DNA of 53,716 nucleotides, filler included, from Porpidia crustulata (lineage: Eukaryota): NCBI GenBank assembly GCA_964255105.1. It is 4 parts of 4 records of this genome, joined end to end, with 100 filler letters (N's around TTAATTAATTAA, not from the genome) between each part and the next. Parts side by side here need not be neighbours in the genome. Positions count along the whole stretch, not along the records: positions 26,964 to 40,327 come from CAXUWE010000447.1; 3 more parts are not named here. The stretch is one strand, 5' to 3'. Below are positions 1 to 53,716 of the stretch, one piece after another. The position numbers and the translations under genes were made by a program. The notes under the pieces were generated by a model. That model did no database searches and had not been told where the DNA came from. It saw only the letters and a program-made list of their open reading frames with translations. Every line of letters begins with the position of its first letter. Position 1 is the first letter of the stretch.

Positions 1-23
1 GTGTTGGGTGAGGTGGTGGGCAT
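1..23 (-). CDS. Possible 5' end of a gene running off the left edge (MPTTSPN...)
   Basis: Minus-strand ATG at 23-21 in a strong fungal start context (ACCAACAATG). Only 7 codons are visible. Confidence 0.3.
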
Positions 24-650
24 TGTTGGTTGAGTGCTGTTTTCGATACGAATAAGGTTGGGGAAGATAGCTATAGCAATCTGCGAATTTCTTTGAGTGC
101 AAGTCTTGAGACACCACGATGGTTGTTGTAAGGTCCTTTCCAGGAAATATTGACTCGGTCAACATTCACACCATTGTAGAATTAGGTACATGATTGTGTA
201 GCTACTGAGCAGTGTCGAGATCACGGAATGTATTGTTCTTGTAACTCCTTTCTTACTTAATTACTAGCCCCTTCAACACCAACGTTTGCTTTTGCGTGGC
301 TGGATTTAGGCTGGGTTCCAAAATTCAGATTAAGAAGCGTCGGAATCCTATAAACGAAATAGTAGTGAATGACACTAGTAATGAACAATTGATCAAATCG
401 GCCATGAATGATGACAATAGGATCGTGTGATCAAAACCAGCTAGCGAGACCGAGGGAAGGCAAGAGAAAAGGGAGACTGCTTTTCTCATTAACGGTGTTC
501 AGTGCTGCTTGTCGAGATTAGATGCCCATTTTAAAAGCGAGACAATCAGAGAACTCATGTCCCAGCAGTAGTGATAAAACGAGTTCTCCGATGATCCGAG
601 GCAATCCTGGATATTGGTGTATTTAGTTGTTTGAATATTTAAACGCATAA

Positions 651-1843
651 TCAGGGCAATACGATATACCGCTCTAAATGTAGCGGTATAGCGCCCAACA
701 GCTTTTTCTCTTGCAACCATTTCTTCGAGAATAGCCTATCAGCATATCTATAAGCACCGTCGCAGAGCATTGTAACCACAGTATGGCCCTTTCCTAATTT
801 CTCTGCCACTTCTTTTGCTGCAACAACGTTCAAACACGAGCTCGCGCCGAGATAAAGCCCCTCTTCGTCAAGGCATCGATAAACCATCTCGATACTCTTC
901 TCATCACTAATATGTAGTGCACCATCAAGAAGGTCGATATCTGGCTTTAGGTTATCTGTGACACGCCCTTGGCCGATGCCTTCTGTAATGCTGGAACCCT
1001 TCCTCTCAGTCATTTTGCCTCCGCTAGTAATGTACGAATGTAATACGCTTCCAGGAGGATCAGCCAGGAAACACTTGACTCTCCCATTAGATATATCCTT
1101 CAAATATCTCGCAACACCAGCGAGAGTGCCGCCTGTTCCTGTAGCGCAAGTGAATGCGTCAATTTTACCCTCGGTCTGGTACCATATTTCGGGCCCTGAC
1201 GTTTCAATGTGTGCCCGTCTGTTTGCTATATTATCGAATTGGTTTGTCCACACTGCGTTCTCTAGCCTTTCGGCGTGGCGTTTGGCTTGATGATTGTAAT
1301 TCTCGGGGTTCTCAAACGCAACCGCTGGGACGGGGAAGACTTCCGCACCCAAAAGTCTCATAAGATCGATCTTTCCTTGCGATTGAGTATTTGGCATATA
1401 TATTACTAATTTATAACCCTTTGAACGGCACACATGAGCCAGACCGATGCCTGTATTTCCAGCAGTTCCTTCGATGACTGTCCCACCGGGCCGTAATAGC
1501 CCTCGTTCTTCAGCGTCTTGGACTACAAACAGAGCTGCACGATCTTTGACGCTTCCTCCAGGGTTTTGGAATTCGGCCTTGCCCAATACTTCACATCCTG
1601 TTTCATCTGAAAGACGGTTGAGACGGATCAGGGGTGTATTCCCAATTGCTATATTCCAAAATCATCAGTCAGTAATAAGTTTGTGCATCTATAAAATCAT
1701 CTTCTACCTCCAATAAAACCATTGACGTGACCCTGTGCTTTGGCTAGCTGGACTCGATACTGGTTCGAAGCATCGACCTTGGAGGATAGTTCTGTCATTC
1801 GATGAGCTATTGTGGCGAACCTGCGAACGTGTCTAGCAAACAT
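651..1843 (-). CDS. cysB: Cysteine synthase (O-acetylserine sulfhydrylase, PLP-dependent), with probable mitochondrial presequence
   Basis: Exons 1843-1708 and 1648-651 (GT-AG intron 1707-1649). N-terminus [15 protein letters not shown] is Arg-rich with no acidic residues. Motifs [23 protein letters not shown] (PLP lysine), [13 protein letters not shown] and EGIG. Confidence 0.95.
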
Positions 1844-2405
1844 GCTCTGATAGATAGGTAATGGTAGGAAGTGCAAACGAAAAGGTCTTTGAATATTGAC
1901 AGTGAAATGAAAACCTCGATCTCGTAGAGTTTTTGCAGGCCGGAGTTAAGCATCCACAATGGCGGGCTTACAATTTGAATGCACGTGATGACGCGCCTGA
2001 TTCGCAACGGTCTCGACCCCGTTTCACGAGGCTTTTTCTCTTGTCATTTTAAGCGCTTGAAGATTTGATATCTTGCCACCTTGCGTAGACTTGTGGCCTA
2101 CGCCTACTGACGTGCTGACCTACTAGCATTCTGTTGCTTTACCTCGCCGTAATCATCTTGTACGGCAAGGTGTTATCTCTAATGACCCGGATCTCATTTC
2201 CTTGGCGCCTGGATCTCAACGAAAACTCACCTCAAGATTGAAAAATCAAGGACGCATCTCCAACGGTTGAATTTTACTAGGAGACAACCACTTTGGCACC
2301 CTATATCTCAGACTAAAGATCATGCAATACATCGAACGCCGCATCCAGCTTTTTAAACTGACCGTATCATCTTCTCAACATCTGTCGCGTTCCAATTCCA
2401 ATCCT

Positions 2406-3433
2406 CTAGCAACCGAACAACAACGAAACCGGCTTCACTCCGACAGCATTTCCTGCTGCGAGCCAAGGTACGAGTTCTGGAGCAGCAACAGCTGCTGTAA
2501 ACAAAAGCCCGGTAGATAATACCTTAAAAATCTCACAAGTCGGATCAGTTTGTGTTGGACACTCAACTTTATAACTCAAACGCCGCGCCACCGAGTCCCC
2601 ATGTCCCGATCCTGGCTGTGCTAATTGCTTGCAACTATCGTCAATTGATTTAGGACGCGGCCTATAAGCACTTTCCGCCCCCCTGTAGCCTGGCACGGTC
2701 ATCTAGATTCAAAGTTGCAATCGGTGGTGTCCAGGGTGTAGACTGGTTCGATATTTCCGATCCCGCCCATCGAGGCCACTCGCTCGGCAAGTAGATGCAT
2801 CAGAGCGTCTTTGATGTTTCTACAGTCGGCGGCGGTAGGTGCACTATCGCAGCTAAACGATATTGAGCAATCGCCGTCGGGGATACCGATAGGTTATTAT
2901 CACAGACTTGGGAGCTCCCATTACGCTGCCAAATGAGGCCGAAGATTTTCTCCGATCTGTGTTCATTCTGCACATAGGCGTACTGGCTACCAATACCCGT
3001 GTAGAAGTCCAATTTCATCGATGGCGGTTTGCGATTTGCAATCGTAGATTTGTGAGCACATAGTCCTGTCTTCCTTAGACAGGCCACCAATGTAGTTTTT
3101 GAAACACACCCAAGGGCATTGTTTACTAGTCCCTGAGCCCGCGATGACGCGCTCCTTGAAGGCCGCTTCACCTTCTGGAACCTGACCGATATTGGAAGCA
3201 GAGAAATTACCATCAACAAATGTTCCGTTCATAGAAGAATCTCCTGCCCATGTAACATGGTCTTGAGTGGCAATGTTTCCTGGCAGACCACTGGGTTCGC
3301 TAGAGAAGAAGGCAATTTGAGCAGACAGTTTTCCATTATTGTTGCAATTGCAAAGTGACACGGTCTCGCCAAGGACACGCCCTACTAGAAGTGCGAAGTT
3401 TAGGACACCACTGCTGATCATCGAAAGCAACAT
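2406..3433 (-). pseudogene. Frameshifted gene for a cysteine-rich secreted protein
   Basis: Signal-peptide-like start (MLLSMISSGVLNFALLVGRVLG). Protein-like Cys-rich text continues only by changing frame near ~3030, ~2890 and ~2700: SQIYDC / PPSMKLDFYTG...VCDNN / PIGIPDGDCSISFSCDS...CNFESR / VPGYRG...YKVECPTQTDPTCEIF. Confidence 0.6.
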
Positions 3434-4493
3434 GGTCGATATCTGGAGAGAAATATGAAAATGTGATAAAGAATTATTGTTGAAGTAAGATTAGGACTAG
3501 AGATGGAGACTGCTTGACCTGCTTCTTGCCCAGATATAAAGCGAGGAAAATGACTTAGCGTAATGAAAGTAAGGAGATAAATTGAGTAACTATTGACGGA
3601 AAGTGGGACCCATCATCTTTTATGTGCCTTGACCAGCATCTCAAAGACTATCCTCGATTCTCGCGCAAAGCTTTTCCCAAGGACTTCTGCCCCCTTCGGT
3701 CTGACGAAGTCTTACCTCTTTATCAGCTTGCCAACGCCTCCAACATTGTTACCTACTAATCTGCCACGCTTCTAGCTTTCACACCAATACCATACCCGTT
3801 AGCGCACAATGACCTATCGTCTGCAGGCCTCATTATTCGAAGGATCATTGGGAGTCGTCCAGTTGCTGAGGCTGTCGACCTTATCATCACTGTATCGTTT
3901 GTAGCATTAATACAATATTCGCTATTCGATAGATTGTTGGTGGTCTTCCGGTAATTGAAGTCGTTGACCATATGATCGCGACTTTCACTTGCTCTTTTTT
4001 CAAAGCACTCTAGGGGCCAGGGTTCGATTGAACAGATTACAGTCAATTGAGGCGGACCAAATAAAAACGAAAAAATTAGAGGATTAATAGACTAGCTTGT
4101 CTGGGTCACTTTCAAATAGGTAAACCGGCTCTGACAAGCGCGCCTCCAGTGATCGTGAACGACACAGTCGGCGAACGTCAAGCTGGAGTGCAAACAGTAA
4201 GCCGCAGTCTCAGTGAGAACGCCATTATTGACACCGGCCATTTGCGCGTCACCAATCAATCCGGAGTGTATTTTCAAAAGCGGCAAAATTTCATGAAATT
4301 TGATGCGAAAATCAGTGCACGGTGGTTTTTAATAACCAGTGGGCGCGACAATACTTTTGAAAACGCTCAAACTGCGTTGACTTCGTCGTAAATTCAGGAA
4401 GTTGCCATAGTAGAGGTCGAGCGAGGTTCAGATTGAGAGATTGTCCTTAGATGACTTAGATTGGGCGTGTATAACGATCGAAGCTTGACGCCT

Positions 4494-4614
4494 TACTAGT
4501 ATCAATCCCCTCGGTCGAATACACCCCTCAATCGAACATTGCTCCTAGGGTTAGGGTTTTGTTTTCTCCTCAGCCCTAACCCTAGGTACGATGTTCGATT
4601 GAGGAGTGTGTTCG
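4494..4614. mobile_element. Hairpin (MITE-like) element with telomere-like TAGGGTTAGGG arms
   Basis: 41-bp inverted arms 4516-4556 and 4574-4614 with 5 mismatches. Left end TACTAGTATCAATCCCCTCGGTCG. Shares both the end motif and a 36-bp block (30/36 identical) with the element at 37813-37908. Confidence 0.65.
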
Positions 4615-4732
4615 TTCACCCATGCGGCACTTCCCGCAGCACTTCAAAAGTTCAATGTTTGTTTATATCCGCCACTCCCCAGTCATTACTTCTCCACTCT
4701 CATCACTATTAACCGCCTAACAACTTGTCAAA

Positions 4733-7700
4733 ATGCCAGGAAGGGTTTCCACGAGGACTTCCACTGCGTCGCGGATTTCCCAAAAATCCTCAACCCAAAC
4801 GCTAGGTTCGCGTCGGTCAACCGCATCGCGCATATCCTCCCCAACCGTGGTTATACCAGATGAAGGATCTTCATCGAGTTTGAGAATAAAGATTTCTAGC
4901 ATCTTTGGTGATGCGCAAACGACGACGGTAGGACATCGGAAGCTGGTTATTGGCTTGAGAAAGGTGCAGGAGACATGTTACTATAAGCCCGTCAACACCA
5001 GCAAAAAACAGCAGGGGTTCGGGGAGGATGATTTTAGCGTAGAAGTTGCGCGATGTGTGATCCGGTTAATGGGCGTCAAGAAAAGCGAAAGCATTGGTGA
5101 TAAGCTTGTGAAGTTCTTGGGACTTTTCCTAAGATATGCTTGCGAGAAAGGTAGGAAACAGCTTATTTAAAGAGAGTCTACGCGAACGCTCATATTCCCA
5201 GATGCGGCTTTACTTCCTGAAGATGGCCTTGACGAAACACAGTCGTTTCCCGAGACTCCTAGCACTCGATTGACTTCCCACATTCTCTCCATCTTGCTGC
5301 CACTGTTGGGTTCAAAAGAGAAGACTGTTCGCTATCGCTCGACCCAATTGATGGCGCATATCATCAATTCGCTCGACTCAATTGATGACGAATACTACCA
5401 CCTGCTGAAGATGGGGCTACTGAAAAGAGTACGGGACAAGGAACCAATGATCAGAGTTCAAGCTGTCCTTGGCCTAGGGCGGCTGGCTGGTAACGAAGAT
5501 GACGGAGAACAGGAGAATGCAGACAGCGACGACGACGAAGCAGGTGGGCTACTTGAAAGGCTACTGGAGGTTCTCCAACATGACCCCAGTGCTGACGTCC
5601 GCCGTTCTTTGCTCTTGAATCTCCCCTTGACACCAAGTACCCTGCCTTATCTGTTAGAGCGGGCTCGTGATGTTGACTCAGCTACGCGACGGGCCCTCTA
5701 TTCTCGACTACTCCCAGCTCTGGGTGATTTCCGCCACCTGTCGCTCTCTATGAGGGAGAAGTTGCTTCGGTGGGGTTTACGTGACCGCGATGAGAACGTA
5801 CGAAAAGCCACTGCGAGACTGTTCCATGAGCGTTGGATCGAGGACTGCGCAGGATCTCCAACAGTGACTGAGGGGCGTGCAGATGCAGAGACAACTGTTC
5901 CAAGCGCGGACGCCTTGCTTGAACTGCTAGAGCGTATCGACGTCGTTAATTCTGCAGTCGAACATGGGGTAGCTGGTGAAGCGATGAAAGAATTCTGGAC
6001 CGGGAGACCCGACTATAGAGAAGCTGTTAGCTTTGGTGACCAATTCTGGGACACCTTGACACCAGAAAGTGTGTTCATGGCCAGAACCTTCAATGACTTT
6101 TGTAGGAATGATGGCAAAGCAGAGCTTGAAGCAATGGCTGAGGAAAAGATGCCAGAAGTCACGAAACTTGCTTTTTACCTCCAGCGATATATGGACAATC
6201 TTATAGAGCGCCTACAACGCAACAATGCCGACGATTTGGCTGAAGGAGAGGAGGAAGATACTGTGGAGCTTGAATTTATTGTGGAACAGCTGCTACACAT
6301 TGCAAAATCCCTGGACTACTCCGACGAAGTTGGTAGAAGGAAGATGTTTTCGCTAACGCGAGATATTTTAACAGTTGCTGAGTTACCGGATGAGATAACT
6401 AGGTTCGTTGTTGATGTCCTTCGTGGCGTTTGTGGCGGCGATACTGCAAGGGAGCGCGAATTCTGCGGTGTCGTGTTGGAAGCTGTTGCGGAAGTCCATG
6501 ACACTATCTCTGCCGATGAACCCATTGCGAATGATGAGGATGAAAGTTTCCACTCGGCTCAATCAGAAATAAGTGAAACCACACCGACAAAAACTACCAA
6601 CAAGCAAAATCATGGTTCCTCCAATGGCGAGGCCGACGAGGCCAAGGCCATCCGGGAAATCATGATAAATATGAAGTGCCTGCACATAGCCCAGTGCATG
6701 CTGCAGAACGTGGAGGATAACTTGCAACAAAACGTTCATTTGGTGACGATGTTAAATAACTTGGTAGTCCCAGCCGTTAGAAGTCACGAAGCACCAATCC
6801 GAGAACGTGGTTTACTCTGCTTGGGTTTGTGCTGTCTCCTGGACAAGGTATGATACTACTTCCCTCCCCTATCCGCATCGATTAACTATATGGCACCAGA
6901 ACCTCGCTGAGGAGAACCTGAGCCTCTTCCTTCACTGCTTCACCAAGGGCCATGATGCGCTTCAAGTGACTGCCCTCCATGTCCTCTCTGACGTGCTGAC
7001 TATACATCCGAGTCTACATTCCTCGCCAACCTCTGATCTTGCGCTTCAGAAATCAATTTTTAAAGTTTTTTCAAAAGCTTTGAAAACAGTGCATTCGCCT
7101 GATGTTCAATCTGCAGCTACCACCGCTCTGTGCAAATTGATGCTGACAAGCGTTCTTCAAGACGAAGATCTTCTGAAGCAACTTGTGGTCTGCTACTTTG
7201 ACCCCGCCACGAAAGATAATGCTGGAGTTAGGCAGGCGTTGAGCTACTTCCTGCCCGTCTACTGTCACAGCCGCAAGGTGAACATGGAAAAAATGGCAGC
7301 AGTGGCAACAGCTATCATGCACGTTCTAATCAACATGGAACAAGAGCTGGACGAGGAAGACGAGATGGTTGAGATAGCAGTCGTAGGAAACATGCTTGTC
7401 GACTGGACCGATGCTAGAAAACTAGTGGTCCAAGATGAGGCGGCCGTCAGCTGGGACGAGGCTGGCCGGAAGGAGGTCAAGGCGGTCAATGGGGACATCC
7501 ATCTCGATCTTGCAGCGGACCTACTCGAGAAGACAATGAGTCACGGTTGCACAAGTGAGCTTCCCTGTTGCCTCATCCTCACCTATTTCATAGCTAACGA
7601 CCTCCTAGGAGAAGAAAAGAAAGCTCTCCTCTCAATGGTTGGCAAGCTATACATTACCAGCAACTCGAATCCAGAAAAGCTTCAGACCGTGCACGAGCTA

Positions 7701-8018
7701 GTCCTCGAGGCCATTGACCTCAAAATCGCGACTGACGCACCAACTCGAAACGCCCTCAGCAAGATGGAGGCAGCGTTAGTCAAAGTGATAGGCGAATTAG
7801 ACCTCTGCAGCCAGAACAAAGGAGACCCTATTGCTCCGTTGTCACATGGAGATATGACTGCGGTGGATGAAGAGCTGTCAGAGTTGCCTGTAGTGGCTCT
7901 TGGAGGTGTAGAGGGTTCGAAATTAGAAATGACTGAATCCGAGGGGAAGGAAACTGTGGAGGGGACACATGATTCATTGTTGGAAGAATTGCTGACTGAC
8001 GAGGATGAAGATGCCTGA
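4733..8018 (+). CDS. ycg1: Condensin complex non-SMC HEAT subunit (Ycg1/Cnd3/CAP-G)
   Basis: Exons 4733-5150, 5202-6847, 6900-7554 and 7609-8018, all with canonical introns. Motifs RVRDKEPMIRVQAV, DPSADVRR, LLERARDVD, WGLRDRDENVRKA, DYSDEVGRRKMF and RQALSYFLPVYC. Confidence 0.93.
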
Positions 8019-8754
8019 TATCGGCCGTCGTATCTTATCTATACCTGGAAGACTCGGATCTGAGATATGTTGCTTCAGGAAAACTAGTTGCCATTCTATG
8101 TAGGTTCATTGTATCTGCCTCTGTACGAATCATAATGATGAGATACATACCAAGCATTTTGCGTGAATAGCTTTCTCATGCCATGGACGCATCATTACCT
8201 TAGGTATCAACTCATAGTGCTGTACACAGTGTGACTCACAAATATGTCTGGTATGAGGAAGGATGAAATCTAAGCCTTAACGTGGTTCAAGGCACCCGAA
8301 GGTTACCCGGCATTTGCAGTGCGTACATATTACACGCCAAATCACACTCTCTTCCACCCGCATCTAAGTGCAAGGGCTTTACGCGTATCAGTGAGGATTC
8401 GTCCGAGATCGCGTTTTTGCTAGTTGAAAACTACTTTATGACCACTCGTTATGGACTTCGGTTCGTATCGGAATTTTTGAAAAAAAAAAATCTTTCATGG
8501 AAGAAAGATTTGTTTTTTCATTGCGAGCTGTCCTTTATGGACGGTCACGAAGAAGAGTAACCTCGCTGTCTAGCTTCCGGTTTATATCGTGTAAGCCCTG
8601 GATTTATGTCGACGGTCAAAACAAGTCTGTAGATACTGCACTACTCCATAGATTTGTAGACGCCGCGCACTTTTCCATGCGATAATCGTACATCAACGTA
8701 AATAAATTCTAGAATTCTTAAAGTGGCTACTCCTGAAGGTCTATCATATACAAC

Positions 8755-9905
8755 ATGACGCGCAAAGCACTTATTACTGGTGCAACGGGCCTACTTGGCC
8801 GCCAAGTCTTGAGTGCTTTCCATGAAGCTGGTTGGGATGTCGTAGGAACTGGTTTCTCAAGAGCAAGACCGCCTTCCATCATCAAGCTAGACGTGGCAGA
8901 TCGAGCTGCCGTATCCTCGGCGCTCGATGAAGTCAAGTAGGCAGCAATGTCGCTATTACGATTCGCTTTTGAGAGGCTATATCGTAGATGAGAGCTGACA
9001 CCGTTGAAATCATAGACCCCAAATTGTGGTGCATTGTAAGTGAGCTGCAGGTGCAGTGGTCTTGACTTCGACAAGCCTGACCTTCTCCAAGGTGCTGCAA
9101 ACCGTTTTCCGGATAAGTGTGACGCCGACCCGGAGGGCGCCCAAAGATTAAACGTCGAGGCTACCGACCATCTTGCCCGAGTAACTGCATCCCGCTCCAT
9201 CCTCCTTATCTATATTTCGACGGATTATGTCTTTCCTGGTACGCCAGGCGAGGCGCCATACGAAGCCGACGCTCCTCCTAGCCCTCCCAACTTGTATGGG
9301 CAGACAAAGCTCGATGGAGAAGGTGTGGTTCTGGAAGTGACCAAAGACACAGGTCTAGGCGTGGTGTTGAGGGTACCTGTACTTTACGGCAAGGCCGAGG
9401 AACCGAAAGAGAGCGCTATCAACGTCTTAATGGACGCCATCTGGGAGGCGCAGAAGGTGGAGGCAGGTAGTGGAAAGGTCAAGATGGACCACTGGGCTCA
9501 GCGCTACCCTACCAATACTGAAGATGTAGGACGGGTCTGCAAGGACGTTGCTATAAAGTATCTGGAAGCGGGCGATAAGCTGTCCAAAATGCCAAAGATT
9601 TTGCAGTTCTCGTCGGAGGACAGGTTCACAAGATATGGGATTTGTGAGCTTTTTGCAGAGATCATGGGCCTTCCAATTGAAGGCAAGATAGAAGCAACCA
9701 AGATAGGAGGCGACCCAAGTGCAAGCGTGCAAAGACCCTACGATACACATCTATCGAGTCAGAGGCTCAAAGATCTTGGAATCAAGGTGCATACTCAGGA
9801 CTTCAAGGCATGGTGGTATGTTTATAAACACGGAGCACAGTATAGTTACCTGTGATCCGCTGACCAAATCACAGGAGATTGGAGGTACGCGCTTTCAGGA
9901 AGTAA
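8755..9905 (+). CDS. RmlD-like / methionine adenosyltransferase 2 beta-like extended SDR (NAD(P)-binding)
   Basis: Exons 8755-8936, 9016-9035, 9092-9815 and 9875-9905. Rossmann motif ITGATGLLG, then HCAANRFPD, ISTDYVF, YGQTK (YxxxK) and LRVPVLYG. Confidence 0.9.
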
Positions 9906-11238
9906 AAAACTCGTGTATAATCTCCTATTCATCGTTCGACTCTCCTTGAACAAGGCGTCTATCAATGACAATTCCAAATCATTGCTGTGACGAATCGCTA
10001 CGGGAAATGCATCACCAAAACCTCAACAGCCGTACTCAGCCGACGAACTCGAACTACTGTCGGAAAGACTGCCCTGGCCAAAAAGCGAAATAAAACATAC
10101 TGGAGTTGACATTTCTGTCAATCCTCAGCTGACCGAGTTCTGCATTGGCACCCTTAGACTATTGTCGCAAACCTCATGAGTCTAATTGATCCAGAAGCTT
10201 AATTATGCATCCAATTCCTTCATGTTACGCCACGTCTGTGTCTAGCACTAGGACTTCTTCGATCCCTGAATTGTGGATTGGCATTTCTAGCTGTCTTTAG
10301 CAATCATAATATGAGTAGTATTCTGTCTGCTACTCCTCTTTTCAAATATGTTATTGCAAGATGGGAGTGGGCAGGCTCTCTGTAAATTATTATGCATATT
10401 CCTTCGACTTAGTGTCTTGAAAGAGATGTTTCAGTGACGTCTCTCAGGGCCTGACTACCGACAAACTGCTTTGGAAAGGCACAGACTCAGGGGTGCCGAA
10501 TAGCATGTTGAGGGTCAACCCAGTCTGCGGCAATAAATGGCGAGGCGCGAGCACTCTCGTTTATGAGCGCAGGCATCAAGTACCATTGTCCCAAATGTTT
10601 TGAAAGGTCGCTTGATGCGCACTGAGAAACCAACTCGTCATCGGTGTAAAGGGCAAGACAGGAGCGTAAATTTGGTGAGGAGGCTCTACGGGAGGAACCT
10701 TGCGATGAGTTAACGTCTACGAGGGTGACAAAAAAAGTGGGTTCGCAAAATCGATTTCTCATCTACATGATCAAATATATCACTGAATTTCGGAACATAA
10801 AAACATAAGACTGGATACTGAACAGTACGATATCTCTACTAATGTTCAAATTCAGAGTGTAATCGAGTGACGTGGGAGAATGACTTGGAGATGCAGTAGT
10901 AAATCTGAAGATTTGAGGGAGAGATCGAATTTACAGTCCCGCTTTTATTGATTGTGTTGAAACGACTGAAATACACTAGTGCGCGCTGCAGTGTCAGCCT
11001 TATGGAGATTAATGCGAGTCGCGTGCCAGCCACCAAACAAAATCCTTGGAATTGGCCCTTCCAAAAGCAATCAATATACAATTTATTATTTACCACAACC
11101 TTCACTGATGTATCGACTTCAACTACCTCATTGTAACACCGACTCAAGATGTAGGCTAAGGTACAGACGTATCCCTAGCCGCAGCAATATATTCCGCGAC
11201 ATTCTTCGTCAACATCTGGTTCCTCCACGATAGCAATC

Positions 11239-13393
11239 ATGCCCGCCGTCGTACAGACCGACAGCCCCGTACCACCTAAGAATGACACAATTGCAAGAAG
11301 CATGTCCAGATACAGAGGGCATCGGAACGACGTTAAAAGTCACATTAATCCTCCACCTGTGCCAATGATCCCTTCAGGCCACGGACAGCTTCTGGAATTA
11401 CAGTTCAGTCCTAAGCCATACGATGGTTCCAAATTGCCATTGGAGACACCTTCGTACCGAGCAAACAAGGGTGAAAAGCCAAGGCAAATCGAGAGCGACC
11501 GCAGACGCCTTGCTGGCGAAGATGTTGAGAGTGATACGGTCATTTGGCAGACCGTCGCAGCATCTCCAACAACAGGCAATCAAATGCTTCCAGTAGAGCA
11601 GAACCACACCCAAAGCATAGATCGTTCCAGTTTTAGAATAGCAGATTCAGGCTCACGGAAGCTGCCTGGGGTAGCACGACCCAGAGCACCACATGCAATT
11701 GATAGCGACCATACGCCCGAAACACAGTTTTGGAACCAAGAGAAGGCTGATCCTGGAATTATAAGAGGAGTCATGTCTGAGGGTTCGCATGATAAGGGCT
11801 TGGGGGAAACAAATCAAAGCAGAGTAAGGCGCCAAAGCTTGCGGCAGAGCAGTCCGCCCAGAAACCGGCAAGTGGTAAAGTCGGATCGAATGGATTTTCT
11901 TGGGCAAGAATACAAGCAGAAGCAGACTGAGTCACAGCGAAAGCTATTACCTAGAAAAAGCTTCACTCAGCGGGTTGCGGGAAGCATCAGTAAAGTCGCT
12001 GGATCTGATACCAGAGCGGACTTGAAGCGGACTATTTCCTTCCCTATACCAATTGAACCAGGAAGCGTTGTGGCTGGAACTATCCCAGCCTTTGACGCAC
12101 CCATATCTGCTGTCAATGCTGGGGAGCGAAAAGTCATGGTGAAGTGTCAGGATCACGTTATTCCCGTCATCATCACACCATCAACTACTCCTATTGATGT
12201 CATTCACTTCACTTCCTCCAAGATGCCAGGTCTTATTGACCCCGTCTCCGTGGTATTACTCGAAGCATTCAAGCAAGTTGGATTAGAAAGGCCTCTTCGC
12301 AGATATGAGCATATTCGTGACGTGCTAAACTCATGGGACCACGACGAGCAGAACACACTGATCATTGTCCCATCGCCAACAGGAGGCAATGACGAGGACT
12401 TAGACATGAACAAGGTCCCAAGAGGACAGCCCGGAGAGACCACAGTGTACCTTTATCATTCACAAACACCCGGCAAGTGGGACAAACGATGGATCACCTT
12501 ACGGTCAGACGGGCAGGTGCTTATAGCCAAGAACCTTGGAGGGGAGACTACTAATATCTGCCACTTGTCTGATTTTGATATCTATGTCCCGACGCCACGT
12601 CAGATGTCCAAAAAGATCAAGCCTCCGAAGAAAGTATGCTTTGCCGTGAAGAGCCAGCAGAAATCAAGCATGTTTGTTAGCGCTGCCAACTTTGTCCACT
12701 TCTTTTGCTCCAGTGACAAGAAGTTGGCTACATCTTGGTATAAAGCCGTCCAGGAATGGAGAAGCTGGTATCTTGTTAACGTGATGGGAGAAGGGCAGGA
12801 TCACATTACGGATGCTGGAAACGCTTCATCAGCGAGCGGAGTGAACCGAAGGCTTTCGCTGAAAGCTCCTTTGCCCGTAGATCGCATCCAGCAAACTATA
12901 AATCCCCATCAAGATGTGCTCTTGTCTACAGCGCCTACGGCTGGCCTTGCGGGTCTAGCTCAAAGTGAGCAGATTCGCGTCAGGCCTGTAAGAGATCGAG
13001 GAACACCTCCAGTCTCGTTCCCGAAAAAGCTTACGAAAGACGCCATCACGGGTGAAGCCACGACTCGCAAGCACGGGCCTGCTTTGATCCAGAAGCATCC
13101 AGAACAGGTCCGTCAAGCTGAGCCTTTCGAACCAACCAGCCTTCTTGGTCGAACATACAGTCAACGCCAGAAAGCCATGCAAAGTCAACCCAACCATAGC
13201 CCCATTACAGTTCACAGTCAAGCTCCGGTCACATCAGCCGCTACCAATTCCCTTAACCGCTCCTCCTCCCAACGCCACAAAACAAGACCCCTCGTCGACT
13301 TGACACCCACATATGCGGAACCGCCCCAACATTCCCGGAAAGGCCGGGGTGTCATACCGGACCAAATACCCCCCGGAGGTCTCGTAGACATCG
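11239..13393 (+). CDS. Fungal protein with ubiquitin-like/RA and PH domains; 3' end lost in an assembly gap
   Basis: Long ORF with a disordered N-terminus, then FDAPISAVNAGERKVMV, GLERPLRRYEHIRDVLNSW, and a PH-like block KWDKRWITLRSDGQV...CHLSDFDIY...CFAVKSQQK...WYKAVQEWRSWY. Runs into Ns at 13394. Confidence 0.8.
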
Positions 13394-13493
13394 NNNNNNN
13401 NNNNNNNNNNNNNNNNNNNNNNNNNNNNNNNNNNNNNTTAATTAATTAANNNNNNNNNNNNNNNNNNNNNNNNNNNNNNNNNNNNNNNNNNNN
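13394..13493. other. Scaffold gap spacer (N run / TTAATTAATTAA / N run)
   Basis: The 12-mer has stops in all six frames and is flanked by ~44 Ns on each side. It is identical at all three gaps. Confidence 0.95.
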
Positions 13494-13956
13494 CCACCGT
13501 TGTCTCTCTCCTTCCGTGCTTTCGTTTTTTCTTCTCCTTTTATACGCTTTCTCTTAGGTCTTCGTCTTATATCTCTCTGCCGCATCGTTTTGTTTCGAAA
13601 AGAAAAGAAAGAAGGAATTAAGCAAAGTTCAAACTATTCATGGAGGTTAATTTATTCCATCGCCTGCACGATTGTTCAACGTAATGTTCAAATCTCGTCT
13701 TGTGGATCTTAGAATGATGCAATCTCAGATCTATCTAAAATTCTTTGATAAATCTACGTCGTTGATCATATCCTGCATAGATACCACCGTCGAATCGCCG
13801 TTTCGGTCGTAGATAAAGAGCCACCACGAGAAAAGCGGCTGAAATTGCTCAAAAGAAAAAAGAAAAAAAGTATCCGTTTGTATCATGAAAGCGGAGTGAT
13901 GGCGGATGCCGAAATAATAATATCTCCGACGAATCGCTTCAGCGTCGAACGGGGAT

Positions 13957-16900
13957 TCATACGTCCGGAGTCGCATCCGAAACGGCCCCGAGCAAGTCTG
14001 CAAGTTGCTGCTCAAAACAATCTAGCTGGCCCGCAACTCGAGCTCTATGGTCTCCGGAATCATCGCCGGCGTCCCTCGTCGCCTCGTCACGGATCACCTG
14101 GCCGCCCTTCGTGACCTCGTCATCAGTCAAAATGTCATCCCACTGCTCCTCTTCATCGCTGTCCGAATCGTCATTCCGGGCCGCCTCATGATCACCCCAA
14201 TCACGGTTCAGGACGTTGTCGGCGAAGTCGACCTCGTCCGAAGAATCTTTGAACGCCATCTTGAGGTCGGTGTGCATAGCGTTCAACACTCCCCGAACGT
14301 TTGTACTGATGTTGCAGGAAGTGTTCTTGATCAATCGCTCCATGTCGCGCTGGATGGCTGCAATTATCAAGGGGTATAGGGCACCGTCTGCGATGCGGCC
14401 CTGGATGGCTTGGACTTGTCGTTTGGTTCGCCCGGCTCCTGTGGTTACATATGGATTAGCTCTTACACGGATTTTGATAGGTCAGGTGGAACATCATATA
14501 GGATATACGGCCTAGCAGAGGGGATGAAGTATTACAGCAGGTGAATCTCCAACATACCAGTGATCTGGGATGCTTTTCGATATGTTGGCAGCATTTCCTT
14601 GAAGGGATACGAATTCTTGAAAGGCTCCGAAGCGTAGCCGCGGATAGCTTTGTACTTTCGCATAAATCTTCCTTCGATCGTTTCGACCTTGTACTCGACA
14701 AGTCTGACTCTAGAATCGATACCTCTAGCGTACGCTGTTACCAACGAGTCATCAAACTCTTTAAGCATGTCCTTCATAAAAGCCATCAAGTCTTCTCTGA
14801 TACCGCGCGAAAGATCTTGAAAGAAGTCGGAAATTTCCTTTTCAATATTGTTCCAAGCGAATATCAATTCCGACTTCATTTTCCAAATGATCTCGGAAGT
14901 CCAGCAGACATGGCCACGTTTCTGGGAGTAGTGTGTGCCGTTATTCTTACACCAAGCGTTGTACGAACTTGAATGCCACTAACTCATATCAGCTACGCTT
15001 TTGGTAAGAGGCTAAATATCTGGAAAACGTATGCGTACGGAAGTCCACTCTTCGCTCTTTTACTTAGCCGCAATTGCCCAGGAGTCGAAGCGTTTGTCTG
15101 CCCGATCGAGTAGCTGTCTCTGAAAAGACTGCCTGAAACCATCTATGATCTTTGTGATTGTGTCTTTAATCTTATTACACATGATGCGAAAGCTCTTGAA
15201 GAATTCCAGTCTAGCATTGCGCCTCGGAGTGCCTGTACATTGATCTTTTTCTACCCACAGTCGGACAGAAGTCAGTAGACTTGGGAGACTGGACTGTAGA
15301 AAGTTCTTAGCTTCAAAGGACCGGGAAGTCGCTACAATCGTGGAGCAGAAGCGACGCAAGGCTGGGATTCCACTGGCGTTGATCATGTCAACATTCCCGA
15401 TTTCGGAGAATTTCTCGTAGTTTGTGCTTGAAACACAAAAGACCTTTAGCTTTCCACCAGACACCTTTTCAGAATAGTTCCGTTGTAAACACTCCATGAC
15501 AAAGTCGTTCCTTGCGTTCACCAATAGAGACTTTTGTCTGCAAGAAATCAGCGCTGATTGCTTCAGCACAGGAGATGTCTCAACTGGCCTTAATTCCAGA
15601 ATTTCCTTCAAGATCCAATCGTCGGCGCTCTTGGCTTGCTCAATCTGCCAATCAAGGAAGTCCATATCCCTTGGCTCAATCCGCTTACCATCTCCGCAAA
15701 ATTCTTCCCTGGATGTTCTCACGTTGATCATCTGAAAAACAAGGTATAAGACGAGGAGGTAGTAGTAGTCTTTGAAGGTGAGCCCAACTTGCTTCGGTCT
15801 TAGTACACACCACAGATACATGGTCTTTTCCGGCCGTTGTAGCCCAACCGCTGGGATCGTACTGATTTATGGCGGTTTCGAGGGACGATCTCAGTGATGC
15901 ATCGCTAATAGCCCGCGATATGCCAGCTACAACGAGGATGTGGTTGCATTTCAACATATACTGTTCAGCAGCTCTGACCCTTGCTAGATTTGTGTCGTGG
16001 AGCCCTATATCTCTTCAGTTACGTTCCTTGTCTCGCTCTTTTTGATTGCTGACCTGGCAAGTCTGAGAGCACTATCCCCGTAGACAGTATCTGAGCGCTA
16101 AGATAAATACTGTTAAGAGGTCAACAGTTCATTGTGTCACACTCAGAGCGAGAAATGAGATACCGAATAATCTTTGTAAACGGCCATGTTGTATCCTCCA
16201 TGAACACGGAGGTTTGCGCACAGCAATCTTCTGCAGTCTCTGCTACAGACTTCCAAACGCCATTACTGCTGCCTTCTGGCCAGACAAGGCTTTCGGCCCA
16301 TCTGAGAAGCTGTGTGACAAGCCTATGATCTGCTCCAGAGGATTGGTCTCTAAGTAAGTCCTTATTGAATTCTGGATGATCACCAAACGCTGCCTCAAGC
16401 GCTGACCAAGCGTGTTCTGATTCCACTACGTAATGCTTGTATTCCTTTGGAGAAGCATCATTCTCGACATCAGGGAAATACAATTGACGATAGCTCACAA
16501 GGAGCTCCCTGATGAGCCCCTCAATTTCCGATCCTGACATGGACTCGACTTCGATTGCGATTGGTGGTGATTGTCCCATATGCTTCTGGTGATATTCAGT
16601 GACCACTGAGGTACACGCAATTCCATAGTCGCCCTGTATCAAAGTCATCTCGCCATGTTTAAGGCAAGGAGCAAGGACTCGCTCACCGTTTTGGCGATGT
16701 CTGGGCAGTGGAGAAGAGCATTTATTAGGCTGCTTTTACTTGTACTGATCAGCTTCCAGTGACATATGTCACATAGGATAAGTACGGAATTACCTTCTCC
16801 AGAATTACCCAAAATAGCTACAATCTTGGTTCTCGTGGGACGAAAATCGCTTAGTTCTTTTGCTATACGCAATAGCCTATTCAAATCGAGATCTTGTGCT

Positions 16901-17040
16901 AGACTTGAATGCTTCTCTGAAAGCGAGATTGCTAATTTTTCGGCAAGAATTGTTCCTTCTGACAACCTGGCTTGAAATTGGGGAGTGAAGTAGGGTCCGT
17001 CAGACACAAGCTCGCTACTGACGCTATGAGGAGTGGCCAT
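13957..17040 (-). pseudogene. Dynamin-like large GTPase (SLIP-GC/NUGGC-like fungal family), disrupted
   Basis: G1 ILGNSGE|GKSSLINALL, ACTSVVTEY, G3 LSDLPGLHDTNLAR and G4-like VVCTKTE; multi-exon. Lesions: intron 16793-16740 ends in AA rather than AG, and there is an in-frame TAA at 15062-15060 in the middle of an exon (AAK*KSEEWTS). Confidence 0.8.
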
Positions 17041-18177
17041 CCTCCCTCTATCAGAGGCGGAGAAGTCTCAAATCCCTTGAGGAACCGAGTCAATCAATTG
17101 CTCAATGTGTCTTTGAATGTCATTGGCTGAATCTGTAATTCTTCAGGATAGTATTTTTGCTTCAAAATTGGGGTTGAAAACTGGAGGGTGGTACCTATTA
17201 CTGAGCAATAATGTGTGCAGTGAATGGGAGTGAGAAGTGGGAAGTGAGAAGTGATGCCTGTTGTTGAGAGCTAACGTCTTCAGTTAGTGCTAGGTAGGAA
17301 GATGGCGGAAAAAGGGTATCTTGTATTTGAAATTGAAAGTTCAAAACTCACTTGAGGAGTCCTCGGTTTGAGTAGATCTAGGTGCAATTGGTATGATTAG
17401 TTGGACGTCTCTAAGGTGAAGTTGTAAATGAGATTAGATCCAAAAATTGATTCCTTGTGCATCAGAAGCAAGCTGTCAACAATATCTAAAGAGTTTGCCT
17501 GCATGTTAGATTCCAGTACCAGATTGTGCTTAAATGGAAGCCGTGTAGATTTTTGACGTAGCACATTCCTCAGCGATTGTCATCTTCACGGTCCAAAAAC
17601 TCTGGCACTTCTTGAGTGATAGTTATTAGAAAAATCTTCCGAGCTCAGATATGGGATTATTCAGCTCCGATCAAGAAGAGCTCTATTAGGGAGTACAGCT
17701 GATCATGTACTGAGCAACGTGTTACCAAGCTGAATTCCAAATTATCTGACACTCAGATGTAGCAATGAAGAAGTGAAACTTTTCAAGGAAAGTTACAACG
17801 TAGACTAAATTGAAGAGGCAGAACGGCGGATCCTAATGATCCATTGAAGCAGTTTCTGTGCGTTGTGACGAGGAATAGAGGTTGGATCTAAACGAGTACT
17901 ACTTGAAATGGAATGTGGATTGAAAGGATTTTGAACCTTTATTGCTCGTTGTGAGGCCTTTCTTTGAAGCTTGATAAGAGATGCGACGAAGATGTGGGAA
18001 TGTGAATCATCCTGAAAGGAAAGGTGACGTACCTTCCTAGCCCGGTCGGCTTCACTCCTGTTCGTCAACAGTGTCTTGACATATTGTTAGCACCCTGTGT
18101 TACACTTGCTCAAATTATCTCGGCGGTACATATTTGGAGGAAGAATATATCCATTAACAAGCTCCAAGCCACACAAT

Positions 18178-19485
18178 CTACGGAGCCCCCGCCTGAGATC
18201 TTTGCTTGGCTTTCTTCCTCATCTCTTTTCGGTGTTTCCTCTGCACCTCGTCATCCTCCCAATCTCCAACAACTTTCCACATGTCCCCCTCTACCATTCC
18301 TGCATCCCTCACGTCACATCTTCCCCTCCCCCACTTTTCCTCGAATACTTTTCTCCCCAAATCCATCGTCATCGCTATCCCTCTTTCGAACCCCTCGGCA
18401 TCGCGATAAAACGGTTCTCCTTGACCTCCACGCTGTCTGGATTGCCATGTATTCCGACCTTTGTCACCTGAATTCTTGTCGCGGTCTAATTCCTCGAGGG
18501 TGGAGATGAGGGTACGATAAGCTGGGGAATTGCGGTGCCGCACGCCGTCTAAGGAGGAGTTGTAATCTCTAGAGTATAATGGATACAGATCATGGAGGCT
18601 GGAGCCTACATCATAAACTAAACCCGCTGTAGCATCTTCAATCGTGAAATTGCGCATCCACAGCCGCTCGTGCATGTCGCAGTCGGTCATGTAAAAAGGA
18701 ATCATCGTATCCCAGCCTCCGACATCGATAAAAGCTTGGGTTCGCACCAAAGCTAGGCGATCGTAGGCGAACCAGCGAGTTGCTAGAGGACCGTAGGATG
18801 GCTTGAGAGTTTCGCGAAGGACTGAGACGGCGCGCGTATAAAGAGATTGATAGGGTAAGGCCTGATCATCTGTTTCGTCCGAGAGGACTACGGTGTCCAT
18901 GTGGGCCCAGAAGTAATGGTCCCATTTCTTGTCCAGGGCGGTGTAGACGTAGAAGTTCTGCAGCTGCGCAAAGGTGAGGAGGGTCGGTGTGGTAATTACA
19001 TGAATGCCAAAGGTTTTTGTAAGGCGGTTGTGGTCGATGTAGAATGGATTTTGGAATGTGAGAAGGCCGTCACGGTTAGAATGCATGGTGCCTGTATTTT
19101 CGACGACGTATATGTCGTCCGGCGGCCAACCAGCTGTGATGTAGGAAACGACAACTTGTTGTAGGAGACGCCAGTTGCGCGTAAACCCAATGAATAAAGG
19201 TGTTGCTTCGGAAATATGAGGTATTGGAGGGATATTCCATGTTGGAATCGATGGAAGATCCGAAGGTGTCTTGGCGGAGGCGGCGAGAGGAAAATTGTCC
19301 ACTACGGGCGGGGCTGATTCGGGCTCTGGTTTGTAGATTGGCGTCGGAACCGGTTTGGATTCTGGGTGATACTTGATGCGTAATATCTCCCATAAATCTG
19401 TTTGAAGCAGAATGAGAGTAGACACAAAAGCAAAGAAAGTCACGAAGAGGAACAGAGATCGCTTCAGTTTGCGCTGTAATAGCAT
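18178..19485 (-). CDS. Type II membrane glycosyltransferase-like protein (GT-A-like), single exon
   Basis: N-terminal TM anchor (LFLFVTFFAFVSTLILL), Pro-rich stem, then IGFTRNW, YVVENTG, YFWAHMD, YDRLALV and VGGWDTMIPFYMTDCD. Confidence 0.75.
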   Translation of the reverse strand: MLLQRKLKRSLFLFVTFFAFVSTLILLQTDLWEILRIKYHPESKPVPTPIYKPEPESAPPVVDNFPLAASAKTPSDLPSIPTWNIPPIPHISEATPLFIGFTRNWRLLQQVVVSYITAGWPPDDIYVVENTGTMHSNRDGLLTFQNPFYIDHNRLTKTFGIHVITTPTLLTFAQLQNFYVYTALDKKWDHYFWAHMDTVVLSDETDDQALPYQSLYTRAVSVLRETLKPSYGPLATRWFAYDRLALVRTQAFIDVGGWDTMIPFYMTDCDMHERLWMRNFTIEDATAGLVYDVGSSLHDLYPLYSRDYNSSLDGVRHRNSPAYRTLISTLEELDRDKNSGDKGRNTWQSRQRGGQGEPFYRDAEGFERGIAMTMDLGRKVFEEKWGRGRCDVRDAGMVEGDMWKVVGDWEDDEVQRKHRKEMRKKAKQRSQAGAP

Positions 19486-20354
19486 TGTACTGAGTCGCAG
19501 TATATGAACACGGATTGAAGATATGTGGCCTCATGCAAACGAAGGGCAAGTCTCCAGGAGTTGGTGCTCACCGACACAGGCCTGACGTCGAGTCCCGCCA
19601 AAAGCTACTGGAGTTTGTGAAGGAACATATCCCAAACAGTCGAAGCTATTCACATGGATATATTCACAAGAGGGGAAGCATAAACATTGAAATGGATAAA
19701 AGCTGAGGCAGGAGCAAGTTGTGCATCCTGAATGAAGGATGATCATGGAAATTAACGGCCATGCTCAGCACTGAAGGATTCCTACCTAAATGACGTCTCA
19801 ACACCTACCGTGCCTACCTAGCTACCTGCTTACCTTGAACACAATGACGAGAGGCGGACTGTTGTCTAGAGCGCTTGAATGCAAGGCAAGGTAGCACATA
19901 GTTAGGAGCGTCAGGGTTCTTTAGTGGTGCAAGAATCTTGAAATCGTCAAGCGTCGTGCCACTGCTATGCGCGACGGATATGCGCCACTATGTCATGTTT
20001 CACATATCAATCTACCTTGTCTACTTATGCATGCGCAGGCATCCTCACAACGCCCTACGCCTCACGTCTACACATGAAGACTGCTTAGCCCAGTTTAGAC
20101 GAATACTTGCCCAATCTAGATAATAGCTTATAGAAACAATCATGCTGACAGAGTATTTCAAAACATCTAACACTGTTACATATGGTAGTCTTCGAATACA
20201 TACTTCAAATCTTGAATGCCTGCTATGGCCGCTCGGCCCGTCAAGAATCTTGGGCGAGGATGAAACTTTTTAAACACCTACTTGATGCATAATCGCTCAG
20301 AACGCAGCATCACACAAAGTTATGCAATAAACGTTGTGAGTATGTATTTCTCGG

Positions 20355-21507
20355 TCAGCCAACCTTGGCTTTCGAAATTCCATGACTCGTGTTTAGAACT
20401 TCCTGGTACCTTTGACCTTCCTTTTTCCTTTTCCACTGCCATTCCACCAGCACGGGTAAAAACGTCCAGAGATCAAATTCGGGCCACAGCGTCTTCAAGA
20501 ACACGATATCGGTATTTTGGTGACACTGCCACAGCATGAAATCACTGAGTCGCTCGACCCCCGAAGTTCTGACCAGTAGATCTAGTGGCGGCAAGTCACC
20601 CGTGTACATGTGCTCATTCAGGATTTCCGCTGTGATGCTTTCGGCATCCGGATACGAGCACTCCAGGTTCTCTGTTCTATCCTCATTTTCCGCCGGAATG
20701 GACTCAGAATTGAGGGTCGTGGAGGAGGTCGACGAATCTTCGGCGTCAGAAGCTCCTCCTGAAGACGGAGATTTGGCTCGAAATCTCTCGGAAATGGTGG
20801 AGAGATGGCGAGCGCGAATTGTATGCGCTATGTGCGATTCGGAGAATGGTCTTTGAGGAGGAGGGATAGGTTTCGAATAATCAATCACAGTGTTGCGGAT
20901 CGCTGATGTCATCTCATCCCGCGACGTGTAAGGGAAACAGACATTCAGAATGGCCTTATTGTTTCCACTGGTCATACTGATCGCCCGGTCGATAGCTTCT
21001 TGCACATCTGGCTTAACGAGCTCTTTCTCACCCAGAATTCGAATACTGGCTCCATAACGGTCTAGGAGATCCCCATGCTGAGCCAATTGGGAGAGCTTGA
21101 CCTTTGCCATGTCCATCAAAGCATCCACCTCGTATTTTGATCGTTTGAAATTGTCGACGCTAAACGCATAGATGGTGACGACTTTGACCCCAGATTTGTA
21201 GCAGACTTCGAGCACCTGGGGCAAGCTCAAGCGCGTCAGCTCAACCGTAATTGTGCCGTGCTCGGAGCTGAAATGGCAAGCTCACTTTAGCCAGAGCCTC
21301 GAACCCAAGATTGTGACCCTCAACTGTCTCTATCCGATGATTCTTGGCAAATCGCCTGTTTCCATCCATCACAAAAGCGACATGATTTGGTACCGGTCCC
21401 TGGCGTAGAGCGCCGATGAGGAGCTCTCGGATCTGTAGAATGGCCCATTCCGCAGGTGGTGACTGTAGGAACCATTTTCGAATCTGAGACAAATGCATAG
21501 AAGGCAT
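20355..21507 (-). CDS. RER2: cis-prenyltransferase / dehydrodolichyl diphosphate synthase catalytic subunit
   Basis: Exons 21507-21286 and 21215-20355. Motifs PNHVAFVMDGNRR, TIYAFSVDNFKRS, YTSRDE, DLLVRTSGVERLSDFMLWQ and LWPEF. Confidence 0.92.
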
Positions 21508-22360
21508 CGGAAGCTCGCAGACTTTTGGGATCGGGACGGTGACAAGGACTCAATTGTTCGCTTTCGACGCGGGCCTCTGCAAGGCAACAGCATTGACCTT
21601 GGATTTCTGTAGAGACAGGCACCCCACCGACTGTTGTCAGACTTTGGGCATAAGGTTGGAGCGAACCAAGCAACAAAAGAAATCACGAATCTGAACTCTG
21701 AAGAAACTTTGTTGTCCTTCCGCATTTGATGGACACCCGGTAAACTATGTAGCTCAGCCCTACAAGGCCGCTTAGGCCGCCGTTGAGGCTGCTAGATACC
21801 TTAGGCTTGGCATTCTCGAAGGTTTCAGCGCCGAGTATCAGAGTTGTGCAAAGTGCTATGCAGCAGTATTGGGCGTGCCTAGGGAAACCTTGGTATAGCC
21901 ATTCTTACAAATTGAAATTCCAGTCGAAGGTATTCTGATCAGGTCGCCAATCTGGCCAAAATGTGTTTATCACCGATGGGGTTGAACGGAGCAGCTCTAG
22001 TGTATCTCGACCAACTATTTCCAGGTCTGAAACCCTTGATGGCACTGAGAGTGAGGTACTTGCAGTCTGGACCTTTCGTTGCCCAGCAACAAGCAAAGCG
22101 CCAGCGGTACTCGCAATTCGGACGATTAAACCTCATTCCCAAGCTAGCTTTCTGGATGTTGGTGATTTCTGTCTTTGATATTGTTGATCCCACCTTGTCT
22201 TGACCCATTGAGGGATTTATAGAGCAAACATATACCAGCCTACGTATTTCCCGAGATCCTTCATCAATCCAATCAGTGGTATCGTGCGCTCATGAGTACC
22301 TTCCTCCAACGCCTTTTCCAGATATGCGATACTGCCAAGCATGAGTCAACCGCATCGGTG

Positions 22361-24517
22361 TCATCTCAAGCTACCACCGTTGAACTTGCTCCGTTTTAAA
22401 TTTTCCTTGCAGTCATCACAGTACCATTTTGCTACAGGAATCGATGGATTAGCTCGATCTGGGAACTGCAAGCGCCAGATCCACTCACCATTCTTAGTTG
22501 GTAGCTTGGCCAGGCCCACACAATCCAGATGGAACCACTCCTTTTTGCAGTTGCTCATGTCACAAGCAACCATCTCACCGTAGCTAATCTGGTTGCAGTA
22601 GCAATACGTGAGCTCCGTCTCCTCGTCATCTTCCTCCTCATCATCTGGCATTGACGAGCTTTTTCCATCGCGCGCTGCGGCAGCCGCTGCTAGCTGAGCT
22701 GCGAGCCCTGCCCCCTTCTTATGCGAGCGTTTGGCAGTCATTTCAACCGTCCTTGACGGGCGAGAGCTTTGCACCTCGGCAAAGGAGGTGTTTAGGGGCG
22801 TGGACGTCTTCGAAGTCTTACCACCTCTTCTTGTTGATATCGAGATGGATCGAGGCCGGTCACTCTGGCCACTTTTGTTTGTTCCATTTTCCATCCCACC
22901 CCGCTCTTGCTGGTCACTGTTGCCACCGACTACAAGTGCCCCGCGCATGTCGCCAGCGCCATCAGTCGCGTCTTCGATGAGATGCTCGCCGTTGCGGTTG
23001 ATCGATTCTTTCAACGTGAATTTTACGTCAGCAACGCTTTTACCTATCAGCCCAGATATTTTGCTAACGTCAACTGTGGTGTTCGGCAGTCCGTTACCAT
23101 TTGTGGCTACGGTTGACGTCGATGAGGTTGGACGAGCTTGTGGTATGGATTGAGTCGAATTTTGACGGATGCGTGATGGTTGAGCTCGCGAAACAACGGC
23201 TGGTACTGGACTCTTGCGGTGCGATGTTGAGAATGTACCTACCACTGGCGATGAGGCAATCAACGGAGAATTGGCGGCCGAGGCATTGGTATTGGTTCTA
23301 ATCGGAGATCAGTCTCGTGGCCAGCAGGAACAATCGTTCTCCTACCTTCGTCTTCCAGTGCTATTAACCGCAGCCGTTCCACGCCCTCTCTTCCTAGCGT
23401 TATCCTCGGCGGGCAGCTCCCTTGGACTTCCGGCACTTCCCCGAGCAGAGCCACCGTTAGATCCGTACACGGAGCTCATTGTTCTGTCCATAGGAAATCC
23501 ACCAAGGGCAGACCCTGCGCTTGGTTTTTCTATCTTCCGGCGCTTGCTGGGTGGTGCCGCAACATACGGCGCATTCGTAATGGCAAGACCGACCCCAATA
23601 TTGGCTGCAAAATTTGGCTCCGCTGCTCGTCTACCTTTCGTGGTGGGTTGCGCCTTCTTGGCTGTCGGCTGGCGATCGTCGAAGTCAGAATCCACATGCA
23701 GATGCTCCTTCCGCGCTGCCATCGCTTTCCGTCGAAGTTCACTTCGCAATGCAGCTCCCTCGATCTCGTGGTTTGCTGATGCCAATTGATGTGCAACAGC
23801 AGCCTCCCGCCTGGTGCGTTCACCGACTGTTGTTCCCTTCCTTTCTGGCGCCTTTTCGTGATACGCCCAGTGATGTAAGTTACCGTACCGCGCCTCTTCA
23901 CTGACCTCATTCTCGATATGAGGGTATGAGCTCTCGCAGCGCTTGAGCTGTTTGTCCAGACCGTCGATTGCAGTCGCCATCACATGATTCTTCTCTTCAA
24001 GAGTCATGAGCATCTCGTTCATGACTACTCGCAGGTTACGAAATAGGTGTCGGCGAGGTAAGTCGGTGGAATCAGGAATCTCCTGGGGCCGCGGCTGGAT
24101 TGGAGCTTGCTCTTGGTTATGCAGCTTTAAAGCTTGATCCTTGTTGGTCGACCATGCGGGGTGCAGCGGAGCTCCGTTTTTCAGGTTGGGCTGTTCAGGT
24201 GCTTGCGATTCAAGGTTGGGTCTGCGAGATGGTGTTAGGCTTTTCAGCGCCGTATTGACAAGCTCCTTGACGATCTCCTCCGGACCGTGAACCTTTGCAT
24301 CAACCTCCTTCAGCATTGTGTAATGACGAACCATTTCCTTCGGTAAAGCTGTGATGGAGTCGGTGAAGTGTGTAATGGCTGGACAAAAGCCAGGATTCGT
24401 AACGGGCCCATTGTCTTGGGGTCCAGCAACCGAGCCCCGAGAAGGTATAATAGTTGTAGCGGCCCTAGCTGAATTGGTGCGTGTTTGACGAACAGGCTGG
24501 CGTCTGTTCGAAGCCAT
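22361..24517 (-). CDS. ING-family PHD finger protein (Pho23/Yng-like)
   Basis: Exons 24517-23346 (an alternative ATG lies at 24556), 23297-22489 and 22431-22361. N-terminal ING domain (HFTDSITALPKEMVRHYTMLKEVD) and C-terminal PHD YCYCNQISYGEMVACD...EWFHLDCVGL...KWYCDDC. Confidence 0.9.
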
Positions 24518-25340
24518 GGGGGGCTCGATGACCGTGGTACTCGAGAAGGATTTCATGATTGTGTAAGAACGGTCGGAGGAGTGAGGGGAACAGCTCTCGA
24601 GGGCAATTCCGGTTGAGATGTATCTGTGAACTAAGTATGAGTGGATTCCTGATCTTGGAGAGCTGAACAGTCAATACACAGATGTCGGTGACTATGGAAA
24701 GCCATGGGATGGTTTATTGAGCGAGCGCAGTAAATGCTGGCAGGTGAATGGGACAGGAACTGCGAGAAGGGTTGGGGCGCCATGAACGATTGTCGGAGGC
24801 TGAGATATTCCGACGACTGCGGAACTTGCCGCCCGTCGACGTCAATTTCTCTATGGGGAGGCCGAAGAAGAGAACAACATCGGCTTCCATGATAGGCAAC
24901 ACACGTAAACAAAGTATACAATGAGATGCTTTTGACATTTGAGAACGTTATTCCATAGTGTGTGGAGTAGTTACTCAAGATACCCCAGAAGCCTTCCCCG
25001 ACATTGCACAGAGTATTGATATTTGAAGATTAATGAGTAACTCATGCTGTCCTACAGTGAATTTGTTCTTAGAGTAGGAATTGTTGTTCAGGGCTTGCTT
25101 GTGTAAGAACGATAACCTACAATGACTACCAGTGACCGTAGCTAAAACGTAGCTATCTTGTAAAAATCTCATTGCATTTGACCACGACCTCCAACTTCTC
25201 CATTAAAACGATTTCGATACCCTGTCCAAAAGAGGGCAAGTGCTAGGGTTGCAGCTAGTGCCGAATGCTTCGCTTACACCAGCGATATCCCACTCTGACC
25301 TTTGCATCAAGGTATCAACTGCCAACGACAATTTTCGACA

Positions 25341-26540
25341 ATGGTAAGCTGCAGATATGACCTCCCAATCTACATACAGCCCTCAGATACTGCGATGAAC
25401 ATCATTTCATTGCAATTTGAGACGCTCACTCCACCTCTAGCTGCAAAGCTCCAAGGAGCCGACCAGCATTGGTGCGAAGATGGCTTGAGCCGCTTGCTCG
25501 CAGAAACGCAGCTCGCGGTCTCTTTAGAGTTCAAAGATGAAACTACATGGTGAACAAGATTCGCTGATGTTCTTCTTTTCTCAATGACAGCCTCCCAAAC
25601 AAGGCAAGAAGGCCGCGCCTGCGCCATTCCCCCAGGGAAAGGCCAGTGTCACGAAAAAACCCGCAAAGGTACGTGTTGGATGCATCCTACCTGAAAATCC
25701 ACATCCCTCCGAAAGCTTAGATGTCCATGAATAAGCTAACGAGCCATCACCGACCCTAGAATCCCCTCATCGAAAAGCGCCCACGTAACTTCGGTATCGG
25801 CCAAGACATCCAGCCACGCCGCAACCTGTCACGCATGGTAAAGTGGCCCGAATACGTCCGTCTCCAACGCCAGAAGAAAATTCTCAACCTCCGCCTCAAA
25901 GTTCCTCCTGCCATCGCCCAATTCGCCAACGCCCTCGACCGTAATACCGCTGCTCAGACATTCAAACTACTCAATAAATACAAGCCCGAAACTAAGGCCG
26001 AGAAGAAGGAGAGGCTGCTGAAGGAAGCAACGGCAGTTAGCGAGGGCAAGAAGAAAGAGGATGTTAGCAAGAAACCGTACGCGGTCAAGTACGGGCTGAA
26101 CCACGTGGTTGGGTTGATCGAGAATAAAAAGGCGGGACTGGTGCTGATTCCAAACGACGTCGATCCCATCGAGCTCGTCATCTTCCTGCCGGCCCTATGC
26201 CGAAAAATGGGCGTACCGTACGCAATCGTCAAAGGCAAAGCGCGACTTGGCGTTGTTGTGCACAAGAAGGTACAAACTCCCCTCCCGTCCACCACCAAGA
26301 AACCCCAGTACTAACATATCCCCCCCTTTTCCATCCTAGACCGCCGCCGTCCTCGCCCTGACCGAAGTGCGCCAAGAAGACAAGTCGGACTTTGCCAAGC
26401 TGGTCTCCACCATCAAGGAGGGCTACTCGGAGAAGTATGAGGAGGCGAAGCGGCACTGGGGCGGAGGCATCATGGGGGCCAAGGCGATTGCGAGGACGGA
26501 GAAGAAGAGGAAGGCGCTGGAGAGCGCGATCAAGATCTAG
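25341..26540 (+). CDS. RPL8: 60S ribosomal protein L8 (eL8/L7a)
   Basis: Exons 25341-25343 (ATG only), 25591-25668, 25760-26269 and 26340-26540. Motifs [50 protein letters not shown] and HWGGGIMG. Confidence 0.97.
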
Positions 26541-26818
26541 GGGCGGTTGAGCTTTTGCGTGGGGTTGTTGCGCAGCATGCTGAGCGTATCAAGGTCTCGC
26601 AATATGAACAAGGGTTTCAAACCTGAAACGTGAATGGAAGAAACATATCACTGAATGATATAACGCGCGTTTCTCGCGATACTTTTTACTTCTCGAGTCT
26701 TGTATAACAACAGAAACGACCTTGTCGTAGCTCTCGATTCCACCGCAATGCCCTCATCCAGGCGCCATACGTCTTCCACCACCTGAGCCACGCCCTTGAA
26801 ATCAACCCTCGCATTTGT

Positions 26819-26820
<2 letters not shown>

Positions 26821-26859
<39 letters not shown>

Positions 26860-26962
26860 GGGGNNNNNNNNNNNNNNNNNNNNNNNNNNNNNNNNNNNNN
26901 NNNNNNNTTAATTAATTAANNNNNNNNNNNNNNNNNNNNNNNNNNNNNNNNNNNNNNNNNNN
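26821..26962. other. Poly-G contig end plus scaffold gap spacer
   Basis: A ~43-nt G run followed by N/TTAATTAATTAA/N. Confidence 0.9.
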
Positions 26963-27687
26963 NCCCCCAAACTTCACGCCTCAAACCAATCCCAACCATT
27001 CTTCCAAAAAACCTTACAATTACTGACTCACACACAGCCTTCCGGAACCCGACACTACAACCGGTAAAAACTCAAAACCAAACCGCGATGGAAAATCGCA
27101 CAAAAACCCGACACATCACCAAAAATCTCCCACGTCCCGGAAGCCTCGATAGATCGGACACAAAACCCCGAAACAGAGCCACGAGCTACTTGAACGTTCG
27201 CGACACACGTGTACAACTGTACGAGCAATCGTCCGTGTTTCTTTTTTTTTTCTTTTTTTTTTCTTTCTTCTTCTCTCTACAAGAANNNNNNNNNNAATTT
27301 TCCTTTACCGGGAGCGGATTGAGTGGATGGATGAGACGATAGGCGAAGGATGGGGATTGATGGATTCGGGGTTTTTCATCGATGGCTAGAGTTCTACCTT
27401 TTGAAAAGATGGTGATGGATTTCATCCTGCCGGAGCGGTCGAAGAATGCAGCCGAAATGGTGGGATAAAGGATATCGGTGCGGCGGCTGTCATGTGGCTG
27501 TAAGACGTGGACGGATTTGAATTTTGTATCATCTACGACCTCAGAAGCATGATTCAACGCTTGGCTTGCAAGCCAGATGCCGCGAAACGGCCGCGAATCA
27601 AGTCGCTTTTCACGTTCCAGAACCGGGATCATCCAATCGTAACCAGTCATGAAATCGTAACGCATCGGCCCCCCCCACATCCCAGAT

Positions 27688-30600
27688 CTAGATATAAAAC
27701 ATCGTGTTCCTCAAATTCGGATGAACCAGCACATCCTCCGCCTTCGCCTCCCCTGACGCCCCCTCTCCCGCCACACTCTGGGCAGGCGTCGCCATATCAA
27801 ACAGCCCACTCAGGTAACACCGCGCTCTCTCGCATATGATATCTGCATAGTATGCCGGCGGGCAAATACTGACCGCCTTGGTCGCGCGCCCGAACAAGTA
27901 GCACATGCTGTGTGTCAGGTCCTCGAGCACATCCGCGGCGTTTTGATGCGGCGGAGCAACCTTGCGCTTGGAAAAAATCTCATCCAGCACGATGTAGTAG
28001 TGGGCCGGGCGCGCCGTGCCTTGAATGGCGGTGTGGGCTTGCATGAAGAAATCCCAATTACGGGGCTCGGTGACGCCACGGTCGACACAGGTGCCGTTTT
28101 TGGGATTGCCCGAGCGATCGGCGTCGGCCTCCTTTGTGGGATAAAAGCGCGTGTGATGGCGCTTGCCTACGACAATGATGGTGATTTTTGGAAGCCCCAT
28201 CTTTGTATCGGTGGCAGGATATACATCTTCACAGGCTTTGCGAATCTTGGGAAGCTCGGTGTCGGTGACGATGTTATATTGCCCTTCGGAGACACCATCC
28301 CGATAGATGAGGAGGTTTTCGGGGAGGGAAGCGTGTTTGCCTCGGGTTCTCCAGAGGCTGAGGCGCGAGGCGATCATGCTGTCGAGATCGGTAACCATTT
28401 CCTTCCGGGCCTCTTGGATGCGCAGGTCGGCAGGCCATTGGCCGAGCCAGCGGTCGACGCTGGCTACGACAGCAGCCACGCTGGGCGCGTTTGATGCGGA
28501 TCCTGGAGATGGGTGTGTCACGTCGATACCGATCACCATGGTTTTATCTTCATTGATGATGCCCAAATTTGTAGTGTGGACTTGTTGATTGATGCCGCCA
28601 AGCTTCAGGTTGAATTTGAGAGCGACATTGGCGTTATACTGGTCGCTTCCCTTCACAAATTTCGGACCTACGACGCATATTGTATGGGTACCGAGTTTAA
28701 CATCACCGATGAATTTGATGCGATTGTAAAGTTGCTTATCTTGCCATGGCAGAACGACAAGTAGGAGTCCGAAAGGGTTTTTTAGATTGGCTTCGAGTGT
28801 TGGGTCGTCAGGACCGTTAATTGCGACTTCCTTTCCCCTTAGCGGAGCGGCAACTGTCATACCCACATCTTGCAGTGCTTTGTGGAATTTGACCATAGCG
28901 GGCTGTAAACTGGCCAAATTGTATTCGTTCGAGCCGCCCATCGAAATAATTAGATACGACCACTGGGCTAAGTTCGCTGCAGAGTTGAGCTTGTAGTTCT
29001 CCATGTTCCAGCTCCCAAATCTGACACTAGCCTGTACCTCCTTCTTGTACCGGACGGATGGGATTGGTAGGACGCGCCCGGGGACTGTGATCAGATTTGG
29101 AGGAATAGAAACACCGAATCGACCCAGAGTGGCATTAGCTTGTGGCAGAAGACCCACCGTCCTGGGACCGTTCGTGGTAATGGAGCCAGCATTGTCCCAA
29201 GGCTTACGAACAGCAAATCGAATCATCTGCTGCGTCTGATTTGGACTGAGTTTCGAATTTGAGTTCTGTCCAGGCATAACAACACAGACCTCTGCCGGTA
29301 GGTAGCTCGGGTTTTCACGATTGCCAACGTTAACAACGGGTATGTTGGGGTTCGCTATCACCCTGTTATGGACTACCTGCAGTATAAGCGGATCATAAAG
29401 CGAAGAAATGAGTGAAATTTCAGAAGTACGTACCGGTTTTAAAGAAATCGTAAACGCTTATGTATCTACCCTGGGAAGCACTTGAACCTGGTTGAGTCGG
29501 TTTATCTTCAGATGGCCCCCCTTTCTTGCCTTTACCCTTCTTACCACTAGATTTACTTGATTGATCCGTCGCCGCACCACGCGCCGCAGCTGAGCTTCCA
29601 GGCGCTGGGGCAGAGTCACTCAGGAAGAACTCTACTTCTTTCACATTTGCACCATGCTTTTGTACCCGCGGTGGATGATCTAGACCATGGCCATCGTTCT
29701 TGGTAGCTAGTCCGAATATAGTTTTAACTTTCGGGACAACCTGGCCCGCTCTATTTATCTTCTCCTTCAAATGGGTTGTCCGGACCCGGACTCTTTTGAT
29801 GAAGGACTCCACCTTGAACAGGTTAAATTGTTGTTCCCGGCCGTACCTCTCAATCAATTGGTTCAAAGGAACTGGATCATAGAAGGCTCCGTGACTAACG
29901 TTGATGTTTACCAAAATCCGGCAGGCCGCGACTCGTATGCTTGAGAAAAATCCTCTGAGAGCAATGAGACCTGCTCCAAGATCACCTCTATCGGAGCCTT
30001 GACCCAAAGCAAAGGCTTTACTACTTCCAATGGTGGCAATCGCAGTAGACGACTTCGCGTAGTGACCTATCAGTATATTTAGAGCCTGAACGATCGGAAG
30101 CTTGTTTGAAGAAACTGCGTTCACGTTGGTAGAGGTCAAAAACTCCATGAGCTCGGCAACAGTGAGGGTACCCGTGTCGCTAACGTGTACCGTGTAGCTC
30201 GATGCATTTTCTCGCGGCTCATCTTCCCCTTCGGCTCGGTATGGAATCACAGTTTCCACCTCGCCACTACTGAGCTTCCGTCGGGAGATCAAGGTGGATT
30301 TGAAGTCGGTAACTATATCATCCCGCACTTTCACATATCCAGGGGCTTCCAACAGCAGTCTTATGATCTGATTTAGTTTTCTACCGGTCGCAGCTGGTGA
30401 CACGTTAATGTGATAGCGATAGAGCACGAGGTCAGGTGCCGGCAAGAGCTCGAAATAATTTGTCCACAGTACAACTTTCTGCCCTCTCGTCCCGTAACCT
30501 GGCCGGCGAGGAAAACCATCACTGAGTCCCAATTGGGCAATGTTTAGTGGGCCGCCGGTTGAGATATTCTTCTGGTACAAATCCTCTACCCTTGTAGCCT

Positions 30601-30790
30601 CGGCACTGGGAGTGGGAATGTGGTGATCTGGGGGTCTTGAATGACAGTTTAGTCACGGAGCTTCTGCCAAGATCCAACCGAGCACTGACGAATATATTTG
30701 CACAGTCCCTCCACCACGTCCTCCGCCTCGCCCCCCTCGAAAGCCTCCACGGTCGCCACGACCACGACCACCTCGTTCTCGTCCTGCCAT
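27688..30790 (-). CDS. Argonaute, QDE-2-like (N, PAZ, MID, PIWI) with an N-terminal RGG box
   Basis: Exons 30790-30690, 30635-29434 and 29372-27688. Starts MAGRERGGRGRGDRGG. Motifs RPGYGTRG, NYFEL, YLPAEVC, NVALKFNLKLGG, GIDVTHP, YRDGVSEGQ, KRHHTRFYP, GTARPAHY and PPAYYAD; ends in MFYI. Confidence 0.96.
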
Positions 30791-31499
30791 TGCACGTAGT
30801 AGAAACGCGAGGAAGAATGTTTTTTTGAATGGAACAAAATAGGTTGTATGTTTGAAGGATGATGATGGTTATATAAATGCTCCGAAAGCAGTTGTTGGCG
30901 ATGTTTGTCATGCGTGGGGTGGTGGGCACGGTGGGGTAGTTCTACGTGGTCGTAACAAACTAGAAATGAATAAAGACAACACATCACAGGGGGTGTCATA
31001 AGTCATTGTAGTATCTGAGCGAGACTCTGCACCAAACGTTTACAGTGACTTATGGCACCACCTGTGCATTTATGGATGTTTGAACTCTACCCTAAATCTA
31101 ATCTTATCTTTTCTAACATGACTCGGTGATTGCCCCGGGAATAAATCTCACCTAGGATCAATTCCCATTAAGGAGGTTTCTCAAGTCACTTCTAGGAATA
31201 TAGATACCCCTAGAATTATCCTCCAAGAATTATTATTATGTTCAAAATTAGTCCCTTCCAAATCTGAAACGTATCGGAATTCTTGTTTCAAAAGTATTCT
31301 ATTTTCGATTGACTATCTACCTTAATCAACTCTGGATTTTCTTCTTCTTCTCTTTCTTTAATAAGCAATTGTTACGATCAAACCTTCCCCAGCATCGTCA
31401 AAGGGGCTCAGTGATAGTGCTAACCCTACCTATTCAACATCACCACCCCTATTCCTTTCTTCCTTCTTGCATTGGTATCTTCGTTGATAAAGTAGCTAG

Positions 31500-33299
31500 C
31501 TGGCCAATTTACTTGCCGATGCTAGGCGGGGCGTCCCTGGCAGTTCAAATTTCTGCAGCTCTATGGGCTAGTCTTCGAAGGGAACTATCAACCCTAGTAA
31601 ACCAGGGATCCTGATCTCAACATAGTCATACTTGGCAAGTTCATACCCGACTGACTGGGTACATCATCGCACAATAAGATCTGAACAACAGGCGTTGGAA
31701 CCTCGAGTTGAGCATTGCGGTAACGCAAGCAAGAGCAAGCAAAAGCAGGGAAATGCTGTAGAGCGCTCGAAAGCAGGGGATCACATGGAGCACTCGTACG
31801 TTATACTCGGCCAGGTAGAGCCCCACATTAGAATTACGATTTCCAAGTAGTCCAGTTGGTTTCCGAGGACGTTACTGCGGGGACTGTGGTTAGCGAAGGC
31901 GTGGGAAGGTGGATGAAGGGAGGAAGCATATGCTTACGCTTGTGAGGAAGGCGGTTAAGACGATAGCGCCTGAAGCTTGAAAAGGAGGGAGAAAGGTGAT
32001 GTGATAGGTATCATGTGAAAAGCTTGGGGAGAAGAGCAACAGCGCCAAGAAAAAGCGGGACTGAGGCCTCCATGGGGTTCGTCGCAAATGGTGAAAGCGC
32101 TCTTTGAAGGGTTGATGGAACGATCCACTCGGCTGGTCGGTAGCCATTCATCTAAGATGATTTCATCATCGCGTTGCCAGTCTAACCTCTAGCTCCCTTC
32201 AAGAAAATTTCAACGAACAGGCCGCCCTGATCGTAGTTTGGTTTCCAACGTCTTCTTCATGGGCTGAAGCGAATTCAACCAAGCCGTTGACATCAGGATC
32301 ATCATCGATGGGGCTTGTAGGTTAGGCATCTCCCGCGATACTGAGGCAGACGAAATGGTTTGGTTTATCAGAGATGAACGGCGCCAACGGCAAGCCTTGG
32401 GACGGTCAAAACTTTGGGGAGGGGGCCAATAAGCCGATGTCTTATAAAAATAAATGTTTAGTATATTCTTGACTTCAATCAACAACTGGAAGTACAGAGT
32501 ACTCTGTACACATTCACCATGGCAAATGAACTTTCTTCAGATCGATTATTCTGAATTTTAAGTCGAAGAATGTCTGAGGTTGCTTGGGCCTGGAGAGTCT
32601 GAATGGCTGAGGGGCTGTGTATCGAGTTCGCAAAAATCAGCGGCGTATCATAGTCCCACGCGGCGCATATCATTTCAAATCCACGATGAGTAATGGGTGA
32701 TCACACGTTGGGCATCCGGCTCAAAACGCTCGTTCCATGGACCAAATCAAATCGAGTTGAAGTCAGCATCTAATCTACCTGTTTTCGGATCTTTCCTCGA
32801 ACATTTTTGGATCCATGTAGATAGTCAAATCGACCCGCCATTCCCATTGCCCGTGTATCCTCATTCTAAAAATCATCATGTCCAAATGAGACAAAGTACT
32901 ACTCATTGCACGAATAATTCAATTAATTCTCTGACGAGCATTGCCCGCATCACGATTTAGATCATTGTATAACCATCCATATATCTCAGGAGTTGAGCCT
33001 ACTACTCCACCGCTTTTCGAGACCCGGCTTTCCAATCTAAAGCGTTCACTCGCCATCCAGGTATTCATCAACAGCATCAATCCCGTAAACGTGTTTTAGT
33101 CTTTGGTGCAAGCCCCGTACGTATTCCACAAACCTCCAACGATTAAATCGAAATTTGATCGAGCGTTTTCTCCATCTACATGAGACATCGATAGGCCCGC
33201 CGTTACAAGACGCTTGATTCTTGGATGTGTGGGCTCTTGCCTGTCATGACTTGGGGCTTTGAAAGATATCAAATTTCTCAGTGTCGGATTGGATTCCAT
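31500..33299 (-). pseudogene. Heavily decayed coding-like sequence, family not identified
   Basis: ATG at 33299, followed by a chain of short protein-like minus-strand fragments in alternating frames (e.g. AWDYDTPLIFANSIH, RDDEIILDEWL, VGYELAKYDYVEIRIPG). Boundaries are approximate. Confidence 0.3.
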
Positions 33300-33929
33300 G
33301 GTAGCTGCAGAAGTCGTTCTGTGTTGGCTACGGTACGAGATAGAAGTTTGGTGATCTTATGATCTTGGCGGAGCTATTGGCCTATTGACTTGCGTGGATT
33401 GTGTCCGGCCGGATATTACAAGGTTTTATAATCATGAGCGTGCTGTGAGACGAAGGACGGTTCTGGGGATTAAGACGTGACCATTAGATGGAAATAATCC
33501 ATCTAACAGGACAAGCGTAGTCTGTATGTAGAATTTTCCAAGCCTTCCATGTTCTCATATTCTCTAGTTCAGAATCTATATCTTTCCTCGCTGTTTTGGC
33601 GATCAAAGTTCTGAAGTGGATTTCTAGTTGACAACAGTTCACTGATAGTTTCAGGGAAGGGTAGAAAGGTCAGAGCAGCCTCTTTCGGCTTCATGCCTAG
33701 TTCCGGTTGTTCAGGAAATAGAGATCTTTGCTGTTGTTTCGGCTTTATTCTCCCCTTTTGTCTCCTCGGATTTTCGTTTGCTTGAAAGCGAAGCGAAAGC
33801 TCGGCTGGTGGGGTTTAGAATCTTCTTATTAGACTTCTTTTCCTCCTTCGGTATCTTAGGAACCTTCTTCTGGGAGGATTTGAAGTCTGACGTATTCGGG
33901 GGCCTCAACTCCCCCCAGCGGTGTCATCA

Positions 33930-35163
33930 GTGATTCGTTTCTTTTTCCTTCCTCCTCGCGGAGGTGCTGTTTCCTCCATTCGGAAAGAGAGAAGACATTC
34001 TCCAGTCTCACTCTTTCCACCTATTCCCAAATGGCATTGGTATCAGTTCACCGTAATTCTCTCCAACCATCGCTGCTTGGACTCGACAGATCGAACCCTC
34101 AGTGATAGGGTCATGGTCGTATCCATGCTTCTCAGCCGCTTCGATGAGCGCGTCTGCCCAGGTGTCAGGGTCATGCCTGGCGCTCCCGTCTACTGCTCTG
34201 ATAGGAGCAGGTGGGTTAATACTACGATCCAAAGCGCAATCCTGAACACTCTTAGGATAAGCGATGATCTCTCTTTCTTCGAGGTCAAGAATAAACCGTA
34301 CGGCAATCGCCAGAGTGGTTCATACGATGTCGATCATGGGTTGGCCATCCACATCTGACCGCTCTAAGGGGAAGGGAGTCGGCCCGAAGACTGTCGAATG
34401 AGATTGGCGCACTTAGACTGTCTTCCAAACCAGTACGCACAGTCAGCACGGTTTGCTGCTGCGCTGCATCTTGGAGACTAAAGAGATCGTCCATGTCGCT
34501 TCGAAAATCTATCTCATAACGATCAATCAGGAGTGCTATTGCCTTGTACAAAGGGTGGATATCATATCTCCACACCTCCGCTCCGAGAGGTCTGAACGCC
34601 GACTCGTTTTCCGGCTCTAACTTGGCTATCAAATCACATGCCCGCATGCATAGGGAGTGATGCGCTTTGAGAACGCCACGAATGGTCGAGGGTCCATTTG
34701 ATGTGATTCGTATAGGGTTGGCAATGTAGTGCCCAAATTCAATGTTTGGTTTGGAATCATAGTACTGAGACCATTCTCGGTAGATCGTTGCAAAAACAAT
34801 TCTGGGCATTAATTTTCTTTCTCCCGATCCACCAATCTATTGAGAAGTTTGCAGCCAATAAAATGCAGTAATTTTGTTGCAAAACATGTAGAGTTGCCTT
34901 GGGGTCACCGCGCCATTTTCATCGTTGAGCAGCAGTAATTTTTCATCACAAGTCCCCCAAATCGTTTTCACTCATCAGCGAAATTTTTCGAGCCTTGAAA
35001 GATACCAGTCCTTTCGGAGATCGGCCCGGATTAGCTCTCGGAGCTCTTCCGATATCGGTTCGAGCGTGACAGCGTCACTCCAGTAAACCTGAGCCTCTCG
35101 GTCAGAACGCCTGAAAATTGTTGGCCGACCATCGTTTTGGTGAAGATCGTAGGATAGTGACAT
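33930..35163 (-). pseudogene. Disrupted fungal hypothetical protein
   Basis: Collinear fragments 35163-34975, 34809-~34360 and ~34340-34008 read as one protein (YDIHPLYKAIALLID, VLTVRTG...LSAPISFDSL, LAIAVRFILDLEERE). It is broken by several stops and at least one frameshift. Confidence 0.65.
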
Positions 35164-35897
35164 AGCGGAGGGTCAGCTAAGTGATCAAAACTAAGCTTTC
35201 CGATTCAGATCGTGCTCTCGCTCGATGTCCTGGAGTTTGGGTTGTCTTTAATGTCGGATGCGGACTGTAAAGTGCCGGTAAACACTTGCAAATTGTAGAG
35301 GGCGTCTGAGGAACAGAACTTGAAGCATATCAGGCGGCAAATTTCTGAGAGAAATCCCAGTAAGAAAATTGTCAATCGTCTTTACTAGTAAAAGTGTAAA
35401 AATGGGCAAAGCCAGAACCGTCCTTTTGCAGACGTAGACCGCGTCAAACGTTTAAACCCGACAGTTTTGTGGGTTCTTTACAGTGCAAAGCTAGCTTCGT
35501 GCAAGATGAAAGGAGGGCTACAAAGCTCAAGGCCACAGCTTTCGTATCGAAAACTTGCAACGTGACATAGATTGATTTTTTGGACGCTGAGCAACAAGAT
35601 CCAAAGCTTTCGGTGTGGATTGAACCTTATACAACGAACAGTTGGGTATCTTCTAATACTGAAGCAAGGCAGAAAATCAGTTCATACGGACGGACAGAAC
35701 CACAGACTGGATGTTTGAAGTGGAGAGCTTTTTAAGTTGAAAGCAAATCCTTTTAATACTTCTTTCGTAGGAGCGGAGCTGACTCTGAGTCACAAGAAAG
35801 GCTTTGGAGCATTCACTGGTAGACTAGACCAGGATCGAGTTTTTTAAGCAACATTCGGACTAGTCAAAAGCGTATATGGGATTCCGCGTAGTACCAG

Positions 35898-36207
35898 TCA
35901 GGAATAACCGACACTAGAATGCCGAGACAATTGGCCGCGAAAGTCCTTTGGTCAAGGTGGAATAGTGAGTGCTTGATATTCCGAAGGTCTTGCTCGGATG
36001 TGTCGTTGCGATTCTCGGTTGCGATCGGGGTCCGTCGAGTTGCGCGGATTCTATTCTCACCGTAGACCGTGTGAATACCATCGTGACATCAACGGAGATG
36101 TTGAGCCTTGTTGAGGGGAGTAATCAGGAATAAAGGACACTACAAAGCCGAGACAATTGATCGCGGAAGCTTTTTGGTCAAGGTGGAACAGTGAGTGCCT
36201 GACTTCC
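35898..36207 (+). repeat. Imperfect ~84-bp direct repeat, two copies (35898-35982 and 36124-36207)
   Basis: Shared blocks TCAGGAATAA, GACACTA, GCCGAGACAATTG, TTTGGTCAAGGTGGAA and AGTGAGTGC.TGA. Confidence 0.85.
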
Positions 36208-37130
36208 TGTACCAAGTGTGGACAGAGGAGAATCACCAATTTTTATTGCGATATGCTGGTATTAGTGGAGAACAATAACGTAGGCAGCAGGCTCCGGCCC
36301 AATGTATGGAAGGTTTGAGTGAATTTGAGAAAAATACCTGTGGTTTTCAACAATCAAGGCTAATCGACTAAGGCTAGCCAAACAGGGTCGGAAATTCCCT
36401 GTATTGTCAATAGGGATCGCAAATGTCGTGTGCTTTGGCCTGACATAACTGAAGTTTTAGAAATATCACTCTTTGGTTTTGCCTTTGTCTTGATGACTTT
36501 TGATTCCCTGTTTTCCAAGGTTTGAAGAAGAGAAAAAGTGTATTGAGGGTAAGGAAAATCGTGTGGAGCATTGCTGCCAAAAATGACACGACACTTTCCG
36601 AATTTTGCAAAGACTATTTGTTGTTCTTGTTTGATGTACCGCCCTGCTTTGCTACCATTCTGATGAAAAATGGTATCCAGAGGCACCACGTGGAGGTGCA
36701 GGGTCGGATTTTTGTCTCCGAGACGGTGGTGAGTGGTAGTGTGACCTCTACCCCTACACACCCGGGGAACAAATCTGTCCTCAAGCTGCTTCGCGTGGGT
36801 TTACCGCTAACCCCCCGGTTTGTTATAAGCCAGCGTACGTCCAGAGGACCGCCTTCGCCTTACACGGTTTTTGGCTTCACAGCTCTCGAGATTGATCCGG
36901 TGGTAGGATGCTCACCGGCACCAGAGACGGGGTCCATCTCCCGCTCCGATACCATTAAGCAGTAGGGAATGCTGTGACCGGCAACCCTACTATTGAGAAT
37001 GGGATAGGATAGGTATTTGGGATGGTGGCTGTCGTTTCTCCGAGAGCAGGATAATGAAGCTTCTAGCTTCCGCCTCGTTCAGCTTCAGCTTTGGCTCCTT
37101 GTCATCATCGTTGTCACCAACCAGGATGAT

Positions 37131-37328
37131 CTTCTCCACGGTTCGATATTCGATGTGGCTCTTATGATCCAAGAGCATTCTCATGGCAGTCTTGCCGTTC
37201 ACACTTCCAAGCAATGCGTAGAAACCTAATGACCTTCTCCACGGTTCGATATCCGATGTGGCTCTTGATTCACGAGCAATCTCACGGTGCTCTTGCCATT
37301 CACGCTTCCAAGTAATGCGTAGAAACCT
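37131..37328. repeat. Imperfect tandem duplication of ~97 bp inside a coding sequence
   Basis: 37131-37227 and 37234-37328 both read CTTCTCCACGGTTCGATAT.CGATGTGGCTCTT...CTTCCAAG.AATGCGTAGAAACCT. The 37234 copy is 2 nt shorter. Confidence 0.9.
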
Positions 37329-37812
37329 TCGTCCTGCCCAGTATACTCGATTCGGCCGCGTTCCGGTCCATCTCGTGTATGGCTGGAATGTTTGACGACC
37401 TCCCAGATCACTCTTTGGGTCGATGCATTGACTACGAAACATCAGCGAAGACCCGACACATTAGCACGATGGTGGCGAGCTACCTGATCCCGGCTATACC
37501 ACATGACTTCCAACAGCCAAAGTTTTTTGTCAGCCGCGGTTGTGTCCCAATCCCTAAAATTGGCGGCGGCAATAATACCGCCGTTCTGGCCATCAAAATA
37601 GTTCATGTAGGCGGGCTCGGCCTCCTTGCCTTTCTTCCCCTTTGAATAGATCTTCACAAATCGGAGGCTGCTCACACTGATTCCAGCGCTAGCAAGAGCA
37701 CGCTCGACACTTTCCCGCGCATTCAGCCGCACGACGTCCGAGTCGACGATATAAAATTCCTCAACTTTCGGGAGTGAAGGGGCTCGGTGCAATGAGAGAA
37801 AATCCAACTGCC

Positions 37813-37908
37813 TACTAGTATTTACCCCTCAGTCGGTCACCGTAAACGAAGAAAGATGCTGAGCCCTAACCCTGGGTAAAATGACCGATTGAGGGGTTGG
37901 TATACGTA
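37813..37908 (-). mobile_element. 92-bp TIR element between TA dinucleotides that doubles as a putative GT-AG intron (introner-like MITE)
   Basis: TA at 37813-14 and 37907-08. Inverted core ACCCCTCA[A/G]TCGGTCA near both ends and an internal CAGGGTTAGGGCT. The minus strand reads GTATAC...TCTTTCTTCGTTT...GACTGAG...TACTAG. Removing it restores the host reading frame. Confidence 0.7.
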
Positions 37909-38094
37909 GACAGCTTATGGCCACTCGTACAGGCCGTCAGATACTCATTTGAGGCCACAGGTGAATTCATCTATCTGTGTTTAATTAGAGAGGAAGATCA
38001 AAGATTGTTTTTGGTTTCGATGTAAATTCCCTTGAAAGGCTTTTCTCCTCCGCTCTTTCCTCAAACATCTCTATCGCCTTTTCTCCCGGTTCGA

Positions 38095-38750
38095 CTAAAC
38101 TAGAGTGATCCTTCCTCGACCTCCATCGAAGTCTTCGGAGTCACTCTTGCCGCTTTTCCTTTGTCCCTTGTCTCCTTCCCCCGTTTTGTTAACACCTTTG
38201 AACCACATTCGTGCCCCATAGTTGATGCACAACTCTTCTCCCAGTAAGAGTTCTCTCGCGGCAGTGTACATAATAGTTTCTTCTGCAAGGCAGATAATAT
38301 ACGTTACGCTGAAACGTGACGCAATCTTGACTGAGATAACGCAAAAAGAGCTTTTTGAATTGGTGGGAGCATGGGAGGGATCTAACGCTGGAGAAGGTGG
38401 AATACGCGAAAGTAATAGGAGTTCAATCAAGGCGGAAGGAGAAGTATGATCGAACAGAGAGCCATGTTCCAAAGCCAGAGCTCGAGTTTACTGAGTATAC
38501 TCCAAGGGTTCACACGAATTTTCGCTGGGTGGTGTTCATCGGAGAGGGCAGGTGTTAGCACTATCAAGAAGTCCAGATCTATAGAGATATATATATATAT
38601 ATAATATCGTACTAAATCGAAGAAAGAAGGCCAACAACATGAAAGATATTGGCAAATGCCAAGTCCAAGGAAATTTTTGCTGGTGGAATTGGATATAAAT
38701 AAGACAGTCCAAGGATTTCAGGGAGAAAGGGGTGGACTTCAAACACAAAT
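38095..38750 (-). pseudogene. Degenerate small SET-domain protein (Set7-like)
   Basis: TRALALEHGSLFDHT resembles ALGxGSxFNHS, and YTAARELLLGEELCINYG resembles the SET motif RDIxxGEELxxxY. The upstream part is fragmented, and the conserved NH reads DH. Confidence 0.55.
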
Positions 38751-39151
38751 AAGGAAAAGGAGTGGGAGATCAACGTGTGTAGCTTCTTAATTCTACCTCC
38801 ATCAACCAGGCTGACTCTTCTATGGAGAAAATTAGCGTGGGGCTTGTGTCCGTGAATGTTCTTGCACGAATATATATGTTGTGACGAATAGTCCTCGAAC
38901 TTTTTGTCTGTGTCCGAACTTGCTGTCCAAATCGAAACCTTGATAGCAATGAAAAGTGATCAAGTCCATATTTTTCAGATTCCCTCATCATGACCAATCT
39001 AGAGATTTCATGAAGATGACTCTACATATTTTGCGGTCTCGATGTTAACGCTCGTATTCGCCACTGCGTGGTACCTGGGCGTGTGATTGCGAGATTGGCG
39101 TTGAGATACATCTCTGCTCTTTCCTTTTCAACCCTCTATGGAGGCTATCCT

Positions 39152-39356
39152 TGAGGTACAGATTACTTCAACTCCTCGTGGCACTTCTACATTTTTTCTT
39201 GCTTGTCCGAAGCGGAACGAAGATAGAGATTACTTTCTCTTCTCATGACAGTTGTACACCTTTCTTGCTCGTCCGAAGCGGCTCGAAGGTACAGATTGCT
39301 TCATTTTCTCATGACAGTTGTACACTTCTTTTGCTTGTCCGGAGCGGATCCATGAT
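39152..39356. repeat. 66-bp tandem repeat, ~3 copies
   Basis: GTCCG[A/G]AGCGG recurs at 39205, 39271 and 39337. TTCTCATGACAGTTGTACAC occurs twice. Confidence 0.9.
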
Positions 39357-40239
39357 ACAAAAGCGATGAAGAGAAGGATCATAGTGTCTGCCGAGCGGAG
39401 ATCTCGCGTTGAAGGTTAATTTTAAAATCGTTTGCTGTGTTCGGAGAAAGAGGAATCGGCTCATCGGAAAGGACCGAGCGTAAAGGCATAACAGTGATCT
39501 GGACTCCTAATTTGGCTATTTTGAAGCCGTGCTCTACTATTTTCGTTGTTACATAAATTAAAACCGTGAACTACGAATAGTTTTAGGCCGCTGTCTTATT
39601 TCTTACCTCATCACAGCTGAGTCCTTCGTTTTCCTAATATCATCCCGCCATCTCTCGCATCCCCTCTCTCATCTCGTGTCATTCTTACACGTATATTCAC
39701 AACGACCGAGCTCACGAGAAAGGTCTGCATGTGACCTGGCGATTTTTGGAATATTAAAATATATAGTGGATTAGCAAGGAATAGGTGCAGTCGAATTTTG
39801 TTTCACTAGCAATAACTTCAAAGTCTGGAAGTATAGGTATAGCCACTATATTTGTCAGATAAAGGCTACGGCTTGGTATAAAATTCAAATACAAAGCCGT
39901 GAAGATTCGGATGCTGAATAGGAATGAAAATTGAATTCGCCTAGTATCTACAGTTGACTAGAGTATTTGATTGAGGAAGTTGCCGCATTTATCGCCGCGT
40001 GCAAAGTGGTGGTTGGAAAATGAAAATCCATAGAATTGAAATTAGAAAATTGGCCGAGAATTCCCAGAAGGCCAAAAACGCTGCTTTTGATGCTGCAGCC
40101 ACTACCTACTTGTCCAATTAGCTGTAGCATACCCAATATCATAGATTGAAGCTATACATACCATTTGCCAAAATTTGAACATAGCACCTCGCTGCCTTCC
40201 TTCGCCCTCCGCCCTTCCCCCGAAGGATTCCCTTTCCTG

Positions 40240-40327
40240 TTGAATTCCTTCCCCCATTGAATTTCTTCCCCCATTGAATCCCCTTCTTTCATTGAATCTT
40301 CTATTCTCGTTGAATTCACTGAATCTC
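40240..40327. repeat. Degenerate 17-18-bp minisatellite (TTGAAT + pyrimidines) at a contig end
   Basis: TTGAATTCCTTCCCCCA, TTGAATTTCTTCCCCCA, TTGAATCCCCTTCTTTCA, TTGAATCTTCTATTCTCG, TTGAATTCA, ending at the gap. Confidence 0.8.
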
Positions 40328-40427
40328 NNNNNNNNNNNNNNNNNNNNNNNNNNNNNNNNNNNNNNNNNNNNTTAATTAATTAANNNNNNNNNNNNNNNNN
40401 NNNNNNNNNNNNNNNNNNNNNNNNNNN
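40328..40427. other. Scaffold gap spacer
   Basis: N/TTAATTAATTAA/N, as at the other two gaps. Confidence 0.95.
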
Positions 40428-41233
40428 TTGTTTGGGGTTGCGCTGAGGGATTTCCGGCGGGCTAAATCGAGAGTCGATGGGGAGCATCGAATAGGGGAAA
40501 AGAAGGGGCAGTAGGTGGGCTTTGGAATGGAGTGGGGTGGACCACATTGGTTAAATCGAAGCCTATGGATATCCAGTTCTGTGACCTTGGTACTTGGTCA
40601 CAATGGATATGAGTAGATGGTAGAAATCAAGGGGATATCGAACCCAATTTGTGGACTGCAAGGACATGCTCCTTGGTAACTTATAGAAATTTGAAGGAAC
40701 ATGCTTTCATTACGCTACCGCCCTCCACCACGCGCAAGAGATTCCATCCGTCAAATCATGAATTCGATTCAATCGACAAGGTATAGAAGCCCGGCTCTGT
40801 AGTAGTAGGGTTGCATAATACTGGACTGATGTCTCCGAAAAACAGACCTAGGACCATTTCAGTAGATTCGTGTCACGGTCATGGCGCTTATAAGATCTAG
40901 TAACCAGGTTGCTGGCTTTCCTAAAAATGTCTAAAGTCGCTGCCGCTGCTCGTGTCGGAAGACGAGCAAATCATGAATCGTTTGAAAGTGCATGGTAAAG
41001 GCCAGGTTTCAGATGGCACGAGTTCAGAGCGAAAATCTACTGCTGGAAGATTGCAGGAGAATGTGCCGTTCTGCAAAGGGTCGAAGTAAGGCTATGGAGC
41101 TTGTTGGGAGGGACCTTGCTTGCGGGCGACTTTTCGTGGGCTTCAAGGTCCTGTGGTGGTTTTATATTCGAGTGATAAGACAGTTGTTCTGTGAATGATT
41201 TTGATTCGTCATATACTCGAGGCAAGCCCGCAA

Positions 41234-42562
41234 TCAAATTAATGGCCCATTAAACGGCGGAAATATTGGATGGAGGGCGTAGACAGGGCCTCTCGATTCC
41301 TCGCCATTAAACAGCAGAAAGTTCTGGATCGGTTGCTCTCTCTGCCCCAACACGTTGATCGCATCCTGCGCTAGCTGACCGCCTAGAAATGCTGTGACCG
41401 GTGCAAGCTCGCCGCCGAGATTTTGCAGGAAACTACGCAAGAATTCACTTCTGAGGGTCTCCAATGGGAGTTGTAATTCCTTGTGCTTCTCTGTGGCGAG
41501 GGTGGTGAAGAGCTCAAGATCTGTGTGTGAGTGCGAGGGGAGTGTCCCCGTCATGCTCTGAAATTCCCATAGGGCTCTCAAGCAGGTCAGAAGCGGTGAA
41601 ATTTGGAGCTTTCGTCTTCGAGAGCCGAGATATTCAGGCGGTATCGGCGAACTGTTTGCAAGGATGATGGGCGAATAGATTTCTCTTTTTGTAACCATCT
41701 CCACCAATTTTCCGTGTTCCTTCTTCGTGCTGGTGGCTATTGTCGATCGAGTTGCCGTCTCTGCTTTGAGCACGGTAGGTACATTGGATTTCTCTCGCTC
41801 AATGACATAGTCGTGCAGGATAAGATCTGCGAAGATGTAACCATAGAAGCCATGGGTTTCAGAGGCGTAAAAAGGTCTGTTACATAATCGACATGCAGCA
41901 TTTATGGTTGATAGTGTGGCCAGATCCAAATCTGTTGCGATAATCATATCAAAAGGCGCAAAATATTCGAGGGGTTTTAGCTTTATGTTTTCGGTGTCTA
42001 CATGGAGTGAAACCCTAGGGTTCAGCTTTCGGATTTGCGGCGCTGATGCTTCTGCTCGCTGGAACAATATTCAGTGACGAAAGCTCGATAGATGTCGCGA
42101 ATCTTACGTTTAAGCCAACGGACTGCTCTGAGACGAAGAACTGGGCACCGAGATCATCGTCTACAACTGTTTGGTTATCTTGTATTGTCAGTGACCCTAT
42201 GCCAGCAAGGACTAGGTTCTTAGCAATCTCGTTGGCAAGTGCTTTCATGTTGATCAAAAGTATGTCGGCCGTCCGCAGCCTGTAATTCCATGAGCACTCT
42301 GCTCTACTTCTCACAGACACGATTCAAGCACTTCTCCTGCGCTTTGACGCCCCATAATCGTATCTGACGGTCGTACAGAGCTATTTCATCTGTGTACTAG
42401 GGCATTAGCCGCTCATCTGGAAACAAATATTCATTTTGATTCTGCCCTACCTGCGCTGATAGGCTGAGCGTGAGCCATAGGCGGGCTGAAATTATTTCCA
42501 TTGGATGAGGCTCCATATGAGAGTGAAGTCGCACTGACGGGTTGAGCAGCAGCGTCCATCAT
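41234..42562 (-). CDS. AOS1: SUMO-activating enzyme E1 subunit 1 (Aos1/Rad31/SAE1), ThiF family
   Basis: Four exons. Motifs ISA|DEIALYDRQIRLWGVKAQEK|LRTADILLI..KALANEIAKNLVLAGIGSLTI, LNPRV, GFYGYIFADL and ELAPVTAFLGGQLAQD.IN.L..REQPIQNF. Confidence 0.93.
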
Positions 42563-43146
42563 GGATCAGCGAGTACGGCAAAGAAGGAGCTGTGATGAAT
42601 ATCGACGTTACTCAATGAGGTTTGGTGAAGAAGCTCGAGCTTTGATGTGAAGGATGGGCAAGCTCGAGCCTTAGATCTTGTTGACCAATGGAAGCTCAAA
42701 CTTTGTAGCAAGGATAGATATGAGCTCTGCACAGCGTAGGGGACTTGATTGTAGATGCTCTGATGAGAGAATGAGGGGTCAGGAAACTATGTAGAGCTGA
42801 GGAGGTTGAAGCAAACATTTTTGTGTCTGTCACGTTTGTGTATTCGTATCGTATCCAAAATCACGTTTCTGACCACTCGGGTATACCCGTTAGCGCCCCG
42901 CGTATTATGCCCCTCCGAGGCAGCCTTAGGTTGTTTTCTACCTGAACTTCCATCATCGCACCCACTTGCTTATCCTCAAGCCTTGCTCTGTAATCCGAAC
43001 ACGTCAGTTTCGTTGCCAGCTTTCAGTGTAAAACCCATTTGACCGATTTGCAGTCCTTGCTCTTTTGATCCTCTCCACTTGTATCACTCGTCGATCGATT
43101 ACAAATAACCAACCATACTTGCTGGTCGAGTATCACACCCAAGTCA

Positions 43147-45088
43147 ATGACGAGGCCAGTTCCTCTGTCCACTATGGTATGCTCAACCGACAAGCCTTCT
43201 TCCATTTAGCCGTGTAACGTGGGAACATGTGTATATACAAATAGCTTTCCATCACTGAGTACTAACTCTTGACAGTCGGGTAACTTTGACTTTCCCCCGG
43301 CGTCATATCATCGGAGTGCCTCTACGATCGAGGACGAAGCCAATGGCTTCCGGCTCATTTCAGAATATCGAATCCGAGACGTCGTAAGACCTGAAGGCTC
43401 TCGAAGAGCGACCATGGAAGGGCATGGTGGTGATGGTGAGGGAGGGAGCCTCCGGAGGCAGAGGGTGCAGCAGTCAGCGTTACGAGAACAGTTCGCTCGC
43501 CGTCAGGCAGCTGGACGATCACCGGGGATTAGTGCCGCAAGTTCCGAGACTCAGGCACCTATCTCTGCTATGAGGTCTCGACCTCATATTACGCCCAGTG
43601 AGCGACCGATACGAAGCATTAGACACCGTCCTCACGGGCCTACAGTGCATGGAAGTGCAGGCACAGTTCAGGAAGCTGTGGAACGTCTCAACGAAGCGAG
43701 TTCCAACCTAAGCTCACTCCTTGACCGGCCCATTCCTCGCCTAGATTCTCCTAGCATTCGCTCCCGAGAGTACCTAGGCGAAGCTGAGGCTGATAGAAGA
43801 AGGGCGAAACGCAGAAAACTGGATTCTGACTCTCTAGCGGAAGGATTCAAGGGGTTTAGTTATGGCTATCGTGGTCAGGTCGTCCCTGGTCAGCTGAAGA
43901 TGGAGATTGAAAGCTGTGATGGAGGGCTTCACACTGACGCAGCAAGACATGGTCGAGAATATTGGCCCGAAAATATTCTGCGTAACGATAAAAGCGTTTA
44001 TTGCACAGATAGAAGTAATTGCAACATAATAATGCGCCACCAAGGGAACACGGCATTCTGTCTGACGAAGCTCGTGATCAAGGCCCCGGAGCTAGGCTTT
44101 ACCGCACCGTAGGGTTCTCAAAATGCTTGAAACCCAATGTTCACTCCAGCTGATTGTTTCCTTGTAGGATCCAGGAAGGCATGATTTTTGTCTCTATGGA
44201 TTCCGATGATCTTTTAAGCCGTACGTCACGTTATCAAATCCGAAAATTTTTACCATCACGAACATCTTCTCCGAGATCTCCCATGCGCAGCATTCAATCC
44301 TCGCCAGTGCCGGAGCTACCTGACTCCTTCAATGATAATCGGCCTCGTTCCCGTCGCGCCGACGACACAGCCGAGCGGACAATCCCGCCTCCGTTATCAA
44401 GTACGAGATCATATACCCGACAGCCCAGAGCAATCGCCACCCGTCCTATCGATGCGCCGATGGCCACCTACGAGTACCCGTTCTCCAGCTCTAACGAAAA
44501 CCTTCGATCTCCACTCCAAAATGTTAGATTGCCGAGTCCCTTCTCTTTTACTGTGACCACCAACTGCGAAGATTACTCCGAAGATGAAGAGGAAGAATCC
44601 AGCGCAGCTACAATTGCCGATCGCTACCGCCGCGACCGTATGCCCCCACCCTATGAATCATCCGACGACACCGAAGACGGATTCAATCGATGGGTCGAGA
44701 GTCGCGCAAGGCTCATGGGTTTGCCACCGAGTTATCGCAGAAGCAGGCGGAGAGCTGCTCCAAGTGGGATCGAGATTGCGGAACCTTCAGCGGACGAAAA
44801 TGAGACTACGAAATTACTAATGCCACATGCTGTCTTCTTCATTGAAAGAGAAAAGAGCCAGGTTAGCATTAAGTTCGATCCTCCCGTGTAAGTCCATGTC
44901 CGTGTACAATCGAATGGAACGAGGTCAAACACTGTGGCTCAATGTTTTACTAACGATCCTCAAGATCTGGCAAATTCGTTCTATTGAAATTCTGGAGTCC
45001 GAACAGAGACCAGAATATCGACATTCAGAGTATTGTCGCGCACGGATACGCGGGCCCAAGATTCTTTCCTGCGGCTCAACTGATCTGA
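43147..45088 (+). CDS. Conserved fungal hypothetical protein with a probable galactose-binding-like beta-sandwich split by a disordered insert
   Basis: Exons 43147-43176, 43276-44108, 44168-44887 and 44965-45088 join in frame. NLS-like RRAKRRKL; GQLKMEIESCDGG, ENILRNDKSVYCT, LVIKAP..GFTAPIQEGMIFVSM; C-terminal IKFDPPVSGKFVLLKFW...NIDIQ. Confidence 0.8.
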
Positions 45089-45964
45089 TCAAGTGCTTAT
45101 CGAATGGGTATGCTTGGCATCTGGGGAGACAAAAATGAGGAAGGAATGCAGACAACGGTCTTGAGGTTACGAGCGATTGATTGTAGGCATCAAACCTGCT
45201 GCCACGGTGGACATAGATTAAGGCTAGAGCGCTGTGCACCAACAAAGACAACCCCATTTCCATTTGAGAGGGCGACACCAAAATTAACACCTTACCTAGC
45301 CGCGTACTATGAAAAGTCAACCGCGATGGGCATATCGTATCTTACGGCATGTTGTAAGATATCCGTATTAAATTCCTCACTAGCGTCTTGTACGCGAATA
45401 GTTGTAATGCTTCATTCATAATGCTCAGCTACGATTTATGCTATGCATTCCATGGCACGTTAGCTACAAAAAATCTCCTTGAGACGCGGAGTCAGGGTGA
45501 GCAGCAGTACTGGGAGTCCGATATCTCGACTGGTCGAGTACCGATGCGCCGTTCTATATCAACGTTGTGTGCTTCTCGACTAGGTTTCATAACTATGTTG
45601 ATAACTTGATATTTCTATAGAGGCTACAATTTGTGTTTCGCAATGCCGCCACTGTCATCAAGGCATCTACGTCCAATCCTTCGGGCATTCGAGCCGTCAG
45701 CTCTTGCACAGCCTATTGAATAATAATCCAACAGCATGTCGAGACTACTGGTGTCTTTTGTTCCGCATTCTGATATTCATGCTTTTTGATTGCCTGTTGA
45801 CCATAAATTTTTCGGACTTAATCCCTTCCAATCCCTTCATTAGAACTCGTCTGATCTGGACTCTTCTGTAATCTGGATGACCACGTTACCCCAAATGTAC
45901 TGAGTCTAAGCTTTTCAAAATTGCCCTTCGCTTTTTCATCTAGACTGGCGAGAAACTAGCAGTA

Positions 45965-48900
45965 ATGCTGCTTCCATCGCCACCTTTGACGATCCTTTTA
46001 TTCAATTTATTAACTCATTCTCTCTTTTTCACAGCTGCACTCGCTGCCCGTCTTGGATCCACTGCATATGGGTCCCAATAAGCTCTCATCTATCAGCGCG
46101 TGATGGAGAGAGCCCATGCGCTCAATTCTTTCGCTTTAGTGACCGTATGTATCTAGCCTTCCAACTACAAGTCGTGTTGTCATTGACAACACTAGAATCC
46201 GTCTTTCTTGCACAGGACGCCTATAATTGTCTGACCAGCATACCCTTTACTAAGACCGTGGCATCCCAATTTTTGCAATACTATAAAGATACTATCGAGT
46301 TTCAGAGTACTCTGGCCTATTTGAAGAATCCTCCGCCGAGCTACCAGCAACCTCGAGTGGATCTCTTGTCGGCTCTTGATCTCGTGGGTGCAGGCATTGA
46401 GACTGGCGTTTTTCGCGATGAGTATGCGTTTGAAGTTGCTGTACAGAATATAGTACAAGCCGCGCATGACGGTCATGTCAAACTCGACGCAGGCGCTCGT
46501 AATGCTTTCAGGTTCGGTAGTCCAAAAGCAATCAGCTCGGTTTCAATGGATGGCATTGAAGTTCGAAAAGTATACTTCACCGGTCCGTATCGCTTACTGC
46601 ACAAGCTGCAGTGGAAGCTGACCAAGTCTTAGATGACCTGGCTCGCTCACAGGTACCCGGTGCAGACTGGAAGCGGTCTGCAATCAAGTCGATATCCAAT
46701 CGAGAAACCACCGAGTGGTTGACAAGTTTTGCGTCATACAACTCATTCGGGCTTCTCGAGCCCAACGCGGATTGGAACGCGCTTATGTATAGTCCTGCAG
46801 CTGACATACAGAACAAGCCAAGTGTATTCACTGGGCAATCACGATTCTATCCCGGGGATGAATTGGATTTTGTTCTCGAAAATGGCATTCATCTATCTGC
46901 GCGATGGCGCTCCCTAGCTAATATGCCGCCCGATACCCCAACAATTAATAATGGCGAAGATGCCTATTCTTTCTTTGTCCTCAATAATCTACCTAGTACC
47001 AGCCCGGAAGCTTCCTCAGCGAACACTTCGCCACCGCCAAGTACGTCTGCTTCTTTGGGAAATTCACCTAGTTCGACTATCACTTCGACTCCAGACTTGC
47101 CATCAAGCCAGCCGAACAGTGACCCGCCTACTTCGTGGGTCGGTGTGCCAGCTTACCCTTCAAATCCAGACATTGTGCAGCGCTCCCTTAGCTATGGTGG
47201 CTTTATCACAGGCTACTTCCTGAACCAATCTTCGGTAGCAGTCCTGAGCATCCCGAGCTTCGAGATGACTGGATCAGCGCTTTCCTCCTTTTCTGGAACT
47301 ATTGGTCGATTTCTGCAACGTAGCAAACGAGCCGGCTTAAAAAATGTTGTGATCGATCTGCAGCAGAATTACGGCGGTGAGGTGCTTCTGGCGAATGATG
47401 CGTTCAAGCAATTTTTCCCCTCCAAGGAACCATTTGGCGGTAGCCGGTTACGTTCGTCCGCTTACTCAAACGCTCTTGGCAATACGTTCACCAAATACCA
47501 AAGCAGAGACACACTAAGTCCAGCAGATGCTGCTGCCTTAATCGACACTCCCTGGGCTATACTTGATTATGTGGATGCAGGCACCAGGATAAATTTCACG
47601 TCTTGGTCAGACTTTTACGGACCCCGCGAGGATCGTAGGGATTTCTTCTCAAAAGTCCAGCAATACAATATATCAAGCAGTATCTTCGATGAGGTTGCTA
47701 CCGGTAGCTATCTTGACGATGGTGTTAGTCCGGCTGGCATTACCATTTATGGCTATGGGAATCGTTCCACGTCTACGCCAGCGCCTTATGCCGCAGAGGA
47801 TATCATCCTTTTGACTGACTCTGTTTGTCATTCTGCATGTGCGATCTTTGTGGAGATGATGCACCACGAGGCCGGCGTGAAGACGGTCGTCGTTGGTGGG
47901 CGACCCAATAGTGGTCCCATGCAAGCGGTGGCTGGTACTCGTGGTGCGCTGGATTACAGCACCATCCAACTCGACAATGACATGTATACAGCGACTAATC
48001 TCAACACGAGCGTCATCAATGACTTACCACAATCTCACGTCACCGAGTATCCTCTATTTTGGATTACCAATGCAGGGATTAATCTTCGGGATCAGATTCG
48101 CGAGGGCGAGAATGAGTATTTTCCTCAACAATTTGCATATGAAGCTGCCGATTGCAGGGTATATTGGACATATGCAAATTTCAATAATTTTCGAAACCTA
48201 TGGCAGCATGCTGCAGACGCTATATGGACCAAACCCGAACTTTGCGTCGCAGATTCAATAAATTTTCATCCTCAAGGCGCTACAGACACTTTGGGCCCTA
48301 GTTCGAGTCAGAAAGGCCTATGGAGTAGTGCCAAAGTTGAACAACATCAGAAGACTGGCGGAACAGGCTTCGGGAATGCCGCTAAGAATAATGGTATTGC
48401 CAGCGGTGACGCCGGTGGAAAACAAACTACACTCAATACGCCCTGTGTGATTGGGAAGAGACCATCAACGTGCGCCTAACGAGGTCTGCTCAGAAGTCGG
48501 CTCGTGCCAACAGGGCCAGTTCGTCTTCAGTGCTCAATGCAAGCGACAGTGTACAAGCAGCAGTCAGTGTGTTGCATCTCAGCAACGTAACTTCTGCAAC
48601 ATCTACGACCAATATTGCAGGCCTGGACTAGACGGTAGGTATCAATGTAGTCGATTGCGCGACCGGACAATTTTCCAGGGATCAGATTCTCAGCAGAGCA
48701 CATCTGGCCCATTGACTGGCGGGCAATATATAGTTGCCCTGTCCGGGGTCTGTGAGCAAAGGGTCAAGACGGATCGTTTGTGTCTCGATTGGTCGGTCAG
48801 TAACTCAGGTTTACCAAAAGCTTCTGTGGCAGCGCTCGCACATTCCGCCATCAGCACCTTTATCATAGACGTACCCCAACCTACTGAAAATCAAGGTGTC

Positions 48901-48975
48901 GCCGACAAATCACCAATCGAAGACGGGACGCCTGGAGCCGCTATTATGAATCAGTTCGGTGCTAGTGGTCATTAG
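45965..48975 (+). pseudogene. Secreted peptidase S41 (CPAF-like) with a Cys-rich C-terminal domain; two frameshifts
   Basis: Signal peptide from ATG 45965; introns 46145-46195 and 46583-46632. Motifs FQSTLAYLKNPP, HDGH, VIDLQQNYGG, LLTDSVCHSACAIF and VVVGGRP. Frame breaks near 46070 (TAA 46079) and near 48470 (TAA 48477). The catalytic core ORF is intact. Confidence 0.75.
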
Positions 48976-50170
48976 GAGTCAAAGGGAGTCGCGACCGTTG
49001 ACGTCGTGAGATTGTATCTGTGAACAGACGCAGGGAAACTTGGATATTATATGGCTCATATAATGGTAAAGCCTTGATAACAAAGCAATTTGGAGGTTAC
49101 GATCTCGTCGCATGTAATAACCCCTTCACGCACTAGGCCATCACACGGCTATCATGAAGTCTTGATGGACATGTCGAGATGTGTGAAGACTCGTCAACTC
49201 ACAACATTCAAATGACCACACAGACAAACACTCAGATTTCCGACCACAAAGTACCTATCGATAATTGGCTCGAAGAGATTTTACGTCGAGCTCGTCTTGC
49301 TAGAGTAGTCGTTCAAGTCGTCTCATTGATGATAATATAGGACTTTTCATCATTATATAATATTGCCTCCGGTGTCTATTACACCCTGTTTGTATATGGA
49401 GGTTCTAGTCACGACACTTGAAATCGGCCCTCCAGATGCTAAGACGAGAGAAATCGAGACCCAAAAAAGAATCGTAGCCAGCAACACTACACGTGACACT
49501 TGTATTTGATTGGCACATTGGCCATGGTCATTGTTTGTAACAACGACGATACGGGAGTGTAAATTACCGGTTTCCATACTAGCTAGCTTCTTGGGATCCT
49601 ACTCGTCTTATTCGTATATTACTTCGCCGGTCTAGCCGTAAATATCTCGCCTCCTGCATAAAGTAAGTAGGGGATAGAGCAACGGGTAGAACTTTCAACC
49701 TTGAAATTCCAGGCCTATGATATTGATGGATCAGAGCGGGCGCCTTACTCGAAGGTCCTTGTCTGACAAACCAAAAGCAGGCACGCATCTCCGTTCGGAG
49801 TCCAATGTGACAGAATGTAGGGCGATGATGCTACCGTCGCGTGAGGGCGAAACGAGGCTGAGGCCGTCCTGTTCCATGCATTGCAAGTCTTGACTTGATG
49901 AAGCTTAATACAAGGCAAATGTCGCTACTGCAGGGGCGTGGCACTTCTGCAATTGCGGGCCTTTGATGGAAATTTTACTCTACAGCCCGATCGGGAGTAG
50001 ATGAGCTCAAGAAAGCGATACAACAGCTGTGAAGTTCCAGGGCTTGGACTCTTTCTCCTAGCATTTGTACCAAGAGCCTCGTGGATATGAGCTGAGCTAG
50101 TCTTCCTCTGTTTTGGTCAGGCGCCCTTTTCTGTCGAATTTCGGCTTTCCATCGTCATTGTTGCTTCAAT

Positions 50171-53100
50171 ATGGTTGAAATAGCTGGGGTGGTAAGCGCT
50201 TATGACAACGTCAAATCTTGCATAATAATAGCAAAGGGTATCTATGATATCCTTAAGAAGGTCAAGGATGCTCCAGAAGAGCGACAGCAATATCTTGATG
50301 AAGTCATTGCTGTCATTCACTCATTGGAATTCATACCGCGTTTAGATGAGATACGGAACGGGAATTCCTGGTCTCATGGCCTCTTGGCTCTTGTGGAACC
50401 TGGCAAGCGCTTTGTTCCTGATAAAAATTCAAGTGAGGCTAGCGTACCAAAAGGTACATTGGAAGAATGGGGCTACACCATTGATGCCGGTTTGGCTAAG
50501 ATTGGCCTCGACCGCATTGTACCTGAAGCTAAGAAGCCGGAGCCAAAAGGGAGTTACTACTATGACACCGATTCCTATGTTGCCACTGGAATACTCAAAC
50601 GCTTGAAGGGACTCCTACAAGGCCTATCGGACATTATGAAGCCACAAAGGGACTGAAGGGAGGCGTTACTAAACTCTTATGGTACTGGACAGAACAGGGG
50701 GTCAAAGGGCAAATGGATGACATGGTAAGGTTAAGAAAACACATCGACACATTGCTGCCGCAGGACCAATATGACCTATCCGTGGCAACTCAAATGCTAG
50801 CCAAGAGCAATGATGAACGTATCAAAGATGTTCAGGAAACGTTGAAACACGAGGTGAGGGAAATGGAGAGGGAAATAATTATGGCATGGCTGTCGCCCAT
50901 TGAATCGTACAAGAGACAAGACGCAATTTGGAAGGATAATTTTCCTGCTGGTCAATGGCTTTTTGAATCTCCGGAATTCCGAGCGTGGACATTGGGCAGG
51001 CCGTGGACTTTGTGGTGCTACGGTGATCCTGGAGCAGGCAAAGTATGTCTCGCCTCCAAAGGATCGCGTAGCTCCGTATACTAAATAGTCTCAAGACAGT
51101 CCTTTGCTCAAACGTGGTAAGGTACCTCCAGCAAAACGAAACACAACGTAACGTGCTGGTCCTTTTCCTATATCTTGATTATAAGGAAAAGGAGAAACAG
51201 ACGCCTACCAACCTTGTGGGCAGCCTTGTCAAGCAGTTGATCCAACATCAAATGTTTCGATTCCGATCGAAAGAGCTCAAGGCAATGTATCGAGCATCAA
51301 AGGGTGAGGCCCAGCCAAACCAGAATGAGATGGTCCACGTCCTTCGAGAAGAATTCAAGTCGTATTCTAGGACTTATCTCATTGTTGATGGGTGGAACGA
51401 TGCCACAGATGAGGTGAGATTTACTCTGGAGTGTCTTTTCCAAATACTATACGGTGAGAACGTGAGTACAATGATCACGTCGGGATCTGCCGAATCCGTA
51501 TCTGCCACAAGTGATATTGGCTGCTCTGTTTGTCATGCTTCCAGACTGCGCATATATTACCACTGCAACGGTTGCGATCAATACGACCTTTGCCAAAGCT
51601 GCTTAGATAAAGATGAATCCTGTGGCAATATATCTCACGAGCTCGAAGAGCCCTACGACCAGGTTTGTGTGCTGGTCAAAGCAACCGATGACAAATTTCG
51701 GGAATACGTTAACTGGGGAATAGAGAAACAGACGAAACATGATGAGAGTAGACGCAGAGACAAGCGAGTTGGTGGCTTTTCGCTGAGTACTACACCGCTC
51801 GCCAGGAGAATCGAGCAAAAGCCGTCGTTGAAGCAGAATATTTCGAATGAGATCATGCGCAAAGCTAGGGGCATGTACCTTTTAGCAAGGCTTTATATCG
51901 ATTCCCTGAAGACCATGTTGAATGTAAACGAGATAGAGAATGCATTGCTCAACTTACCTGAAAATTTACATATGGTATATGCTGAGAAGATGGAAAGGAT
52001 CGTCAACCAAAGACAAAGAAGAAATGCTGACTGGGCTAGGGAGGTACTGTACTGGATTGTCTGCACTCAAAGACCCTTGAGCTTCATGGAGCTTCAGCAT
52101 GCCTTGGGAGTCAAGGCAAGAGACACAGCTTACGATCCATATCAAGAGATCACTGAAGCGGATGTTATCTCCACTACAGCTGGCTTAGTCACTGTTGACT
52201 TTGATCGGCGGGCTGTGAGAATCCACATCACATTTCATGACTATCTTCAGGAAAGTCGCGAACGATGGTTTCCTGGTGCAGACTTTGATATCGCCCAGAC
52301 GATATTGACGTATCTGAGTTTCGAAGGGTTGAATTTGCCCTGCAAACCAGACCAGATTAAGCGAGGTTGGACCAGCTGCCGCTACTATCTTACGGATCTC
52401 AGTATTGGGGTGAACACGCAGCTCGAGTATGCTCGGAGCCAGATATTTAAATCCCACTGCTTCAATTCGTGAGCAATCCTGCCAAGCTGGAGTCCTCCAT
52501 ACAAACTGCATTTTAACTGGACTCAAAAAATTACTCTGACATAGATGTGCGAAAGGGGGTGAATGGCCTTCACATGGCGGCCTTGCATGGTCTCGAGCCG
52601 ATCATTTCCGATCTGGTGATCAACAAAGGCATCCCGATCGATTCGGTTGATCCAACGTACGAGCAAACCGCCCTGATGTATGCCTGTAGAAGAGGACACT
52701 TGAGTATTGTGGTGAGGCTCCTCGATCTCGGCGCTTCCGTCAACATTCGCAGCGCTAGAGAGACTACTGCGTTCCTTGAGGCGTATCTTCAGGATAACGA
52801 TGATCGTGGTGAGATTGTCAGAATACTTCTCGAGAGGGAGGATTTCGATGTCAACACACCCTACATCAACGAGCTGAACCGAACAGCTCTGATGATTGCC
52901 GCAAGGTCTGGAGATGACGTAATCGTGGAACTGCTGCTCCGAAGGCCTGATATTGAGACCGACGGCCAAGACCAAGAAGGTTGCACAGCGCTGGCGCTTG
53001 CGGTTATGGACCGGCAAATTAACGTTGTGGAGCTCCTGCTCAACCATCCAATGGTTGATATTAACCTACCTAATAAAGTTGGCAGCTCTCCTCTGATCAT

Positions 53101-53716
53101 TGCAGCACGAAATGGTGATGCGGACAGTGTTGATCAGCTGTTGAGGAACGGTGCTGATGTCTCGATTCGAGACCACGAGGGAGGCGGAACTGCACTTCTC
53201 AGAGCAGTAGACGAGGGGTATATAGAGGTGATCCAGATCTTTCATGACCACAAAGTCGACTTCCAGTCTGTCGATGAAGATGGGCGCAGCCTGCTTCATG
53301 GTGCCAGTGTCAACGGACATGAGGAAGTTGTCGATCTATTTCTCCAAGCCGGCTTAAACAAAAATGCTCGAGGGAATCGTGGCGAAACACCACTACACGA
53401 TGCCTGCCGAGAAGGCTACTACGACGTAGTGAAGGTTTTAATAGACGCCGGAGCTGACCGAACGATCAAAGACAATCATGAAAGGTCGCCTGCCGATACT
53501 GCATGGCAGAATGGCCATATCAGGATCTGGCGATTACTTCAAGGCGCGGATAATGACAACGCCGGCTCAGATGAAGTTGAATTTCCACGCCCAGAAATGT
53601 TGCCAACATGGTCTCTCGCAAAGCTTGCCCTCACCGATCTCATCCGCCAGCGGATCATACAAACAGACCCCAACCTCTCCGACAGCGACCCCGACAGCGG
53701 AAATACCGCACTCCAC
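50171..53716 (+). pseudogene. NLR-like NACHT-ankyrin protein with an inserted ZZ-type zinc finger; disrupted and running off the right edge
   Basis: N-terminal helical domain; Walker A CYGDPGAGK|T (intron 51043-51095); degenerate Walker B YLIVDGWND; GMYLLARL; ankyrins (GLHMAA, TALMYAC, SPLIIAA, TPLHDAC). Frameshifts near 50650 and 52362; in-frame TAA at 52448 and 52514. Confidence 0.85.

Follow-up and report, generated by a model that had tools for sequence, protein, structure and literature searches.

What kind of sequence is the short hairpin that interrupts an open reading frame of Porpidia crustulata between two TA dinucleotides, and does it behave as an intron? The window, i.e., the whole stretch of DNA that was analysed, is 53,716 nucleotides long, and the hairpin occupies positions 37815-37906 in it. 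The original prediction saw here a member of a family of miniature inverted-repeat elements (MITEs) whose termini supply splice sites. Our analysis leads to a simpler answer: the 92-bp element is probably a decayed copy of a non-coding, hairpin-forming, inverted-repeat MITE family, and the GT..AG pairs associated with it are incidental.

The arrangement of the element is as claimed in the prediction. The hairpin (copy 1), 92 bp long and MITE-like, lies between a left TA (37813-37814) and a right TA (37907-37908), both of which flank it directly and are candidate target-site duplications. The inverted ends and the single telomere-like motif are likewise found where they had been reported: a left inverted-repeat arm, ACCCCTCAGTCGGTCA, at 37824-37839 on the plus strand, and a right arm, ACCCCTCAATCGGTCA, at 37882-37897 on the minus strand, both recovered as matches to the arm pattern, enclose a loop that carries one CCCTAACCCT, a motif of the TTAGGG type (37864-37873, plus strand). 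The two 16-nt arms are inverted, agree at 15 of 16 positions and are spaced by 42 nt; when they are extended to 32 nt, the match falls to 75%, and over the outermost 11 nt the two ends have little in common (TACTAGTATTT versus TACGTATACCA). The DNA hairpin of copy 1 has a predicted folding energy of -14.5 kcal/mol (z -3.0), equalled by 1 of 200 shuffles. With up to two mismatches allowed, the arm pattern is found four times in the window, against 0.06 matches expected, and this count was reached by none of 100 shuffles.

The second family copy in the window (copy 2, 4494-4614, plus strand) is the fuller member of the family. It consists of the TACTAGTAT end, two left arms in tandem (ATCCCCTCGGTCGAA, then ACCCCTCAATCGAACA), a complete and perfect telomere-repeat palindrome, TAGGGTTAGGG/CCCTAACCCTA, and a right arm. 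It is 82% identical to copy 1 over 39 nt, and folds as DNA into a hairpin of -37 kcal/mol (z -9.3) with arms of about 42 nt. Two strings tie the copies together: the 10-mer CCCTAACCCT has three exact occurrences on the two strands of the window, all of them within the two family copies, and the 9-mer TACTAGTAT, sought on both strands of the whole window, occurs at 37813 and 4494 only. Coding capacity is absent from both, with stops in six of six frames of copy 1 (92 bp) as well as of copy 2 (about 121 bp). Copy 2 is intergenic. The ORF that continues into a condensin Cnd3 gene has its first ATG about 115 nt downstream of this copy, which may have an effect on the promoter or 5' UTR of that gene. 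A possible solo arm, the 16-mer TGACCCATTGAGGGAT, is present at 22201-22216 on the minus strand and differs from the arm pattern at two positions. Neither a second arm nor a telomere-like motif is found close to it, and it may be left over from a further copy or be due to chance.

Members of the family are also present outside the window. When the contigs of the only sequencing run found to contain this DNA (X1, probably its source) were aligned to positions 37560-38160, five contigs besides the source contig gave matches to the element that are 39-61 nt long and 81-87% identical (5-10 mismatches); none of the five corresponds to copy 2, and the alignment of the second record begins exactly at 37813. 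The unaligned ends of these contigs contain further arms (ACCCCTCAATCGGTCA, TGACCGAATGAGGAGT, TGACCGAATGAAGGGT and CGACCGGCTGAGGGGT), in some cases two in tandem. Since the loop sequence of copy 1 is present in two of the five contigs, the asymmetric form with a single telomere motif has itself been copied. Two window copies and five contigs make at least seven family loci in the genome, which is a lower bound, as the contig alignment was filtered and reports only matches of 80% or more. The inference of a MITE family, made in the prediction, is thus borne out both by the second window copy and by the five other contigs. No contig from two further runs of the same study (X2 and X3) aligned to the element stretch. 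Judging by the X1 contigs, family copies are 13-19% diverged; they are old, with no near-identical burst. The family as a whole can be described as units of 16-17-nt arms with the consensus ACCCCTCAATCGGTCA, tandem in some copies and inverted around a telomere-like core.

Searches farther afield returned little. The two-arm pattern had no matches in metagenome stretches; a single 16-nt arm is found in at least 119 of them, and among the matches listed there is neither a second arm on the opposite strand nor an exact telomere-like motif. Three metagenome loci picked up in a loose screen as possible relatives (L012, L053 and L073) look like chance matches and were rejected. In the open-access literature, we found no fungal MITE described as having a telomere-repeat core, and the literal arm, end and core strings matched only one unrelated yeast primer in open-access papers.

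Generally, the ends of the element read TAC(T/G)..GTA. Five are readable, namely the left end of copy 1 (TACTAGTATTT), its right end in reversed orientation (TACGTATACCA), the left end of copy 2 (TACTAGTATCA), and, also reversed, the ends of two X1 copies (TACTTGTAATT and TATTCGTACTC). The five are related yet imperfect, and four of them abut or finish in TA; one X1 copy has a differing end. TA recurs here in 3-nt steps, and the string TACTAGTA, common to copies 1 and 2, is an 8-bp palindrome, so that more than one placement of the exact ends, and of the TA duplication, is possible. By our reading of the sequence, insertion boundaries of 88 or 91 bp would be likewise frame-keeping, and the right side of copy 2 shows no recognisable TA-bounded end beyond the palindrome. 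These observations would suit a different kind of hairpin repeat, either of the foldback type or from a MITE superfamily that does not use TA, in which the two TA dinucleotides would simply belong to the palindromic end TACTAGTA/TACGTA, without any duplication having taken place. Tandem arms, present in copy 2 and two X1 copies, are also reminiscent of foldback elements; more generally, repeated binding-site-like units within each inverted end are found both in foldback elements and in Tc1 elements of the IR/DR type, and the repeated arm units of the present family are comparable to those of either group. We nevertheless consider a repeat of this other kind unlikely: excision of 94 bp, i.e., of the element with either TA, gives a product that is colinear with the homologues and of equal length, this being the only excision that equals the length of all six of them, and TA is the predominant context of the readable ends. 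Duplication of TA is plausible, and it fits the homologue colinearity, judged at one copy. Pfam searches found no transposase family among the 49 ORFs of the window; since the window encodes no transposase, the assignment to the Tc1/mariner-pogo group is drawn from the TA dinucleotides.

The gene into which copy 1 inserted lies on the minus strand at 36993-37970, as delimited by tblastn with two homologous proteins (P0001 and P0002), and has about 262 codons. It is an orphan without a Pfam family, the only match of its product being to Thiolase_C_1, below threshold (E 0.22). The host ORF, MNSPVASNEYLTACTSGHKLST, begins at 37970, enters the element and halts at a TAG which, on the coding strand, is provided by the telomere-like motif. 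The element interrupts the ORF after codon 21, and the coding sequence continues downstream of it in another frame, as RQLDFLSLHRAPS. Both the interruption and the in-frame TAG of the original prediction are seen on the minus strand, and the 94-bp deletion does restore the frame in the predicted manner, yielding ...KLSRQLDFL....

Of 5.8 billion clustered proteins, only a handful are related to the host protein. P0001 and P0002 are, respectively, 68% and 66% identical to it; P0003-P0006 are members of the same clusters, and P0008 and P0009 are also related. This very small orphan family of about 262 residues has been seen solely in a small number of contigs from ENA and Logan, with identities of 66-68%. 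Six ORF calls (P0001, P0003, P0005, P0006, P0008 and P0009) begin with MD.P.ASNEYLAACTSGRELY(I/V)(R/Q)LDLLSL, which runs unbroken across the insertion point, and the ordinary intron that the prediction allowed for at this position in homologues is not found in any of the six. ORF calling in this protein collection is prokaryote-style (P0007, the entry that comes from the window itself, has 96 residues and takes an internal GTG as its start), and the DNA of the relatives should therefore have neither an intron nor the element at this site. With six uninterrupted relatives, the interruption in P. crustulata is an insertion and not an old intron, which supports the placement of the element in a previously uninterrupted ORF. 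A non-mobile origin, either as an ancestral intron of the ordinary kind or as an inverted repeat formed by chance, would be compatible with the length and the GT..AG ends, which are those a fungal intron may have; against it stand the uninterrupted homologous ORFs, the related copies at another window position and on the five contigs, and an arm match count that shuffled sequences did not attain, and we give such an origin almost no credence.

Apart from the element, the host gene has two disabling lesions and is a pseudogene, in agreement with a caveat of the original prediction. One lesion is an in-frame TGA (37442-37444, minus strand) that adjoins a deletion of three codons (9 nt) relative to the homologues. 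The other is a frameshifting tandem duplication at 37126-37328, with a period of 101 bp and two copies that are 86% alike; as its halves are 14% diverged, the duplication is old. It repeats the GFYALLGSVNGK segment, and many of the differences between its halves are transitions. The host gene being dead, there is no present selection for clean removal of the element.

How well, then, would the element serve as an intron? The hypothetical intron occupies 37812-37905 on the minus strand, with a donor GTATAC at 37905 and two acceptors TAG, of which one ends at 37815 (91 nt) and the other at 37812 (94 nt). On the coding strand, GT is placed 1 nt inside the element, and AG is made of the last two bases of the element. 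That both pairs keep the frame was correctly predicted, the products being ...KLSTRQLDFL... after removal of 91 nt and ...KLSTQLDFL... after removal of 94 nt. The introner reading takes this at face value: the MITE ends would supply or recruit splice sites, genic insertions would become spliceosomal introns, and copy 1 would be spliced at GTATAC...TAG. In favor of it are the presence of GT and AG at or near the element ends, the two frame-keeping splices, a length that a fungal intron may well have, and the lack of interruption in the homologues at this site. The consensus for A. nidulans, quoted from Kupfer et al. in PMC12403724, is GURWGY for the donor, RYURAY for the branch site and YAG for the acceptor; compared to it, the donor GUAUAC fits at five of six positions and the branch-like ACUGAG also at five of six, its last position being off, while UAG fits YAG. 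The position missed by the donor is the +5 G, as the prediction had cautioned, and this G is absent from five of the five visible family ends, all of which start with GTA...

Other observations stand against this reading. No fewer than 11 GT-AG pairs of 40-150 nt around the element restore the frame and leave it open to the downstream TGA, so that in-frame pairs are easily found at this place. The RNA of the 91-nt candidate has a predicted folding energy of -33.3 kcal/mol (z -4.55; 0 of 200 shuffles), and the near-terminal stem would bring the ends of the element together, which is also the case in some mobile fungal introns, according to PMC12403724; in this same fold, the branch-like site is buried inside a 16-bp stem, and the first four donor bases are paired. 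The pyrimidine run, which precedes the branch-like site, falls within the loop of the hairpin. For comparison, ORF junctions in genes of the window have a single frame-compatible GT-AG pair in 2 of the 11 cases examined (the other nine are ambiguous or have no candidate), and both donors, GTAGGA and GTGAGC, contain the +5 G, in introns of 48 and 53 nt. A search among the approximately 20 genes of the window, with up to four mismatches, found no other arm-bearing intron, the match count being at the level of shuffled sequences. One of the two clear window copies is genic, and that one is in a pseudogene; copy 2, as said, is intergenic. Furthermore, at the commoner family end, in which TA is followed by CTAGTAT, five surplus bases would remain after the matching splice and shift the frame, and the in-frame outcome would thus be owed to the variant end of this copy and not to the design of the family. 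Together with the divergence of the copies, which are far from near-identical, and with the condition of the host gene, these points make the introner reading very unlikely. It is not supported by our analysis: no positive evidence for it emerged, and several observations weaken it. The prediction therefore holds in its first part, the multi-copy inverted-repeat family, and is not supported in its second, the termini tuned as splice sites, in view of the pseudogene host, the 11 pairs, the weak donor, the paired branch site and the intergenic position of copy 2. We also considered an intron-borne snoRNA, and rejected it: a search of 37300-38400 against Rfam, with E values up to 10, gave four weak, chance-level matches, none of them on the element.

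Short TA-flanked inverted-repeat elements are ordinary in fungi, one of them being Guest of Neurospora, which is about 98 bp long and is associated with TA. We know of no autonomous partner of the element family described here. Like fungal MITEs of the Tc1/mariner-pogo superfamily, the element is about 100 bp long, non-coding, has inverted ends and TA on both sides, and belongs to a set of dispersed copies, here one genic and one just upstream of a gene; it differs from them in the sequence of the arms, which has no match in open-access print, and in having a palindromic TTAGGG-type core and sometimes tandem arms. An example of such MITEs is mimp of Fusarium (cf. PMC3599309).

Introners are intron-generating transposons (Gozashti et al. 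2022, PMC9860276; see also PMC12130899). Those with inverted ends and flanking duplications, i.e., DNA-transposon introners, are well documented in algae and protists (PMC9860276), and the existence of this type in other eukaryotes is a point in favor of the introner reading. The present element resembles them in being a short inverted-end repeat within a coding sequence, with a possible flanking duplication, GT and AG near the ends, and a removal that would preserve the frame; it differs in that its copies are 81-87% identical and not near-identical. The ascomycete introner families, according to PMC9860276, have neither inverted ends nor flanking duplications, so that the element, with its inverted arms and TA flanks, is unlike known fungal introners. 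Another group to compare is made of the introner-like elements of Dothideomycetes (van der Burgt et al. 2012, as cited in PMC9860276) and the sequence-similar stwintrons of Hypoxylaceae and Xylariaceae (PMC12403724). These are also fungal and intron-sized, and have a stable near-terminal stem joining the ends; unlike the element studied here, they are introns in many genes and are without flanking duplications, whereas the sole genic copy in our window is in a pseudogene. Stwintrons are in addition nested introns (PMC12403724), with a donor split between G and GU. The donor context at our locus, ACGTATAC, has no G directly before GT and no nested donor, and does not fit a [D1,2] stwintron.

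Our preferred account is the decayed MITE copy, of which the following history may be sketched. The element would most likely be of the TA-duplicating Tc1/mariner-pogo type, to judge from its TA flanks, and would have been moved in trans by a transposase encoded elsewhere. Copy 1 would have entered a small orphan gene, otherwise free of introns, at a TA within codons 21-22, and the in-frame GT..AG pairs would have arisen incidentally from ends that are palindromic and rich in GTA, and not as an evolved means of making introns. The element probably has no function in splicing. Two counterpoints deserve mention: the element may be removed from transcripts after all, and a phase in which it was spliced could have preceded the death of the host gene. 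A combined version, in which a TA-duplicating hairpin MITE with a palindromic telomere-repeat core has GTA...TAG ends that let genic insertions be spliced, is in our estimate highly improbable.

As it stands, the locus is a routine insertion of a small transposon into a dispensable gene. It has some value for annotation, since the telomere-like core could confuse searches for telomeres or for interstitial telomeric sequence. If copies elsewhere in the genome were spliced, fungal intron gain would be linked to cut-and-paste DNA transposons, a link not seen in ascomycetes by the survey of Gozashti et al. (PMC9860276); were the introner reading true, this would be the first introner of the DNA-transposon type in Pezizomycotina.

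The window consists of gene-dense nuclear DNA from a fungus of the filamentous ascomycete type, and Pfam searches identify genes for Argonaute, condensin Cnd3, a PALP enzyme, an ING/PHD protein and an NLR-like protein with NPHP3_N and ankyrin domains. A gene neighbouring the host is labeled 'cysteine synthase' in a protein atlas. The Argonaute gene is at 27691-30652. The NLR-like gene (50566-53713) encodes an NPHP3_N NTPase domain and a winged helix, followed by ankyrin repeats, and runs off the end of the window. Three pairs of 44-N runs, with 12 bases between the members of a pair, are found at 13394-13493, 26864-26963 and 40328-40427 (also 27286-27295), about 13.47 kb apart; they look like artefacts of masking or scaffolding, not biology.
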